This document shows positions 1 to 64,000 of a stretch of 64,000 bases of DNA, one piece after another. How positions within the stretch are numbered: the stretch's first letter is position 1; each line of letters begins with the position of its first letter. Source of the DNA: Bacilli bacterium (GTDB lineage: Bacteria > Bacillota_I > Bacilli_A > ML615J-28 > CAG-313). The notes under the pieces were generated by a model. The model made no database searches and was not told where the DNA came from. It saw only the letters and a list, made by a program, of their open reading frames with translations. Both the position numbers and the translations under genes were made by a program. The stretch is from positions 2,626-66,625 of the forward strand of contig JBGVCU010000034.1 in the NCBI GenBank assembly GCA_045119035.1, read 5' to 3'.

Positions 1-25
1 TTAATTTAACTAATTTATTTTTCAT
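1..25 (-). CDS. N-terminus of a gene running off the window (MKNKLVKL...), possibly a metal uptake component
   Basis: ATG at 25 preceded by GGAGGT RBS and overlapping the end of the Fur gene; product is a guess from context only. Confidence 0.4.
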
Positions 26-437
26 TTCTTACCTCCTTCTTACATTCTTCACAAACACCATATAGAATAACACTAGAAGGTTCTACAGAAAAACCATAGT
101 CTTTTTTAATTTTATTATTTAATGTATTGATTTGTTTTAATTCTATATGAATAATTTTGCCACAATCACTACATTTTAAATGATAATGTTCATCACAATG
201 TTTACCAACATATTGATAAAAACAGGCTATATTATCGTTTTTAAAGAATTTTTTAACTTCTCCAGTTTGTACTAGATGATCTAAATATCTATATAAAGTA
301 GCTTTACCAACAGGAGTATTATCATTTTTTAAAGTATGAAGTAGTTCTTCTGCCGTATATTGATGATTCTTGTTTAACATCATTTTATCTAAAATTACAC
401 TACGTTGTTTAGTTGAATAACTTTTGCATGAATTCAT
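15..437 (-). CDS. Fur-family metalloregulator (Zur/Fur-like)
   Basis: STKQR...ATLYRYL helix, HYHLKCSDCG and YGVCEEC Cys motifs; AGGAGG RBS. Confidence 0.93.
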   Translation of the reverse strand: MNSCKSYSTKQRSVILDKMMLNKNHQYTAEELLHTLKNDNTPVGKATLYRYLDHLVQTGEVKKFFKNDNIACFYQYVGKHCDEHYHLKCSDCGKIIHIELKQINTLNNKIKKDYGFSVEPSSVILYGVCEECKKEVRNEK

Positions 438-463
438 GATTTTTCCTCCTTGACAAAATTTAG

Positions 464-488
464 TAATTTGAAACTCAGTTTCAAATTA
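464..488. promoter_or_regulatory. Perfect 12-1-12 palindromic operator (Fur-family box) overlapping the likely transcription start
   Basis: TAATTTGAAACT-C-AGTTTCAAATTA, with a 7-1-7 core TGAAACT-C-AGTTTCA, directly upstream of the Fur gene. Confidence 0.8.
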
Positions 489-516
489 TTTTACCATATA
501 ATTGTCATTTTGTCAA
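488..516 (-). promoter_or_regulatory. sigma-A promoter of the fur operon
   Basis: TTGACA(516-511)-17 bp-TAAAAT(493-488) with extended TG. Confidence 0.75.
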
Positions 517-536
517 GTAATTATATATATTTTCAC

Positions 537-965
537 CTATTTATAAACAATTATAAAACTACCTAAAATTAGTAAGATTGTACCTATTACATCATACATA
601 GTAATCTTTTCTTTTAAAATAAAAAAAGATAATACTAAAACTAAAATTATACTTAATTTATCAATCGCAAGTACATTTTTAATTTCTCCTTTACTTAATG
701 ATATAAAATAAAAAATATATGCTAAAAATGTACATATCGATACAATAATTAACATTAATAAATCATGTTTAGATATATTAAATATTTTATGTTTTGTATC
801 TTTTATAAAGAATAAACTAAAACTAAAAATAAATATTAAAAAATTCCTATATATTGTACTAACATAAGGATCCACATTAGATAGACTTTTTTTAAGAAAA
901 ACCTGCATTAAGCTTGCAAATATCAAAGATAAAATACTAAATAATAACCACATTATAATCACCAT
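537..965 (-). CDS. EamA/DMT family small membrane transporter
   Basis: ~5 TM helices, IDKLSI..L..FILKE motif; real start probably MWLL at 953. Confidence 0.85.
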   Translation of the reverse strand: MVIIMWLLFSILSLIFASLMQVFLKKSLSNVDPYVSTIYRNFLIFIFSFSLFFIKDTKHKIFNISKHDLLMLIIVSICTFLAYIFYFISLSKGEIKNVLAIDKLSIILVLVLSFFILKEKITMYDVIGTILLILGSFIIVYK

Positions 966-997
966 ATATATTTTTTATTTTGTTAAAAGATATATAC

Positions 998-1030
998 AAA
1001 AAAAGAAACAATCTTAATAGATTGTTTCTT
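998..1030 (-). terminator. Intrinsic terminator of the addB-addA-HAD operon
   Basis: AAGAAACAATCT-taat-AGATTGTTTCTT hairpin with U-tract on minus strand. Confidence 0.75.
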
Positions 1031-1036
1031 ATATTT

Positions 1037-1924
1037 TTACTCTTCTTCTTGCTCTGGGCTAACAGTAACAATTGTTGGTGTTTTTCTTTCAATTTCTTGT
1101 TCTGTTTTAATTCTTTCAAGTTCATTAACAAGTGCCATTTTTTGAATGATTAGTTTTACAATTTCTTCAAGTTCAGAACCTTCTCTATAGTCACTTGGAC
1201 ATACGTAGTTTACGCGACCTTCATCGATAAGTTTTTGAATTTTATAGAATTTATTTGGTTGATAGATAGCAATTGATTGTCCACCATATTGTTTAACCAG
1301 TTTCATACAAGGAACATCAGTAAGTCCATCTCCAAAGTAAATCATATTACGATATGGAACTCTACGTTGTTCATCATGCATTTTACTATTTAATGTATCG
1401 TCATCTAAAGTATCTAATACACCTTTTGAAATTCTAAATAAGAATTGTGTTTTTGTTGTAAAGTTGATTGCTTGTTGAGGCCAGTCTGCATTTCCACTTG
1501 CGTTATAGTGAAATTCACAAGCATAGATTTTTTTGAATTCTTTAGCAATTGTAGTTCCTTGAATAATTTCAGTAAGTCCTGAAGAAATAATATAGTGTTC
1601 AATTTCAACGCCTAGGCTTTTACCATATGCATTAATTCTTTTAAACCAAGATTTAACACCGGGGAATAATTTTACATCACGACCAAGTGCCATAAAAGAT
1701 TCTTTTGTAATTGGGACATTATTTTTCTTAGCTTGTTTAATCATAACATACATGTATGCTAAGATTTTATCCATTGATGATTTAACACTAACTCTATTTG
1801 CTTCTTCCCAAAATTCTCCAGCACTCATTCCAATACTTGGAATAAAACTGTATTCTTGCATATCTTTTGGTGATAGTGTTTTATCAAAGTCATATAAAAA
1901 TGCAATAATCTTTTTCTTTTGCAT
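1037..1924 (-). CDS. HAD-superfamily hydrolase
   Basis: Motif I YDFDKTL, motif II ISSG, motif IV GDGLTD. Confidence 0.9.
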   Translation of the reverse strand: MQKKKIIAFLYDFDKTLSPKDMQEYSFIPSIGMSAGEFWEEANRVSVKSSMDKILAYMYVMIKQAKKNNVPITKESFMALGRDVKLFPGVKSWFKRINAYGKSLGVEIEHYIISSGLTEIIQGTTIAKEFKKIYACEFHYNASGNADWPQQAINFTTKTQFLFRISKGVLDTLDDDTLNSKMHDEQRRVPYRNMIYFGDGLTDVPCMKLVKQYGGQSIAIYQPNKFYKIQKLIDEGRVNYVCPSDYREGSELEEIVKLIIQKMALVNELERIKTEQEIERKTPTIVTVSPEQEEE

Positions 1925-1932
1925 AAATCCTC

Positions 1933-4900
1933 CTAAAAAAGCTCTTTAAATTCACTTTTAAATAGTGAATATAAATATACTTTAATTTCTTTATTTGTAA
2001 CTTTTTCTAAATAAGTTTTATATTGATTTAATTGATTTAGATAATTTTCATCATCAGTATTACTTAATTTATAATCAATTAAATATAAATGATCTTTTGT
2101 TTCTAATATTAAATCAATTATTGATTTATTACCAAATTCATCAAAATATGCATACTCATGATATTCATTAATAAAATCTAAACTTTTAATTAAATCACTA
2201 TTTAAAAAGTTTCTAACAATATTATACTCTATGTATGAGTCATAATATCCTAAATTTGCATTTTTTATAGAAATATTTTCTAGAACATTATGGAATTTTG
2301 TTCCAAGTTCAAGTACACTAGTAGTATCTTTTGTATTTAAACTTAATGTTTTTTTAGATGCTCTTGTATGATTAATTAATTTTGTTTCTTGATGAATATC
2401 ATTATATTCTTTTATAATATCTTTTTTAGAAAGAGTTCTTTTAAAAATTTTAGTATATTGTTTTTTAAATAATGGATTAACAGTTAAATTAATCGATTTA
2501 TAAAACATATTTAAATAATCGCCAGAATAACATAGCATATCTTCTAAAGAGTTAATTTTTTGTTTAGAAACTTTTTCAAATTCTGTATCAGTTACTAAAA
2601 TAATTTTTTCTTTCGCTCTTGTTAAAGCTACATAAAATAATCTTATTTTTTCAGAAATTTCTTCTTCATAATACTTTTTCTTAAAGACTTCTTTTACAAA
2701 AACTTTATTTAATCCATCTTTTTCAAATTCTAATATTAATCCATAATTATTTGAAAATAAGAATGATCCTTTTGTGTCTTGCAAATTAAATCCTCTATCT
2801 AAGTTTGCAAAATAACAAATTGGATATTCTAATCCTTTTGATTTATGAATTGTCGTAATTGTAACCCCATCAACTCCATCAATTGGAAATTTATATTCAA
2901 TATCAAGTTCATCGTCTGAATATATATATTCTAAATACTTTATAAATTCTAAAATTCCTAATTCATCAAATTCCATACTTTTAGAATATAAGAATTCTAA
3001 TTTCTTTTCTCTTTCAGTAACATTACCTACTTTAATTATTTTATGATATATATTAAAGTCTTTATATATATCACTTATAATATTAGATAAAGATGTATTT
3101 TCAATCATTTGAGAATATTTAATTAATAAATCATCTAATTCTTTATTAAAACTTCTTAAGTTAATTTCATTATATTGGTAATTATCATGAATAATATCAT
3201 CTTTTGTTTCAATAATAAATGATCTTAATACTGATAAAAGTGATTTATTATATTTTATTTTTTCATAATTAGGATAACATTTAGAATAAGCACATTCTAA
3301 AATAGATTTTATAAATACAACTTCTTCGCTTCTAATAAAAGAACTTGATTCCGTTGTAATAAGAGGAATTCCAAGATATTTAAATATATTTTCAAATACT
3401 TTAAAAACTTTTTTACTAGATAAAATAATTGAAAAATCTTTATATTTAGCTTTTCGATAATTTTTTAAATCTTTATCATATATTTGATATTTATCCATTT
3501 TATCTAAAATATCAAATCCAATAGTGAATGCTTCAATTTCAATTTTAGAAAAATCTTTATACTCTTCCATTCCATATGATAAATATTCTAGGTTATATTC
3601 ATTCGGTTTTGGTAAACTATTATATGCTTCATTACCAAATGTTAATCTTTGTTTCCCTGTATAATCTACTCCACCATAATTTTTTTCCATAAGGGGAGTA
3701 AAAATATTATTAATATTAGAAAGAACTTCTTCTCTTGATCTAAAATTAGATGTTAAGTCAATTACTTTTCCATTTATACCATTACCAAAATCTGTAAGTT
3801 TTTGTGAAAATAAACGTGGATTAGCATTTCTAAATTTATAGATAGATTGTTTTATATCGCCAACTAAAAATAGATTGTTATTTGCGATTAGTTGAATTAA
3901 AGCTTCTTGAATATCTGATGTATCTTGATATTCATCAATTAAAATTTCTTTAGTATTATATTTAAACTTATTACATATATCACTATTATCTTTAAATAAT
4001 TTAATTGCAAACTTACTAATATCATTAAATGTAAACATATTGTGGTTATGTTTATATATATTAAGTTCATTTAACACAATATTTAAAACATAAAAGAATG
4101 CTTTACAATATGGTTTAGTCAACTCATATTCGTAAATTAATTCTTCTTTAGTTTTTGAAACAAGTTCTTTTGTACTATCAATTAATCTTTTTAATTTCTC
4201 TCTTGTTTTCTTGTACTCAGCAACTTCAACATCATCTAATGCTTTTTTTCTTGTAGGAAGTTTACTAGATAATACATTATATATATATTCAAAATCAACA
4301 TAATCTAAATCTTTTATTGGTTCTAATACTTTTTCAATTCCATATACGTTATCAAGAATTGCCTTATCAGTATAAAACTTTGAATCATCTAAATGTTCAA
4401 AGATCAATTCTATTTTAGATTTAATTACTTCATCATATATAGTTAATAAATATTCACTATGGTTAATATCGTAATATTTATTATAATATGAATCATTATA
4501 GTCAATAATTAAATCAATTTTCTTTAAAATATTTACAATTGCATTAGCTAATACATCTGAATTTTTAAGTGTATATGTATTTGCAAGTAGTAATATATTT
4601 TGGTCATTTTGTTCGAATAAATTATTTATTACTTTTTCAGTAATTTCTCTTTTAATAATTTCATGATACTGATTATCAAAGACCTTAAAGTTTTTTGGAA
4701 TATTAAGTAGATAGTTATATGTTTTTACAATATCACTTGTGAAACTATCAAATGTTTGAATATGAGAAACATCTATTATTTGTAATTGTTCATAAACAAA
4801 TTTACTCTTTGTTTTTTCGAATACTTTTTTTAAACTTTTTCTTAGACGTTCTTTCATAGTAGATGCTGCATCTTTTGTAAATGTTAAAACAATTAGTTCA

Positions 4901-5067
4901 TTTAAAGAAACACCATCTAATACTTTTTGAGTTAAGCGTTCTGTTAAAACTGCTGTTTTTCCGCTTCCTGCTCCTGCACTTACTAGTATATTACAACCTT
5001 TATCATATATAGCATTCCATTGTTCGGTAGTCCAAATGACATTATCTGGTTTCTTAGGTATCATCAT
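1933..5067 (-). CDS. addA: AddA-type UvrD helicase-nuclease
   Basis: AGAGSGKT, DEYQD, VGDIKQSIYKFR, TIHKSKGLE, YVALTRA and C-terminal IDYK nuclease motif. Confidence 0.93.
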   Translation of the reverse strand: MMIPKKPDNVIWTTEQWNAIYDKGCNILVSAGAGSGKTAVLTERLTQKVLDGVSLNELIVLTFTKDAASTMKERLRKSLKKVFEKTKSKFVYEQLQIIDVSHIQTFDSFTSDIVKTYNYLLNIPKNFKVFDNQYHEIIKREITEKVINNLFEQNDQNILLLANTYTLKNSDVLANAIVNILKKIDLIIDYNDSYYNKYYDINHSEYLLTIYDEVIKSKIELIFEHLDDSKFYTDKAILDNVYGIEKVLEPIKDLDYVDFEYIYNVLSSKLPTRKKALDDVEVAEYKKTREKLKRLIDSTKELVSKTKEELIYEYELTKPYCKAFFYVLNIVLNELNIYKHNHNMFTFNDISKFAIKLFKDNSDICNKFKYNTKEILIDEYQDTSDIQEALIQLIANNNLFLVGDIKQSIYKFRNANPRLFSQKLTDFGNGINGKVIDLTSNFRSREEVLSNINNIFTPLMEKNYGGVDYTGKQRLTFGNEAYNSLPKPNEYNLEYLSYGMEEYKDFSKIEIEAFTIGFDILDKMDKYQIYDKDLKNYRKAKYKDFSIILSSKKVFKVFENIFKYLGIPLITTESSSFIRSEEVVFIKSILECAYSKCYPNYEKIKYNKSLLSVLRSFIIETKDDIIHDNYQYNEINLRSFNKELDDLLIKYSQMIENTSLSNIISDIYKDFNIYHKIIKVGNVTEREKKLEFLYSKSMEFDELGILEFIKYLEYIYSDDELDIEYKFPIDGVDGVTITTIHKSKGLEYPICYFANLDRGFNLQDTKGSFLFSNNYGLILEFEKDGLNKVFVKEVFKKKYYEEEISEKIRLFYVALTRAKEKIILVTDTEFEKVSKQKINSLEDMLCYSGDYLNMFYKSINLTVNPLFKKQYTKIFKRTLSKKDIIKEYNDIHQETKLINHTRASKKTLSLNTKDTTSVLELGTKFHNVLENISIKNANLGYYDSYIEYNIVRNFLNSDLIKSLDFINEYHEYAYFDEFGNKSIIDLILETKDHLYLIDYKLSNTDDENYLNQLNQYKTYLEKVTNKEIKVYLYSLFKSEFKELF

Positions 5068-7376
5068 TTTTTACCTCCTGGTTTTTCAATATATTTAAAG
5101 TCTTGATATGTTTTATAACATATAGTTCCGTAAGGGCAATACTTACAAGTAGACTCTTTATCAATCATTTTCGGATCAATCGTAAAATCTCCTTCGTGAA
5201 TTGACATTAATGAATTATTAACTAGGAAATTAATTGTTTCAATCATAGAATCTATATATTCTTTAGATAATGCATCTTTATTTTTAATAATATTTTTTAA
5301 GAAATCACTATCTTCACTAGAAAAACATCCATTATAAACTAATTCATCTTGATATTGCATATCAACAGTTTTCTTATTAATGTGTTTATACATTTTACTA
5401 GGCATTACGCGTTGAATAAAAGCACCTAATAAAGCCATATTTTCTTTACCTAATGAAAGTAAGTAAAAATAATATGGAACTTGAATTTTTAAGCCATATT
5501 CTAAAAGATTTAAATCAATTTTATTATCGCCTGTCTTATAATCAACAATTAAAACCTTTTGTAATTCTTCTACTTGATAGATAAAATACTTGTCAATAAT
5601 ACCTTCAACTAAATCATAGTAAGTAGAATCATTTACCTTACATTCTAAAACATGTTTGATGTCTTTTTCAAATTCAATTTTAGTAAATGTTCCTTTATGA
5701 TATAAATCATTAATAATGTTATAACTTTTAACAACATACTCTTTATAACGATTATAGTAATATTTTGTTTCCTCATCATCACTGATATTATTATCTAACA
5801 TATATATATTTGTTTCATTATCAACATCAGATATATTCATTTCATTATTAAATAATTTTTTTAACATTAAATGAAAATAACTTCCAAGTTTACTAGAAGA
5901 CTCATCTTTATAAGTTGGAACATGTAAAACTTTTTCTAAATAATATCGATATTTACATTCATAGAATGTTTCTAAAGATGTTGCTGAAAGTTTGATATTT
6001 TTATCAATTTTAAAAGTCCCATTAAATTTATTAGAATAAGATTGATAGATATCTTTTACATTACTTTGATATAAACTAGTTAAATTATCATTTTCTTCTT
6101 GGTAAATATAATAATTATCAAGTGCTTTAGCAAATTCTACTTCATCATAAATTTTCGATACATTATTGTTAATATTTTTAATAGATGTTAATTTATTTAA
6201 TTTAATTAAAACATCACTAATTATTTGATTAAAGGAAGTATTATAAGTTAAGATACCCTTATTTAAAGAATATATTTGATTAACTAAATTTGTAGTATTA
6301 AAATTATTAATTTCTTTACTAGTTAATAAATTATTTACTTCTCTTACAGAATCATTAAAATAGTCACTATTTTTTACTAATTTAGGAAAACTATTTTGAC
6401 AGCACCCTAGAAAATATATATTTTTATTATTAAAGCTAGTAGGTAATTGACTAATTAAATTGACATTAACAATTTCTTTATCTAAACTTACATCTTCATT
6501 TTTAAAAGAATCCATTAAAAAAGGTTTAAAATATGGATAATCATTAATATCGAATGTAGTATATTCATTAAAGATTTTATATATTTTTTCTAAATTTTCT
6601 TCACTTATTATATATCTACTTACAATATCACTAATTGCTTCATTAAATAATTCTATTAAAGAATCTCTTTTATCAATATGAGTTTCAATATAAGAAAGTA
6701 GGCTTCTACCATAAACTGTTTCATAAAAAGAAACATTAATATCTGAGGTGTATTTGATATTCATTAAATCTAATTTTGATTTTAAAATAGGTAAATAATC
6801 TTTATTAGTGTAATATACATATATATTGTCTTTAGTATTTAATAAATCATTTGAAATAGATTTAACAACAAAGTCAACTTCATCATCAATATTATTGAAT
6901 TCATATATATTATAATTATTTTTATTTAAGCTAGATGTTTCATATGTATATATATTTTTATATAAATTAAGAGTTGTTTTTATTAAATCGTTTGTTAAAT
7001 CAGGATTTATAAATATTATTTCTTTTTTACTTAACTCATTTTTAATATATTTATTAATACTATATCCAGCTAATATATCTTCTTTTACATCATTTAATAT
7101 TTCATTATTTATGCTTAAATGATAATATGGTAAGAAGTGATTAAACAATACCTTAGTAAGTTCATAATTATAGCCTTTTTTAACAAGGTTTATCTTAATA
7201 TTAGATGATAATTCACCTAACATATAATTAATAAAAGTTGAGTAATTCATAACTCTAAAAGGAATTAATTTATTTTTATAATGTTCTTGAATATCTTGAT
7301 GTATATCTTTTGTACAAACAATAATTGAATCATTATCAAGTTTAAATTTAGTAAATAAATTATTCATAATAATCAC
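5064..7376 (-). CDS. addB: AddB/RexB-like PD-(D/E)XK nuclease subunit
   Basis: SATSLETFYECKY, GIIDK...VDYKTG, CKYCPYGTIC Fe-S cysteines; overlaps addA start. Confidence 0.85.
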   Translation of the reverse strand: MIIMNNLFTKFKLDNDSIIVCTKDIHQDIQEHYKNKLIPFRVMNYSTFINYMLGELSSNIKINLVKKGYNYELTKVLFNHFLPYYHLSINNEILNDVKEDILAGYSINKYIKNELSKKEIIFINPDLTNDLIKTTLNLYKNIYTYETSSLNKNNYNIYEFNNIDDEVDFVVKSISNDLLNTKDNIYVYYTNKDYLPILKSKLDLMNIKYTSDINVSFYETVYGRSLLSYIETHIDKRDSLIELFNEAISDIVSRYIISEENLEKIYKIFNEYTTFDINDYPYFKPFLMDSFKNEDVSLDKEIVNVNLISQLPTSFNNKNIYFLGCCQNSFPKLVKNSDYFNDSVREVNNLLTSKEINNFNTTNLVNQIYSLNKGILTYNTSFNQIISDVLIKLNKLTSIKNINNNVSKIYDEVEFAKALDNYYIYQEENDNLTSLYQSNVKDIYQSYSNKFNGTFKIDKNIKLSATSLETFYECKYRYYLEKVLHVPTYKDESSSKLGSYFHLMLKKLFNNEMNISDVDNETNIYMLDNNISDDEETKYYYNRYKEYVVKSYNIINDLYHKGTFTKIEFEKDIKHVLECKVNDSTYYDLVEGIIDKYFIYQVEELQKVLIVDYKTGDNKIDLNLLEYGLKIQVPYYFYLLSLGKENMALLGAFIQRVMPSKMYKHINKKTVDMQYQDELVYNGCFSSEDSDFLKNIIKNKDALSKEYIDSMIETINFLVNNSLMSIHEGDFTIDPKMIDKESTCKYCPYGTICYKTYQDFKYIEKPGGKK

Positions 7377-7423
7377 TTCCTTTCTTAAATAATTTTATCA
7401 TAAAATCTAAATAATTTCAAATA

Positions 7424-7458
7424 AAAAAGAAAATAAGCACATAAGTGATTATTTTCTT
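7424..7458 (-). terminator. Intrinsic terminator downstream of the lipoprotein array
   Basis: AAGAAAATAAGCAC-ataa-GTGATTATTTTCTT hairpin (one mismatch) plus U-run on minus. Confidence 0.6.
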
Positions 7459-7730
7459 ATTTGAACTTATTTTTTTCTAGATAATTTATACTATTGAATT
7501 ACACAAATCAGCACATATATATCGATTTAATCAGAAAGCAGAGTCTTTGAAAATAAATATCATTAAATTCAATATTAATTATAGTTGGTGAAGTATTTAG
7601 GATTTTTAAAGTAACAACATTTCTTTCTCAAATTAAGTTGAAATTAGTTAAATATATGCTAAAATTATTTTATGTAATGTATAGTATTTTTTTAGAAATA
7701 CCTTACTAACAAAATAGAATTTATTTAATA

Positions 7731-8300
7731 TTATTTATCTTCAAAAACTTCATCATTTCTAGTATATTGATAATTATATACATATAAATCATTATCAATT
7801 TCTGTGGCTTCAATAAATAATTCATGAGTGCTTATTAAAGCACAATCCCAACTTCGATCTTCGGTAATTACTAATTTAACATACTCTTTAATATCATATT
7901 TTAATAAATCAAATTCAATGATATTATTATATATTTCAGTAGCACTAAGAGGGTCACTAATTACATTATATTTATCAGATAAGACTTCGTCATGTTCAAA
8001 TCTCATAAATTCTACTGGTGTTTCTTCATTATCTACAAAAACAGAGATAGTTATATATTCAAGATAAATATACTTAATACCCTCTTGAATGTATTTTTCT
8101 CTTACATCTTCAACATCAATTATCCCGAAGCCAATTGATACTTTATTATCAAATAAACTATTCTCATTAATTTCATATATAAATTTACGACAAAACATAT
8201 TTTCTGGCTTTCCTGGTGGAACTGAATATTCACAACTAAATAACATTATACTCAGCAAAAATATAACAAATAACATTTCTATTCTTTTAATTTTACTCAT
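7731..8300 (-). CDS. Hypothetical lipoprotein (paralog of 8511-9071)
   Basis: Lipobox MLFSC; shares NKVSIGFG/NRVDVCFG, VFVD...PV and LLKYDI/VLDYNI segments with its neighbour. Confidence 0.75.
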   Translation of the reverse strand: MSKIKRIEMLFVIFLLSIMLFSCEYSVPPGKPENMFCRKFIYEINENSLFDNKVSIGFGIIDVEDVREKYIQEGIKYIYLEYITISVFVDNEETPVEFMRFEHDEVLSDKYNVISDPLSATEIYNNIIEFDLLKYDIKEYVKLVITEDRSWDCALISTHELFIEATEIDNDLYVYNYQYTRNDEVFEDK

Positions 8301-8378
8301 TCAATTGCTCCTTTATAATTTATTTAAAAATAATATTCAATTATTAATCATATATTTCATCATTTCCTTTATAAAACA

Positions 8379-8430
8379 AAATTTTTACTCCTAGTTTTAT
8401 TCCTTGTACAGGTGTAATTACAGATGAATT
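8379..8430 (-). repeat. Orphan copy of the 3' end of the 865-aa protease gene
   Basis: Translates NSSVITPVQGIKLGVKI vs protease end NSSIITPVQGIKPDVEI; 40/52 nt identical to 9141-9192 by manual alignment. Confidence 0.85.
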
Positions 8431-8510
8431 TTATAGAACCATACAAATATATTTTTTACTCATATATATGTAATTTAATTATATTCAAAAATTATAGTAT
8501 ATTTTAAAAT

Positions 8511-9071
8511 TTATCCTTTTTGTAAATAAAGAGGTTCCCTATACTCATAACGAGAAACAATGAAATCATTATCTTTAATTTCACCTTCCATATATAAATA
8601 ACTAATGTATGGATCTGAATAAGTATCCGTATCATTTACAACATAACATTGATTATAAGAAAGCTCAATTTTTATAAAATTTGTAATATTATAATCTAGT
8701 ACATTAATATATATAGGTTTACTAAAATCAGATGTACTATTCGGTCTTGAAACAAGTTTTTTATATATCATAGATAGTAGATCATTATTAGGAATTTCAA
8801 TCACATCAACGGGATTAGTATCGTCATCTACAAAAACTTTAATTAGTACATCACAAATAATTAGACTGTAAATTATATCTTTTTTATCCAAATAACCGAA
8901 ACATACATCCACTCTATTATTTTTAAGTTTACTATTATTAACTTTAAAGTAGATTTGAGACTCAAATCTAGAAATTGGATCAGAAGAATTTTCCATACCG
9001 CTACATCCTACTAAAAAAATATTCAATAAAAGAATAAAAATTAATGATTTTATTATAGATATTTTATTCAT
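8511..9071 (-). CDS. Hypothetical lipoprotein, immediately downstream of the protease
   Basis: Lipobox LVGC, AGGAGGAG RBS. Confidence 0.8.
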   Translation of the reverse strand: MNKISIIKSLIFILLLNIFLVGCSGMENSSDPISRFESQIYFKVNNSKLKNNRVDVCFGYLDKKDIIYSLIICDVLIKVFVDDDTNPVDVIEIPNNDLLSMIYKKLVSRPNSTSDFSKPIYINVLDYNITNFIKIELSYNQCYVVNDTDTYSDPYISYLYMEGEIKDNDFIVSRYEYREPLYLQKG

Positions 9072-9132
9072 AAAACTCCTCCTTTTATTATTAACAGTTT
9101 TCGCGTCTTACACTATCAATGTTTGATGTTTT

Positions 9133-11730
9133 TCAAGATGAAATTTCTACATCTGGTTTAATCCCTTGAACTGGAGTAATAATTGATGAATTTTGCTTAA
9201 TTAATGTTTGACAAAATTTACATCTTTTATACACAACTCCACCAATAATGGTTGTACTATTTGGATCAAGAGTGTGTACTTGACGTGATCCGTTTGTTTC
9301 TCCACAGGAACATTTATATATATGATAATTTAATCCATCTGCAACACATTCATAAACACATTCATGTTCAAGTAAAGAAGCAAAAAGAGTAAATTCTCGA
9401 ACTTCTCCATGAAAATTATCTCTTAGACGAATATATACAACTTGATTTTGTTCTAAAAATAAGCTAATTTTAAAATCATGTGTTTGGTCATAATCTTGAT
9501 CATAAGACGCGTCACACATATAATTTATAGAATCATTAGGAACAATACAACTAAATAATTCACCATATAAATCTTCGTAACTCTCTGAATAAAATTCATA
9601 CTCACCATCATAAGGAGCAATAAACTTAAACCACGCTTTTTCATTTAGTTGTAATGAACCTTCATAAGGAATATCATTAACAATATAATTTATGTTTGTT
9701 TTGGAAATTGTTTCTAAAGTTCCATAGTACGGCCCTGTTTCAAATAGTACATCATTAAATCCAAGTACTTGAACATATAATTCGTCGCCACCAAGTTTCA
9801 TGATTTCAATAAAATCTTCTTCTGTTAATCTATATTCAACTTTATCTAATAATGAATTATAGTCTAAATAATCATTATCTTTAATATTTTGAATTTCATA
9901 TATTTGCGTTCTATTTGCAGAATAGAAAATCAAGCTATACTTATTAATTTTTGAAGTATTTAAAGTAGTATTATAATTTGTTTCCCAAGAGAATATATTA
10001 TTTTCATTATTTGTATCTAACATTTCCGGAAAACAAAATTCTTTTGGTGAAAAATTTAAATATACCAACAAATCACTAATTTCATCTAACATACTAAAAT
10101 TTCTAAATAAAAAATTCTCTAAAAATTCACTAAAATTATCTTTTGTTCCTAATAATAGCTTCCAAACTTCATTATATTCAAGATCTATATTTTCAAGATA
10201 TTCAAGCGTGCTATCGGTATATTTTGTAATCATAAGTAAAAAACTAGTGATACCTGCTTCACTGATTTCACCTATATCTGATAAATGAAAATCTTGATTA
10301 GCCCCATTATAAGAATTATATTTAAAATCACCGACATCTTTTATGCCTAAATTACTTAATTCAAAATATAATTGTGTAGATATACCAATATATGACGCAA
10401 TAGCTTCACTATATGCTAATTGTAGTCCGTGTTCCTTACCATGTTCGTCTACCAAGTCTTGACCAAAGTAATGATTACCGCCTGGCATGATTGAAAAACC
10501 GAAGAAATGATCAACATAATGTCCGTACTCATGCATACCTACATCCCAACTAGAATATGAATTAATATCCATTCTAATTATATCATTCATACCACTGAAA
10601 TGGCAACCAGATTGAGTGTTTGGATATATGACAGATATTTGAGGTAGATATTCACCAGACATCTGATAGGCATATTCATATGGATAAATCATCATTTGAG
10701 AAACTTCAAAAGAATTGGTTAATACAGAACCATTTTTATTTATCACTATATCATAATTAATATGGCTACCATTATTTACGTTAATGTATCTACCAATACT
10801 AATTTCATATTTAGAACGAAATAAAGGCGCTACTACCTTACATGCATCATTTTCGGCTACGAATGAAATAAATAAGTCTAAACCATTCGCTTCATTATAA
10901 GAATCATTTTCAATTGTAAAACTAAAATTTCCATTTTCATCAGTTTGTGTTACTGCTAAAAGATCTTTAGAAAATAAATCTTCATCATATAAATAAACAT
11001 AATTATTGATTAAATTATGTATATTGTTATTATTATCATCAATATCTTCGCTATCAGGTTCTTTCCATTTTGAATCTTTCCATTTTATACTTCCTGTAAC
11101 AGTAATACTTTCAGCATTATTAGCAATTGTTATTTCTTCATCACAGGTAATAAAATCTTCTTCATAAACAAAAGACATGTATAGAGTCTCAACTTCATAA
11201 TATGTTTTGGTAAACGTATAATCTTCTGGTGCTTCTAATTTTCCTAAAATAATTAATTCTTCTTCTGATGCTTCAAAATTTGTAAAATATATATCTCTAC
11301 ATTCTTCAATACAAGTTACACTAACACAATCTACTTCTCCATCAGAATAAATATATAACTCTTTACTATATATTACTTCTTCACCATCTTTTACATTCAC
11401 ATCAAAAATATATTCCCCTGCTGTATGAGTATTCTTAAAAGATAAATACGTATTTCCTTCAGTAACTGATATTGTTTGTTCAACAATTTGTGAAGGATGA
11501 GTAATAGATATGCTTTGACTACTATCACTATCACTAGAAATAATATTAAGATTAATATTTTCATTATAATAGACAATATTATTTAATACAATTATTTCAT
11601 AAGATAAATTACCATCACCGTTATTACCCTCTTCGTAATCTACATACACGAGTTCCTCTGCATGTATGTTCGTATAATTTAATACAAATAAAAATAATAA
11701 AAATAATAATACATTTAATAATTTTCTCAT
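9133..11730 (-). CDS. Secreted zinc metallopeptidase-like protein
   Basis: Signal peptide, transthyretin-like TDENGNF domain, HEYGH zinc motif with downstream SEAIA, PPC-like WFKFIAPYDGEY domain, C-terminal His/Cys cluster. Confidence 0.75.
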   Translation of the reverse strand: MRKLLNVLLFLLFLFVLNYTNIHAEELVYVDYEEGNNGDGNLSYEIIVLNNIVYYNENINLNIISSDSDSSQSISITHPSQIVEQTISVTEGNTYLSFKNTHTAGEYIFDVNVKDGEEVIYSKELYIYSDGEVDCVSVTCIEECRDIYFTNFEASEEELIILGKLEAPEDYTFTKTYYEVETLYMSFVYEEDFITCDEEITIANNAESITVTGSIKWKDSKWKEPDSEDIDDNNNNIHNLINNYVYLYDEDLFSKDLLAVTQTDENGNFSFTIENDSYNEANGLDLFISFVAENDACKVVAPLFRSKYEISIGRYINVNNGSHINYDIVINKNGSVLTNSFEVSQMMIYPYEYAYQMSGEYLPQISVIYPNTQSGCHFSGMNDIIRMDINSYSSWDVGMHEYGHYVDHFFGFSIMPGGNHYFGQDLVDEHGKEHGLQLAYSEAIASYIGISTQLYFELSNLGIKDVGDFKYNSYNGANQDFHLSDIGEISEAGITSFLLMITKYTDSTLEYLENIDLEYNEVWKLLLGTKDNFSEFLENFLFRNFSMLDEISDLLVYLNFSPKEFCFPEMLDTNNENNIFSWETNYNTTLNTSKINKYSLIFYSANRTQIYEIQNIKDNDYLDYNSLLDKVEYRLTEEDFIEIMKLGGDELYVQVLGFNDVLFETGPYYGTLETISKTNINYIVNDIPYEGSLQLNEKAWFKFIAPYDGEYEFYSESYEDLYGELFSCIVPNDSINYMCDASYDQDYDQTHDFKISLFLEQNQVVYIRLRDNFHGEVREFTLFASLLEHECVYECVADGLNYHIYKCSCGETNGSRQVHTLDPNSTTIIGGVVYKRCKFCQTLIKQNSSIITPVQGIKPDVEISS

Positions 11731-11809
11731 AAAATCCCCCTTTTTTTATATAAATGTATAATAGTTTCTAGGAAATTATAGTTATTAACTAAGTATATCA
11801 ATTATATAG

Positions 11810-11835
11810 TAAAAAACTCTCCACTGGAGAGTTTT
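11810..11835 (-). terminator. Terminator-like hairpin inside the protease 5' leader
   Basis: AAAACTCTCC-agt-GGAGAGTTTTTT between the promoter and the ATG at 11730. Confidence 0.5.
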
Positions 11836-11860
11836 ATTTTTATAATTTCCCCACATCATA

Positions 11861-11890
11861 ATTATATCATATTAGAAAAATTTCTGTCAA
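11861..11890 (-). promoter_or_regulatory. sigma-A promoter upstream of the protease
   Basis: TTGACA(11890-11885)-18 bp-TATAAT(11866-11861) with extended TG. Confidence 0.65.
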
Positions 11891-12017
11891 TAGAATAAAT
11901 AATCATTTATGAATTTTGTCGCATTTCTTTTTATCAAAGAATTAACATACTTTATAAACAATGAGTTTCACTTAAATTAATTTTTAATTATATTAATAAA
12001 TAATAAAATACTTAAAC

Positions 12018-12045
12018 AAAAAGGAACAAAATAATTCGTTCCTTT
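12018..12045 (-). terminator. Intrinsic terminator, near copy of the yebC terminator
   Basis: AAAGGAAC...GTTCCTTT hairpin; 24/28 identical to 13627-13654. Confidence 0.7.
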
Positions 12046-12068
12046 ATCTACAAAATTAATAATTTGTA

Positions 12069-12440
12069 TTAATCTTTAATTTCTTTGGGAATAGTATAAT
12101 CATAGTAGTAATGAACAATAAAGGCACCATCAATTACTTCACCATCGATAATTAAAGAAATTCCAAATCTCTTAAAATAATCAGATCTAACAGTTTGATC
12201 AAATGAATAGGTAAGTTCAACATTTGTAAAACTTATAAAATCCTAATCTAATATATCAATAGATAATGATTTATTTTAATCGAATAAACTATTCGGTTCT
12301 GCAATATTCTTTTTATATATTATAGAAAATAAATCTTTAGTAGGAATAAAAATTATATCAACAGGAGTATCTTCTAAATCAGTACACGCATCTAAAAACA
12401 GATTTAACAAAAAAATAAACAAGAATGATTTAATAATAGT
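12069..12440 (-). pseudogene. Decayed third paralog of the array lipoproteins
   Basis: TIIKSFLFIFLLNLFLDAC...PVDIIFIPTKDLFSIIYKK / PNSLFD*NKSLSIDILD*...DGEVIDGAFIV matches 8511-9071; internal deletion, frameshift and two stops. Confidence 0.85.
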
Positions 12441-13346
12441 TTATTTATGAACTTTATTATATTTTCTTTCCCCTAGTTTTATAGATATATAATAACTAAG
12501 CGCAAAGTATCCAATTAATGAAATTGCAATTACTGGGCCTTTCAAGCTAAATAGTGCAGTTAATGCGATTAATGTTGGAATACCTATTAATAATAGTAAT
12601 AATAAATATGTTTTTGAAAAATCTTTTGATGATTTATTATATTCAATATACCATTTAGGTAAATATTTTATTCCACCAAGTACAGAATCAATTATTTCAA
12701 AATATTTTAAATCTCTTGTAATTTCTTCTTCACTTATAGTTACAGAGTAATCTAAATTAGGTAAATGTATTAAGAAAGCTTTAATTTTTCTTTCCATTAA
12801 CTCATTATTATATTTTAATACTAAATCCTCATGAGTAAATGTATTTAAATCGATATTTAATGAAGTTACTAAATCATTAGGAATTTTCACCACTACAGCA
12901 TTTCTTCTGCATACTAATTTGTCACTTGTAAGATATATATCATCATCATATTCAACAACTAAAGTATGATCTTCTTTTTCTAAATAATATTTAGGGAAAG
13001 TACCTAAAAAGTTTCTATTTTTAAATTCGATATTAATTTTTTCTTTTAATTCTTTATTTAGATCTTTTTCAAATTCAATATATTTATTTGCATTTTCTTT
13101 TATTTCATTAAATGCAAATTTTATATCATTAAAATCTTTAACTTCTTGTTCTTTAAAAATAACTGGTAATTGTTCTTGATACATTGTTTTATCGCTTCTA
13201 TGTACATACATTAAAAATTCTTTTACTTGAAAATATAAATCCTCTAATTCTTTTTCTGAATAATTATCAAATTTATCTATATTTTTAAAGAATAAATTAT
13301 TAACCTGCAGGTGTGCTTTATATTTATAAATATCTTGTTTTTCCAT
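12441..13346 (-). CDS. Hypothetical protein with two C-terminal TM helices
   Basis: 301-aa ORF, AAGGAG RBS, own consensus promoter. Confidence 0.7.
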   Translation of the reverse strand: MEKQDIYKYKAHLQVNNLFFKNIDKFDNYSEKELEDLYFQVKEFLMYVHRSDKTMYQEQLPVIFKEQEVKDFNDIKFAFNEIKENANKYIEFEKDLNKELKEKINIEFKNRNFLGTFPKYYLEKEDHTLVVEYDDDIYLTSDKLVCRRNAVVVKIPNDLVTSLNIDLNTFTHEDLVLKYNNELMERKIKAFLIHLPNLDYSVTISEEEITRDLKYFEIIDSVLGGIKYLPKWYIEYNKSSKDFSKTYLLLLLLIGIPTLIALTALFSLKGPVIAISLIGYFALSYYISIKLGERKYNKVHK

Positions 13347-13446
13347 AAAATATACTCCTTTATTTTAATTTATTTTGTTCAATCTCTATTAATATTAATA
13401 TATGTAACAAAAGATAAAACTAGTTATTTTAAACAATTACAAGCTA

Positions 13447-13475
13447 ATTATATCAAATAAAAAATACATTGTCAA
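13447..13475 (-). promoter_or_regulatory. Consensus sigma-A promoter
   Basis: TTGACA-17 bp-TATAAT with extended TG. Confidence 0.8.
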
Positions 13476-13625
13476 TGTTTTTTATAAAAGAAGAAGAATG
13501 TATAAAAATAATTTAAGAGTTAAAAACCATTTATATTCTAATTGAGCAAGTTACATGTTTTCCATGTAGCCGCACAATATTAACGAAGTGTAATATACAG
13601 TATATAAAAATATATATTTTATTAT

Positions 13626-13654
13626 AAAAAAGGAACGAATTTAATCGTTCCTTT
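13626..13654 (-). terminator. yebC terminator
   Basis: AAAGGAACGA-atttaa-TCGTTCCTTT hairpin with U-tract. Confidence 0.8.
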
Positions 13655-13658
13655 GAAA

Positions 13659-14402
13659 TTATTCTTCATCAAATTCTTCTTCTAAACCTTCAACGCTATG
13701 ATAGATATCTTGAACATCTTCAATGTCATCTAATAATTCCATTAAACGATGGAAATGTCTAATATCATCTTCATCTTCAAGTTTAGTATAAGTTTCTGGA
13801 AGTAATGTAGTTTTATCAACTAAGAATTCTACATCTGGCATAGCATCAACTAATGCTTGTCTGATTTTTGAATATTCAGTATTAGGTGCATAAACACTTG
13901 TAATTCCATCTTCTAATTCAACATCAGTAACATCACAATCTGCCATGATTAATGTATCTAAAGTTTCTTCATCATTTAATCCTTTGAAAGAGAAAATTGC
14001 TGTATTTGTAAACATATGTGCAACACTTCCTGGAGCACCTAGTTTAAATCCAACTTTAGTAACAGCAACACGTACTGCTGTATAAGTTCTATTAACATTG
14101 TCTGTTAAACAGTCAATAATAAACATTGAGTTATTAGGACCAAAAGCTTCATATCTAATTGGTGAATAGTTTTCTTGAGATCCACCTTTTGCTTTTTCGA
14201 TAGCTCTTTTAATAACGTCAGCTGTAACTTGTTCTTTTTTAGCTTTTTCAATTTCTTTTTTTAATGGTTGGTTAAGGTCTGGGTCAGGAACACCAGCTTT
14301 TGCTGCCATATAAATGATTTTACTCCATTTATTGTTTAATTTAGATTTTGCTGCGGCTGTTTTTGCCATAGAGGCTGCTCTTACTTCATGAGCTCTTCCC
14401 AT
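13659..14402 (-). CDS. yebC: YebC/PmpR family protein
   Basis: MGRAH start after AAGGAG, PDPDLN, YEAFGP, LTDNVNRT, DIEDVQDIYH. Confidence 0.95.
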   Translation of the reverse strand: MGRAHEVRAASMAKTAAAKSKLNNKWSKIIYMAAKAGVPDPDLNQPLKKEIEKAKKEQVTADVIKRAIEKAKGGSQENYSPIRYEAFGPNNSMFIIDCLTDNVNRTYTAVRVAVTKVGFKLGAPGSVAHMFTNTAIFSFKGLNDEETLDTLIMADCDVTDVELEDGITSVYAPNTEYSKIRQALVDAMPDVEFLVDKTTLLPETYTKLEDEDDIRHFHRLMELLDDIEDVQDIYHSVEGLEEEFDEE

Positions 14403-14479
14403 ATCTGTCACTCCTTTGTTATTTAATAAATCTTTAGTATTATAACATTTTTTTGTATTTTTTTAAAGTAATATACTTT

Positions 14480-15445
14480 TTATAGTTTTCTATTGCTGTT
14501 TATCATTATTATTCTTTCAAAATCTTCATAGATAAAATCAAATAATTCATTGTTATTAATATATGTTAAATCAATTGAATAGTTATAATTTGATAAAGAT
14601 TTTTTTAATATCTCATATAACATTAAATTACCTACTTCAATTTTTTGATAGATTCCTTTTTCAAATATTGAATCAAAATACATTGACAAATGGTTCATAT
14701 TTAATTCATTTAATGCAAGTGGTGTTAAAAGTTTCTTTTCTGTTTCATCGTAACTAGATATAATGATTCGAAACTCACTTGGTACAATCGGTCCTAAATA
14801 TCGCATACTAATATTTAATGATTTTTTTAGAAGTTTTTTATTCTTTTTTATTTCGAAAATCGGAAAATATAATTTATTCTTTAAATTAACCATATATAAT
14901 TGTGGTTTAATAAATTTAATTTTATTATTTGTATAGAATAATAAAGATCCTTCTTTTATATTTACTCTATTAATATCAATATAATTAAATAAACTAATTA
15001 ATTCATCTAAGATAATTTCTAAATTTTTAAAGTCTTCTTCTTTTAAAATCTCTAATTCTTTATTAATATTTTTATACTCAAATGAACAATATAAATCATT
15101 ATTATTTAATTTCACATTGTTTTGATTATATATATCTTTCATTTTGTTATCTAACATTGAAGCATAAATATATTCTAGTATATATACTGATGATTCATTA
15201 TAAAAAGACTTTTTAATTCCATCTAATAGATATATATTTTTTTGTTCTTTTGCTTTTTCAAGATATTCCAAATATAAATAACTACTTAAATTATCTGGAT
15301 ATATTTTTATTATGTTATTTTTTATTTCAATTGTATATGTGACATCATCTATTTCTATAACAACAATGTTGTCAATATTAATATTTTTCCATGGTGCTAA
15401 ATCTTGAATAATATTACTTTTATTAATTAAATCTTTATATAACAT
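14480..15445 (-). CDS. Hypothetical protein, probably co-transcribed with the helicase operon
   Basis: 321-aa ORF 23 bp after the helicase stop, GGGGG RBS; N-terminal LAPWK motif. Confidence 0.65.
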   Translation of the reverse strand: MLYKDLINKSNIIQDLAPWKNINIDNIVVIEIDDVTYTIEIKNNIIKIYPDNLSSYLYLEYLEKAKEQKNIYLLDGIKKSFYNESSVYILEYIYASMLDNKMKDIYNQNNVKLNNNDLYCSFEYKNINKELEILKEEDFKNLEIILDELISLFNYIDINRVNIKEGSLLFYTNNKIKFIKPQLYMVNLKNKLYFPIFEIKKNKKLLKKSLNISMRYLGPIVPSEFRIIISSYDETEKKLLTPLALNELNMNHLSMYFDSIFEKGIYQKIEVGNLMLYEILKKSLSNYNYSIDLTYINNNELFDFIYEDFERIIMINSNRKL

Positions 15446-15468
15446 AATAGTACCCCCTTTTATATTAG

Positions 15469-17568
15469 TTATTTAAAAATCTTTTTTAAATTTTTTATAT
15501 CTAAGTAATTTTCTTTAAAAGCTTTTTTTAGTAATTGTTCTGGTATATATTCATCATATTTACCTTTTTTACTAAAATTTAAATCAAATTTAAATTCAGT
15601 ATCTTCATTAATATTATTAATATATTCTAATACATCATATAAATTATTTGTATTAATTTTTATACCAAGTGGAATGAAACCTTCAAAAATTGGTTTTACA
15701 ATAAATTTTGAATTTAACAAATAATATAATGTTAAGAAATTTTTTGTACCTAAAAAAGGCATTAAAATAAATTCGTTATTTTGCGATTGTATAAAATAAT
15801 CACATATAAATTCATATTGATTAAAAACATTAAAACATTCTTGATATTTATCGTTTGCACTTTTTGATAAAAATTTAAAATCATATTTATATGATAAAAT
15901 ATCTTTTAAATTTTTCATTACTTCATCATCGATAATTGTTAATCCACTACTTTCCCAAGATGTATCTTGATATTTTGTAGTTTCTTTTACATTAATTGTT
16001 TTAGTTTTTGTGTTTACTTCAATTATTTCCCAACTAGATCCTGCTAAATTAAATGTAGATCCAATTGGTAATTTCTTTTGAATTGATCCTATTAATTTCC
16101 CATTAAAAATAACTTCATAATCTTTCTCTGTTTTAAAAGTAGAATAGAATTCAAAATTATTAACTATTTGTTCACCTTCACTTGCTAAATATAAACCATT
16201 GTTTGAAACTTCTATTAGTTCACATTTTATTAAGTAATTTAATAATAGTTTATAATCTTCTTGTGTGATATTACTAAAAACAGATATTGTTAATAATATA
16301 CTTGCTAATTTTTTTGGTAATATACCTGGATTATTATGTATTACACTTAATGTCTGATGAACAAGTGTGCTATATGGATATTTATCAATTGAAATTTCTT
16401 CTAAATGTCTTGTTTTAATATATAAAGATATTAAACTAATTGCATACATGAAATTCCATGAAAAAGAATCATCACCAAGTTCATTTTTAAAACAGAAACA
16501 CATTTCTTTAATACCATTAGTTCTTCCTGTTCTTCCTAAACGTTGAACAAAACTTGAAATAGAAAGAGGAGTATCAATTTGAATTACACGCTCTAATGTT
16601 CCAAGATCAATTCCAAGTTCAAGTGTCATTGTAGCTACAGCTGATATTGGCATATCTTCTTTTTTCATTTTTAATTCTACTTCATCTCTTAATGTTTTTG
16701 ATATATTACCATGATGCACTAAAATATAGTTATTTCCGTTTATATCTTTATTAATCTTTTTTAGATTATGAGCTGTTTTTTCTACTTCTTTTTTAGAATT
16801 TGCAAAGACAATACACTTTCTTCCATTAATTAATTGATAGATATATTTATAATATTTTTTTTCATCACTAATACTTTCAACATTATTATATAACATTAAA
16901 ATGTTGGATTTTGTCGAATTTTGTAAATTAGTTAAAATTTTTGAAAATTTTTTAGAACTTATAAAATTTGCTGCATTTTCTAAGTTACCAATAGTTGCAC
17001 TTAAACCAATTCTTCTTATTGATTTATTTAATATTTTTTCTAATCTTTCTATTAAACTCATCATATGAATTCCACGAGATGAATCTAAGAAATAATGAAC
17101 TTCATCAATTACAACAAAGTCTAAATTTTTAAAAATTGTTGGTATTTCTGATGTATGATTTAAAAATAAAGACTCTATTGATTCTGGGGTAATTTGTAAT
17201 ATAATATTATCTGTATTTAATGCTTTTTCTTTCTGATATGAACTTACATCTCCGTGCCATCTAAACACTTTGATATTTCCTTTTTCTAAAGATTCTGATA
17301 ATCTTAAAAATTGATCGTTAATAAGTGCTTTTAATGGACTAATATATAATGTTACAATACCTTGTTTTGGATTATTATACATTTTAGTTATAATTGGAAA
17401 TAGGGCAGCTTCCGTTTTACCAGAAGCAGTTGGAGATGCAATTAAACAATTTTCATCTGAATTTAAGATAACTTCAGCTGCATCAAGCTGAATAGGGCGA
17501 AGTGATTGCCACTCTTGTTTATATATATACTCCTGAATAAAAGGAGCAAAATCTTTTATTGAAATCAT
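15469..17568 (-). CDS. Lhr-like SF2 DEAD/DEAH helicase (BrxHI-like)
   Basis: SPTASGKT, SPLKALINDQ, DEVH, GLSAT, TLELGIDLG, QRLGRTGR. Confidence 0.92.
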   Translation of the reverse strand: MISIKDFAPFIQEYIYKQEWQSLRPIQLDAAEVILNSDENCLIASPTASGKTEAALFPIITKMYNNPKQGIVTLYISPLKALINDQFLRLSESLEKGNIKVFRWHGDVSSYQKEKALNTDNIILQITPESIESLFLNHTSEIPTIFKNLDFVVIDEVHYFLDSSRGIHMMSLIERLEKILNKSIRRIGLSATIGNLENAANFISSKKFSKILTNLQNSTKSNILMLYNNVESISDEKKYYKYIYQLINGRKCIVFANSKKEVEKTAHNLKKINKDINGNNYILVHHGNISKTLRDEVELKMKKEDMPISAVATMTLELGIDLGTLERVIQIDTPLSISSFVQRLGRTGRTNGIKEMCFCFKNELGDDSFSWNFMYAISLISLYIKTRHLEEISIDKYPYSTLVHQTLSVIHNNPGILPKKLASILLTISVFSNITQEDYKLLLNYLIKCELIEVSNNGLYLASEGEQIVNNFEFYSTFKTEKDYEVIFNGKLIGSIQKKLPIGSTFNLAGSSWEIIEVNTKTKTINVKETTKYQDTSWESSGLTIIDDEVMKNLKDILSYKYDFKFLSKSANDKYQECFNVFNQYEFICDYFIQSQNNEFILMPFLGTKNFLTLYYLLNSKFIVKPIFEGFIPLGIKINTNNLYDVLEYINNINEDTEFKFDLNFSKKGKYDEYIPEQLLKKAFKENYLDIKNLKKIFK

Positions 17569-18875
17569 AGTTCAAATTCAGCAAAATCTTCAATTTCTTC
17601 TTCAAATGATGCGAATTGGAAGTTATCTTTTTGAATAATTTCTTTAATTGTTTTTTGAGGATATTGATATAAAATATTTAATATTTCAATAAAGTCTCTT
17701 ATTACTTCACGTGGAGTAATATATGAAGTTGTACCAACTCTTGAATATTCTATTTTAATAAATTCAGCAATCTCAGTTGTTGATAGTTTTACCGAATAAT
17801 TATTAAGCTTACCATGTATAATAGCAATCTTTTCAAGCAAAATTAACATTTCTTCATAATTAAGAGGTTTTAATTCAATAATAGGAGCTAATATATCTCT
17901 AATTTCACTTGATGTAAATCTACTAGATTTAAGACGAGATTTTAACGCTTCATAGCTAAATAATCCACGTCTATTATCTTCTATACATTCTGGAGTTCCA
18001 CCCATTATAAATCCTAGATGTTTTGCTTTTCCTTGAAGTGTATCATTATACATCATTAAAATCATTTCATAGTTTTGTTGACGAGTAACACTATGTGGTA
18101 TTTTATATATATTTACAAGTTCATCAATTAAAATTAATAATCCTGTATATCCTGCATTTACAACAAATGCCGCAAGTAATTTTAAATAATCATACCAATT
18201 ACTATCGTTAATTATATTCGAAATACCTAAATCTTGTTTAGCTTCTGATTTTAATCTATATTCACCACGAATAAATCTTAAAACTTTTTGCATTGTATCT
18301 TGATCATCATCCATATATGCATGGTAATATTTTAATAATATTTTAGCAAAATCAAATCCATTAACATTTTCTTGTAATACATCTACTACTTTATAGATTT
18401 TAATTTCTAAATATTTCTTAAAATTTTCATTATCTTTTGTAATACTATTTTCTTCCATAACTTGTATTTGAAGATTATTTAACCATTTTTGAAGCAGTAA
18501 ATTTAGTGCTCCACCTTCAGGTTTTGTTTTTGTAGACATATTTTTTATTAATTCTTTATATGTAGCAAGACCTTGATTATGGTTTCCGTAAAATCTTCTA
18601 CTAGGAGAAAGATCGGCATCAACTACAACAAAAGAAGAATCAAGTGCATATGATTTCATCATTTGAAGTAGAAAACTTTTTCCACTACCATATCTACCAA
18701 CAATGAAACGACATGTTGCACCACCTGCTTTTATTGTTTCAATATCTGAAAGTAAAGAATTAATTTCATCTTTTCTTCCTACAGATATATAAGGTAGACC
18801 TACGCGAGGAACTACTCCTCCTTTTAAAGAGTTAAGTAAACCACTAGCTATACGAACAGGAATTTTTTCAGTCAT
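17565..18875 (-). CDS. DUF2791/BrxD-family P-loop ATPase
   Basis: SLKGGVVPRVGL..VGR N-terminus, GRYGSGKS, LILIDEL, SYEALKSRL, TPREVIRDF. Confidence 0.9.
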   Translation of the reverse strand: MTEKIPVRIASGLLNSLKGGVVPRVGLPYISVGRKDEINSLLSDIETIKAGGATCRFIVGRYGSGKSFLLQMMKSYALDSSFVVVDADLSPSRRFYGNHNQGLATYKELIKNMSTKTKPEGGALNLLLQKWLNNLQIQVMEENSITKDNENFKKYLEIKIYKVVDVLQENVNGFDFAKILLKYYHAYMDDDQDTMQKVLRFIRGEYRLKSEAKQDLGISNIINDSNWYDYLKLLAAFVVNAGYTGLLILIDELVNIYKIPHSVTRQQNYEMILMMYNDTLQGKAKHLGFIMGGTPECIEDNRRGLFSYEALKSRLKSSRFTSSEIRDILAPIIELKPLNYEEMLILLEKIAIIHGKLNNYSVKLSTTEIAEFIKIEYSRVGTTSYITPREVIRDFIEILNILYQYPQKTIKEIIQKDNFQFASFEEEIEDFAEFEL

Positions 18876-18879
18876 AAAT

Positions 18880-20457
18880 TTACTCCTTTATTATTTCTTT
18901 TAAGTTATCTAAATATTCAGGATAAATAACTACTTCATCCATCATATCTTCAATTATATTATCTTCTAATAAATCAAATGCAAGTTCATTAATACTTTCA
19001 ATTAAAACTTCCATAAGAATATTATTATCTTTACAATATTTATTGATTTCTAAATACGGATCCATGTTTATTACTTTCTTTAGAAATTCTTTTTGAATTA
19101 AAGTTAATTCATTATAAAAACCGTTCCATGATTTATCAATTTCTTTTTCTATTGTTTCAATATATATATCTTCTTCTTTATCAAATTCTGTAATAAGCTT
19201 AGAAGATACTTCGTTTGATATTAATCTGATTTTATTTAATTTTGATAAATCAATTTCAATATTTGAATCGTTTAATTCTCGATATACTTCTTTTCTTACA
19301 ATATCATCAATAATATATTCTAGTTCATTTACGAATTTATCAAATGATGATACTTCTATATATCTAGGATATTCTTTCTTTTTTATATTACGATAGTTTT
19401 TTTCAAGACGTATATAATATTCAATTAAACTAAATATATATCTATTTACTTTTGAATAAGCAAAATCATAATAATAAGTTATACTATTTATATAGTTTCC
19501 TTGGAATAAAATATTTATTTTGTTATCAAAATTTATATGTTTTTCATAGTTTAATAAATCAACTTTATCTTTTGACACAAAGAAATTTAAATAGTCAAAT
19601 CGATATATATTATTAATCTTTTTATAAATCAATTTACTAAAATGTTGATTATTATCTTTAAAATAAATATTTAACTTATATAAAACTTTTCTTAGAATCT
19701 TTTTGAACTTTTTTTCTTCTTTTTCAAAAAAGACATTATCAGTCATATAATTTTTAACATAATAATTATATATATCTTGATCGATTGATAAATTTAAATC
19801 ACGATCAGAGTTTTCAATAAATATTTTTAAGAAAACATCTTTTGAATAAGTTTTTTCTACTTCAATATTATGTAAGTATATATATTCTAAAACAATTTGT
19901 TTAAAAATATTTTCATTTCTTGGTGATAAATATATTAAATTATCAAGTAAAAATACTAATATATCAAATCCCTCATTAGCGTCTTTTACCCCAATTAAAT
20001 TATATATTTCATTAACATATGTATAAATGAATTTTGAGTTTGTATATGTGAATATTCCTTTTCTAAGTTTTGTTCTCCATGTTAGATATCTTCTAAGTTC
20101 AAGTATGGAGAATTTTTTATATGAAAAGTAGGAATCCATCTGAGATAAAATTCCGGCTGTTGTATAGAAATTATTATAATAATCTTCATATAAATATATA
20201 TTTTCAAGTAATTTAGCTTCGGTCATAAATAATTTTTGCATATCGCTTAAAGATTGTAGGTTGTATTGAGATTCATAAATTTTTAATAAATTCAATTTAT
20301 CAACAAGGGGAATATCTTCATTAAATTTGTTTTCAACATATTCTTTTGTATAAATAACTTTATCTTGTTTTTCTACAACTTTTTCTTTATTTTTATTCTC
20401 TATTTCGCTAATTATCTTGATTAATTCTTTAAATTCTATATCTCTTTTCATATACAT
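18880..20457 (-). CDS. TerB N-terminal/TerB-C domain protein
   Basis: LRRYLTWRTKLRKG...YVNEIYNLIG (TerB-N-like) and IDLSKL..IR, IESINELAFD (TerB-C-like). Confidence 0.8.
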   Translation of the reverse strand: MYMKRDIEFKELIKIISEIENKNKEKVVEKQDKVIYTKEYVENKFNEDIPLVDKLNLLKIYESQYNLQSLSDMQKLFMTEAKLLENIYLYEDYYNNFYTTAGILSQMDSYFSYKKFSILELRRYLTWRTKLRKGIFTYTNSKFIYTYVNEIYNLIGVKDANEGFDILVFLLDNLIYLSPRNENIFKQIVLEYIYLHNIEVEKTYSKDVFLKIFIENSDRDLNLSIDQDIYNYYVKNYMTDNVFFEKEEKKFKKILRKVLYKLNIYFKDNNQHFSKLIYKKINNIYRFDYLNFFVSKDKVDLLNYEKHINFDNKINILFQGNYINSITYYYDFAYSKVNRYIFSLIEYYIRLEKNYRNIKKKEYPRYIEVSSFDKFVNELEYIIDDIVRKEVYRELNDSNIEIDLSKLNKIRLISNEVSSKLITEFDKEEDIYIETIEKEIDKSWNGFYNELTLIQKEFLKKVINMDPYLEINKYCKDNNILMEVLIESINELAFDLLEDNIIEDMMDEVVIYPEYLDNLKEIIKE

Positions 20458-20540
20458 ACCTCAATTTTAATTAACTTATATTATATCATAAGAATAAAAA
20501 TAAATCAACTGATAAAAAATAAAAATATAGATTAGAAATT

Positions 20541-21089
20541 CTAACCTATATTTTTAAAATATTTTATTTTATTTGTCAAAATATATAATAAAGGGATATA
20601 AACAAAGGTTGTTACAATTGAAAGTATTAATCTAATAATAATGTTAATAAATGTTAAATTTACAGGATAGTTATATATCTTACCATCAACAATTAAAGCT
20701 ATACTGTTTACTAAAGAAGCAAACAATGCTCCTGCAATTACACATAAACTAACACTTAGTAGTTTTTTATTATATTTGAATAAATACATAATAATACTTG
20801 GAATCAATCCCCAACACATTGTCGATAACATCCAAAGTGGTGTGGTTAAAGTAATACCATATTCACTGATAATAATTTGCGTAATAAATGCTGTAACAAA
20901 ACTTGTTAATGTACCAACCTTAATATTAAATAAAATTCCCGCAATCATTAGAGGAATACCATAAAAAGTAATTCGATATGTATTAACTCCACCAAATAAA
21001 GAAATAGGGATACTAACTGATTCTAAAATAACTGCAAGTGAACTAAGTATACCTACAATGCAAATTTCATACACTAATTTTCTTTTCAT
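20541..21089 (-). CDS. folT: Folate-family ECF transporter S component
   Basis: Hydrophobic S-component pattern (RITF..IPLMIAGILF), start MKRK after AAGGAGG, THF riboswitch upstream. Confidence 0.85.
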   Translation of the reverse strand: MKRKLVYEICIVGILSSLAVILESVSIPISLFGGVNTYRITFYGIPLMIAGILFNIKVGTLTSFVTAFITQIIISEYGITLTTPLWMLSTMCWGLIPSIIMYLFKYNKKLLSVSLCVIAGALFASLVNSIALIVDGKIYNYPVNLTFINIIIRLILSIVTTFVYIPLLYILTNKIKYFKNIG

Positions 21090-21129
21090 AAAAAAAGACC
21101 TCCTTAAAAATAAAGAGAATCCGCAATAT

Positions 21130-21219
21130 ACAGCGGATACATTAATAAACCGCCACATAATGTGTTCGTCTATTTCATCATCCTTTGAAATAGCACTTAA
21201 CGCTTATTAATTACTCTGT
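21130..21219 (-). ncRNA. THF riboswitch followed by a terminator-type expression platform
   Basis: ACAGAGUA...GCGUUAAGUG...GACGAA...GCGG...AUCCGCUGU consensus; downstream ATCCGC/GCGGAT hairpin plus U-rich tract (about 21105-21138). Confidence 0.88.
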
Positions 21220-21278
21220 AGAAATATTATATATTTTTTCAATAAATTAGTCAATTCAAATACAAGAAAGGGATACTA

Positions 21279-21872
21279 ATGAACATTTTAAAACATTGGA
21301 AATTTAATTTACTTTTGTCGTTTATTTTTTTAGGAACAGGAATTTTGTTTCTTTTTCCTGACTTATCAATATATATTATAAGTATATTTACAGGATTATT
21401 TATCCTATTATATTATATTTACAATGTAGTACCAAAATATCGAAAATTAAGAAATGTTAATTCAGAATGGATAATGTGGGTTGTAATTGAATCTATTGTT
21501 TTAATTTGTTCTTCTTTACTTAGTTTTCTTACTCCAAAGTTAATTCTTGATTTATATATATTCAAATTTAATTTAAGTAATATTTTTGGATTAATTTTAG
21601 TTTTAGAGTCATTGGTAGGTATTATTAAATTATGTAATTTAATATATATTAAAAACTTAAATTATAGACCTAAAAAATATTTAAAATATATTTATTTATT
21701 AATATTGCTTATTGGAACATATATTTTATTTAATACATCAATTGATAATTTATATTTATCATATATATTAAGTGGCTTTTGTTTTATTTTATTTTTTATA
21801 AATTTTATCTTGTTTTTTAGAAATAAAAAAATAAGTAAATTAAAAAACAACAACTTAATAGAAAGTAAATAA
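21279..21872 (+). CDS. Multi-pass membrane protein (possibly HdeD/DUF308-like)
   Basis: ~6 hydrophobic segments, plausible RBS. Confidence 0.6.
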   Translation: MNILKHWKFNLLLSFIFLGTGILFLFPDLSIYIISIFTGLFILLYYIYNVVPKYRKLRNVNSEWIMWVVIESIVLICSSLLSFLTPKLILDLYIFKFNLSNIFGLILVLESLVGIIKLCNLIYIKNLNYRPKKYLKYIYLLILLIGTYILFNTSIDNLYLSYILSGFCFILFFINFILFFRNKKISKLKNNNLIESK

Positions 21873-21958
21873 TTTGACATTTTTCTATTTATTTGCAAAA
21901 TTCTTCTTTTTTGTGTATAATATGTTAGTATTTAACTTATTATCTTAAAGGAGGGTTT

Positions 21959-23374
21959 ATGGCAAATAAATATGATGTTATTATCGTTGGTGGAGGACCA
22001 ATGGGGATTTTTACTGCTTACGAATTATTACTAAAGGCACCTAATAAAAAATTTCTATTAATAGATAAAGGGCATGATATTTATAACCGTAAATGTCCAA
22101 TTCTTGAAAAGAAATTAAAACAATGTCCAAAAAATAAAAAAGGTCAAGCTGGATGTTTTCCAAGTTGTTCAATGACATCTGGATTTGGTGGATGTGGAGC
22201 ATATAGTGATGGTAAATTCAATATTACTAGCGAATTTGGTGGATGGATGACTGAATATTTACCTGATGATGAAGTTATCGATTTAATCAAATATGTTGAT
22301 AATATTAATTTAGAACATGGTGCACCTACTGAAACAACAAATCCAAATACACCTAAAGTATTAGAAATTGAAGCAAGAGGAATTGCGCATGGTTTAAAAC
22401 TTCTTCGTAGTGAAGTTAGACACCTAGGTACTGAAATTAACTTACAAGTTCTTAAAAATATTTATGAACATATGAAACCAAACATGGACTTCTTATTTAA
22501 AACAGAAGTATTAGATATTATTGTTGAAGATAATGAAGTAAAAGGTGTTACTACTCCAGATGGTGAAATCTTAGCTGATTATGTTATTTTAGGTGTTGGA
22601 AGAAATGGTGCAGATTGGCTTGTTAGAACACTTAAAAATCATGATATTAAATTTAGCAATAATAAAGTTGATGTCGGTGTTCGTGTAGAAACTAACGATA
22701 TTGTTATGAAAGAAATCAATGAAACTTTATATGAAGGTAAATTCATCTTCAATACAAGTGTAGGTACAACTGTAAGAACTTTCTGTAGTAACCCATCAGG
22801 GCATGTTGTTATTGAAAATCATAATGGTATTATGGTATGTAATGGGCATGCTTATCATGATCAAAAATTAGGTTCTCGTAATACAAACTTCGCTTTACTT
22901 GTATCACATGAATTTGATGAACCATTTAATAATCCTAACGATTTTGCTTATGAAATTTCAAAACTTGCTAATAAACTAAGTGGTGGTGGAGTAATCGTTC
23001 AAAAATATGGTGATATTAAAAAAGGCCGTCGTTCAACTGATAGAAGAATTGCTGAAGGATTTGTTAAACCAACACTAACAGAAGCAGTTCCAGGGGACTT
23101 AGGATTAGTTCTTCCATATAACACTATGAAGTCATTAATAGAAATGATTGAAGCACTTGATTATGTAACTCCAGGTATTGGAAACGATCATACATTATTC
23201 TATGGAGTAGAAGCAAAATTCTATAGTGATCGTCCTGAAGTTGATAAAAACTTTGAAACAAAAATTAAGAATTTATATGTAGGTGGAGATGGAGCAGGTA
23301 TTACCAGAGGCCTAGCACAAGCCGGAGCAAACGGTGTTCATGTAGCTCGTCATATCGCATCAAAATTAAAGTAA
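21959..23374 (+). CDS. Uncharacterised NAD(P)/FAD-dependent oxidoreductase
   Basis: IVGGGPMG, GFGGCGAYSDGK, VRTFC.NP.G.V, GDGAGITRG. Confidence 0.9.
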   Translation: MANKYDVIIVGGGPMGIFTAYELLLKAPNKKFLLIDKGHDIYNRKCPILEKKLKQCPKNKKGQAGCFPSCSMTSGFGGCGAYSDGKFNITSEFGGWMTEYLPDDEVIDLIKYVDNINLEHGAPTETTNPNTPKVLEIEARGIAHGLKLLRSEVRHLGTEINLQVLKNIYEHMKPNMDFLFKTEVLDIIVEDNEVKGVTTPDGEILADYVILGVGRNGADWLVRTLKNHDIKFSNNKVDVGVRVETNDIVMKEINETLYEGKFIFNTSVGTTVRTFCSNPSGHVVIENHNGIMVCNGHAYHDQKLGSRNTNFALLVSHEFDEPFNNPNDFAYEISKLANKLSGGGVIVQKYGDIKKGRRSTDRRIAEGFVKPTLTEAVPGDLGLVLPYNTMKSLIEMIEALDYVTPGIGNDHTLFYGVEAKFYSDRPEVDKNFETKIKNLYVGGDGAGITRGLAQAGANGVHVARHIASKLK

Positions 23375-23385
23375 AAAGTAAAATA

Positions 23386-23417
23386 AAAGGTTTGAGAATA
23401 TTCTCAAACCTTTTTTA
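23386..23417. terminator. Bidirectional terminator
   Basis: AAAAGGTTTGAGAATATTCTCAAACCTTTT perfect palindrome between convergent genes. Confidence 0.8.
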
Positions 23418-23487
23418 ACTACTCAATAATATAATCCTTTACACTATAATTATTTTTTTGAATGATTCAATATAATTTTTGATTATT

Positions 23488-24342
23488 TTATAGATCTATT
23501 TTAGGTGTAAATCCTATCCCAAATGTTCCTGGTCCACCATGAACACCTATTACAGGAGAAAGTGAACAAATAGTAACATCATCAAAAACATTTGTTTTTG
23601 ATTCTAAAATTCGTTTTAGTTCTAAACAGTCATTAACATCTTCTGTATAATTAAAGAAAACTTTAATAGGAGTATTTGGAACATTTTCTAAAAAGGCATC
23701 AATTAGTCTTTCCATTGCTTTTGATTTTGTTCTAACTTTTTCTTTGACAACAACTCTACCTTCTTTATCAAACCATAACATCGGTTTAATTTTTAACATA
23801 TTTCCAATAAATGCTTGAGCATTAGATAATCTTCCATTTAGTTTTAAGTAATGTAAATCATCTACTAAAAAACTAATATAACTATTATGAGCTAAATAGT
23901 TGATTGTTTCAATAATTTTAGAAACGTCATAACCTTTTTCTATCATTTCTTTTGCTACAAGTCCTAAATTTGCTTCACAATATCCTACTGATAATGAATC
24001 AACAACATGAACATTAATTCCTTCAATATCTTGACTTGATAAACACACATTTTGATATGTACCACTTAAACCACTAGAAATAGTAATCATAATAAGGTCT
24101 GTATATCCTTCGTTTTTAAAGTCTTTTATAATTTGAATTAATTCTCCTGTTGATGTTTGTGATGTTCCAATCTGTTTTGCGTTTTTTAATAATACATATA
24201 ATTGCTCTGAATTAATATCTTCATAATCTTTATATTCTTTACCATCAATTCTAATAATGGATCTAAATACTCTCATATTATGATTTTGGGCAACATAATC
24301 AATTCCAGAACTACCACATATAGCTAGTCCTATTTTGCTCAT
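23488..24342 (-). CDS. DegV family fatty-acid-binding protein
   Basis: TSQTS, ISSGLSGTY, VVDS, LKLNGRLS, IGVHGGPG. Confidence 0.93.
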   Translation of the reverse strand: MSKIGLAICGSSGIDYVAQNHNMRVFRSIIRIDGKEYKDYEDINSEQLYVLLKNAKQIGTSQTSTGELIQIIKDFKNEGYTDLIMITISSGLSGTYQNVCLSSQDIEGINVHVVDSLSVGYCEANLGLVAKEMIEKGYDVSKIIETINYLAHNSYISFLVDDLHYLKLNGRLSNAQAFIGNMLKIKPMLWFDKEGRVVVKEKVRTKSKAMERLIDAFLENVPNTPIKVFFNYTEDVNDCLELKRILESKTNVFDDVTICSLSPVIGVHGGPGTFGIGFTPKIDL

Positions 24343-24425
24343 ATATTTACTCCTACAAATGTTATATATCTTTTTTCAAATTATAACATTATTTTCATAT
24401 TTACACAAATAATATGTTTTATAGT

Positions 24426-25430
24426 TTAATTGACGTTTGTTTGATAATCATATATATATTCTATACCTTGATATGTAATTCGAATTTTATACTCAACAAC
24501 CTTTGATTTTAAAATATCATCTTTAATTATGCCATCTTCTGTTATATAATTTTTTATATTTTCATCACATATATATTCTACTTCTACATCATTAAATAAT
24601 TTATATGCTTCTAAATAATACGAAGTAAGTTTTCTAAATTCTGGAAAATAATAACTATTTATTAAAACTTGTGGACAATTTTTTCCAGAGAAATCGTAAT
24701 GTTTTCTTAAAGACTCAATTGGTAAATTATACTTGTATAATAATTTTGCTGCAAGTTTTGCTGTTGTTACCATTGTTTCTAAGTAGTCTATACCACTATA
24801 TACACAAGTTTCAATTCCAATTCCATTTAGATTTCCACCACCATAATTTGTTTTATTATATTTACTACTATACCATTTTGTACCAGTTGGTCTTAAACCA
24901 TCTCCAGCATGATACGCTACTTCATTATCCGGAATATGTTGATAAATATATTCTTCATCTACTGTATAATGCCAAGAAAGTCCAGGGTTTGAATTTTGAA
25001 TATAATTACTATGATTAAGACCATTTGCTGTGGGTTTATTATTACCAGTATCATGTATTACAATCCATTCTACTTTATCACGTGTAATACCAGGTCTTGT
25101 ACTTTTATATTTCTTATCTACTAGTTTTTCATCAATAATAAGTTCATCTATGTTAATAAAATATAGTAGTGAATAACTTTTATTAATATTATTAAATGTA
25201 TTAAAGTGTATTTGTTTTACATTTTCTTGGTATATTTTATTTAAAAATTCTTCTATTAAAATAATTTTTTCATCTTTTTCAATTATTATTTCTTCATCTT
25301 TTATTTCTTCTTTATCTATTATAATTTCTTCTTGTTCTTCTTCTATAGGGGGGATAATATTAGATGTATTACTACATGATGATAAAACTATCATAAATAC
25401 TAATATAATTAATATAAATAACTTCTTCAT
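24426..25430 (-). CDS. Lipoprotein N-acetylmuramoyl-L-alanine amidase (Amidase_2)
   Basis: Lipobox LSSC; IVIHDT, SWHYTVD, AYHAGDG, IGIE, KHYDFSGKNCP. Confidence 0.9.
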   Translation of the reverse strand: MKKLFILIILVFMIVLSSCSNTSNIIPPIEEEQEEIIIDKEEIKDEEIIIEKDEKIILIEEFLNKIYQENVKQIHFNTFNNINKSYSLLYFINIDELIIDEKLVDKKYKSTRPGITRDKVEWIVIHDTGNNKPTANGLNHSNYIQNSNPGLSWHYTVDEEYIYQHIPDNEVAYHAGDGLRPTGTKWYSSKYNKTNYGGGNLNGIGIETCVYSGIDYLETMVTTAKLAAKLLYKYNLPIESLRKHYDFSGKNCPQVLINSYYFPEFRKLTSYYLEAYKLFNDVEVEYICDENIKNYITEDGIIKDDILKSKVVEYKIRITYQGIEYIYDYQTNVN

Positions 25431-25552
25431 CTATACCTCCTATGTTGCCCACTATATTTTAACATAATTAACTTTTTATTGACAATAGGTTTTAAGAAAT
25501 TACATAATATTACCAAATTAAAAAAGCAGCCATTAGACTGCTTAATTTTTTA

Positions 25553-28132
25553 TTATTCACTTCTTAAAGCAATTACTGGATCTTGTTTAGATGCCATTCT
25601 AGATGGAATTAAACCAGAGATAATTGTTAACATAAAGCTAATTATTACAACAATTGTAGCATGTAATGGATTTAAGAATGCAATATTGTGTGTACCCATT
25701 AGATTGAATAAAACAACATTGATTGGGATACATAATAATACAGTAACAAGCACACCGAATAATCCAGATGCAAGTCCGATTACAAATGTTTCAGCGTTAA
25801 ATACACGTGAAATATCTTTCTTTCTAGCACCAACTGCACGAAGAACACCGATTTCTTTAGTTCTTTCAATTACAGAAATATATGTAATAATTCCAATCAT
25901 AATTGAAGATACAATTAGTGAAATAGAAGTAAAGGCAATTAACACTGCTGAAATACCATTAATAATATCACCAACTGCAGAAATCATGATAGCCATAATA
26001 TCTGTATATTGAACTTCTGCTTTTCTTCCAGCTTTTGCTGCAGCATCTTTTTGTGCTTTTGTTGCATGTTCAATACCTAATGCAATTATTTCTTCTTTAG
26101 AAAGTTCATCACTGGATGGATTATTTTCTAAATATTCTAAACCAACTTCATACATATATTCATTATATGCTTCATCATAATATTCTTTATTTTTTTGATT
26201 TAAAAATTCTTTTACATCATCTTTTGTATTAAAATCTGTAGGATATAAATTTATTCCATTTGGAACTTTAATACCACCAATTTGTTTCATTACAGAATTA
26301 TATGTAACATTTTTTGAATTTGCAAATAAATTTCCTGTTAACATATTTATTTCAGGATTTGCTTTTTGATCATTTACAATATTACTTTCTGCATTTAACG
26401 CAAACATTCTATCAGTAAGTTCTGGTAGATATCCCACAATTGACATTTGCCCCATTTGACCACTTGTTGAGTTTTCATTCAAACGAATAACACCACAAAT
26501 TTCAATTTCTGTTGTCGAATTATTGAATGTCTCAATGTCAACATAAGTCATTGAATTTTGTTTAAACTCAGTTGATGTATAGAAATTACCTTCTTTTTTA
26601 TAAAGTTCATTATTTGATAATACTTTATATTTTGTACCAACAATTTGACTAAAATCAATTGATTTTCTTCCAAGCTCATCAGTTTGCACAATTGAAGGAT
26701 CTAGTCCTAAACAATTAATCATTATATCAGCTACTTGGTTATATTTATCTACAACTAAAACTACATCATTATATTCAGTTGGATAATCACCGTAAATTAA
26801 ATCGTATTGTGCTTTTAAGAATTCATCATTACCTAAAAGTTGAGCAAAAGGTTTAAAACCACTAGATAAAGAACCTGCCATACTCATCATTGATTCAAAC
26901 ATATCATCTAGTTTACTAATGTTTAGACCTGCTTTAACACTTGTTCCATCATTACTTAAATATGCACTTTCCTTGTAAATAGATAATTGCATATCATATG
27001 TATAAGATACATCAACTAACCATTCATCAGGAATTTGTTCAATAACATCAGTAATATATTCTGGAGTAATGTCATTTACAGCATATACATCTGTCATTGC
27101 TGCAAGAATCTCATTAATAAATACTTTTTCAACAGTTGGATATTTTTCAATACCTTCAGGGATATGATCCATAATAGATTCTATATCCATTTTAGTCGAA
27201 GTAATCATTAAAGGATAACTTGATAATGTATCAACTTGTAATTTATCAATATATGTTTGGAAACCATTTGATAAAGCCATTACTAAAGTAATACCGATAA
27301 TACCAATACTACCTGCAAATGTTGTTAAAATTGTTCTAGTTTTCTTTGTTAATAAGTTGTTAATACTTAAAGCAAAAGCAGTAAGTAGTTTCATAGCTGT
27401 ATATTTTGTCTTCTTCGGAGTTTCTACTTCTTCTTCTACAACAACATCTTCAGTATGATAAGGATTTGTATCACCTGTAATTAATCCATCAAATAAATTA
27501 ATAATTCTTGTTGAATATGTTTTTGCAAGTTCAGGGTTATGAGTAACCATGATAACAAGAGTTTCTTTTGATAACTCTTTTAAAATGTCCATTACTTGGA
27601 TACTAGTTTCAGAGTCAAGCGCACCAGTTGGTTCATCTGCTAAAATAATATCAGGATTATTAACAATTGCTCTTGCGATAGCAACACGTTGCATTTGTCC
27701 ACCTGATAATTGGTTTGGACGTTTATATATTTGATCTTCTAGACCAACTTTAATTAAAGCATCTATTGCTTTTTGTCTTCTTTCTTTTTTTGATACACCA
27801 GATAATGTTAAAGAAATTTCAACATTTTGTAAAATTGTTTGGTGAGGAATTAAATTATAACTTTGGAACACAAAACCGATTGAGTGGTTTCTATATGTAT
27901 CCCAATCACGATCTTTATATTTAATAGTAGAAACATTATTGATTACTAAATCTCCGCTTGTGTATTTGTCAAGACCACCAATAATATTTAATAATGTAGT
28001 TTTACCACATCCAGAAGGACCTAAAATAGATACAAATTCATTTTTTCTGAATTCTAAAGAAACGCCTTTTAAAGCATGAACTTGTAACTGTCCAGCATCA
28101 TAAACTTTAGTTATATTCTTAAGTTTTAACAT
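25553..28132 (-). CDS. MacB-like fused ABC ATPase/permease
   Basis: [21 protein letters not shown], FtsX-type C-terminal [14 protein letters not shown]. Confidence 0.95.
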
Positions 28133-28239
28133 AGTTACCTCCTATACATAATATACAGCTTTTAAATTATATTTTATTATAAACTATTTTATGATTTTTT
28201 TCTATTATTTAGCAATATGCATACATAATTTTTTTATAT

Positions 28240-28270
28240 AAAAAACACTGTATTATTATACAGTGTCTTT
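28240..28270 (-). terminator. Intrinsic terminator
   Basis: ACACTGTAT-tatt-ATACAGTGT hairpin with U-tract on minus. Confidence 0.7.
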
Positions 28271-29409
28271 TAAACTATTTTTACTTTTAATTTATTATCT
28301 TGAATATACTTTAGAATACTTTTTAATCGAGACTTGCTTTCAACATTTAAATCAATATCTTCATTATCTAAAGCAGTAAGTAAGAAACGATATTTTGTTC
28401 TAATAGATATATTGCAACTTGTAAGCTTTTTATCAACAATTACTTTTAACGCTTTTTGAAGTGCTTTGTAACTTGCATCAAGTTGTTCTATTTGTTCAGA
28501 GTTATATGTTCCTCCAGTTAAAGAAATATTAAGTTGTTCGATATAATAACTCCACATATATTCTTTAGTTTGTGGGTTTACTTTCGGATTTATATCAATT
28601 AATAAATCTTTATTATTAGTTAATATATCTGTTACTGAAATTAATTTTTGAATTACTTTCTTTAATTTTCTAAATTCATTTAAATCAAATTGATTAATTT
28701 CTTTTGTTAGATTACTTCTTGTATCTAAATCAATAATAGTATATTCACTTTTATTAATATAAGATTTTTCTAAATTATTTTTTAGATATGTTTTATCTTG
28801 TAAATCAATAAATGACCCTTTTAAAAAATCATCTAATGCTTTTGAAAAAGCATGAATATACCCTTCGTAACGAAAATCTACTAAATAATTTTCAACACCA
28901 TAACTAAATAAACTTAATAAATGATTTGTAGTAATATTATGAATTTCATTTTCAATTATTAATTGTTTAATAATTCTAATTGAATTTTTATATAATGGAT
29001 AATTATTACTAATATATTCAACTAAATTTACTTCTTCTAAATATTTATTAATATATATTTTTAAAGTAACATTATCATCAAAGCTTATTTCAAAATAATC
29101 TAATCTTTTAACATCACAATCAAAATTTAATAATAAAATATTATGTAAATAGTTTTCTAAGATAACTACTTCATTCTTATTTGGTTTATTTAATGAAAAT
29201 AATAAATTTACTTCTATTGTGTTTTCACAAGCCAATATTAAACCATTTTTAAGTGAACCTAAATACTTATATCCATTATAGTTAATATTACTATATTTAT
29301 TTTCTTTTAGAATTTCATCTAGTAAATTTATTTTTTCTAAGAAAAGAGCTTTTTTTGATGAAGGCAATTCTGTATCAAAGACTATTTTACGATATTCTTT
29401 TTCTGTCAT
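28270..29409 (-). CDS. Degenerate CD-NTase/OAS-like nucleotidyltransferase fold fused to an RNase H-like domain
   Basis: LGSLKNGLILACENTIEV (cf. GSxxxGTxLxxxxDID), SIRIIK, IIDLDTRSNLT (cf. IIDPxxxxNNV); C-terminus follows an RNase HI pattern. Confidence 0.6.
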   Translation of the reverse strand: MTEKEYRKIVFDTELPSSKKALFLEKINLLDEILKENKYSNINYNGYKYLGSLKNGLILACENTIEVNLLFSLNKPNKNEVVILENYLHNILLLNFDCDVKRLDYFEISFDDNVTLKIYINKYLEEVNLVEYISNNYPLYKNSIRIIKQLIIENEIHNITTNHLLSLFSYGVENYLVDFRYEGYIHAFSKALDDFLKGSFIDLQDKTYLKNNLEKSYINKSEYTIIDLDTRSNLTKEINQFDLNEFRKLKKVIQKLISVTDILTNNKDLLIDINPKVNPQTKEYMWSYYIEQLNISLTGGTYNSEQIEQLDASYKALQKALKVIVDKKLTSCNISIRTKYRFLLTALDNEDIDLNVESKSRLKSILKYIQDNKLKVKIV

Positions 29410-29427
29410 ATAAATTCCTTTCAAAAT

Positions 29428-29451
29428 AAAGGACGAAATACTTCGTCCTTT
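29428..29451 (-). terminator. Intrinsic terminator
   Basis: AAAGGACGAA-atac-TTCGTCCTTT hairpin. Confidence 0.7.
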
Positions 29452-29458
29452 AATATTT

Positions 29459-31477
29459 TTAGTGTACTAAATAATCGTGTTTCTTTAAAGCTTTATGTGA
29501 TAATACAGTGAAAATTACACTAAATACTAAAGCAATACCGATTCCGATTAAAATAGAATATAATGGAATTTGGAAATATCCAAATGTCATGAAATCATAA
29601 TTAGATTTAAATATTGCGTTACAAATTAAAACAACAATAAATCCAAATACAAGTGATAAAATATAACCAAAGAATCCAATAATTAAATTATGTAAAGCAG
29701 AAACTCTCATAATTTGACCACAAGAAAGTCCAAAGCTTCTTGATAATGTTAATTCTTTACGATAGTTAGCAATTAATAAATAACTTAAAATTACACTACC
29801 AGCGATTGTTAAGATAACCATTGCTACAATTGCAACATTTACAGGAGTTGGCATAGAAGTAATTTTGTTAAATAATACAGAATAATCACTATCTAAAGAT
29901 GTAACAACAATTAAGTTTTCTCTTTCATTGCGGATAACACTTGCATTACGTTCGATAAATCTTGAATTATACATATAATCATCAGTTAAATTAATTAAAC
30001 CAATTGAGAAGAATAATTCTTGATCAAAATCAGGATTGTGATGACCAAAATCATAACTATCAGTAATAATTAAGTTTGATTTATATTCATTATCTTTAAA
30101 GATACCTGCAATTGGTAAAACAGTAAGATTTGCTTTATTATAAGATAATAATAATTTTTTACCTACTAATTCTTCAATTGAATTAAATACAGCTTCTGTA
30201 CTATCACCATCTTCGAAGAAATAAGTATCAAATGCATCTCTAAATTTCTTATTATGACTTGCTTTATTATTACGATGATTATTAATATAGTCTAAATATT
30301 TGCTAGCTTCAGTTTCACTAATGTAAATACCTTCAGCTTCATCTTCCCAAGAAGAACCAGGAAGAAGTTCATATGTAGTATCTTTTTCAGATTCTAAGAT
30401 TCTAAATAATGCAGCTGGATATGTATAACCAGTACCAGTAACATGGGCTTTAAATTCACCACCTGAAACGGCTAAGTTATAACCCCATTGAATAGTAAGT
30501 TCAGGGAATTCAAAATCAATTTGAGCTCTTGCTAATGCATCAATTACATCTGATGTATTAACATTAGCGTTTTGAATATTTCTTTTTAATGTTACTTGAT
30601 TAACTTCATTTTCATGTAAAGCTCTAGCGAAGTTTTCATGATCATTATTCATTGTAGTATTAGTAATTAAGAATAAAGAAATTGTAATACCAAGTAATAC
30701 CATTAAATAAATTGAACCACGAAGTAATGATGAAGAAATTTTGAATAAATTTTTAAATGAAAATTTATTTTCTTTAACATATAATCCAATATGTGGTTTA
30801 TCGTTTGATTCGTTAATAACTGTTACAGTAATTTGTTCATGTTGAACATGGTTAATTGTATGGGCTTCAAATGCAACAATTTGGTCTGCAATTTCTTTTG
30901 CAGTAGCTTGTAAAGCATTACCAACAAATACTAAATATTCTTTAGAAATATCTTTTAATAATTTCCAAATGTTTGCTACTTCTTCAGCGTTAAGTCTAGC
31001 AATTGGGTTATTTGCAATGATTACTTTTGGATCTTTTACTAATGCTCTAGCAATATCTAGGCAGTGTAGTTGATATTCAGATAATTCTGATACACTTGAA
31101 TTTCTATATTTTAATAGTCCAACTCTTTCTAATACTTCATGAATATATTTTTCATCAACTTTATCTTGGAAAGTTGCACATGAAGATAAAACATTTGCAA
31201 ATACTGTTTCATTTTCAATATATTGAGTGTTAGCAAATACTAAACCAATGTTATATAATCTATAATCATCAACTAATGCTGGATGATTTAATACGAAATC
31301 ATCAACAGTAATTTCTAATCCTTCAACATATTCAACACCTGCTAAATATTTAACAAGTGTTTTTGCACTTGATTCTTTTTTACCACAAATAAAAACTAAT
31401 CCAGTGTTTCCAAATGTTAAATTTATTCCATTAAAAACAGCTTTTGCTTTAGAACCGTTATATTTAATATTTAACAT
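29459..31477 (-). CDS. MacB-like ABC ATPase/permease with degenerate nucleotide-binding motifs
   Basis: ABC fold landmarks (TGLVFI.G, IGLVF, IARALVKDPKVII) but Walker A GKKESSAKT, signature LSEYQ, Walker B IIANNP; FtsX-like C-terminus. Confidence 0.8.
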   Translation of the reverse strand: MLNIKYNGSKAKAVFNGINLTFGNTGLVFICGKKESSAKTLVKYLAGVEYVEGLEITVDDFVLNHPALVDDYRLYNIGLVFANTQYIENETVFANVLSSCATFQDKVDEKYIHEVLERVGLLKYRNSSVSELSEYQLHCLDIARALVKDPKVIIANNPIARLNAEEVANIWKLLKDISKEYLVFVGNALQATAKEIADQIVAFEAHTINHVQHEQITVTVINESNDKPHIGLYVKENKFSFKNLFKISSSLLRGSIYLMVLLGITISLFLITNTTMNNDHENFARALHENEVNQVTLKRNIQNANVNTSDVIDALARAQIDFEFPELTIQWGYNLAVSGGEFKAHVTGTGYTYPAALFRILESEKDTTYELLPGSSWEDEAEGIYISETEASKYLDYINNHRNNKASHNKKFRDAFDTYFFEDGDSTEAVFNSIEELVGKKLLLSYNKANLTVLPIAGIFKDNEYKSNLIITDSYDFGHHNPDFDQELFFSIGLINLTDDYMYNSRFIERNASVIRNERENLIVVTSLDSDYSVLFNKITSMPTPVNVAIVAMVILTIAGSVILSYLLIANYRKELTLSRSFGLSCGQIMRVSALHNLIIGFFGYILSLVFGFIVVLICNAIFKSNYDFMTFGYFQIPLYSILIGIGIALVFSVIFTVLSHKALKKHDYLVH

Positions 31478-31646
31478 AATTAATTCCTTCCTTACTGTAA
31501 ATATAATTACAATTTTTCTCAAACATATTTTACCACATATATAGAATTTTGTCAAATCATACATTATTAATTTTTATATAAGTAAAAAAGCATATAAGTA
31601 TTTAACTTATATACTTTATATAATTTTGTATTTAATAAGAAAATTA

Positions 31647-32513
31647 TTATTTATTAAATTGTTTATGAAGTAATAATACCATTTCTCTTAATGTTTTACA
31701 AGCAACAGCAGTTGATGCCCCACTTGCATCATAATGAGGTGAAAGTTCTACAATATCAGCACCAACAACATTATTTAGTTTTGTAAAGTCTAAAATTGCA
31801 TCAAGTAATTCTTTGTATGTGATACCACCTGGTTCAGGTGTTCCTGTTCCAGGGAAGTATGCAGGGTCAAGTACATCTAAGTCAATCGTAATATATACTG
31901 GATGATCTTTAATTTCTTCAATCACTTCTTTTAAACCATTTAGATTAAATTTTTGTAAATGAGTATGAGTTTTTGCCCATTCGAATTCTTCTTTTGATCC
32001 ACTTCTAATACCGAATTGATAAATACGATTATCACCAAGTAAGTCATAACATTTTCTTAATACTGTAGCATGAGATAATTCCATACCAAAGAAATCTTCT
32101 CTTAAATCTGTATGTGCATCGAAATGAATTACTCTTAAATCAGGGTATTTTTTAGCCATCGCTCTAAATACACCAAGTGATACTAAATGTTCTCCCCCAA
32201 TCATCATTGGTCTTTTATTATCATTTATAATTTCTTGTGTTGTTTCTTCAATAATATCTAAACATCTTTTTACATCACCAATTGGTAAATCTAAGTCACC
32301 TGTATCACAAGTATTATAATCTTTTAAATCCATATCAAGATATGGGCTATACCATTCAACACCAAATGAATCAGTTCTAATAGCAGGACCAGCAAAACGT
32401 GTTCCTGGTCTAAAGCTACATGTTGTATCCATCGGACATGAAAATATTACAACATTTGCTTCATTATATTCACTTTCACAACTTTGAAAAGGGTTTGATA
32501 CTTTTTTTAACAT
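31647..32513 (-). CDS. speB: Agmatinase
   Basis: GGEHLVS, HFDAHTD, IDLDVLDP..PGTGTPEPGG. Confidence 0.95.
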   Translation of the reverse strand: MLKKVSNPFQSCESEYNEANVVIFSCPMDTTCSFRPGTRFAGPAIRTDSFGVEWYSPYLDMDLKDYNTCDTGDLDLPIGDVKRCLDIIEETTQEIINDNKRPMMIGGEHLVSLGVFRAMAKKYPDLRVIHFDAHTDLREDFFGMELSHATVLRKCYDLLGDNRIYQFGIRSGSKEEFEWAKTHTHLQKFNLNGLKEVIEEIKDHPVYITIDLDVLDPAYFPGTGTPEPGGITYKELLDAILDFTKLNNVVGADIVELSPHYDASGASTAVACKTLREMVLLLHKQFNK

Positions 32514-32522
32514 ATATTCCTC

Positions 32523-33962
32523 CTAAATTTTAGCTACCCTAATCATTCCATCAGGGCTATCTTTGTATAACACAATACCATCATTGATATACTCTAACAT
32601 AATATCAATAATGTTTTGATCGATTTGTTCACCAGCAACAATTAAAGGAATTCCTGGTGGATAAATCATAATTGATTCAGCAGATATATATCCTAGTGAA
32701 TCTTCAATTTTTACATCAAGTTTTTTAGAATTATATGCATCACGAGGTTTTATCATTTGTTTAGGATAATTTGTAAATATTTGGGTATTTTTCAATTCTT
32801 GTTTATTAATTGATTTTTCCATATCAATTAAAGCATTAGCTAAGTTATTAAGATCTTCTTTTGTAGTTGATGCACTTAATATAAATAAAACAACAAACTT
32901 TTCACCAAGCTCTGCTTGAATATTATATTTTTCTTTTAATAATTTGTAAGCTTTAAAACCGCTTATGCCAAGTTTTTTAAAACTAACAATTAATTTTGTA
33001 AAATCATATTGATAAGTAGATCTATCTAAAAAATATTTTTCATCTAAAATTTCGATAACATTTAAATCTTTTGTTTTTTCTTTAAAATATTTAAGATTGT
33101 CAAATAATTCTTTGATTTTTCTTTCCGCATTAAAATATAAATCTTTTCTAGCAACATCAATACTAGCAATAAGTAAACTTGAAGGAGATGTTGTTTGAAG
33201 CATATTTATAATTGTTCTAATTTCTGTATCTAACTCTAGTTTATTTGTCAGTAATATAGAACTTTGAGTTAATGAAAGACCTGTTTTATGCATTGAAGAA
33301 GCAACTATATCAGCATTTTTAGAAATTGCTGAATCTGGTAATAAATTAGAAAATGCATAATGTGTACCATGTGCTTCATCTACTAACACATATATATTTT
33401 TTTGGTGGGCATAATCAATAATATCTTCTAAATCTAATACTTCTCCAAAATATGTTGGATGTATTAAAAGAATAGCTTTTGCAAAGGGGTTATTATCTAT
33501 TGCTTGTTTTACAACTTGAGCACTTAAGTTTTTAGCAAAACCATATTCATAATCATACTCAGGTTCAATAAATATAGGGTTTGCTCCGCTTAGTATTATT
33601 GCATTAATTACTGATTTGTGAGCATTTCTAGGAAGTAATATATATTCGTTTTCTTTAACAACACTCATAATCATTACTTGAATTGCAGATGTACATCCGT
33701 TTACTAGAAAGTATGCTTTCTTTGCACCAAAGGCTTCAGCACAAAGTTCTTCAGCTTCTTTTATAACTGTTTTTGGTTTATTTAAATTATCTAAACCTAT
33801 AGGAGCATTAGCATCTAGTTTATATAAAATCTCACCACCATTTATAGTTAAGTCATTTTGAATTTCTCCAAGTTTATGACCAGGAACATCAAATGATGTT
33901 GTATTTGATTTTGAATATTTTAATAGTTCGGTGTAAAAAGGGGTTTTTTCTTGTCTATTCAT
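32523..33962 (-). CDS. speA: Arginine (Lys/Orn/Arg family) PLP decarboxylase
   Basis: FDVPGHK, PRNAHKS, DEAHG, SMHKT, TTSPS, YPPGIP; operon with agmatinase. Confidence 0.88.
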   Translation of the reverse strand: MNRQEKTPFYTELLKYSKSNTTSFDVPGHKLGEIQNDLTINGGEILYKLDANAPIGLDNLNKPKTVIKEAEELCAEAFGAKKAYFLVNGCTSAIQVMIMSVVKENEYILLPRNAHKSVINAIILSGANPIFIEPEYDYEYGFAKNLSAQVVKQAIDNNPFAKAILLIHPTYFGEVLDLEDIIDYAHQKNIYVLVDEAHGTHYAFSNLLPDSAISKNADIVASSMHKTGLSLTQSSILLTNKLELDTEIRTIINMLQTTSPSSLLIASIDVARKDLYFNAERKIKELFDNLKYFKEKTKDLNVIEILDEKYFLDRSTYQYDFTKLIVSFKKLGISGFKAYKLLKEKYNIQAELGEKFVVLFILSASTTKEDLNNLANALIDMEKSINKQELKNTQIFTNYPKQMIKPRDAYNSKKLDVKIEDSLGYISAESIMIYPPGIPLIVAGEQIDQNIIDIMLEYINDGIVLYKDSPDGMIRVAKI

Positions 33963-34082
33963 AAATGTGTCCTCTATTGTATGCTAATAGTATATCAAAA
34001 AATACATATTTTGCAAAATAATGTGAAAATATTTAATTATATGATATAATAAATTGTATAATAAAATTTGAGGAGTTTAAAA

Positions 34083-36677
34083 ATGATTAAAAAATTTAAT
34101 ATTTTATTTTTATTTCTTCTTTGTTTTTTAATAGCTGGATGTACTCAACCAGGTACTAATCCATCAGATAAAGAGCCAGGAGGAAATACTGACCCAACAC
34201 TAGATAAAATATATGTAACAAATTATTATGAATTTACAAAATGTTATGTTACATATATTGAAACAAATGAACAAATAGAACTAGTTCCTGAAGGAAATTG
34301 TTTTGTTGGAGAGATTTTAGATGATGAAGCAATCATCATTCATGATGGTACAACATATCTTCCAGAAACAACATTCCATAAAGAAAAACCATATTACTAT
34401 AATACTAAATGGTTTAGTGAAAAAATTAATCCGGATAATATTGTTTATTTTTCAACAAGTAATGATTTATCAAACCCATATTTAGTATTTAATGTTGGTG
34501 ATATTTCAGTAAATGTTCCAATGAGATTTTATAAATCAGGATTATACTACGGATATATTGATTCAAGAGCGAGTACTTATTATTATCAAGATAGTATTAC
34601 TTTAGAAAAAACTCAAGATTTAACATATTCAGAAAATAATTTATATAAAAATAATGCATTAACAAAATACGAAGGAGAAAATCCTGAAAATCCTAATCCA
34701 GAAATTCCTGGAATTCCTAATAATGCTATATTTATGAACATTCCTGATCATTGGAGTAATTGTTACTACTATATGTGGAATGATGAAGGAAATGATAAAA
34801 ATTGGCCTGGACGTCAAGCAATTAAAGTAAGTGATAATATTTATTACTTCTTATTTGATGAAGAATATCCTAACTTTATTTTTAACTGTGGTCCAGAAGG
34901 TGCCTCTCATCCTACACAAACAGAAAATTTACATATCGATATGTGTGGAGTATTAAAAAATCCAATGTATTCTTTTGTTGATGAAAAATTTAGAGAATAC
35001 AATGGTGGACCAGTTGAAGATAATCCACAATATGATTATAGCGAAACTTCAATTTATGCAGTTTTACCTACTGGATGGGATAGAATTTTTGTTAACTATG
35101 AATATGCACAAAATACATATCGTAGTGAATTAATTTATGCTGAGAATAATATATATACTGCATTAATCTATAAAGAATGTGATGTTGTATATTTCGATAA
35201 TGGGGATGGTGTAGAAACATCTAAATATAACTTTAATAGTGAAACTAACTATTATAACAATGGAACATGGTCTAAATTTAATCCTGACTTACTTGTTCCA
35301 AGTGATCCTGTTTTACCAGATAATCCTCAATTTACAGATGATTTAGATATTTATAATGCTTTATTTGATCCTAAAAATAAAATTAGAATCACAATTAATA
35401 TTAGTGATAGTGAATTATTAAAGATTCAAAAAGACTATGAAAAATTTAAAAATATGGGTTCTAAATCTCCAACTTATCGTATTTGTGATTTAACAATTTG
35501 GATCAACAACGATAGCTTTACTATTGAAGAAGTTGGAGTAAGAATGAAAGGAAACACATCTAGACGTGATTTCTATTCAGAAAATGATGGAATTTATGCT
35601 TTAATTCATTATAAATTTAAATTCTGTGAAACTTTTGATGATGAGGAAGAATATACTGAATCTGAAAGAAAAGTTTGGGAATCAGATGAAGCTAGAAAAG
35701 AAAGAAAAAATCGTACTTTTGCTACACTTGAAGGACTAGAAGCTAAATGGAATAAAAATTATGATGGTACACATATTCGTACATATTTAGCTCATGATTT
35801 ATTTGAACAAAATGGATATTTAGCTCAACAACATAACTTAGCTCAATTTTCTATTACAAATAAAGGTAAATTAGAAAATATAGGTATTTTCGATTTAACT
35901 GAACCTGTTGATGAATATTTCTTAGAAAAACATTTACCTGAAGAAGATTTAGGTGGAGATCTATACAAAGTTGGATGGACTTCTAAAGGAGGAAGCTTAA
36001 CTACTGATACACTAGATTCAATTGGTAAAGAAGATGAACTTAAAGGTAAGTTCTATGTTTATGACATCAAAACTAATAAGAAAACTACTGATCACTCTGC
36101 ACTTATTAATTTTATTAATGTAATTAATACAAAAGGATCTGATTTAGAATCTGTATGTGATATGGAAATGTTTACTAAATTTGCTGCTTTATCATATATG
36201 TGTGGTAACCCTGATGATTATCGTTTTAATTATAATAACTACTATATATATTTCTTAAAGAGTTCTAATAAAGCAATCTTTATTCCATATGATATGGATA
36301 GATGTTACGGAACAACAAGAGATATGAATCCATTTGGTGATGGTACAAGTAAAGTTGATCCACTTACAACTAAATATTCTTTTGGAGATCAAAAGAATCC
36401 ACTTATTTTAAGAAGTGTTACAAATAGTGGAGAAACTAAATATATTAATATGTATTTATCATATTTAAAAGAATTCTCAAATAATGAAGTATTTAATATG
36501 ACATATATTAATAATTTATATGCTCAAGCAAAAGCATACTATGGTAATGATTGGCAACCAACTATCGAAAGAGCAAAAGGATTCGGAATTAAATTTACAA
36601 TGAATGATGATAACTATAGTATTAGCGAATATGTAGCTAATATTAAAAATCAATGTAACAGATATAGTTTAAGATAA
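34083..36677 (+). CDS. Lipoprotein with starch-binding CBM26-like module(s) and a CotH-family kinase domain
   Basis: Lipobox IAGC; YYYMWND...WPG...FIFN; GVRMKGNTSR, GDLYK, NNYYIY, FIPYDMD. Confidence 0.85.
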   Translation: MIKKFNILFLFLLCFLIAGCTQPGTNPSDKEPGGNTDPTLDKIYVTNYYEFTKCYVTYIETNEQIELVPEGNCFVGEILDDEAIIIHDGTTYLPETTFHKEKPYYYNTKWFSEKINPDNIVYFSTSNDLSNPYLVFNVGDISVNVPMRFYKSGLYYGYIDSRASTYYYQDSITLEKTQDLTYSENNLYKNNALTKYEGENPENPNPEIPGIPNNAIFMNIPDHWSNCYYYMWNDEGNDKNWPGRQAIKVSDNIYYFLFDEEYPNFIFNCGPEGASHPTQTENLHIDMCGVLKNPMYSFVDEKFREYNGGPVEDNPQYDYSETSIYAVLPTGWDRIFVNYEYAQNTYRSELIYAENNIYTALIYKECDVVYFDNGDGVETSKYNFNSETNYYNNGTWSKFNPDLLVPSDPVLPDNPQFTDDLDIYNALFDPKNKIRITINISDSELLKIQKDYEKFKNMGSKSPTYRICDLTIWINNDSFTIEEVGVRMKGNTSRRDFYSENDGIYALIHYKFKFCETFDDEEEYTESERKVWESDEARKERKNRTFATLEGLEAKWNKNYDGTHIRTYLAHDLFEQNGYLAQQHNLAQFSITNKGKLENIGIFDLTEPVDEYFLEKHLPEEDLGGDLYKVGWTSKGGSLTTDTLDSIGKEDELKGKFYVYDIKTNKKTTDHSALINFINVINTKGSDLESVCDMEMFTKFAALSYMCGNPDDYRFNYNNYYIYFLKSSNKAIFIPYDMDRCYGTTRDMNPFGDGTSKVDPLTTKYSFGDQKNPLILRSVTNSGETKYINMYLSYLKEFSNNEVFNMTYINNLYAQAKAYYGNDWQPTIERAKGFGIKFTMNDDNYSISEYVANIKNQCNRYSLR

Positions 36678-36683
36678 TAAATT

Positions 36684-36721
36684 AAAATACGTATCTATTA
36701 AATTAGATACGTATTTTTTTT
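36684..36721 (+). terminator. Intrinsic terminator
   Basis: AAAATACGTATCTA-ttaaat-TAGATACGTATTTTTT. Confidence 0.8.
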
Positions 36722-36825
36722 ATTTTAAATAATTTAAAGTAATTCCATCTATTTATTTTTAAATATTAGGCCCATTTTAAGCCAAATTTCGCATTTTTAA
36801 TTTAAAACAGGGAAATTATTAGGTA

Positions 36826-38106
36826 TTATAAATATTTATCTATTTCCCATTTAGTTATTACCGAGTTAAATTCATAAATTTCTTGTAGTTTTAAATACAT
36901 ATATTTATTATATAATTCTTTATTTAAGACTGTTTGAAGATATTTTGAAGTCTTATAAAATTGGTATGCTTCTAATAAAGAAGTAGGTAAATTATTTTTA
37001 ATTTTAAGATTATTTAAATCAATATTAAGTTTTTTATTTATACCACTAAGACCTAATTCTAAGATAATAAAACTTGTAAAATATATATTTGTTAAAGAAT
37101 CTATATTTCTTAGTTCAATTCTATTTATTAAATTATTTGTAATAGGTACTCTAATCATACTTTTACGGCTATTATATGACCAATTGATTTTTTTAGGTAC
37201 TTCTTCTTTTTTATTTAGTCTTTTATATGAGTTTATTGTTGAATTAAAAATTAATGATACTTCTTTAGAATGTAATAATATACCATTTATAAAGTTTAGT
37301 GTTAAGTCATTTATTTTATTAGGTGATTCAAATAAATTAATACCATTTTTAAATACAGAACAATTATAATGTAAACCAGAACTTGCTAAATTATTTTGTA
37401 GTTTAGGAATTAAAGTAATTTTTATATTTTCTTTATACTCTAGTTCATTTACTAATAATTTAAATATTTGAAATTTATCACAAGTAAGTAATACATCATC
37501 ATATTTTAATGAAATTTCATATTGACTAGCTCCAGCTTCATGATGAAAACATTCAACATTTAAATTATTCTTTTCTAATAAAAATACAAGTTTATTTAAA
37601 ATACATGTACTTTTTTTATTATGTAATATATCTAAATATTTATTGTTATCTATTTTATTTAATGTATTATCTAAAATATAAAATTCTATTTCTAAACCAA
37701 CTTTAAATTCTATTGGATATATTTCTTTAATTTTATTTTTTAGAAGTGTTCTAGTACATAAGGGATGAACTTTGTTTTTATCTTCATATATGTCGCAAAA
37801 AAACACTGCAATATTTTCATTATATAATTTAATTATACGTAAGCTATTTAAATCAGCTTTTAAATATAATGTTGAATTATAAACATTATTAAATCCTAAA
37901 ATGTTTGATCCATCTATTGAAATATAGTTTACAAAAATTTCATTCAATTTATTTAGTGGGTAACTTATACCTTTAATATTGCCTAATAAATCTGTGAATA
38001 TTAGTTTAATATAACTAATATTACTTTTTTTAATTTCATTTATTATATCTTGCTTTAAGATAATTAACACTCCTTTTATAGTGATTATTATTTGACTAAA
38101 ATTCAA
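36826..38106 (-). CDS. glnA: Glutamine synthetase type I family, divergent; start uncertain
   Basis: FTDLLG, IDGS, GLEIEFY, HHEAGASQYEI, SGLH, NSYKRL, IRVP, RIELR. Confidence 0.85.
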   Translation of the reverse strand: MNFSQIIITIKGVLIILKQDIINEIKKSNISYIKLIFTDLLGNIKGISYPLNKLNEIFVNYISIDGSNILGFNNVYNSTLYLKADLNSLRIIKLYNENIAVFFCDIYEDKNKVHPLCTRTLLKNKIKEIYPIEFKVGLEIEFYILDNTLNKIDNNKYLDILHNKKSTCILNKLVFLLEKNNLNVECFHHEAGASQYEISLKYDDVLLTCDKFQIFKLLVNELEYKENIKITLIPKLQNNLASSGLHYNCSVFKNGINLFESPNKINDLTLNFINGILLHSKEVSLIFNSTINSYKRLNKKEEVPKKINWSYNSRKSMIRVPITNNLINRIELRNIDSLTNIYFTSFIILELGLSGINKKLNIDLNNLKIKNNLPTSLLEAYQFYKTSKYLQTVLNKELYNKYMYLKLQEIYEFNSVITKWEIDKYL

Positions 38107-38143
38107 TATTTTGATATTATACTTAAAGAAAGTAGGTGTTATA

Positions 38144-40513
38144 TTGAATAAATCTATTACTTATCGTTTAGAAAAAAATAAGGTATTTATTAAATCTAAT
38201 GATAGAGAATTATTAATTGAATTTATTAATGATAAAATTTTTAGAGTTTATGAAGAGTTAGAAAGAAAAACAAATAGTTTTGCAATTGAAAAATTGGAAA
38301 CTAAAGATGTTGAACTTTCTATTGAAATTAATATTGATTCATTAATTATTAAATCTAGAATTTTATCTATTAAAGTATATGATAATCTTATGTTAGATAT
38401 TTATCATTTTGATAAATTATTATGTGAAGATTATAAAGGAAAAAGAAATCCTTTCAAACGTCATGCAATATCTACATATGAAACAGACGAAGAAAAGGAA
38501 AAAGCAAAAGCTTTAAGTTTAGCTGAAGGACATGAATCAAATGATGATGATGTAAATCATCATAAGATTGAAGTTTTAAAAGTAAATAATCAAAATAATA
38601 TATATTATGCATTAGGAGAAAAAACAGGTTTCTTAAATAAACAAGGATATGAATACGAAATGTGGAACACTGATGAACCATCAGCACACCTTGAATATTT
38701 TAAAACACTTTATAAATCAGTTCCTTTCTATATTTCTTTTAACAATGTAGCATCATATGGAATTTTCTTTGATAATACGTATAAAACATATTTTGATATG
38801 GGAAAAGAAAATTCTGAATATATCTATTTTGGTTCTGATAATGGTAATTTAGATTATTATTTTATTTACGGACCAAGTTTAAAAGATGTTGTTAGTAATT
38901 ATATTTCACTTACTGGTAAAACACCTCTACCTAAAAGAAAGATGTTAGGTATTCATCAATCTCGTTGGTCTTATGGAACAAAAGAAAGAGTTGATGAAAT
39001 AATAAATGGATATATTGATAATGATTTACCACTTGATGTTATTCATTTAGATATTGACTATATGGATAACTATAAAGTATTTACATATGATAAATCAAGA
39101 TTTGATTTAAAAAATAATATTGAAGAATGGAAAAATAAAGGAATTGAAGTTGTAACTATAATTGATCCAGGAACAAAAGTGGAAAAAGGTTACTTCATGT
39201 ATGAAGACGGAATTAAAAATAATTATTTCGCAACTCGTAACAATGAAGTATATGTAAATAGTGTTTGGCCAGGAAAAAGCGTCTTCCCTGATTTTTCAAA
39301 AGAAACTACACGTAGTTGGTGGGGAAAATCTCAAAAGATTATGACCGACTTTGGTGTAAGTGGTATTTGGAATGACATGAATGAACCAGCTTCATTTGAA
39401 GGTCCACTTCCTGATGATGTAGAATTTGATAAAGATGGACAAAAAGCAAATCATTTAGAAATTCATAATGTATACGGACACTTAATGGCTAAGGCTACAT
39501 TTGAAGGGCTTAAAGAAGCAACAAATGAACGCCCTTACGTCTTAACTCGTGCAGCATATGCTGGAAGCCAAAAGTATACTTCTTTTTGGACAGGTGATAA
39601 CCAAAGCTTATGGATTCATCTTCAAATGGCTATTCCAATGCTTTGTAACATGAGCCTTAGTGGCTTTAGTTTTATAGGTACTGATATTGGTGGATTTGGA
39701 GGAGATGTTACAAAAGAACTTCTTATTAGATGGGCACAAGTTGGAGTATTTTTCCCTCTATGTAGAAACCATTCAGCAATGATGACACGTGATCAAGAGC
39801 CTTTCTCATTTGATAAAGAAACTATTTCTATTTATAGAAAAGCCTTAAAAATTAGAGAAAGTTTAATACCATATTATTATGACTTATTTTATCATGGAGA
39901 ACAAAACAATACACCAGTAATGTTACCACTTGTATATTACTATCAAGATGATGAAAATACTTATAATTTAAATGATCAATTTATGATTGGCGATAGTATT
40001 ATGGTAGCTCCAGTTTTAGAACAAGGAAAAACGAAAAGAATGGTATATCTTCCTAAAGGCACATGGTATAACATTAATAATCATAAAACATATGCTGGTA
40101 ATCAATATATTGTAGAAGATGCACCACTTGATACTTGTCCAATATATGTAAAAGATTCTTCACTTATTCCAACATATGATAATATTAATCATATAAATGA
40201 ACAAAATAATATAGTATTTAATATTTTCCCTGGAAATTCATCTTATGAACATATATACGATGATGGTAAATCATATGATTATAGAAATAATATATTAACT
40301 TCATATAATATAAAAACAACTCAAATTAATGATAGTTTATTAATTGATGTTGATGTTACAAATAATTACAAAACATATGAAAATGTAATTTATAGAATTT
40401 ATAATACAAAAGGTAATATATTTGTTGATGATAAATTAATTGATACTAATAATAAATCTAACTATTTAGAAATTAAACTAGACGGATTATCTCACAAAGT
40501 AGAAATTAAATAA
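38144..40513 (+). CDS. GH31 alpha-glucosidase
   Basis: HLDIDYMD, WNDMNEP, WTGDN, GTDIGGF; TTG start after AGGTG. Confidence 0.95.
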   Translation: MNKSITYRLEKNKVFIKSNDRELLIEFINDKIFRVYEELERKTNSFAIEKLETKDVELSIEINIDSLIIKSRILSIKVYDNLMLDIYHFDKLLCEDYKGKRNPFKRHAISTYETDEEKEKAKALSLAEGHESNDDDVNHHKIEVLKVNNQNNIYYALGEKTGFLNKQGYEYEMWNTDEPSAHLEYFKTLYKSVPFYISFNNVASYGIFFDNTYKTYFDMGKENSEYIYFGSDNGNLDYYFIYGPSLKDVVSNYISLTGKTPLPKRKMLGIHQSRWSYGTKERVDEIINGYIDNDLPLDVIHLDIDYMDNYKVFTYDKSRFDLKNNIEEWKNKGIEVVTIIDPGTKVEKGYFMYEDGIKNNYFATRNNEVYVNSVWPGKSVFPDFSKETTRSWWGKSQKIMTDFGVSGIWNDMNEPASFEGPLPDDVEFDKDGQKANHLEIHNVYGHLMAKATFEGLKEATNERPYVLTRAAYAGSQKYTSFWTGDNQSLWIHLQMAIPMLCNMSLSGFSFIGTDIGGFGGDVTKELLIRWAQVGVFFPLCRNHSAMMTRDQEPFSFDKETISIYRKALKIRESLIPYYYDLFYHGEQNNTPVMLPLVYYYQDDENTYNLNDQFMIGDSIMVAPVLEQGKTKRMVYLPKGTWYNINNHKTYAGNQYIVEDAPLDTCPIYVKDSSLIPTYDNINHINEQNNIVFNIFPGNSSYEHIYDDGKSYDYRNNILTSYNIKTTQINDSLLIDVDVTNNYKTYENVIYRIYNTKGNIFVDDKLIDTNNKSNYLEIKLDGLSHKVEIK

Positions 40514-40526
40514 TATAGAAATAAAA

Positions 40527-40564
40527 TAAAAGATTAAACTAACAAAAGTCAGTTTAATCTTTTT
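40527..40564. terminator. Bidirectional terminator
   Basis: AAAAGATTAAACT..../....AGTTTAATCTTTT inverted repeat between convergent genes. Confidence 0.75.
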
Positions 40565-40567
40565 CAT

Positions 40568-40849
40568 TTATCTTATAAATAGTTCTGAATGACTACCTAG
40601 TCTAGTTAAAACTAATGTAAGTGTATTATTTTCAATATAATAAATTAGTAACCAATCAGGTTCGATATGACATTCTCTAAAACCAATGTAGTATCCTGTT
40701 AATGCATGATCATTGTATTTTTTATCAAGTATTTCTTTATTTGCAAGTTTGTTTATTATTTCGAAAAGTTTATTAAGATTTTTATTTTGTTTTTTAGCAA
40801 GTTTAATATCTTTTTAAAATTTACTCGAAAACTTTACTTGCAACTGCAT
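40568..40849 (-). pseudogene. yafQ: YafQ-family mRNA interferase toxin with a premature stop at codon 12
   Basis: MQLQVKFSSKF*KDIKLAKKQ...DHALTG...RECHIEPDWLLIY...RLGSHSELF; TAA at 40816-40814; absent from the ORF track. Confidence 0.9.
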
Positions 40850-40850
40850 A

Positions 40851-41123
40851 CTATACCTCTAAAGCTTTTTTTAATTCTTCTATAGATGGATATCCTTTAG
40901 TATAATCGTTTGCTAATTTTATACTTTCATTAATTGCTTCTAAAGTCTCAGAATTTACAGTTGTTGACTTAATTTCAAAAGGAATTCCTTTTACTCTAAT
41001 TACTTGTCTTAAAAAAATATTAATTGCTGTAGACATATTTAATCCAAGCTCTTCAAATATTTTTTCTGATGCTTTTTTAACATTTTCATCAATACGAACA
41101 TTTAAATTTGACGTTTTATTCAT
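40851..41123 (-). CDS. dinJ: RelB/DinJ-family antitoxin
   Basis: LNVRIDENVK...LGLNMSTAINIFL.Q...GIPF. Confidence 0.92.
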   Translation of the reverse strand: MNKTSNLNVRIDENVKKASEKIFEELGLNMSTAINIFLRQVIRVKGIPFEIKSTTVNSETLEAINESIKLANDYTKGYPSIEELKKALEV

Positions 41124-41140
41124 AAAACACCTCCAATAGT

Positions 41141-41169
41141 ATTATATTAAAATGTAAAGTAAATGTCAA
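41141..41169 (-). promoter_or_regulatory. sigma-A promoter of the TA operon
   Basis: TTGACA-17 bp-TATAAT. Confidence 0.8.
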
Positions 41170-41233
41170 TACATTATATATACAACTAATAAATTAAAAA
41201 GATTATTGTTTTTAAACAATAATCTTTTTGTTT

Positions 41234-41845
41234 CTATTCAGCAGTATATTCTTCTTGTGCTTCAACAGGTTCATTAACTAATGGTTGTTCTGTTTTTCCT
41301 ACTAAATCACAATAGAAGTCATATTTAGCAGTTTCCATTCTTGGATATACCCAGAATGTTAAAATACCAAATGTTAAGAAACATAAGAACATCCATCCAA
41401 TGTAACTAAATTGAAGACAGAATAATTTCCATTTATGTCCATCCATAATTTCTCTACTTCTTGTAATACATTGATCTGCGTCAAGTTCTGGATGATCAAG
41501 TGAAATATAATAAGCCATTGAATATGAGAATGATTTAATAATTCCTGGAATAATTAAACATAAAGTCCATAATAAAATATAAATATATTGTAATAGACCT
41601 AATACTAAATATTTTACGAAATCTTTAAATCCATCGAATAATGTTGCTACTTCAATTTTTTGATTTTGATAATTTTTAACAATTAACATTGCAAACCCTG
41701 CAGTAAGTGGACCTACGATAATAAAACCAATACCTGAAGATGCTCCAACGATTAATGAAATAATAAAGTATGATAGTGCTAATGTACCAATTTGATTTTC
41801 GCAATATAAATGTGCTTTTTGACGATATTCTCTTGCTTTTTTCAT
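41234..41845 (-). CDS. DUF975 family membrane protein
   Basis: LWTLCLIIPGIIKSFSYSMAYYI, SREIMDGHKWKLFCL.FSYIGW. Confidence 0.9.
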   Translation of the reverse strand: MKKAREYRQKAHLYCENQIGTLALSYFIISLIVGASSGIGFIIVGPLTAGFAMLIVKNYQNQKIEVATLFDGFKDFVKYLVLGLLQYIYILLWTLCLIIPGIIKSFSYSMAYYISLDHPELDADQCITRSREIMDGHKWKLFCLQFSYIGWMFLCFLTFGILTFWVYPRMETAKYDFYCDLVGKTEQPLVNEPVEAQEEYTAE

Positions 41846-41972
41846 ACTACTTCTCCTTTAATATAATTTTACAATAACATTATATATTATTATTTTAAAA
41901 ATATCAAATATTTAATTAAAAAATCAGTGTATTATTTAATACACTGATAATTTTACTGCTATTTAATTGATC

Positions 41973-42572
41973 TTATCTGTTGTAGAATTCAACGATTAAG
42001 TTTTCTTTAACATCTGCTAAGATTTCATGTCTTTCAGGATATCTTACAAATGTTCCAGAGAATCCATTTTCATCATAAGAAACGAAAGGAACTCTTGATA
42101 CTGCATTTTCTAAAGCTTCTTGAACGATAGCAAATTTTTGTGCTTTTTCTTTTAATGAAATAACTTGTCCAGGTTTAACAAGTAATGATGGGATATCACA
42201 TTTTTTACCATCTAATAATACATGTCCATGGTTAACAAGTTGTCTTGCTTGTCTACGAGTAGATGCAAAACCTAAACGGTATACTAAGTTATCAATTCTT
42301 GATTCTAATAAGAATAAGAAGTTGTCCCCATGTTTACCTTGTAATTTTCCAGCTTTATTAAATAAGTTTCTGAATTGTTTTTCTCCTACACCGTAAGTGA
42401 AACGTACCTTTTGTTTTTCTTGTAATTGAATACCATATTCAGATAATTTTGCACGGCGTTGTCCGTGTTGCCCAGGGGCATAATTTCTTTTTTGTAATTC
42501 TTCACCAGTTTCAAGTAAAGAATATCTTAATCTTCTTGCTTGTTTCCAAGCTGGTCCAGTATAACGTGCCAT
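41973..42572 (-). CDS. rpsD: 30S ribosomal protein S4
   Basis: [46 protein letters not shown]. Confidence 0.99.
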
Positions 42573-42589
42573 ATTTTTTACCTCCTAAA

Positions 42590-42735
42590 TAGCTATGTTG
42601 TCGATAAAAATTCATACCATCTTCTAAGATAGATTATCCAAGTGTTTTCTCCTAAGCAGCGAGGGTACTACCATCCAATGTGTGATAATCTAAGACTTCT
42701 AAGACATGTGAATGCTGCCTTTATCGCACTGGTTT
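42590..42735 (-). ncRNA. Structured rpsD 5' leader (probable S4 autoregulatory element)
   Basis: Nested complementary blocks CGATAAA/TTTATCG, AGATTATC/GATAATCT, GCAGC/GCTGC between promoter and RBS. Confidence 0.6.
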
Positions 42736-42748
42736 TTTAACCTTATGT

Positions 42749-42777
42749 ATTATATCACAAATACATCAATTTGTCAA
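42749..42777 (-). promoter_or_regulatory. rpsD sigma-A promoter
   Basis: TTGACA-17 bp-TATAAT with extended TG. Confidence 0.85.
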
Positions 42778-42800
42778 ACTATTAACTTTTGTTTAAAACA

Positions 42801-44789
42801 TTACTCTTCTAAGATATAATCGTAAACTATTTCAACATCTTCATCCATGCCTATGAATGCGTCAATTTTTTCAATGCTTTCCCATTCTTCTTGTGAGCCT
42901 TCATAATTGATAGTTGAAATACTACTATTAGCAAATGCACCAGGAGCTAATGTTTTAATAGATTTTGGTAAATAGATTTCAGTTAACATATTACAAGATT
43001 CAAATGCACTATAATCAATTAACTCTACACTATTTCCTATTACTACATTTTGAAGATATGTACAAGAAATAAACATATTGTTTGGAATATATTTTAAGCC
43101 ATTTCCTAATTTAATTGTTTTTAAATAGCTGCATCCTGAAAAAGCACTATGACCAATTTCAACAACACTATCAGGAATAGTTATACTATATAAATTATCA
43201 CATTCACTAAAGGCGCTATTTCCAATTGTTTTTACACTTTCTGGTATCTTAATAGATGAAAATGTACATTCCCAAAACGCATATTCACCGATATGTTCTA
43301 CAGTATCTTGAATATATGTTACTGATGAACCGGCAATTAATGTATTGGTTGCTTTTTCAATAATTGCATCACAGCCATTTCTAGAATCATATACTCTATT
43401 AGCTGAATCAACAGTAATTGAAGTAGCATAAGGGAATGAATTATGTTTAATATTTATAACATTACTAGGAATATGGAGAGATTTTAATGATTCAGCTCCT
43501 ATTAAAATATCTTCATCGATATATTTTACATTAATTCCAATTTTAAGTTCATTTAAATTATAACATCCAACAAAAGCACGTTGTCCGATTTGTGTAATGC
43601 GATCTGATAATGTAATTTTTTCTAAGTTTGATTGAGATTCAAAAGCTTCTTCTAAGATAATTTTACAATTATCATGAATATCAAATGTTGGAGTAGTTAT
43701 TTCAACAGTATCAACAAGAACTAAAAACGGATTTCCTTCATTACCAATGTAATATCCACCATTATATTCTGTAACAGAACCGTACTCAGAAATATTTATA
43801 AAATTATCTTTTGCAATATATTCAATGCTATTTGGAATACTTACTTTTTCTGCATATGCAATAGCATATGGTTCAATAATTTTTACATTATTTCCAAGAA
43901 TAACTTCACTAGCTGTATATAAACATCCTTTTGATAAAACTTCAACACCATCACCTACTACAACTTTTTCTAAACTTACGCAGTCACTAAATGCATTTTC
44001 GCCAATAAATGTTACACTATCTGGAATAATTATTTCTGTTAAAGAGGAACAATTAGAAAAGGCAAATTCTTCAATCGATTTTACTCCTTCACCTATTACA
44101 ATATTTTTTAGGCTAGTAAAATTTTGAAATTGCATAGATGTAATCTCTGTTATATTATTACCAATCACAATTGATTCTAAAGATGTTTGCAAGTCACTAT
44201 CAAGTTCAAAACTTGTAACAGGAAGACCATTATATTCATTAGGAATTACAATAGTATCTACATCATAAGGACTTTCGTAATTATAACCAGTTCCATCTTC
44301 ATTTAAATCAAAATAACTGTTTGGTGTATAATATTCACCATTACAATGAATACAAAAATTATCTACATATTCGTGTTCTAATATAGGAGTTTCAACTTGT
44401 TCAACTAAAATAGTTTCACATACAGAACAAATTTGTCCTTCAGATAAACCTGTCTCATAACAAGTTGCCTCGACTGAATCAATAATTTGAGGTGTATGAG
44501 GTAATATTTCTATTTCTTCTTCATATGTCTCAATACATAAATCTTCACTACATTTAAATTGTTTATATCCCACACTTGTACATGTCGGTTCAATTGTATT
44601 TTGTAATACCCAATTATGTGTATGCTCAGGAACATTTGGGTCTGATCCTGGGTTAGATGGTGTTGATGGATTATTATCACCACTAGAAGGATCATTAGAT
44701 GCTCCTAGTCCACTTAGTAATATGATTATTCCAACTGCAGCAACTATAACTATAGGTATAATTATTAATATTATTCTTTTTAGTTTCAT
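42801..44789 (-). CDS. BspA-type leucine-rich repeat surface protein
   Basis: N-terminal TM, His/Cys EPTCT/EATC repeats, many IPDSV..IG..AF..C..L repeats. Confidence 0.9.
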   Translation of the reverse strand: MKLKRIILIIIPIVIVAAVGIIILLSGLGASNDPSSGDNNPSTPSNPGSDPNVPEHTHNWVLQNTIEPTCTSVGYKQFKCSEDLCIETYEEEIEILPHTPQIIDSVEATCYETGLSEGQICSVCETILVEQVETPILEHEYVDNFCIHCNGEYYTPNSYFDLNEDGTGYNYESPYDVDTIVIPNEYNGLPVTSFELDSDLQTSLESIVIGNNITEITSMQFQNFTSLKNIVIGEGVKSIEEFAFSNCSSLTEIIIPDSVTFIGENAFSDCVSLEKVVVGDGVEVLSKGCLYTASEVILGNNVKIIEPYAIAYAEKVSIPNSIEYIAKDNFINISEYGSVTEYNGGYYIGNEGNPFLVLVDTVEITTPTFDIHDNCKIILEEAFESQSNLEKITLSDRITQIGQRAFVGCYNLNELKIGINVKYIDEDILIGAESLKSLHIPSNVINIKHNSFPYATSITVDSANRVYDSRNGCDAIIEKATNTLIAGSSVTYIQDTVEHIGEYAFWECTFSSIKIPESVKTIGNSAFSECDNLYSITIPDSVVEIGHSAFSGCSYLKTIKLGNGLKYIPNNMFISCTYLQNVVIGNSVELIDYSAFESCNMLTEIYLPKSIKTLAPGAFANSSISTINYEGSQEEWESIEKIDAFIGMDEDVEIVYDYILEE

Positions 44790-44893
44790 AAGTATTACTC
44801 CTTTAAAAGTTTTTAAGATTTCATACATTATACACTTTAATAATAATTTTTTCAAGATAAATAGAAAAAGAAAAAATAGTGATTATTTAACCA

Positions 44894-45532
44894 CTATTTT
44901 TTTGTATATTTAATTGGATCAGATTTATCTGATGTTTTCATAAGTTTTGTTTCTTCTGTTTGAAGATAAATATAATAAGTGACTCCATTTTTTAAACTAT
45001 TAATGTTTGATAAGTTATATGTTGTATATTTTGTTGAAATCTGTGTAACGTAGTTTCCATTAATATCAGTTACTATTATAGTGTATTTATTAGCTGCTTC
45101 AACTGGATCAAAACTAATAATATTTTCTGTAATAACAATATTAGTAGGACAGTCATATTTTACTGGTCTTTTAATAATAAATCCGAAAATGGTTACACCA
45201 ACCATTATAATAATAAATATAGCAATCCAAATTTTTTCTTTCAAATTAAATTTTTGTTTTGCTTTATTTTCTATACATTGTTCCTTTTTTGTTTCAATAT
45301 ATTTATTAATACTTGGAATAAAACTTGAAAAGCGAATATTTTTATCATAATTATTTTTAAATTCTGTAATTATTTCTTCAATTACTTTTTCTGTAGATTG
45401 ACTTTTAATAGAATAGCTTCTTATTTCTTTGATTATTTTTTCAAGAAACATTTTATATTCGCCAGTAAATTGTTTTATACTTTTTTTATTATCTTTTAAT
45501 AGTTTATTATATAGTTCATTCATATTTATCAC
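44894..45532 (-). CDS. Single-pass membrane protein with a C-terminal Fn3-like domain
   Basis: One TM followed by ISFDPVEAANKYTI...LKNGVTYYI beta pattern. Confidence 0.6.
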   Translation of the reverse strand: MINMNELYNKLLKDNKKSIKQFTGEYKMFLEKIIKEIRSYSIKSQSTEKVIEEIITEFKNNYDKNIRFSSFIPSINKYIETKKEQCIENKAKQKFNLKEKIWIAIFIIIMVGVTIFGFIIKRPVKYDCPTNIVITENIISFDPVEAANKYTIIVTDINGNYVTQISTKYTTYNLSNINSLKNGVTYYIYLQTEETKLMKTSDKSDPIKYTKK

Positions 45533-45578
45533 CTATTTAAAACAATAGAGGTTTATTAATAAACCTCTATTTATTTTA

Positions 45579-46334
45579 CTATTTTAAAGCAGCTTTAGTG
45601 AAGTAAATGAAATCTTCAGCAACTAAGCTTGCACCACCGATTAATGCACCATCAATATGAGGTTGAGCCATTAATTCATCGATATTGTTTACTTTAACAC
45701 TTCCACCATATTGAATTCTAATAGTTTCAGCTACTTCGTTACCATATAAACTTTCAACAACGCTTCTTACATATCCACATGTTTCATTAGCCATTTCAGC
45801 TGTAGCTGTTTTACCAGTACCAATAGCCCAAATTGGTTCATATGCAATAACAAGTTGTTTTACTTGTTCAGGAGTAAGCCCTTCAAGGTCAGCTCTTACT
45901 TGTTTATTAATTAATTCTTCAGTTAATCCATTTTCTCTTTCGTATAGTGATTCACCAACGCAAAGAATTGGAGTTAATCCATATTCATATGCAGCATGTA
46001 ATTTTTTATTAATAGCTTCGTCTGTTTCATTAAACATTGCTCTACGTTCGCTATGTCCAAGAACAACATATGATACTTCAGTAGTTTGTAACATGCTTCC
46101 AGAGATTTCTCCAGTAAAAGCACCTTCTTTAGCGTAATGCATGTTTTGAGCACCAATTCTTAAGTTTTCTCCTTGACGTTTAACAAGGCAACGTAAATTA
46201 ATAAATGGAGCACAAATAACGCTATCAACTAAGTCAATTGATGGAACTTGGTTATTAACTTTATAGATGAATTCTAAAGCTTCATCTCTAGTTTTAAACA
46301 TTTTCCAGTTTCCTGCAATAATTGGTTTTCTCAT
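45579..46334 (-). CDS. tpiA: Triosephosphate isomerase
   Basis: [34 protein letters not shown]. Confidence 0.98.
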
Positions 46335-46348
46335 TTTATTCACCAATA

Positions 46349-47542
46349 TTATTCAACATCATTTAAGCAAGTAACACCTGGTAAAGCTTTACCTTCTAAG
46401 TATTCTAAACTTGCTCCACCACCTGTAGAAATGTGGCTGAATTTTTCTTCATATCCTAAAGAGATTGCAGCAGCTGCACTATCTCCACCACCAATGATTG
46501 TGATTGCGTCTAAGTTAGATAACATTTCACAAACAGCTAAAGTACCTTTAGCAAATGGAGCGAATTCGAATACACCCATAGGTCCATTCCATACAACAGT
46601 TTTAGCACCTTCTAATTCTTTAGCAAATAATTCGATAGTTTTAGGTCCTACATCTAATCCCATATCGTCATCAGCAAAATCTTCACGAGCAACAGCTTGA
46701 TGAGCTGCATCTTCAGCAAATTCTTTTGCAACAACGTTGTCTACTGGTAAAACAATTTTACCTTCTGCTTTTTCTAATAATCCTTTTGCGAAATCAACGA
46801 AATCATCTTCGCATTTTGAAGTACCAACATTAAGTCCTAATGCTTTGTAGAATGTATAAGCCATTGCTCCACCGATTAAGATTTTGTCAGCTTTGTTTAA
46901 TAAGTTTTCAATAACAGAGATTTTATCAGATACTTTTGCTCCACCTAAAATAGCAACAAATGGTCTAGCAGGTTGATCTACAGCTCCACCAATGAATTTA
47001 ATTTCTTTTTCTAGTAAGAATCCACTTACTGAATCTTTAATGTTTGCAGCAATACCAGCATTAGAAGCATGAGCTCTATGAGCAGTACCGAATGCATCGT
47101 TTACAAATACATCCCCTAAACTTGCCCAATATGCACCAAGTTCTGGATTATTTTTAGATTCTTTTTTACCATCTAAATCTTCGTATCTAGTATTTTGGAA
47201 CATTAATACTTCACCATCTTGTAAATCATTAATAGCATCTTCTAATACTTTTCCACGAGTTGCATCGATGAATACAACTTTCTTTTGTAATTGAATTGCA
47301 AGTTCTCTTGCTACTGGTTCTAATGAGTTTTTCTTTAAATCTTCTTCAGATTTAACACGTCCTAAGTGTGAAAATAAAATTACTTTTGCACCATGTTCGA
47401 TTGCATAGTTAATTGTAGGTAATGCTTGGATAATACGGTTTTTATCAGTAATTACTCCATTTTTCATTGGAACGTTGAAATCAACGCGCATTAATACTTT
47501 TTTACCTTTTAATTCTAAATCACGAATGTTTCTTTTTGCCAT
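46349..47542 (-). CDS. pgk: Phosphoglycerate kinase
   Basis: [46 protein letters not shown]. Confidence 0.99.
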
Positions 47543-47723
47543 TTTCTTCTTCCTTTCTTAAAGTCTTTTTAAAAAAAGACTATATCTACATTTATTTATT
47601 ATACTATATCCGTATTTTTTTTGCAATAAATAAACAATTAACAAAATAAATTTTTTTGTTATAAGCCATTTGTAAAGTTTTTTAACGAAGTTGCATATAC
47701 TAATTTTGTAAAGGGGTTATGAT

Positions 47724-49454
47724 ATGTGCGGAATAATTGGCTGTAGTTTAAGTAAAAGTAGTAATTATAATATTTTAAAGCAATTAGCAAAATTAGAATA
47801 TCGAGGATATGATTCATGTGGAGTGACTGATTTAATTAATAATCAGTTTTTTACTTTTAAATCAACTTTTAGAATTGATGATTTAATTAAACAAAGAAAT
47901 ACTAAAAGTAATATATCAATTGCACATACAAGGTGGGCTACACATGGAGATGTTTCATTATCCAATTGTCATCCTATACAAAGTAGTAACAAAGAATATG
48001 CAATAGTTCATAACGGAATAATAGAAAATTATTTAGAATTAAAATCAAAATATTTATCTAATTATACATTTAACACCACAACTGATACAGAAATAATTAT
48101 TAATTTATTTGAAGAATTAAACAAAAATAATTCGCCAATTAAATCACTATACATGTTAACAAAAATGTTAAAAGGCAATTACGCATGTCTTCTTTTAGAA
48201 AAACAAACAGAGAAAATATATTTCATTAAAAATAAGAGTCCTCTGTTATTAGGTATTGGTAAAGATTTAATTTTATCTTCAGATATAATTGGATTTAATA
48301 ATGAAATTAAAAAATATTATAGACTAAAAGATTATGAGTATGGTTTTATTCACAAGAATAGTTTTAAAATTTTTAATGATAATAAAGAAATAGAAGTTAA
48401 TTTTAATGATAATTTAGAAGAAAATATTTCGTATGAATTAGATAATTATAATCATTTTATGATAAAAGAGATATATGAAACAAAGGATCTTTTAAAAAAA
48501 CATATTAAAATGAATTTTGATGAAAGTATTAAAAATTATTTGACTTCTTCAAAAAGAGTAATATTAATTGGAAGTGGCACTTCTTATCACGCTGCAAGCT
48601 TAGGAGCATATTTTTTTAAGAATATAACAAAGATAGAATCATATGCATATATATCTAGTGAGTTCAGATATTATGATTTTTATAATCAAGATGATTTATT
48701 TATTGTGGTTAGTCAATCAGGAGAAACAGCAGATTTAATAAAAGTCATTAATGAAATTAAAAAATATAATCACAAAATTATTTCTATTACCAATAGTTCA
48801 AAAAATACTATTTCTACATTATGTGATTATAATATAAACATTCATGCAGGAATTGAAATGGCTGTGGCCTCAACTAAAACATATACAATTAGCTCTTTTG
48901 TATTATATAAACTTGCATGTTTAAAAAATAATTTATACGATGAAAGCAGTATTATAAAAGTAATTAATAAAATAGATGATGTTTTTAGGAATGAAGTATT
49001 AATTAAACAAATTGCAAACAAAATACATAAATCACAAAGTTTATTTCATATTGGATGCGGTTATGATAATTTAATCTGTAATGAGGCAAGTCTTAAACTA
49101 AAAGAAATAAGTTATATTCATTCTGAAAGTATTTCTGGAGGAGAATTGAAACATGGGACAATTTCTTTAATAGAGGAAAATTTCCCAGTCATCGTGTATA
49201 TTAGTGGTAATGATTCAAGCTTAATTAGACATAATATTGAAGAAATTAAATCAAGAAAAGCAAGTGTTATAATTATATCAAATAAAAAATATTCACTGGA
49301 TACTGACGACATTATTATCGATATTGATGATAATAATTTATGTTTTATTCCGTTTGGAATAGTACTCCAATTAATAGCTTATTACACTGCATTACTGTTA
49401 AAAAGAGATATTGATAAGCCTAGAAATCTAGCAAAAAGTGTGACGGTTTTATAA
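47724..49454 (+). CDS. glmS: Glutamine-fructose-6-phosphate aminotransferase
   Basis: MCGIIG, EYRGYDS, HTRWATHG, SQSGETAD, LKLKEISY, DKPRNLAKSVTV. Confidence 0.95.
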   Translation: MCGIIGCSLSKSSNYNILKQLAKLEYRGYDSCGVTDLINNQFFTFKSTFRIDDLIKQRNTKSNISIAHTRWATHGDVSLSNCHPIQSSNKEYAIVHNGIIENYLELKSKYLSNYTFNTTTDTEIIINLFEELNKNNSPIKSLYMLTKMLKGNYACLLLEKQTEKIYFIKNKSPLLLGIGKDLILSSDIIGFNNEIKKYYRLKDYEYGFIHKNSFKIFNDNKEIEVNFNDNLEENISYELDNYNHFMIKEIYETKDLLKKHIKMNFDESIKNYLTSSKRVILIGSGTSYHAASLGAYFFKNITKIESYAYISSEFRYYDFYNQDDLFIVVSQSGETADLIKVINEIKKYNHKIISITNSSKNTISTLCDYNINIHAGIEMAVASTKTYTISSFVLYKLACLKNNLYDESSIIKVINKIDDVFRNEVLIKQIANKIHKSQSLFHIGCGYDNLICNEASLKLKEISYIHSESISGGELKHGTISLIEENFPVIVYISGNDSSLIRHNIEEIKSRKASVIIISNKKYSLDTDDIIIDIDDNNLCFIPFGIVLQLIAYYTALLLKRDIDKPRNLAKSVTVL

Positions 49455-50689
49455 TGAAAAATTACTTTGGAACTGATGGTATTAGAAATAATCACAACTT
49501 TTTTATAGAAAATAATTTTGCACTTAACTTAGGAAAAGCTCTTGGAATGTTAAAATATGATAATATTTATATTGGCTATGATACAAGATTTAGTAGTCAA
49601 ACCATAACATATTATTTAATATCAGGCCTACTTGCAAGTGGTAAAAATATATATCTTTTAGATATTGCATCTACTCCATGTATTCAATATTATACATGTT
49701 TAAATAATACTTTAGGGATATCCGTTACAGCAAGCCATAATGATTTTTTGGATAATGGAATTAAGATATTCATTAATGGAGAAAAAATTAATGAAGAATT
49801 AAAAATAATTATTGAAAAAAATTTAAATTATGTATTAAATGACAAATCAAAAATCGACTTAAAATATTATGGTAAACTTCATAAACAAAATATTTTTAAA
49901 TATTTAGAATATCTTAAAAAGAAAAAAACTAATACAAAATATATGCTACTTGATACAGCAAACGGATCTGGTTCATATATAGGACAATATGTATTTGATA
50001 ATTTAATTAATAATAAACCTAATGGATTTAATATTAATAATAATTGCGGGTCAACTAATATTTCAAATCTTAAGAACTATTTACATCAATATAACTATAT
50101 ATTTAGTCTTGATGGTGATGCAGATAGAATCATTATAATGGATCATTTTGAAAATATTTATACAGGTGATATTATTTTATATATTATAAATAAATATTTA
50201 GTTAAAAGTAATCAAGTTGTGCTATCTAAAATAACGAACAAAGGTGTTATTGAATTATTTGAAAAAAACAATGTAAAAGTATATCTTAGTGATATTGGTG
50301 ATTCTTCTTTATATGAAGAAATGAAAAAAACTAATTCAATTATAGGCGCAGAACCATCTGGACACATCATTAATTTACAAAATAGCAATTTCGGTGATGG
50401 TATTAAAAATGCAATTGATGTTGTTGATATTATTAATAAATATAATTTAGATTTAAATAAGATATATAGTTTGATTAATTTTTACCCTGAACTAAGTATT
50501 AATTTAAAAAATCTTACTAACGAAAATATTGAAAAAATAAAAGATATTTTAGATTCACAAAATAATATCGATTATATTTTTAGAAAAAGTGGCACAGAAA
50601 ATGTTCATAGATTATATGTCACATCTAAAAATAAGGAGATATTAAATAATATTAAATTAGAAATTGATAAAGTATTAGGATATGAATAA
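49454..50689 (+). CDS. glmM: Phosphoglucosamine mutase
   Basis: YFGTDGIR, TASHN, DGDADR, GAEPSGH, RKSGTE; lies between glmS and glmU. Confidence 0.88.
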   Translation: MKNYFGTDGIRNNHNFFIENNFALNLGKALGMLKYDNIYIGYDTRFSSQTITYYLISGLLASGKNIYLLDIASTPCIQYYTCLNNTLGISVTASHNDFLDNGIKIFINGEKINEELKIIIEKNLNYVLNDKSKIDLKYYGKLHKQNIFKYLEYLKKKKTNTKYMLLDTANGSGSYIGQYVFDNLINNKPNGFNINNNCGSTNISNLKNYLHQYNYIFSLDGDADRIIIMDHFENIYTGDIILYIINKYLVKSNQVVLSKITNKGVIELFEKNNVKVYLSDIGDSSLYEEMKKTNSIIGAEPSGHIINLQNSNFGDGIKNAIDVVDIINKYNLDLNKIYSLINFYPELSINLKNLTNENIEKIKDILDSQNNIDYIFRKSGTENVHRLYVTSKNKEILNNIKLEIDKVLGYE

Positions 50690-51641
50690 AAAATATATTG
50701 TTTTATATTATAATGATTTTTATTTTAAAGATATTTTATTTAAAAAATTAATTGAATACTATATGGAAAATAAATTGTTTCATATTGTTTTCATAACACA
50801 TAAATATATTAATTCTTCTATTTTACAATATAATAGTTTAAATGAAGTTTTTAAAAATTTATCAGGAACTTTTATAATTATTAATAAATGTATGTACATA
50901 GAAAATTTAAATGAATTTTTAACACTAAATAAAAATACATCTTTATTAAAAAAAGGAAAAGTTATAGGTAAAGTTATTATTAATAAAAAAGAAATATTTA
51001 CTAAATACAATATAAAATGTTTTTCATTTCATATAAAAAACAATCAATCAAGGTATTCATTAACTAATATCTTAAAAATTAAAATAAATAAACAGCATCT
51101 AAAAAATGGAGTTAATATAATAGATATAGATTCAGTATATATATCTAAAAATTCTGTTATCGGAAAAAATACTACAATCTTTCCTAATACAATTATATTA
51201 GATAGCATAGTTAAAGAAAATTCTAATATTGGACCATTTGCAACTATAAAGAAAAATTCCACTATTGGAAATAATGTAAGAATAGGTAACTTTGTAGAAA
51301 TTAAAAATTCTTACATTAATGATTCAACAAAAATCGCACATCATTCATATGTAGGAGATACTTATGTTGATTCATATGTAAACATCGGATGTGGAGTAGT
51401 TACTTGTAACTATAATGGAAAAGAAAAAAACAAAATCTATATTGGTAAAAGAGCATTTATCGGAAGTAACGTAAATTTAATTGCTCCTCTGAATATAGGA
51501 TCTGATACATATATAGCTAGTGGTTCTACCATTTATAATGATTTAGAATCATTTGATTTTGCTATTGCTAGAAGTTATCAAGTAAATAAAAAAGGATATT
51601 CTAAGAAATATCCTTATTATTTGAATTTTTATTCAGATTAA
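50682..51641 (+). CDS. glmU: GlmU-like protein with intact acetyltransferase (LbH) domain and eroded uridyltransferase domain
   Basis: GNFVEIKNS, HHSYVGD, NIGCGVVTCNYNG, FIGSN..LIAP; no LAAGxGxRM motif; 319 aa. Confidence 0.8.
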   Translation: MNKKYIVLYYNDFYFKDILFKKLIEYYMENKLFHIVFITHKYINSSILQYNSLNEVFKNLSGTFIIINKCMYIENLNEFLTLNKNTSLLKKGKVIGKVIINKKEIFTKYNIKCFSFHIKNNQSRYSLTNILKIKINKQHLKNGVNIIDIDSVYISKNSVIGKNTTIFPNTIILDSIVKENSNIGPFATIKKNSTIGNNVRIGNFVEIKNSYINDSTKIAHHSYVGDTYVDSYVNIGCGVVTCNYNGKEKNKIYIGKRAFIGSNVNLIAPLNIGSDTYIASGSTIYNDLESFDFAIARSYQVNKKGYSKKYPYYLNFYSD

Positions 51642-52503
51642 TTTGAGGAAGTATTACACTTACAAAAAGTAATATACATCCAATTGCTTCTTTTAATATT
51701 AATGTTTCTTTTAAAATAATTATTCCACTAATTAAAGCAAATACAGCTTCAAGCCCCATAATCAAACTTGCTAAAGTTGGGTTTGTTGTTTTTTGGCCAA
51801 TAATTTGTAATAAATAACCAAAACATCCAGAAATTATAGCCGCATATAATATTGGGAAAATAGACTCTTTTATATTAACAATGTTTGGCTGTTCAAATAT
51901 AAACATAAAGATTAATCCAATTACTCCTGTTACTAAAAATTGAATTGAACAAAGTAAAATAGGATTCATATGTTTTGAAACATAATCGACAAGTAGAATC
52001 TGAACTGCAAAAAATATTGCACATATAAAAATATAGATATCACCAATTTCAAATACTAATTTTCCTTTTGATGCAATAAGATATGAACCTGTTAAAGCAA
52101 TAAAAACAGCAACTAAGCTAATAAAATTAATTTTCTTTCCAATTAATAAACTAATAATTGGAACAAAAACTATATATAATGATGTTATAAATGCACTTTT
52201 CCCTGCAGACTTTGTAGCATCAATTCCTATTTGTTGAAATAAAGATCCACCAGATAATGCAACTCCTGTTAAAATAGCAAGTAAAAATATTTTTTTATCT
52301 ATTTTGAATTTGAGATTTTTTATATTTAATAATAGATAAGCAATTAGTAATATAACACCACTTATGATAAATCTAATTCCTGTAAAAGTATATGGACCTA
52401 CAGTGTTGCTACCAATACTTTGAGCAACAAATGTTGTTCCCCAAAGAAATGAACACAGAAGCAATATTAATGGTCCTTTGTATTTATTAATTATATTTCT
52501 CAT
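51601..52503 (-). CDS. DMT/EamA transporter (two repeats)
   Basis: LWGTTFVAQ, SAFITSLYIVFVP, ASLIMGLEAVFA. Confidence 0.92.
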   Translation of the reverse strand: MRNIINKYKGPLILLLCSFLWGTTFVAQSIGSNTVGPYTFTGIRFIISGVILLIAYLLLNIKNLKFKIDKKIFLLAILTGVALSGGSLFQQIGIDATKSAGKSAFITSLYIVFVPIISLLIGKKINFISLVAVFIALTGSYLIASKGKLVFEIGDIYIFICAIFFAVQILLVDYVSKHMNPILLCSIQFLVTGVIGLIFMFIFEQPNIVNIKESIFPILYAAIISGCFGYLLQIIGQKTTNPTLASLIMGLEAVFALISGIIILKETLILKEAIGCILLFVSVILPQINLNKNSNNKDIS

Positions 52504-53136
52504 TTATTTATATCTCTTTCTTATTTGTTTTATTTTCTCTTTTAATGTATTATCAATTCTAAACGAATCCAAAGACTTTTGAATTGCTTTTCCAATAATA
52601 TTATAATTTAATGTTTGTTCATTTAGATAATCTAATACTCTTTCACCATGATATATTGCTAAATAAGAAATTAACCACGCTTCTGCCATTTGTACATAAT
52701 AATGATCATCATCTTTAAACAATTTAATAATTAAATCAAAAGCTTCTTTTTCTTTAACTAATGTAGGAATAAATTGAACATATCCCCATCTTCTTAAAAA
52801 CGGATGTGGATTGTTTATATATATTAATGCTTTCTTGAAAGCATATTCAAGTGGTACTTTTTTAATGAATTGAGTAAGTTGATCAACATGCCACCAATCA
52901 TTAAGTAATAAATAATTCTCTTCAATAAATTTATATTGATCTTCATATGTTAATATTTGTCCAAGTGACACTTGAAAATATGTTCTATGATAAAAATAAC
53001 TTCCTAAAGCTAAATCTTTTAAACATGATACATCTTGTTTTTCTTTGATTAATCTTTTATTTAATCTATCTACATCTTTTGTTTTATAGTTAATTGGTAA
53101 ACTATGAAATAAATCTTCTATTTGTTTGATTGTCAT
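52504..53136 (-). CDS. DNA alkylation repair protein (AlkD-like HEAT family)
   Basis: DWWHVD, RRWGYV, DDHYYVQMAEAWLIS. Confidence 0.85.
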   Translation of the reverse strand: MTIKQIEDLFHSLPINYKTKDVDRLNKRLIKEKQDVSCLKDLALGSYFYHRTYFQVSLGQILTYEDQYKFIEENYLLLNDWWHVDQLTQFIKKVPLEYAFKKALIYINNPHPFLRRWGYVQFIPTLVKEKEAFDLIIKLFKDDDHYYVQMAEAWLISYLAIYHGERVLDYLNEQTLNYNIIGKAIQKSLDSFRIDNTLKEKIKQIRKRYK

Positions 53137-53190
53137 ATAAGCCTCGATATTCTTATTAAAAGCAGTATTTAATAATACTGCTTTATTATT

Positions 53191-54432
53191 TTATTGTTCT
53201 TGTTTATAATATATAGCTTCTTCCATTTGTCCTGAATGATATCCTTTAATAAGTCTTATCAAACATGAATTTAAATATTCCACAGTAGGTCTTTCTTCGA
53301 CAGTAGCCTCTAAATGGCTAGAACCAATTCCTGAATCATTTGTTAAATATACATAATGTCCATTTGTAATCATTGATTGACTTCTAAAGAAATATTCAGT
53401 TTTTAAATCAATTCCACTAGAAGCAACAGTTATAATTCTAACACCTTTTTCTGCAAGTTCTAGTGTAGCTTTATCCCAGTCTTTAACATCTTTATCATGA
53501 CTTGGAGCATCAGCAATATGAATTAATATTTTTGTTGAATTATCTCTCCATTGTTTGCTTGCTGCTTCTTGCATAGCTGTGTGAACCGCTTCTTCAAAAT
53601 CCCCTCCACCATTAGCACTTTGTTCTGCTAAAAAGGCTTGTTGAGTTGAAACATTTTGAGTAAAATCAGAATATCTTGTAACATAATTATCCCCATAATC
53701 ACGATACATTAAAACTGAAAGTTCAATTACTACTCCTTCATTTGCAGTTGAAATTCTAGAAATAATGTCACTAACTTCAGCTTTAATATATTCCATTTCA
53801 TCGCCCATTGATCCAGTAGCATCAATAACAAACATTAATTGAATAATATTTTGTGCTGTATTTAATCCTTCATATATAAACTCAGTCTCAGTAGTAACTA
53901 TCTTCGTTTCTTTAACAATTTCTCCATCAATATTAGTATATTCAAGTTGAATTACATATTCATCTTGTTTTTCATTTGAATAAAGATAACAATTACCAGT
54001 CTTATCACTGAAAGTAGTAAAAACTGATTCATTATTTTCATTAAGTAAACTTACCTTTGTTGGAACATCTTTTGGAACTTTTATATGAATTCTATTTAGA
54101 GTACTAAATTCATAATTTGTATGAAAACTATAAAAACTAGTTTTTGATTCTTGTTGTTCTCTACTTAAACCATACCAAAAATCGTAATGTTCATTATCAT
54201 TATAAGCACATGCTGTAATTTGGCCAGGAACAGGATTAAATTCAGGATTTGATCCAGATCCATCTTCTCCTGGAGAATCAGGCATTTCACCCTCTAAACC
54301 AGAACCAGGTGCCTCAACACCACCGCTATAATCACCTTTCCCATATCCAGGTGCTTCTGCACCACTACAACTAACTAAAAAAATAAGTAATAAAATACAA
54401 ACAAAAATAGAAAATAAATGTTTAGATTTCAT
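53191..54432 (-). CDS. VWA-domain lipoprotein
   Basis: Lipobox LVSC, MIDAS DATGSM, GGGDFEEAV, IADAP. Confidence 0.88.
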   Translation of the reverse strand: MKSKHLFSIFVCILLLIFLVSCSGAEAPGYGKGDYSGGVEAPGSGLEGEMPDSPGEDGSGSNPEFNPVPGQITACAYNDNEHYDFWYGLSREQQESKTSFYSFHTNYEFSTLNRIHIKVPKDVPTKVSLLNENNESVFTTFSDKTGNCYLYSNEKQDEYVIQLEYTNIDGEIVKETKIVTTETEFIYEGLNTAQNIIQLMFVIDATGSMGDEMEYIKAEVSDIISRISTANEGVVIELSVLMYRDYGDNYVTRYSDFTQNVSTQQAFLAEQSANGGGDFEEAVHTAMQEAASKQWRDNSTKILIHIADAPSHDKDVKDWDKATLELAEKGVRIITVASSGIDLKTEYFFRSQSMITNGHYVYLTNDSGIGSSHLEATVEERPTVEYLNSCLIRLIKGYHSGQMEEAIYYKQEQ

Positions 54433-54527
54433 AATGTACCTCCTTACACTTATATTATATCAAAATTTTATTTGTAAAGCAATAAGATATATAAAAAGAT
54501 TAGAAATTAATCTAATCTTTTTAATTT

Positions 54528-55241
54528 TTATACTAATAATGATATTCCATATACAATAATAAAATGTAATGGATAGAAAATATAGAAAAAATACTTTAAC
54601 TTTGCAGTCCCTCTTTTGCCATTATATAAAAGCAGTAATAAAGCACCTATAAATGTTAAATGATTTACCCAAAAATTTATATGAATTCCATGATAAACAG
54701 AAGCTAAGGAAATAAAAATTACACTTGCTATAATATTATAATTACCTAAATATTTTTTAAAGATATATATTATTAATGGACTAATTATACCATAGAAGTT
54801 ATAATTGCCAACAAAATAGTTATAGTTTTGTGTTATATAGAAAAAAGTTCCTAAAGTAGATAAAAATAGCATTATAAAGAAAACAGTTTTTACTATATCT
54901 TTTTTTATTATATTTTGTTCTATATATTCAAATAGATATATTAGAATAATCGATACGCTAAATACTAAAAAGATTGAAAAATCTGTCATATTCATAAAGA
55001 AATATAATACTATTTGCATAATAAGACCAAGAATAAAGATTGTTAAAAAATGTTTAAGTTTATTTTTTGTATAATAACAACCCTCTGCAATCATAAATAC
55101 GAAAATAGGAAAAGCTATTCTACCTAATATTCTAAATAAAATGATTTTAGGAAACACCATTAATCCTAGATGATCTAAGAACATGGATATACAAGCTATT
55201 ATTTTAAGTTGATTATTTGTAAGACATTTAATTTTATTCAT
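54528..55241 (-). CDS. TraX-family membrane acyltransferase-like protein
   Basis: LKIIA..SMFLDH, GRIAFPIF, LYNGKRG, KYFFYIFYPLH. Confidence 0.88.
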   Translation of the reverse strand: MNKIKCLTNNQLKIIACISMFLDHLGLMVFPKIILFRILGRIAFPIFVFMIAEGCYYTKNKLKHFLTIFILGLIMQIVLYFFMNMTDFSIFLVFSVSIILIYLFEYIEQNIIKKDIVKTVFFIMLFLSTLGTFFYITQNYNYFVGNYNFYGIISPLIIYIFKKYLGNYNIIASVIFISLASVYHGIHINFWVNHLTFIGALLLLLYNGKRGTAKLKYFFYIFYPLHFIIVYGISLLV

Positions 55242-55380
55242 ATATACTACCAAGTTTTATTAATTTATATTATTTTAACATTTTTTCATTTATAAGTCCA
55301 TTTATTTGTGTTATTAAAACAAAAAGAGCTTTAATAAAAAGCTCTTTTATTTTCATAGTAAAAAACTATTACACTCTAAA

Positions 55381-57105
55381 TTATCTATATGAGATGATAA
55401 CATCTCCTGTTGTTACTTTTATATTACATAAACCACCACTTTTTGAATCAGGTACTTTTACTTTTCCTGTTGTAGATGATACTTGAATAATCATTTCATT
55501 ACTTAGAGTTCCACAAATGTCTCCAGTAGTAAGTTTTATATTAATTGTACCTGAAGATAATTCTTCGAAATCAAAATCACTTGTTTTACCTAAAACATTT
55601 AAGTGTTTAGTAATATGAGAATTTTCAAGTTCGATATCACCTGTTGATACATTAATATCTAGGTTATTTGTTATTAAATTTTCAATTTCAATATCACCTG
55701 TAGTTGCTTTAAGATAAGTATCTTCTAATATATGAGAATTTAATAATTCTATGTCACCTGTTGTACATTTTACATTAAGATTTTTACAACTAATATTCTT
55801 AAGTGAAATATCACCAGATGTTGCATTAACCAATAAAACGTCTTTTACATTTGATTCAAATCTAATATCACCTGTAGTTGTAATAATTGTAGAAGTATTA
55901 AAAGTGAAATCTTTACTAACTAAAACATCTCCACTTGTTATATTTATAGATAAATTTTCAAGATCAGTATCTGATAAATATAAAACAACTTTAAAATTAA
56001 CGAAATTAGTAAATTTATCAAAAAACTTTCGGTTGTCTTTTTGAAATACAATTAGTTCATTATTTATTACTTCATATGAGTATGAAACATATTTATTTCC
56101 AACAAAGCTAAGTGATGAAGTTTTACTATTTGATGGATAAATAGCTATATCTGATGAAGTACATTCAATTTTAATGTTTGAATAAACTTCTGTAATACTT
56201 AAAGTACCATTATATTTAGTAGATTTTAAATAAAACCCTCTACATATACCAAATATACTTGTACCAAATAATAAGACAATTATTAATACACCCATTAATT
56301 TATAAACTATTTTATTTATTTTAAATATACTCATTATTCCAAAAATAAGATGTACAGAAAAGATACTATAAGTAATTAATAAAGCGAGTGCTATATTAAA
56401 TGGTGAATAAAGATATATACATAAATATAAAAAAGAAAGTATAATTAGAATTCCAATAATATATGATAATAAGAAAAATCTATTTATTTTGTTATAAAAA
56501 GATTCACTTATATAATTTTTAGATCTTTTAAATAAAATAGGATAAAAAATAATAAAATATAATAATAATATTCCCATTGTAGGAATCATAAACCAATAGT
56601 TAGATGAATATATACTACAAGTTAAAAATAATAAAAACAAACTAATAAAAATAGAACAGAAAAATATTAATTTCTTATGATTAGAAAACAAATATGTTAT
56701 TGTAGGACAAAATGTATATCCACAAACTAATGAGCTTAAAACAATAAAAAACCATGATAGAGTATGATTCACTGCAAGATTAACAATAAATGTAACTACA
56801 AATGCTGTAATATAACATATATTAATTGTCCAAAATGTAGTCAATTTCATGTTGTTATATTTTTTAGCATCTTTTTTCATTTTACGATATTCAGTATCAT
56901 GACTTGCTTCAATTAACTCATGTTCTGTTATATCTAAAGTTTTACAAATATCTGGAATTAAAGTAATGTCTGGATAAGTAACACCACGTTCCCATTTACT
57001 AATAGTTGTAACATCTACATATAATAGATTAGCTAGTTCTTGTTGAGTGTAATTTTTCTTAGCCCTACAATCTTTAATATAAGACCCAAATTTTTTCTTG
57101 TCCAT
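55381..57105 (-). CDS. XRE HTH + multi-TM + DUF4097 beta-repeat protein
   Basis: TQQELA...ISKWERG..PD HTH; ~7-8 TM; repeated TTGDI/TSGDI motifs. Confidence 0.88.
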   Translation of the reverse strand: MDKKKFGSYIKDCRAKKNYTQQELANLLYVDVTTISKWERGVTYPDITLIPDICKTLDITEHELIEASHDTEYRKMKKDAKKYNNMKLTTFWTINICYITAFVVTFIVNLAVNHTLSWFFIVLSSLVCGYTFCPTITYLFSNHKKLIFFCSIFISLFLLFLTCSIYSSNYWFMIPTMGILLLYFIIFYPILFKRSKNYISESFYNKINRFFLLSYIIGILIILSFLYLCIYLYSPFNIALALLITYSIFSVHLIFGIMSIFKINKIVYKLMGVLIIVLLFGTSIFGICRGFYLKSTKYNGTLSITEVYSNIKIECTSSDIAIYPSNSKTSSLSFVGNKYVSYSYEVINNELIVFQKDNRKFFDKFTNFVNFKVVLYLSDTDLENLSINITSGDVLVSKDFTFNTSTIITTTGDIRFESNVKDVLLVNATSGDISLKNISCKNLNVKCTTGDIELLNSHILEDTYLKATTGDIEIENLITNNLDINVSTGDIELENSHITKHLNVLGKTSDFDFEELSSGTINIKLTTGDICGTLSNEMIIQVSSTTGKVKVPDSKSGGLCNIKVTTGDVIISYR

Positions 57106-57311
57106 ATATAATCACGTCCTTTCAATTAAGTAACAAAATTATATCATTAATATATCTTAAATGCTGTAATTTACATATAGCGTGTTAAGCCATACTACTT
57201 TTTTTCATTATATCACATTTATTATTATATCATATTTACTATATTAATTCAAATAACTAAAAAAGAAAAAAACTGGCTTATTAAAACCAGTTAAATTTAA
57301 ATATTGGATGA

Positions 57312-58022
57312 TTAAATAAAAACTAAAAAATCTTCTTGTTTTGTCTTATTTAAATATTTTTTAAGTATATATCTATTTTTGTGAGTAATTGCATTTGCTG
57401 GGCAATTTGTTTTACACTTTAAACATCTAATACATTTCTTGTTAAATTTATGATTTTTTATCCCCTCATATATACATTCTTTTTCACATTTTCCACAATT
57501 AATGCATTTAGTTAAATCAATATCCATTTTAACAAGCATTCTACTACGTAGATCCTTTAATAATGGAGCAAATATATTTTTGTAGCTTTTTTTAATATTT
57601 ATTTCTTTCAAATTATTATTATTAATTTTTTCTATTACTAAATCTAATTTACTTAAAGAAGTTACTTCTTTTTCATTTAAGTAAGAATGATTCATTGGCA
57701 CATATGCAGCTGCTATTATTTTCCCATTTTTGTAGTATTTTTTAAAATCAAATAAAGCATTTCCATAACACATTTTTCCATATGTTGCTATTGGTATTAT
57801 GTATTTTGATTTTATATTCTTAATAATTTTTTTTATAAAATCTGGTACAGATTGACAATAAACAGGAAAAACTATAACAGTTGTTTCATAAATTTCATTT
57901 ATTATAATATTTCTTTCTTTAGGGTTATTAAGATCATATATATTCCATGATAATTTTTCTTTAAAGTATTCAGCTACTAATTTACTTTGATTTGTGTTTG
58001 AATAATATATAATACAATTCAT
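57312..58022 (-). CDS. EFR1-family flavodoxin/ferredoxin fusion
   Basis: IYYSNTNQS, VFPVY, CINCGKCEKEC and CIRCLKCKTNCP. Confidence 0.85.
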   Translation of the reverse strand: MNCIIYYSNTNQSKLVAEYFKEKLSWNIYDLNNPKERNIIINEIYETTVIVFPVYCQSVPDFIKKIIKNIKSKYIIPIATYGKMCYGNALFDFKKYYKNGKIIAAAYVPMNHSYLNEKEVTSLSKLDLVIEKINNNNLKEINIKKSYKNIFAPLLKDLRSRMLVKMDIDLTKCINCGKCEKECIYEGIKNHKFNKKCIRCLKCKTNCPANAITHKNRYILKKYLNKTKQEDFLVFI

Positions 58023-59413
58023 TAGTTAAAATATTCTTTCATTATTTTACATTCTGGAATTTCATCTAAAGAAAACCCTAATTCTTCATTAAGTTCATTC
58101 ATAGCAGCATCTTTTGAAAGATTTTTATCTCTACTTGCTAAAGATATTTCTAAAGCACTAAAAGGAATCATTGAACTTTCCATATCATAGAAACGTTTAA
58201 ATTGAGTATGTTCTTTACAACGCTCAATTTTACAACTAGTATGAAGTCCTTTTCCTGTCCAATCAGGAGAAACCCAACCACACTCTTTTTCAATTACTTC
58301 TTTTATTTTTAACCAATCATATTTTCCACCACAAATTTCATTAAAGTCAACTTGAACAAAAGCGGGAATATTACCACTCCAAGATGAAGATTTTATTGCT
58401 TTTTTAAGTGGTTTTACAATACCGGGAACTTCATGGATTGCAATTGTTATATTATCTACTAAAGTATTACGATAACTTGATTTTTTTAAAAAGAAATTAG
58501 TTCCGTTCGCAAGTTGTTTCATAGTAGATAAAGTATGAAATTGACCTTTTTTAAGTGGTTTATGTAGTGTTAAAATTCTTCCTGTATTAATTAAAATATT
58601 AAGAAATTTATTCTTATCAAATGAATAAACAATTTTTGGTGCCATATGATTATAATATAAACCAAGTAGTTGAACTGGCTCATTACCTGCAATAAAATAA
58701 GGAACTTTATTTATAACTAATTCTGGATAAAATAAAACATAAGCTAAAGATGGACAAGCACATGTATTACCGCTTATTTTATATAATTTTTTATAAATAG
58801 TTCTTAAATCGTTATTAGATACTTTTCTTGTTATAAATTCAACATTATCAAGCATTCTTTTAGCTCCTTCAATACTTTTTCTAGAGCTATCAGACATATA
58901 AGGTATTTCCCAAGTTAAGGCTAGTACTCTTAAATTTAGCTGTTTAGATAAATAATATAATAAGTATGTTGAATCTTTTCCTCCTGTATAAAAAACAGCC
59001 ACATCAAATCTTGATTTTTTTGATTTAGGAAAAGTGTTCATGATCGGAACAACACTTTTCAAATGACTTGTTTCTTCTTTTGTTTGACACATCGGACATT
59101 TTCCATCTTTATCAAATTCAAGTCCAGGTATTATATAGTCATTTGCGACACAAGAATTACAAAATTTTGCTTCATTTAAGTTTTTAGGAATTATTCTTTT
59201 TTCATTTTCTTTTACAATTTGAGTTCCAATTAAATCTTTTAATATATATAATTCCTCATCAGTTAAAGATTTTGGCAAGTTAACTATGATATCTTTTTGT
59301 TTTTTATTAATATGTTTTTCATTTTTAAACATATTTTCTTTATTTCTTAATCCATAGTATTTTAATCTATTGTTTTCTATTTTCCATCTAGATTGTAAAA
59401 CATATATATCCAT
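58022..59413 (-). CDS. PP-loop (N-type ATP pyrophosphatase) protein, N-acetyl-sugar amidotransferase-like
   Basis: CNSC...FDKDGKCPMC, FYTGGKDST, CAC, LHTSC. Confidence 0.75.
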   Translation of the reverse strand: MDIYVLQSRWKIENNRLKYYGLRNKENMFKNEKHINKKQKDIIVNLPKSLTDEELYILKDLIGTQIVKENEKRIIPKNLNEAKFCNSCVANDYIIPGLEFDKDGKCPMCQTKEETSHLKSVVPIMNTFPKSKKSRFDVAVFYTGGKDSTYLLYYLSKQLNLRVLALTWEIPYMSDSSRKSIEGAKRMLDNVEFITRKVSNNDLRTIYKKLYKISGNTCACPSLAYVLFYPELVINKVPYFIAGNEPVQLLGLYYNHMAPKIVYSFDKNKFLNILINTGRILTLHKPLKKGQFHTLSTMKQLANGTNFFLKKSSYRNTLVDNITIAIHEVPGIVKPLKKAIKSSSWSGNIPAFVQVDFNEICGGKYDWLKIKEVIEKECGWVSPDWTGKGLHTSCKIERCKEHTQFKRFYDMESSMIPFSALEISLASRDKNLSKDAAMNELNEELGFSLDEIPECKIMKEYFN

Positions 59414-59427
59414 AAATTTTAACTCCT

Positions 59428-59652
59428 TTACTTTTTTATTCTTAGTCCAATTATTTCTTTTTCATTATAGTTATAAATAAAGAATGGACATTGTCCTGCT
59501 ATTTGAATAGTATATATAACTTCACCTTCTTCATTTAAGAAAGATTCATATATAAAACCAAAATATAGTTCATTTTTATATCTAAAATTTACATAGTCAT
59601 CTAATTTATATTTTGCGTCTTTTACTTGTTTTCTTTTCTTTTTAAACAACAT
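59428..59652 (-). CDS. Small hypothetical protein (SH3/KOW-like barrel possible)
   Basis: GAAGGA RBS before MLFKK; YKLDDYVNF...GFI...YTI pattern. Confidence 0.6.
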   Translation of the reverse strand: MLFKKKRKQVKDAKYKLDDYVNFRYKNELYFGFIYESFLNEEGEVIYTIQIAGQCPFFIYNYNEKEIIGLRIKK

Positions 59653-59739
59653 AGGGTTTCCTTCAATTAAATTCATACTTTATTATACCATATATTAAAT
59701 AAAAAAGACTGTTAATATATATATTAACAGTCATATTTG

Positions 59740-60531
59740 TTAAAATAACATTTTATCTGAAACAGTTGTTCCACTATTTTCAAATTTTTGAAGTAAATCT
59801 TCAATTGTTAGATTAGCTTTTTCTTCACCACTAATATCTAAAACTAAGTTACCTTCACTTAACATTATTAATCTATTACCATATTTAATAGCATCCTTCA
59901 TGTTATGAGTAATCATTAAAGTTGTAAGGTTGTTTTCTTTAACAACTCTTTCTGTTAAATCAAGTACTTTATTTGCTGTTTTTGGATCAAGTGCAGCTGT
60001 GTGTTCATCAAGTAATAATACTTTAGGTTTTACAAATGTAGCCATAAGTAATGTTAATGCTTGACGTTGTCCCCCTGATAAAAGTCCAACTTTTTGTTCA
60101 AGACGCGTTTCAAGACCTAAATTTAATCCTTGGATAAGTTTTAAAAATTCAGAGTTATTTTCTTTACTAAATCCCCATTTAAGAGTAGGTTTTTTACATC
60201 TACGAGAAGCAAGTTCTAAGTTTTCTAAAATTGACATATTTGGAGCAGTTCCCATTAATGGATCTTGGAATACTCTACCTAAGTACTTAGCTCTTTTATG
60301 TTCTGGCATATTAGTTACGTTATTTTGATCAATATATATTTGTCCCCCATCAGGTTCAAACACACCAGATATCATATTCATAAGAGTTGATTTACCACTT
60401 CCATTACCACCAATAATTGTAACAAAGTCTCCTTCTTTGATGTGAATTGATACGTTATTCAAAGCTATCTTTTGATTTTCAATTCCTTCTTCTTTATTAA
60501 ATATTTTAGTTAGATTTTCAATTTTAAGCAT
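59740..60531 (-). CDS. ABC transporter ATP-binding subunit
   Basis: GGNGSGKST, RVFQDP, LSGGQRQ, LLLDEHTAALDP. Confidence 0.95.
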   Translation of the reverse strand: MLKIENLTKIFNKEEGIENQKIALNNVSIHIKEGDFVTIIGGNGSGKSTLMNMISGVFEPDGGQIYIDQNNVTNMPEHKRAKYLGRVFQDPLMGTAPNMSILENLELASRRCKKPTLKWGFSKENNSEFLKLIQGLNLGLETRLEQKVGLLSGGQRQALTLLMATFVKPKVLLLDEHTAALDPKTANKVLDLTERVVKENNLTTLMITHNMKDAIKYGNRLIMLSEGNLVLDISGEEKANLTIEDLLQKFENSGTTVSDKMLF

Positions 60532-61483
60532 TGTTTTTACCTGCTTTCTTAAATAATTTAGATCTAATTAAAGGGAAGGCTAGAATTACTGCAAGCATAA
60601 TTGCAATTAATAGATTTAAGAAATGATCTACTCTTAAATAAATTGCAAATTGCTTAATAATAAAGAATATAATAGCACCAATAATAATTGAAATTAATGA
60701 TACTTTAAATGAACGTTTTCTACCAAAAATAATTTCTCCAAGAATAATTGCAGCAAGTCCAATTACAATAGCTCCTCTTCCGCTTTCAGTCATTGCATTT
60801 GATGCATCTTGAGCAAAAAGTGCACCACTTAAAGCAATTAGTCCATTACTTAACATTAAACCTAGAATAATCATAAAGTCTGTATCAATACCTTGAGCTC
60901 TAGCCATTTTTGGATTATTACCAGTAGCACGCACACTCATTCCAATTTCAGTTCCAAATAGCCAATATATTAAACCTGAAACAATTAATAAAATAAATAA
61001 ACTTACAATAATAGTTACTATTTTAATTCCATATCTAGTTTGAATCCCAATAGCAGAATATACAGGTTTTAAAATTTTATTAAAAATTGTATAAATAGTT
61101 TCATCAATTGGAAGTGTTGACATTGCATTAACATTACTACTTGAAAAACCTAAAATAACTAAGTTAATTGAAGATAGTGCAGTCATTGTAATAATACCGG
61201 ATAATATTGCAGGAATTTTTAATTTTGTATGTAAAAATCCAGTTAATAAACCTCCAACACATCCGCCAATAAATGCACAAATTGTAGCAATAATCGGACT
61301 AACTCCAGCAAAAATTAATATGGCAGCAATACATCCACCAAGTGGAAAAGTACCTTCAATACTAAGATCTGCTACATCTAATATTCTAAAAGATATATAT
61401 ACACCTATTACTAAAATAGCCCATATAATACCTTGTTGCAAGCCAATTTGAAGTTGATCAATAATTCCTTGCAAAATAATCAC
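60524..61483 (-). CDS. ABC transporter permease
   Basis: SFRILDVADLSIEGTFPLG, RATGNN, IVIGLAAIILGE. Confidence 0.93.
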   Translation of the reverse strand: MIILQGIIDQLQIGLQQGIIWAILVIGVYISFRILDVADLSIEGTFPLGGCIAAILIFAGVSPIIATICAFIGGCVGGLLTGFLHTKLKIPAILSGIITMTALSSINLVILGFSSSNVNAMSTLPIDETIYTIFNKILKPVYSAIGIQTRYGIKIVTIIVSLFILLIVSGLIYWLFGTEIGMSVRATGNNPKMARAQGIDTDFMIILGLMLSNGLIALSGALFAQDASNAMTESGRGAIVIGLAAIILGEIIFGRKRSFKVSLISIIIGAIIFFIIKQFAIYLRVDHFLNLLIAIMLAVILAFPLIRSKLFKKAGKNNA

Positions 61484-61503
61484 CCTCTCTTTATATTTAT
61501 ATC

Positions 61504-62484
61504 TTATCTAGTTTTAGTTGCTTTATTCTTTAATTCTTCAGGAATAATAATACCTGCGTTATTAGCAGAAGTAAGATTTATTTCTAAATCGTTATTAGAA
61601 TAATATCCAACAGGTAAATCACCTGCTTTTGTTCCGTTTAAAACTTTAACACCCATTTCACCTGTCATTCTTCCAAGTTCAGAATAGTTAACACTTCCAA
61701 CAGTAATAGTTGCGCCTTTGTCTAAAGCACTTGCTTCTCCAACAATTGTTGGAATGTGAGCTAGGTAACATGCATTAATAACAACATTTGCACTAGCAAC
61801 AACTTTGTTATCTGTTGGAATATACATTGCACTAATACCAGATGCAATTAAAGATTCTGTAACTGATTTAATTTCAGTATCATTATTAATAGCTTGAGCT
61901 ACAACTTCAATATTTATACTTTGAGCAGCTTCACGAGCCATTGTTAATTGAATTTCTGAATTATGTTCACCAGCCGTATATATAAATCCAACTTTAGTTG
62001 CACTTGGATCAAGTTCTTTAACTAATTTAATTTGATCAGCAACAGGGTTAATATCTGAAGTACCTGAAACATTTCCACCTGGATTTTGAGCATTGGAAAT
62101 AATACCAGATGCAACAGGATCAGTTACAGCAGTAAATAGTACTGGTGTATCAATTTCTTGTTTTTCTAATTCTTGAACAAGAACTTGAGCAACAGGAGTA
62201 GCTATGGCAAAAATTAAATCACTTTTACTAACAGCTGTTCTAACAGATGATACTACAGTAGATGAATCTGCATTACAATTATATATACTAATATGAATGT
62301 TTTCTCCATCAACAAATCCTCCAGCTTTAAGACCATCAATAATTCCTTGTTCTGCATCATCTAGTGGTGCATCAGTAACGTATTTAATAATAGCTACTTC
62401 TTTTAAATCTTCTTTACAACTTGTACATAAACATAATGCTGATAATACAACAACCATTAAACAAAATAATTTTCCTAATTTCAT
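61504..62484 (-). CDS. ABC substrate-binding lipoprotein of the Trp/Tyr (ABC_sub_bind) family
   Basis: Lipobox CTSC, AIATP, VLFTAVTDPV.SG, NVSGTSD, YIPTDN. Confidence 0.9.
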   Translation of the reverse strand: MKLGKLFCLMVVVLSALCLCTSCKEDLKEVAIIKYVTDAPLDDAEQGIIDGLKAGGFVDGENIHISIYNCNADSSTVVSSVRTAVSKSDLIFAIATPVAQVLVQELEKQEIDTPVLFTAVTDPVASGIISNAQNPGGNVSGTSDINPVADQIKLVKELDPSATKVGFIYTAGEHNSEIQLTMAREAAQSINIEVVAQAINNDTEIKSVTESLIASGISAMYIPTDNKVVASANVVINACYLAHIPTIVGEASALDKGATITVGSVNYSELGRMTGEMGVKVLNGTKAGDLPVGYYSNNDLEINLTSANNAGIIIPEELKNKATKTR

Positions 62485-62516
62485 AATTTCCTCCCATATA
62501 AATTAATTTATTTAAT

Positions 62517-62546
62517 AAAAAAAGTTACTACATTTCTGTAATAACT
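62517..62546 (-). terminator. Attenuator terminator in the ABC operon leader
   Basis: AGTTATTACA-gaaa-TGTAGTAACT followed by a U-run, about 30 nt before the start codon. Confidence 0.85.
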
Positions 62547-62637
62547 AATAATACAATATATATATATTAGTAGTTATCACAAATATTATATGTTTGCAAT
62601 AACCACTTACCACTTTCCTGTCGAAAAGACCAAGGGA

Positions 62638-62700
62638 TTATTCAAACATCCTTGGAAAGTAATAATAATAAAAGCTAGCAGAAAAAATATTTGTTAACAT
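62638..62700 (-). CDS. Tyr/Phe-rich leader peptide MLTNIFSASFYYYYFPRMFE
   Basis: AAAGGAG RBS, ATG at 62700, TAA at 62640-62638, six consecutive aromatic codons. Confidence 0.85.
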   Translation of the reverse strand: MLTNIFSASFYYYYFPRMFE

Positions 62701-62800
62701 ATTTTATAATCTCCTTTCTTTCACTTACTAAAATTATACTCTTCCTTTTCGTATATGGCAAATTATATACACTTTTTTTAATTTAAATTAATGATTTTTA

Positions 62801-63586
62801 TTAAATAGCTGATCTTTTTTTATAATTAATATAATAGAATGTTCCATAGAATATTAAAATATAAATTAAAAATAACACTACTACAGATAATGGATATATT
62901 ATTTTATTTCCGTTAACAATATTATAAACAATATCATACGGAGTTCCATCACCTTGCATTAAGAACATATAGTTTGTATCGAAAATAATGTTTGCTATAT
63001 ATGCAAGAATACAGAATGCAGTTAAAATAGAGAATGTAATAATAACATTTTTCTTTTTCATACTACATAATCCTGATATTACAATATATAAAGATGCAAA
63101 TCCTGAAATACAGTGAGTAATTCCTGATACTACATTTGTAAAAGATAATACTGGATAACTTCCATAGTTATTACCTGCTAAATATGTTCCTAAGATTGCG
63201 CCTAATAACCCAAAAATGAAAACAAAGTCTAATGAAGCTTCCTTAACTCGTCCCTTACTAAAAGCAGCCAATGGAATTGTAATAAGTTGAATACTACATA
63301 AGAATAATGGCAAATTACTTAAAATCGGATCAAAAGCCTTTTCTGTTAAACAGAATATTATTATTTTAAATATTTCAAATCCATCTATTAAAATAGCAGC
63401 AAATATTAGCACTTTGTTTTTTTCAGATAATTCTTTTTTTCTATTTTTAATACCAAAGTAAATCGCTAGTATTGTCATAATAACTACAAGTGCAGTTACA
63501 AATGTTAAATGTTGCCAAGAAAAATAACCTTCTGGTTCTTTTTGATATCCACCAAATCCAAAAAATTCTTTAATTATATCTATCAT
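62801..63586 (-). CDS. YwaF/TMEM164-family integral membrane protein
   Basis: LPLFLCS, H motifs, TNYMFL; start MIDII after GGAG. Confidence 0.8.
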   Translation of the reverse strand: MIDIIKEFFGFGGYQKEPEGYFSWQHLTFVTALVVIMTILAIYFGIKNRKKELSEKNKVLIFAAILIDGFEIFKIIIFCLTEKAFDPILSNLPLFLCSIQLITIPLAAFSKGRVKEASLDFVFIFGLLGAILGTYLAGNNYGSYPVLSFTNVVSGITHCISGFASLYIVISGLCSMKKKNVIITFSILTAFCILAYIANIIFDTNYMFLMQGDGTPYDIVYNIVNGNKIIYPLSVVVLFLIYILIFYGTFYYINYKKRSAI

Positions 63587-63650
63587 ATAGTGCTCCATAA
63601 ATTTATATATATTTATATAACACCACAAATACATAGTTTTATTTAAACAT

Positions 63651-63688
63651 ATTAAAACACAACCCAAAAATTGGGTTGTGTTTAATTT
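63651..63688 (-). terminator. Intrinsic terminator
   Basis: AAACACAACCCAA-aaa-TTGGGTTGTGTTT hairpin. Confidence 0.8.
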
Positions 63689-64000
63689 TATCCAACTAAA
63701 TTATATGTATTATTAACTTTAACACCATCATCAGTAGTTAAAGATAATAAACATCCAGCCCAGAATGTTTTATCATTCCAGTTACAAATAGCAAATTCTA
63801 CAGTTACTTCTTGCCCTGAATAGTCTTTTGCCCAGCTATATTGACCAGCATCAGAACAATATAAAGTTAATGTTTGTCCATTTGCATCTTTAAATTGAAT
63901 TGAAGAGAAATATTGAGTTTCTGTTATTACAATTGTACCTCTTAAGATATATACTTGACTTGCAATATCATCATTTACATTTAAAGCTTTAATATCATCA
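63688..64000 (-). CDS. C-terminal fragment of a gene entering from the right (OB-fold-like surface domain)
   Basis: Open frame DDIKALNV...ILRGTIV...KDANGQTLTLY...NLVG* ending at TAA 63690-63688. Confidence 0.7.
   Translation of the reverse strand, partial: DDIKALNVNDDIASQVYILRGTIVITETQYFSSIQFKDANGQTLTLYCSDAGQYSWAKDYSGQEVTVEFAICNWNDKTFWAGCLLSLTTDDGVKVNNTYNLVG

Follow-up and report, generated by a model that had tools for sequence, protein, structure and literature searches.

The gene and its flanking signals

The gene described here lies on the reverse strand of the window, that is, the whole stretch of 64,000 nucleotides of Bacilli DNA that was analysed. Its open reading frame can be read from a TTG codon over 28270..29424 (-), and the ATG at 29409 yields a protein of 379 aa. 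The start has been set at this ATG because the N-terminus that it provides, MTEKE[FY]RK, is invariant across 17 close relatives (alignment A1). In the NCBI records, the proteins of this family are labelled only as hypothetical. The coordinates of the gene, its domains and its signals are collected in Table 1.

Table 1. Features of the gene, its product and its surroundings, numbered as in the window
Feature	Position	Strand	Basis or remarks
Complete CDS	28270..29409	(-)	379 aa plus TAA stop; protein P0001
Ribosome-binding site GAAAGGAA	29415..29422	(-)	6 nt upstream of the ATG; read from sequence
Upstream hairpin, between the ABC gene and the target, then AUUUUG	29427..29452	(-)	-14.0 kcal/mol, z -3.9
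Downstream hairpin overlapping the stop codon, then a U run; terminator-like	28239..28272	(-)	-16.4 kcal/mol, z -6.6
Residues 1-255, bilobed nucleotidyltransferase fold of the CD-NTase/OAS/DZF type, judged to be without catalytic activity	28645..29409	(-)	AF2, Foldseek, profiles
G51-S52 loop, retained	29254..29259	(-)	Alignments
T64-I65-E66, replacing the [DE]-h-[DE] metal-binding dyad	29212..29220	(-)	Alignments
Residues 77-94, helix of the predicted two-fold homodimer interface, N86 facing N86 on the axis	29128..29181	(-)	Dimer model
K117, replacing the third catalytic Asp; aligns with the LDVD-bearing CdnC strand	29059..29061	(-)	Alignments
Residues 256-379, minimal fold resembling RNase H (b-b-b-a-b-a-b) and lacking the DEDD set	28273..28644	(-)	Model, Foldseek, conservation, hhalign
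Upstream fused ABC ATPase and FtsX permease, 701 aa (context)	29459..31564	(-)	Pfam

A Pfam analysis of the eight neighbouring genes identified ABC_tran together with FtsX twice (flanking the gene on both sides), Amidase_2, DegV, Arginase, OKR_DC_1, CBM26 and an FAD oxidoreductase. Neither a Cap effector nor HORMA or TRIP13 appears among these eight in Pfam, in agreement with the original prediction, which had been made from the sequence alone. The same prediction described the gene as bracketed by terminators, and hairpins are indeed found on both sides, each being far more stable than its shuffled versions (the z scores in Table 1 compare the folding energy with that of shuffles). A consensus terminator scan reported only the upstream hairpin, which it assigned to the + strand. 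Since no space for a promoter is left between this hairpin and the ribosome-binding site, expression of the gene probably relies on read-through or on a promoter located inside the upstream ABC gene.

Contigs from two metatranscriptome runs, examined over the region 27900-29800, cover only positions 27900-28147, where the downstream ABC gene has its 5' end; the exception is a trace depth (<1) from X19 in two bins within the target gene. These contigs come partly from other organisms, and a third run labelled as RNA is probably DNA.

The N-terminal domain and its relationship to CD-NTases

The first ~255 aa had been assigned to a CD-NTase fold on the basis of a series of short peptide strings, all of which occur in the translation and follow one another as stated. 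Structure prediction has upheld this assignment. In the full-length AF2 model (pLDDT 86.6), examined with Foldseek, this part of the protein presents a Pol-beta-type NTase core followed by a helical C-lobe in the cGAS/OAS arrangement. A Foldseek search against the PDB returned 223 matches at E<=0.001, of which the best was CdnC from E. coli (6u7b_A, E 7.8e-7), other leading matches being OAS1 (4rwn), OASL, CdnB (7ljo), NF90-NF45, and CdnE (6e0m).

Searched on its own, the query sequence gives a best Pfam E of 0.048 (TetR_C_8), no match in NCBIfam or PADLOC, and a best E of 0.38 in a phmmer search of PDB sequences. As judged from sequence models, its link to the SMODS/CBASS cyclases is transitive, through relatives. 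Thus, the Pfam SMODS family (PF18144) is matched by 12 of 39 diverse relatives (best 3.6e-7) and is carried as a precomputed annotation by 16 of 57 further ones, and the CBASS Cyclase models of PADLOC are matched by 13 of the 39, with 1.7e-15 as the best value for any model. DZF_N is weakly matched by five of the 39 (best 7.2e-5), and DZF_C is absent among the 25 of 28 Pfam families listed for them; the query itself has no DZF match.

When the profile of the family was compared with PDB sequences, NF45 was the best match (E 0.0044), and both CdnD and CdnC were also matched. Its alignment with CdnC from E. coli MS115-1 (6p80) is weak on its own, given the whole-sequence E of 0.015, and the motifs are collinear over both lobes. 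This alignment pairs the CdnC segments GSLAKGTALRSLNDIDV, the LDVD-bearing strand, FAQVVRLAK, YPEALQAF and IIDPVNPVNNVA with motifs of the query, so that the CdnC strings given in the original prediction agree with an actual profile alignment. The conserved C-lobe residues N142, K148, Y181, Y184 and N233 are kept.

Loss of the catalytic triad

In Pol-beta-type NTases, all three carboxylates are required for two-metal catalysis. The metal-binding acids of the query are altered as had been described (T64, E66 and K117). To place these changes within the family, a census was made of 89 distinct sequences, 87 of which have letters at all three positions. The three positions are acidic in only four of these 87 sequences, while 28 conserve only the acidic dyad, 30 (including the query) only the second position, and 17 only the third one. 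One sequence is acidic at the first position only, another one at the first and third, and the remaining six hold no acid at any of them.

Within the query clade, the residues found at the triad positions vary (T/E/K, L/E/R, E/E/I, N/K/E and I/H/Y, among others), and these differences between sequences indicate that the positions are under no constraint in the clade. The triad is missing from the whole clade, composed of 24 sequences that are ~42-80% identical to the query, and yet their ORFs remain full-length, a result that is contrary to what would be expected if this copy were just a decaying allele, the outcome that the original prediction had named as its own refutation. Residual or unorthodox catalysis may nevertheless persist, because the G-S loop, E66 and the clade-conserved E61 are kept.

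The C-terminal domain

For the last ~115-120 aa, an RNase H-like domain had been proposed from the order of motifs. The part of this proposal that concerns the fold has held, as has the lack of the catalytic set, while the sequence-level similarity has not. The model of the isolated domain (pLDDT 89.2, pTM 0.81) gave 12 Foldseek matches at E<=0.001, every one of them to a type-1 RNase H, the best being 2qkk_W (E 1.7e-4, TM 0.62); further matches include 3aly, 4e19, 1wsi and HIV RT, with TM values of about 0.5-0.62. These matches and the secondary structure support a type-1 RNase H fold, in which a five-stranded mixed sheet with the order 3-2-1-4-5 and its flanking helices would be expected. 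At the sequence level, RNase_H (PF00075) is matched by none of 21 C-domains and RVT_3 (PF13456) by one of them (E 0.026). The hhalign comparison of the domain with 10 RNase H domains from Bacilli, the same class, yielded a probability of 0.5%, and the search of PDB sequences with the C-domain profile produced only chance-level matches (eL27, E 0.48; UPF0339, E 0.73). The likeness to RNase H is, according to the model, one of fold only (Foldseek TM ~0.6), with no support from the sequence.

The acids of RNase H were mapped onto the domain by alignment and secondary structure. Mapped in this way, the position of the strand-1 acid is occupied by D in 10 of the 21 C-domains, by N in nine, and by S and H in one each, and no conserved acid is found in them on helix 1 or strand 4. 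Because the C-domain stops after strand 5, it has no equivalent of the helix that holds the fourth RNase H acid. The domain has a pI of 8.9 (family median 8.5), and several conserved residues would lie on its surface, namely P275, W286, Y288, G299-G300, Y302, K315, K319, E357 and R361. To date, it has been seen in one architecture only, since all 57 of the matches classed as longer measure 231-404 aa, including the 16 with SMODS, and it has been lost in genus g11. The placement of the two domains with respect to each other is uncertain in the full-length model (pTM 0.64, linker pLDDT 63-76). A full-text word search returned no description of an architecture that combines a CD-NTase with an RNase H fold, although one may still be in print.

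A predicted homodimer

A symmetric homodimer is predicted for the protein with a score of 0.62, while the best control reached 0.00. Of 30 proteins solved as one-chain pairs, 20 attain this mark, versus one of 23 solved as single chains. Three dimer runs coincided in 100% of the contacts, with a partner pLDDT of at least 86. N86 and N90 are the majority residues in 97% and 87%, respectively, of 39 diverse members of the family. The interface as a whole is no more conserved than the rest of the N-domain (0.40 vs 0.42; a score as high is reached by 5945 of 10000 random sets). A homodimer formed through helix 77-94 and centred on the family-specific residues N86 and N90 is confidently predicted by the modelling.

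Distribution, inheritance and gene context

The gene is present as an intact ORF in 40 of the 49 genomes of a bacterial family, 27 of the 31 high-quality ones, and 10 of its 13 genera. Most genomes yield one match, and in four genomes of g9 two collinear pieces of one ORF were found. The gene was not found in g5, g6 and g7, whose genomes are 92-97% complete, except one at 71%, indicating that it is dispensable. In the protein tree the genera are monophyletic, and the 12 changes counted are the minimum. Strain differences in the CDS are synonymous in six of eight cases (X5) and in four of seven (X13), compared to 19% expected at random, and invariant residues persist across sequences only ~30% identical to the query. 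The gene is inherited vertically, as a single copy, in one family of gut Bacilli that are uncultured and have low-GC genomes.

Triad-bearing members are rare. When 350 genomes of the class were sampled outside the query's order, the only two matches were triad-bearing ones. One of them (L061) adjoins type I R-M genes, a YgjP peptidase and an rve transposase, and the other (L062) adjoins an SprT-like gene. None of the 39 diverse members matched PHROGs, a tblastn search against 50,697 phage records gave no match, and the query genome holds no other SMODS gene. Parsimony and genomic context suggest that the change went from active to inactive. The term domesticated, used in the original prediction, fits a gene that one family inherits vertically, nearly universally and as a single copy, while its few triad-bearing kin lie in R-M or transposase contexts in other families.

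The immediate context differs within the family. In 21 of 28 loci of relatives, a gene for a HisJ-type PHP protein is located directly upstream, and in 20 loci YebC follows, an arrangement that extends over five genera; TypA precedes the PHP gene wherever the flank could be read. Housekeeping synteny of this type, within a single bacterial family, can be inherited without a functional link. The TypA/PHP/YebC order is broken in the query's own genus. No HisJ-type PHP was detected by tblastn in the query genome, where PF02811 is found in PolC, DnaE and one 245-aa PHP ORF that is unrelated by blastp, and a partnership with PHP is consequently inapplicable to the query copy. In the query clade, the gene for the 701-aa ABC protein adjoins the target in the three loci that are readable, which are its own, L002 (34% identity) and L051 (about 53-55%).

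Interpretation and alternative explanations

The explanation that we prefer, with somewhat more confidence than doubt, is that the target is a non-catalytic descendant of a CBASS-type nucleotidyltransferase, fused to an RNase H-fold domain, which acts as a dimeric binder of a ligand or nucleic acid and has a cellular role. According to this proposal, a CBASS-type cGAS/DncV-like nucleotidyltransferase would have been joined permanently with a small domain of RNase H fold, and nucleotide polymerisation would have been lost. The present protein would act as a dimeric binding or scaffold protein, in which the old NTP cleft and the mildly basic surface of the C-domain may hold a nucleotide or nucleic-acid ligand. 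By analogy with the animal NF45/NF90 DZF domains, its role would be cellular rather than in abortive infection. Among the three functions originally suggested (binder, decoy or adaptor), any of which the protein might have, that of a decoy is the least favoured, because the distribution resembles that of a housekeeping gene. A more detailed history, which is possible but can be offered only tentatively, starts from a one-gene immune module with an intact triad, composed of a CD-NTase and an RNase H-fold sensor, which would survive beside R-M genes in a few Bacilli. This module would have been captured in one family of uncultured gut Bacilli, where the stepwise loss of the third Asp and then of the dyad would have turned it into a housekeeping factor that is homodimeric and non-catalytic and binds nucleic acids. 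In most genera, this factor would be co-transcribed with the translation-associated genes TypA and YebC.

It seems fairly unlikely that the protein still functions in phage defence, whether it serves a CBASS-like pathway with distant partners as sensor, decoy or adaptor, or forms a single-gene system that senses phage nucleic acid through the RNase H-like domain. The homology to CBASS cyclases speaks for such a role, as do the type I R-M genes and the transposase found next to triad-bearing relatives, and a decoy or adaptor was also named in the original prediction. However, defence genes are usually patchy and mobile, while this one is single-copy in 40 of 49 genomes, with monophyletic genera and a conserved TypA/PHP/YebC order; moreover, neither an adjacent effector nor another SMODS gene in the genome accompanies it, and the catalytic triad needed for signalling is gone. 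Improbable as well is an enzyme with a re-wired active site (using, for instance, E61/E66, or working in trans in the dimer) that transfers or hydrolyses nucleotides, perhaps with the phosphoesterases encoded nearby in other genera. The retained G-S loop and conserved C-lobe residues, the acidic dyad kept in 28 of 87 relatives, and the PHP, SNase, Endonuclease I and metallophosphoesterase genes found near the gene in other genera speak for this activity. Against it, each of the three canonical metal ligands has been replaced and varies within the clade, and no HisJ-type PHP homologue was found in the query genome.

A role restricted to the query clade, as a cytoplasmic accessory of the flanking MacB-like ABC transporter genes, is likewise improbable. 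This idea is suggested by the order of the 701-aa ABC gene and then the target in its own locus, in L002 (same genus) and in L051, by the ATPase motifs of the 701-aa protein, which appear degenerate when read from the sequence, and by the hairpin that leaves the target no space for its own promoter. Nevertheless, these loci are only three and all of them kin, the hairpin that separates the ABC gene from the target is terminator-like, the gene downstream in L002 encodes a PnuC-type transporter instead of the 859-aa ABC protein, and the neighbours are unrelated in all other genera. Finally, the view of the gene as a decaying or functionless remnant is largely refuted and barely credible. The lost catalytic residues, the genera where the gene was not found and the C-domain lost in g11 would fit with it, but they are opposed by ORFs that remain intact and full-length in the whole of a clade with ~42-80% identity to the query, by residues invariant across sequences ~30% identical, by the excess of synonymous strain differences and by the confidence of both structure models.

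Comparison with known systems

With the CD-NTases of CBASS, such as CdnC from E. coli MS115-1 and CdnD from P. aeruginosa, the target shares the bilobed fold. Contrary to them, the query lacks the triad and an operon with HORMA/TRIP13 or a Cap effector, scores by itself on no CD-NTase model, and holds an additional RNase H-fold domain at the C terminus; its gene is core and vertically inherited instead of belonging to an island. In comparison with the type-1 RNases H (E. coli RNase HI, the catalytic domain of human RNase H1 and the RNase H domain of retroviral RT), the C-domain is predicted to have the same core helices and strand order, but it lacks the DEDD set, the terminal helix and any profile similarity.

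The DZF domains of NF45/ILF2 and NF90/ILF3 have in common with the target both the fold and the absence of catalytic residues, and PDB entries of these domains (4at8, 4at9 and 4atb) contain ATP, UTP or CTP according to their titles. DZF domains are dimeric, and the target is predicted to form a homodimer through an N-lobe helix. However, DZF domains are eukaryotic and heterodimeric, and the query falls outside their sequence family; in addition, DZF proteins bind RNA through separate dsRBDs and not through an RNase H-fold domain. OAS1 and OASL (4rwn, 4xq7) occupy Foldseek ranks 2-4 for the target. Both are animal proteins that are activated by dsRNA or bind it, and OASL, which is not catalytic, carries an additional domain at its C terminus that is ubiquitin-like and not RNase H-like. 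OASL and MAB21L1 represent further non-catalytic descendants of the same fold.

Bacterial CD-NTases are known as enzymes of defence islands, while the non-catalytic descendants of the fold (DZF, OASL and MAB21) are known from animals. The small family described here spans a series that goes from triad-bearing genes in R-M and transposase contexts, through dyad-only genes, to fully degenerate core genes, and the RNase H-fold domain is fused all along this series. It therefore offers a tractable system in which to study what the cGAS/OAS fold does once nucleotide synthesis stops, and what is sensed by the RNase H-fold module of the still-active versions. If the stepwise history proposed above is true, the family would document, as few others do, how bacteria domesticated one of their antiviral signalling enzymes, and would be a bacterial counterpart of the DZF, MAB21 and OASL pseudo-enzymes of animals.

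Fold and homology of the N-terminal domain

The 379-aa protein studied here (P0001) is very probably a CD-NTase homologue that has lost its catalytic activity and ends in a tail with the RNase H fold; it is either a descendant or a sister of the CBASS CD-NTases. Searched as a single sequence, its best Pfam match has an E-value of 0.048, NCBIfam and PADLOC return no match, and the best phmmer match in the PDB has E 0.38. Full-length relatives (346-400 aa) form 26 clusters among 5.8 billion proteins, none of them named and none with a Pfam domain, and a search of 1.84 billion representatives recovers 47 clusters at E≤0.001. When 39 diverse family members are combined in a profile, this matches, in the PDB, NF45/ILF2, a DZF pseudo-nucleotidyltransferase (E 0.0044), three near-identical nucleotidyltransferase chains (6p8u, 6p82, and 6p8j; E ~0.0045), which we take to be CdnD from P. 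aeruginosa, and CdnC from E. coli MS115-1 (E 0.015), the last in an alignment spanning both lobes. The original prediction had likened a series of peptide strings to CdnC motifs; every string that it quoted occurs in the translation in the same order, and the profile-CdnC alignment pairs the CdnC-like ones with those very motifs.

When the 39 members were scanned singly against Pfam and PADLOC models, the cyclase model matched by most members was the CBASS oligonucleotide-cyclase PDLC00823 (13/39, best E 2.9e-11), and PDLC00808, matched by three members, gave the best E-value of any cyclase model (1.7e-15). The Pfam matches were to SMODS (12/39, best E 3.6e-7), DZF_N (5/39, 7.2e-5), and Mab-21_C (4/39, 0.003). 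ESM Atlas features agree, with SMODS, CBASS, OAS, and DZF clusters. An AF2 model of the protein, based on 17 sequences, has high confidence (pLDDT 86.6) and yields 223 Foldseek matches in the PDB at E≤0.001, headed by CdnC (6u7b_A, E 7.8e-7, TM 0.50/0.59) and followed by OAS1, OASL, CdnB, NF90-NF45, CdnE, CCA-adding enzymes, and terminal uridylyltransferases.

Metal-binding positions and conserved residues

In the family alignment the protein retains the G-S loop (G51-S52), and the predicted alteration of its metal-binding acids is borne out, the three positions of the triad being T64, E66, and K117. All three positions are filled in 87 of the 89 distinct family sequences. All three acids are kept in 4/87 (P0049, P0061, which is identical to L062, P0065, and L061), the first and second only in 28/87, the second only in 30/87, including P0001, the third only in 17/87, the first only in 1/87, the first and third in 1/87, and none in 6/87. 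In the clade of P0001 (24 rows on the tree, support 100*, stem of 0.71 changes per column), these positions vary between sequences and the remainder of the protein is conserved. Elsewhere, the family-wide conserved positions are N86 and N90 in the N-lobe, N142, K148, Y181, Y184, and D193-D194 in the C-lobe, and N233.

The C-terminal RNase H-like domain

For the last 124 residues a separate model was built (pLDDT 89.2, pTM 0.81), using 21 translated sequences taken from the window and the loci of relatives; its element order is b-b-b-a-b-a-b. Foldseek returns 12 matches at E≤0.001, each of them a type-1 RNase H domain (best E 1.7e-4, TM 0.62): human RNase H1, the RNases HI of S. tokodaii, Halobacterium, and E. 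coli, foamy-virus and HIV reverse transcriptases, and LC11; this supports, at the level of fold only, the RNase H assignment that had been made for this part. RVT_3 matches one of the 21 sequences (E 0.026), a profile search of PDB sequences with this domain gives no RNase H or other usable match, and hhalign against ten RNase H domains from the same class returns a probability of 0.5%.

As mapped by alignment and secondary structure, the RNase H catalytic set is missing; the loss of most of these acids had also been noticed. The strand-1 position holds D in 10 sequences, N in nine, and S and H in one each; no conserved acid is seen in helix 1 or after strand 4, and since P0001 stops directly after strand 5, there is no counterpart of the helix carrying the fourth acid of RNase HI. 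Invariant instead are P275, W286, A312, K315, K319, E357, and R361, and nearly so Y288, G299-G300, Y302, and N358. Together with a mildly basic pI (8.9; family median 8.5), these residues read like a putative binding surface. A word-limited search for longer proteins showed the domain only in this architecture, all 57 matches being 231-404 aa long and 16 of them carrying SMODS. In the whole genome (1.72 Mb, 69 contigs, 96.7% complete) there is neither a type-1 RNase H (PF00075, PF13456) nor any further SMODS gene. It encodes two RNase HII-family genes (C36:15805-16419 and C54:2862-3389, on two of its contigs).

Gene boundaries and neighbourhood

The window is very AT-rich (GC 0.19-0.32 in 2-kb steps, 0.22 near the target gene). 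The ATG, rather than the upstream TTG, is the real start, because all 17 close relatives share an invariant N-terminus, MTEKE[FY]RK, and a ribosome-binding site (GAAAGGAA) lies 6 nt 5' of it. Two hairpins bracket the gene, where terminators had originally been predicted, and both fold far better than shuffled sequence. The upstream hairpin ends ~17 nt from the ATG and only 4 nt from the ribosome-binding site, which leaves no space in which the gene could have its own promoter; we infer that it is expressed either by read-through or from a promoter located in the upstream gene.

Coordinates of the target gene and other features of the window
Feature	Position	Strand	Details
Target ORF from TTG	28270..29424	minus	ORF call
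Target CDS from ATG at 29409	28270-29409	minus	379 aa, P0001
Upstream hairpin	29427-29452		-14.0 kcal/mol, z -3.9; then AUUUUG
Downstream hairpin	28239-28272		-16.4 kcal/mol, z -6.6; then U run
Fused ABC-ATPase + FtsX (MacB-like), 701 aa	29459-31564	minus	flanks target
Fused ABC-ATPase + FtsX (MacB-like), 859 aa	25553-28132	minus	flanks target
Orn/Lys/Arg decarboxylase gene, then arginase-family (agmatinase-like) gene	31647-33962	minus	polyamine pair, directly 5' of ABC gene
THF (tetrahydrofolate) riboswitch	21129-21220	minus	69.4 bits; gathering score 36
205-aa ORF	20541-21158		predicted 5' end overlapped by riboswitch
YebC gene	13659-14411		~14 kb from target
Antisense ORF	24671-25018	plus	low-complexity translation
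Antisense ORF	25479-26012	plus	low-complexity translation
Antisense ORF	27549-27734	plus	low-complexity translation

Directly 5' of the target, 21 of 28 relatives' loci carry a gene for a HisJ-family PHP phosphoesterase (L009, L010, L013, L021, L029, and others; TIGR01856 96 bits, cut-off 90.2), and the two frames often overlap when compared stop to stop. YebC follows in 20 of these 21, the remaining contig ending before it, and TypA precedes the PHP gene wherever the flank was read. The PHP-target-YebC order is found in genera g2, g3, g8, g11, and g13. The other seven loci have mixed neighbours (NAGPA, SNase, Endonuclease I, metallophosphoesterase, LRR proteins, and PnuC). In the clade of P0001 (own locus, L002, and metagenome locus L051) the gene lies 3' of a fused ABC-FtsX gene, and the genome encoding P0001 has no HisJ-type PHP homologue.

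The two flanking ABC proteins differ: Walker A/B strings are canonical in the 859-aa protein, and the 701-aa one shows GKKESSAKT and IIANNP at these places and matches ABC_tran weakly (E 1.9e-8 versus 8.9e-34). The latter may serve in a heterodimer as the degenerate ATPase partner. Between the window and L051, the agmatinase-like gene has 89% identity. The antisense ORFs, which lie opposite amidase and ABC genes, are most likely not genes.

Two class-level outliers, L061 and L062, are of the triad-bearing type. At L061, genes for HsdS, HsdR, and a YgjP-like peptidase lie 5' of the homologue and one for an rve/Mu transposase lies 3' of it (L061:829-9605), a neighbourhood of type I restriction-modification and transposition; at L062 it follows a SprT-like gene (L062:5312-7243). 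A metallopeptidase gene thus stands directly 5' of a triad-intact homologue in two unrelated genomes. Both homologues already carry the C-terminal domain, and the fusion is therefore old.

Distribution and maintenance

The gene is present in 40/49 genomes of its own bacterial family (27/31 high-quality genomes, 10/13 genera), as a single ORF per genome. It occurs in 5/57 genomes of the sister family, one as a weak partial match, and in 22/399 of a class sample (2/350 outside its own order). In four genomes of genus g9, the profile of close relatives matches as two collinear pieces of one ORF and the diverse profile as one match. The 13 genus labels on the protein tree need 12 changes, the minimum, as expected from vertical inheritance. 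In genus g11 (L028-L030, G030-G039) the protein ends after the N-terminal domain (282-291 aa), which is therefore useful by itself; remnants of the C-terminal domain lie 3' of the gene in at least one genome (G034, 10 stops), and G035 has a shorter extension interrupted by four stops.

Near-identical DNA is present in gut metagenomes, bovine and mouse among them. Small numbers of differences from low-depth contigs of other samples are synonymous in 6/8 (X5) and 4/7 (X13) cases, with 19% expected if random. With these mostly synonymous differences and full-length ORFs maintained across a clade ~42-80% identical to P0001, the gene is not a decaying allele, and that it is a dead remnant is very improbable.

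Predicted dimer and possible function

The protein is predicted to form a symmetric homodimer: the score is 0.62, where the best of three controls scores 0.00. The mark of 0.62 was reached by 20/30 proteins solved as one-chain pairs and 1/23 solved as single chains (100% contact agreement between runs, partner pLDDT ≥86). The predicted interface comprises helix 77-94, residues 37-41, and residue 100, with N86 opposite N86. Few residues are as strongly conserved across the whole family as N86 (97%) and N90 (87%), which are not CdnC residues; taken as a whole, the interface shows no higher conservation than the remainder of the N-terminal domain.

We slightly favour a dimeric, non-catalytic protein that would hold a nucleotide or nucleic acid and whose role would be cellular rather than in abortive infection. 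How it would do so, with the old nucleotide cleft and the C-terminal surface binding the ligand and the protein serving as a scaffold, is proposed tentatively. A defence sensor or decoy would fit the kinship with CBASS cyclases, and the gene has no effector operon; we consider this role unlikely. Slightly less likely still is a re-wired enzyme, a reading to be weighed with the retained G-S loop and the dyad of 28 sequences on one side and the changed acids of P0001 on the other. An accessory to the flanking ABC transporter accords with the arrangement in its own clade, and the PHP-YebC setting prevails among relatives; we consider it improbable.

Comparison with known systems

NCBI records label proteins of this family hypothetical. 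Full-text word searches of the literature found no description of a CD-NTase joined to an RNase H fold, and passages of PMC7159879 had no bearing on this architecture. The protein is not classed as a CD-NTase because two defining features of the CBASS enzymes, the triad and the effector operon, are missing, and its tail shares the fold of RNase H without the active site. It would work like the DZF/OASL-type pseudo-enzymes, yet it lies outside those eukaryotic families.

Follow-up and report, generated by a model that had tools for sequence, protein, structure and literature searches.

A candidate leader-peptide attenuator rich in tyrosine codons precedes a tyrosine-type ABC importer in gut Bacilli

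Introduction

In the Proteobacteria attenuators trpL, pheL-pheA, pheM-pheST and hisL, a short translated ORF with a run of regulatory codons precedes mutually exclusive hairpins and an intrinsic terminator, and the position of the ribosome selects the fold. The his leader sets A:B/C:D/E:F against B:C/D:E, and the leader-peptide families in Rfam include Trp, Phe, His, Leu and Thr leaders as well as a leu/phe leader. For the low-G+C Gram-positives, ribosome-mediated leaders that occur beside T-boxes have been described for His (PMC2965389, PMC9413887) and for the Leu-rich attenuator peptide of S. aureus ilv-leu (PMC5794164), and in those descriptions they control biosynthesis or hisS paralogues, while the Firmicutes leaders bmrB-bmrCD and vmlR are presented as antibiotic-sensing (PMC4191407, PMC9226507). 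Closest to the present case is the uORFC-13-1 motif (Brewer et al. 2021, RNA Biol, PMC8632094), reported with 24 representatives from Acholeplasma and environmental sequences, exclusively upstream of aroF, with a U run that codes for at least one Phe. The initial annotation of our locus had treated amino-acid-run leader peptides as the enterobacterial mechanism, which is classic there, but these Firmicutes examples are in print (PMC2965389, PMC9413887, PMC5794164, PMC8632094); its statement that elsewhere T-boxes control the transporter family found here has backing, for Trp, in the T-box described for S. suis TrpXYZ (PMC9382623).

Here we describe a leader in the window (the whole 64,000-nt stretch of DNA that was analysed, from a Bacilli bacterium) which, judging from its conservation among relatives, is in all likelihood a ribosome-mediated leader-peptide transcription attenuator that reads charged tRNA-Tyr and controls a tyrosine-type ABC importer. 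It shares with the Proteobacteria attenuators a short ORF (here predicted to be translated) with a regulatory-codon run, exclusive hairpins and an intrinsic terminator, among which the position of the ribosome is proposed to select the fold, and its multi-hairpin relay resembles that of the his leader. It differs from them in showing no sequence or Rfam-model similarity to them, in its putative signal (Tyr plus Phe), in targeting an importer instead of biosynthesis or a synthetase, in building the relay from four copies of one octamer, in having the stop codon within the strand that would lie under the terminating ribosome, and in a ribosome-free RNA that is predicted to be read through and not terminated.

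Nearer relatives in kind differ in other respects. Like the Firmicutes leaders, ours would be a ribosome-mediated device beside T-boxes in a low-G+C Gram-positive, but the amino acid, the genes and the sequence are others than those described. The transporter family and the logic (low charged tRNA leading to uptake) would be the same as reported for S. suis TrpXYZ, with the difference that the sensor there is a tRNA-binding RNA and the amino acid Trp, and the sensor here a uORF predicted to be translated. With uORFC-13-1, as that motif has been described, our leader shares a related lineage, a candidate uORF with promoter, RBS, start and at least one Phe codon, an adjacent terminator and a link to aromatic amino-acid metabolism; it differs in that 42 of its 44 copies precede PF04392, with a Tyr-dominated run, and 2 of 44 an aro operon, a comparison made by description only. 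No Rfam family and no publication in the literature searched describes the leader family itself.

Results

Reading the minus strand upstream of the importer genes confirmed that the leader is real, with a promoter-like site, an SD, a uORF, alternative stems and a weak terminator, and the elements named by the initial annotation (RBS, 20-codon uORF, stems, terminator) were all present. The promoter-like site, TTGCCA-17-TATAAT (62733–62761; all features given here lie on the minus strand), matches the consensus at 11 of 12 positions; the region shows no excess of such sites (7 observed vs 6.2 expected), so that the promoter assignment goes by position only, and in relatives a TATAAT-type box, judged by eye, lies about 35–45 nt 5′ of the uORF. 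Downstream of it come the SD (AAAGGAG, 62711–62717) and the leader-peptide uORF (MLTNIFSASFYYYYFPRMFE, 62638–62700), which counts 20 codons plus TAA from the ATG at 62700 to the stop at 62640–62638 and contains the regulatory codon run TTT TAT TAT TAT TAC TTT (F YYYY F, 62656–62673), the proposed stall site. Because the G+C of the window is only 21–29%, the TAT run alone is weak evidence, and the above-chance status of the finding comes from the comparison with relatives. Other short ORFs with amino-acid runs in the organism's own genome (106 listed) are mostly products of chance in A+T-rich DNA.

Directly after the codon run lies CCAAGG (62650–62655), the 5′ arm of a hairpin, H0, that encloses the end of the uORF and whose 3′ arm, CCTTGG (62630–62635), pairs with it across the stop codon. 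Between the arms is strand 1 (X; ATGTTTGAATAATC, 62636–62649), made up of the final uORF codons and the stop TAA and partnered by strand 2; immediately 3′ of H0 come a conserved U tract (TCTTTTC, 62623–62629) and GGAAAGTGG (62610–62618), the latter a complement of the U tract as well as of the last part of the codon run (TTACTTTCC). The remaining strands, 2 to 5, each carry one copy of an octamer that recurs four times almost unchanged, in alternating sense (GTTATTAC, GTAATAAC, GTTATTAC, GTAATAAC), and a U run follows the last. Strand 2 (AGTGGTTATTGCAAACAT, 62590–62607) consists of octamer copy 1 (GTTATTGC) plus CAAACAT and has strand 1 or strand 3 as its partner, and strand 3 (TTTGTGATAACTACT, 62569–62583), with copy 2 (GTGATAAC), forms an anti-antiterminator with strand 2 or the antiterminator with strand 4. 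Strand 4 (TAGTTATTACA, 62537–62547) carries copy 3 (GTTATTAC) and provides both the 3′ arm of the antiterminator and the 5′ arm of the terminator, which is completed by strand 5 (62516–62532), where copy 4 (GTAGTAAC) and TGTAGTAACT (62532–62523) are followed by T7. Over its 246 nt the leader has an MFE of −59.7 vs −40.1 kcal/mol (z = −4.5), beating 200 of 200 dinucleotide shuffles.

The operon that follows encodes the substrate-binding lipoprotein of an ABC importer (61504–62484, ATG at 62484; 326 aa; PF04392, 202 bits), a permease (60524–61483; BPD_transp_2, 95 bits) and an ATPase (59740–60531; ABC_tran, 106 bits). The best solved relative of the binding protein is 6HNI (CD0873; E = 8e-50), and in the HMMER alignment to 6HNI its residues Glu250 and Tyr267, which are invariant in 44 of 44 orthologues, align with Glu-263 and Tyr-279 of CD0873. 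For this C. difficile protein, Glu-263 is described as bonding the Tyr hydroxyl and Tyr-279 as excluding Trp (PMC6816091); with CD0873-type specificity residues present, we predict a tyrosine-binding protein, and the tyrosine substrate put forward by the initial annotation fits these two residues. Against the NCBIfam TrpX equivalog model (NF041285) the protein scores 223.8 bits, below the cut-off of 390, and it is a TrpX homologue, not an equivalog. The organism's own genome (96.7% complete) holds chorismate synthase and DAHP synthase; prephenate dehydratase was not found in it and prephenate dehydrogenase scored 24.3 bits, below the cut-off of 26.5, and the final steps in the synthesis of Tyr and Phe appear to be missing in these gut Bacilli.

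Searching with a covariance model of the leader (R1), we found one copy in the own genome, and of 106 genomes from the order 55 gave a match, with one copy each; the leader was present in 31 of 34 relatives with the binding protein vs 0 of 26 without it. Genes downstream of the copies were PF04392 in 42 of 44 cases and aroB (3-dehydroquinate synthase) in the other two, in one of which (G042) the same strand of the same contig carries a DAHP synthase about 3.6 kb downstream. This aro-type variant occurred in only 2 records among the genome contigs searched, and in the own genome the aro operon is preceded by a short plain leader that is no copy of the attenuator. Scanning 29 DAHP-synthase loci for an aromatic uORF beside aroF (flanks of only 1.5 kb) returned 5 matches, all unrelated, and a locus search with the binding protein gave 3 loci and was of little use.

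Conservation of the aromatic-run uORF, for which the initial annotation had proposed to look, was borne out in relatives. At 27 of the 28 evaluable orthologous loci, and in the window, an SD+ATG uORF of 19–25 codons carries 3–8 Tyr, 1–5 Phe and no Trp codons. Among 35 non-redundant leaders, in which the uORF has 18–25 codons, the in-frame SD+ATG frame is open to the Tyr/Phe run in 33, compared with 1.4% of dinucleotide shuffles, and the remaining two frames are closed in 31/33 and 29/33 leaders. Run codons over the 35 leaders comprise 174 Tyr, 61 Phe and 19 others (TAT 114, TAC 60, TTT 57, TTC 4), and these runs of 4–9 aromatic codons are the sole conserved feature of the peptide, the N-terminal part of which is variable (6 to 17 codons). 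With Phe at about a quarter of run codons, the signal would be Tyr and probably tRNA-Phe too.

A translated uORF might sense some other signal, either by nascent-peptide arrest at Y/F-Pro-Arg or by a general slowing of translation. Most peptides at the 28 orthologous loci do close the run with F/Y-P-R or P-S, and uORF attenuators of B. subtilis ABC transporters are described as responding to ribosome-targeting drugs (PMC4191407, PMC9226507). However, CCAAG is kept in two reading frames, as P-R/S or as Q-E/Q-V (L007, L025, L026, L029 and others), and is therefore conserved as RNA, Pro-Arg being a by-product of the motif because the conservation is at the nucleotide level. Nothing in the peptide is conserved apart from its aromatic codons, and the genes controlled code for an importer of amino acids that has Tyr-binding residues or, in 2/44, are aroB, all of which makes arrest or general slowing very unlikely next to attenuation through charged tRNA-Tyr.

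The helices on which such attenuation would depend are kept in relatives. For the off-state structure, 96.2% of cells are paired and 15 of 26 pairs have changed on both sides, which 0 of 500 shuffles equalled, and slid controls reached 30–69% paired. The copy 1:copy 2 helix (strands 2:3) has 8 of 10 pairs changed on both sides; the antiterminator (copy 2:copy 3) is paired in 97.4% of cells with 3 of 10 pairs so changed, one of its pairs being AU in 42 rows and GC in 4; and the terminator helix is 97.9% paired with 6 of 10. The stems listed by the initial annotation (2:3, 3:4 and the terminator) thus hold and covary, but that list missed the key helix, strand 1:2, in which the 3′ end of the uORF pairs with octamer copy 1. 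In the window this helix joins ATGTTTGAATAATC (62649–62636) to GGTTATTGCAAACAT (62604–62590), is present in the MFE fold and amounts to −9.6 kcal/mol as a duplex, and among 36 representatives cognate strand 1:2 duplexes average −12.66 vs −6.84 kcal/mol (sd 0.43) when permuted (0/20000). In 26 of 34 leaders strand 1 contains the stop codon, which in the other 8 follows it by 1–8 nt, and from the start of the last aromatic codon to the first paired base of strand 1 the median distance is 10 nt (range 8–16). Because they share strands, the relay helices are mutually exclusive by construction, and the strand 1:2 helix settles which stem set belongs to the stalled state. The translatable uORF, its codon run, all the relay helices and the association with the importer genes are conserved as far as comparison among relatives shows.

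In the relay that we propose, five strands act 3′ of the codon run, the first being the 3′ end of the uORF with its stop codon. When tyrosine is plentiful, the ribosome would reach the stop codon and cover strand 1, leaving strand 2 free as strand 3 emerges, so that 2:3 would form, strand 4 would be left for strand 5, and the 4:5 terminator would end transcription. When Tyr-tRNA is scarce, the ribosome would stall on the YYYY(F) run and cover CCAAG, with its edge about at the start of strand 1; 1:2 would then form, strand 3 would pair with strand 4 as the antiterminator, and the operon would be transcribed. What we infer from this arrangement is that ribosomes translate the uORF, in which order the strands fold, which way regulation runs and to which amino acid it responds.

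The terminator itself is weak in the window (−7.8 kcal/mol, 2 G-C pairs, then TTTTTTT), and a G+C-demanding consensus terminator scan of the region found no terminator, this one being missed because of the low number of G-C pairs in its stem. In all 28 uORF-bearing leaders of the first set (3 of them re-picked manually), a hairpin followed by a T run lies between uORF and gene. The initial annotation had suggested folding with ribosome-masked segments as a check. Whole-leader equilibrium folding with ribosome masks left the states unseparated in 28 leaders, with the terminator favoured in 20 without a ribosome, in 20 with a ribosome at the stop and in 17 with one stalled at the last aromatic codon, and a second variant was equally flat. 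We rejected this approach as a test of states, strand 3 being split at equilibrium between copies 1 and 3 because both are nearly identical. In truncated transcripts, in which strand 2 has just emerged, copy 1 pairing had a median of 0.75 with the ribosome on the run vs 0.50 with it on the stop, a gap that exceeded 0.2 in 22 of 34 leaders and was reversed in none; of the folding tests, only this version gave a consistent direction. The near-identity of copies 1 and 3 also means that the relay model rests on an assumed folding order. The ribosome-free leader is predicted in the read-through form, so that termination would need active translation, a delicate need because RNA polymerase has been reported to outrun ribosomes in Bacilli. 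RNA data consisted of low-depth contigs from four bovine-gut metatranscriptome runs, in which gaps are uninformative; they cover 62333–62698 piecewise and cannot show 3′ ends or levels, and one (62420–62567) spans the terminator into the gene, as a contig only, with DNA carry-over possible.

Two conserved parts of the leader stand outside the relay. The H0 arms, CCAAG and CTTGG, are paired in 47 of 47 scorable rows and almost invariant, and since they hardly vary, covariation lends the hairpin little support; TTTT follows CTTGG within 9 nt in 46 of 47 leaders. Together with its U tract, the hairpin may cause pausing, or it may lock strand 1 once the ribosome has been released. A NusG-type pause word, TTNTTT, after CCAAG:CTTGG was considered and dropped, occurring in only 4 of 47 leaders. 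Pairing of GGAAAGTGG with the codon run or the U tract was not established, cognate partners being barely better than non-cognate ones (−6.75 vs −5.49 for the codon run and −6.25 vs −5.26 for the U tract). For the U tract, a pause site and a partner of GGAAAG are the candidate roles.

Conserved elements that look unpaired, such as the U tract after CTTGG (46/47) and GGAAAG, could alternatively point to a protein- or ligand-binding attenuator, riboswitch-like or TRAP/HutP/PyrR-like, in which the ORF would be incidental; binding could then take place at the UAU/UAC triplets, or else at two conserved elements, CUUGG-CUUUUU and GGAAAGU. Protein-mediated antitermination of this transporter does exist, since in another family of this class the orthologous transporter has a HutP-family gene and UAG repeats upstream of it. 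An incidental ORF is, however, at odds with an SD+ATG frame open in 33/35 leaders vs 1.4% of shuffles with the other frames closed, with a run whose changes stay within Tyr/Phe codons next to an N-terminal part of variable length and sequence, and with a stop codon inside the covarying strand 1; nor does the leader match an Rfam family, and the operon in the window has retained no regulator gene next to it. We regard a protein- or ligand-binding device as very unlikely, and a ribosome reading tRNA-Tyr charging as the better account of these features.

Scanned with Rfam 15 at E up to 10, the interval 61500–64000 gave no T-box (RF00230) match, in agreement with the initial annotation, and no match of the leader to any model, 6 weak matches lying elsewhere in the interval; the loci of five relatives likewise gave no match except one unrelated weak one elsewhere. 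In the own genome there are 10 T-box matches (50–136 bits), one of them upstream of tyrS with a GGUGGUACCGCG box. That the leader is itself a T-box, degenerate or atypical, with UAC/UAU triplets that read tRNA-Tyr directly, is a view favoured by UAC being the usual Tyr specifier. It has practically no chance of being correct, since a method that detects ten T-boxes elsewhere, including that of tyrS, finds none in the leader and since the antiterminator, a simple octamer duplex, lacks a bulge. The description of a T-box for this transporter family in streptococci (PMC9382623) speaks for such a sensor, but it is refuted here as far as sequence can tell, and the leader-peptide attenuator is the reading that we retain.

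Discussion

Its mechanism would be classical, and what would be new is an RNA family kept across a whole bacterial order. On balance, we incline to the view that this is an undescribed order-wide RNA family in which a Tyr-codon uORF drives a five-strand relay, beside a tyrS T-box in the same genome. If this is true, two different machines read the same charged-tRNA signal in one genome, a Bacilli lineage uses ribosome-coupled attenuation routinely, and the importer family has been independently wired to at least four sensors, namely a T-box, a Tyr leader peptide, a Phe leader peptide and a HutP-type protein.

For the low-G+C Gram-positives, where T-boxes dominate, the leader adds a well-supported candidate for leader-peptide attenuation, and as transcription is thought to outrun translation there, it could be a natural test case for coupling. 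The family is compact, covaries clearly and has a simple design of repeated octamers, which suits it to reporter or in-vitro work and makes it a candidate for a curated RNA family. For uncultured small-genome gut Bacilli, it would give the importer both a probable substrate (tyrosine, perhaps phenylalanine) and a regulatory logic.

Leader organization and conservation of the uORF

The leader and the genes around it lie on the minus strand, with a TMEM164-family gene upstream (63667-62801) and the gene for a PF04392 substrate-binding lipoprotein downstream (62484-61504), the latter followed by a permease and then an ABC ATPase. From 5' to 3', the leader presents a promoter-like sequence match (TTGCCA-17-TATAAT, 62761-62733), a Shine-Dalgarno (SD) sequence (AAAGGAG, 62717-62711) and a 20-codon uORF (62700-62638) encoding MLTNIFSASFYYYYFPRMFE, with CCAAGG and CCTTGG on either side of its last codons and stop. 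The CCTTGG is followed by a U tract and GGAAAGTGG, then by four octamers of alternating sense (copies 1-4: GTTATTGC, GTGATAAC, GTTATTAC and GTAGTAAC) and a run of 7 T located 32 nt upstream of the binding-protein start. The fold energy of this leader was better than that of 200/200 shuffles (z = -4.5). Because the window has a G+C content of only 21-29%, a run of TAT codons alone is little evidence. Three more ORFs lie 3' of the transporter (57312-59676, minus strand): one encodes an 82-aa product without a family, one a 236-aa 4Fe-4S protein, and one a 463-aa protein that matches N-acetyl sugar amidotransferase weakly, its 67 bits falling short of the cut-off.

Orthologues of the binding protein were found in 35/61 related genomes, at 35-54% identity. 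Inspecting 30 orthologous loci, 1 of them truncated by a contig end, we found an SD and ATG uORF in 28 (window counted), with 19-25 codons, 3-8 Tyr, 1-5 Phe and 0 Trp; the binding-protein locus of one relative (G042, locus L028) keeps the octamers and terminator and has no aromatic uORF. In a wider evaluation of 35 non-redundant leaders, an SD with an in-frame ATG open to the codon run was present in 33/35 versus 1.4% when the same 80 nt were dinucleotide-shuffled, such that the aromatic-run uORF of the initial annotation does recur upstream of orthologues; in the remaining 2, the SD before the in-frame ATG is weaker. Stops occur in the other two frames in 31/33 and 29/33 leaders. Across the 35 leaders, the codon run comprises TAT (114), TAC (60), TTT (57), TTC (4) and others (19), while the N-terminal part of the uORF (6-17 codons) is unconserved. 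Immediately 3' of the run, CCAAG is kept in two reading frames (mostly Pro-Arg/Ser, with Gln-Glu or Gln-Val in several), which makes it an RNA element rather than a peptide motif. One further leader (L100, G056:C7:27499-27698), whose downstream gene is lost at a contig end, has a run reading FYCAYCICF, with several Tyr codons changed to Cys (TAT to TGT).

RNA helices and the proposed switch

Base pairing was counted on a model-fitted alignment of 49 distinct rows, a kind of alignment biased towards its model, in which the off-state helices were 96.2% paired with both sides changed in 15/26 pairs (0/500 shuffles as high; slid controls 30-69% paired). Covarying pairs made up 8/10 of copy 1:copy 2 and 6/10 of the terminator (copy 3:copy 4), CCAAG:CTTGG was nearly invariant, and the antiterminator (copy 2:copy 3) was 97.4% paired, one of its pairs being either AU (42 rows) or GC (4 rows).

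The stems listed in the initial annotation lacked the helix that joins the uORF to copy 1, i.e., strand 1:strand 2, where strand 1 is the uORF 3' end with its stop (62649-62636) and strands 2-5 are octamer copies 1-4. One side of this helix is the CCAAG-to-CTTGG stretch, which carries the final uORF codons and stop, and the other is copy 1 plus the next 12 nt (in the window, ATGTTTGAATAATC with GGTTATTGCAAACAT, present in the MFE fold). Among 36 representatives, the strand 1:strand 2 duplex averaged -12.66 kcal/mol between cognate partners and -6.84 (sd 0.43) between permuted ones; 0/20000 permutations were as low. In 26/34 leaders the stop codon is inside the paired strand, and in the others it follows that strand by 1-8 nt. 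The last aromatic codon starts 8-16 nt (median 10) upstream of the first paired base, which is about the ribosome's reach ahead of its A site.

Under the proposed switch, a ribosome at the stop would cover strand 1, leaving strands 2:3 and 4:5 to pair and transcription to terminate, and a ribosome stalled within the Tyr/Phe run would leave strand 1 free, so that 1:2 and 3:4 would form and the operon be transcribed; as a mechanism, this is classical leader-peptide attenuation. When transcripts cut just after strand 2 were folded, the median pairing of copy 1 was 0.75 with the ribosome on the run versus 0.50 with it on the stop (difference >0.2 in 22/34, reversed in none), and this modeling supports the proposed direction. 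Whole-leader folds at equilibrium failed to tell the states apart, a result to be expected given the near-identity of copies 1 and 3, and this makes the order of folding in the relay an assumption of the model. Two further points give the model no help or count against it: RNA free of ribosomes is predicted to take the read-through form, and the terminator of the window is weak. A U tract follows the CCAAG:CTTGG hairpin in 46/47 leaders, and the two together may act as a pause site or as a lock on strand 1; the idea of a NusG-type pause fails, with the word TTNTTT following the hairpin in only 4/47.

Parts of the operon were present as low-depth contigs in four bovine-gut metatranscriptome runs, at most a weak sign of transcription of the region. 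One contig (62420 to 62567) spans the terminator, and another (62554-62698) carries a 6-base ATATAT insertion at 62555, in the AT-repeat antiterminator loop between strands 3 and 4, probably reflecting variation between strains at a slippery repeat.

Distribution of the leader and predicted substrate of the importer

An exact degenerate motif pattern returned 25 records among genomes of 185,579 species, titled Bacilli (11), Acholeplasmataceae (3), Acholeplasmatales (2), Bacillota (2), Bacteroidales (2), and Mollicutes, Staphylococcaceae, Coprobacillus, Bacillales and Alphaproteobacteria (1 each). All 25 have a Tyr-run uORF, and, as far as contigs extend, the next ORF begins with an N-terminus of lipoprotein type. 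A covariance model built on the off-state structure (R1; 170 positions, 26 pairs) found one copy in the source genome (89 bits) and 56 copies in 55/106 genomes across its order, with the leader present in 31/34 relatives with the binding protein and 0/26 relatives without it. The downstream gene was PF04392 in 42/44 cases and 3-dehydroquinate synthase in 2/44, both from one genus. Diverged leader copies precede aroB of an aro operon at L099 (G042:C3) and L102 (G077:C107), with uORFs ...MFYYYYFNPRKSRV and MSVTMNMFYFYDYFNPRKGRV; in G042, DAHP synthase lies ~3.6 kb downstream on the same strand and contig.

The best solved relative of the binding protein is C. difficile CD0873 (6HNI, E = 8e-50), described as binding tyrosine, with Glu-263 bonding the hydroxyl and Tyr-279 excluding tryptophan (PMC6816091). 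Glu250 and Tyr267 align with these residues and are invariant in 44/44 orthologues, and the TrpX model match scored below its cut-off. In the source genome (96.7% complete), an aro operon that lacks a leader encodes DAHP synthase and chorismate synthase; there was no match for prephenate dehydratase and only a sub-threshold one for prephenate dehydrogenase.

Known systems and other possible regulation of the importer family

No family in Rfam 15 matches the leader, and a scan at E up to 10 found neither a T-box nor any other family inside it, in line with the initial annotation, which had seen no T-box motif. A search of the literature on Tyr-codon leader peptides and Acholeplasma/Mollicutes/Tenericutes attenuators did not turn up this leader. 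Judged by its published description, the motif nearest to it is uORFC-13-1, an Acholeplasma candidate uORF upstream of aroF (PMC8632094), and Firmicutes leader peptides are already known for His (PMC2965389, PMC9413887) and Leu (PMC5794164).

The source genome has 10 T-box matches, including one before tyrS (G000:C42:57537-59001, L141; 71.1 bits) and one before pheS (C42:46187-47498; 84.9 bits), both scoring below the Rfam cut-off of 93 but at E ≤ 1e-15. The genome thus has T-box control at its disposal and does not apply it to the importer operon. Read by eye from the alignment, the specifier-loop segment of the tyrS T-box is GAAUUACC, which includes UAC.

In a different family within the same class (L143-L148 and L151, e.g., L144:932-1500), a HutP-family gene (PF09021, 150.5 bits) stands before the orthologous binding-protein gene, followed 3' by TAGAATGGTAGAATGGTAG-type repeats (UAG every 8 nt) and a G+C-richer terminator, an arrangement suggestive of control of this importer family by an antiterminator protein with a putative effector. 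In yet another family, two binding-protein genes stand in tandem (L149), and the second has a different leader, consisting of an SD, the uORF MNNMLKTKNFFFRLTRI containing three Phe codons, and a G+C-rich terminator; this suggests that a paralogue has a leader peptide of the Phe type. A conserved palindrome-like TGTAAGCGTTTTC or TGTAAACGTTTAC, absent from the window, is found 5' of the -35 box at many orthologous loci (e.g., L002, L003, L011, L016 and L021). It resembles a cre or LacI-family operator; if it is one, catabolite control would be added to the operon.
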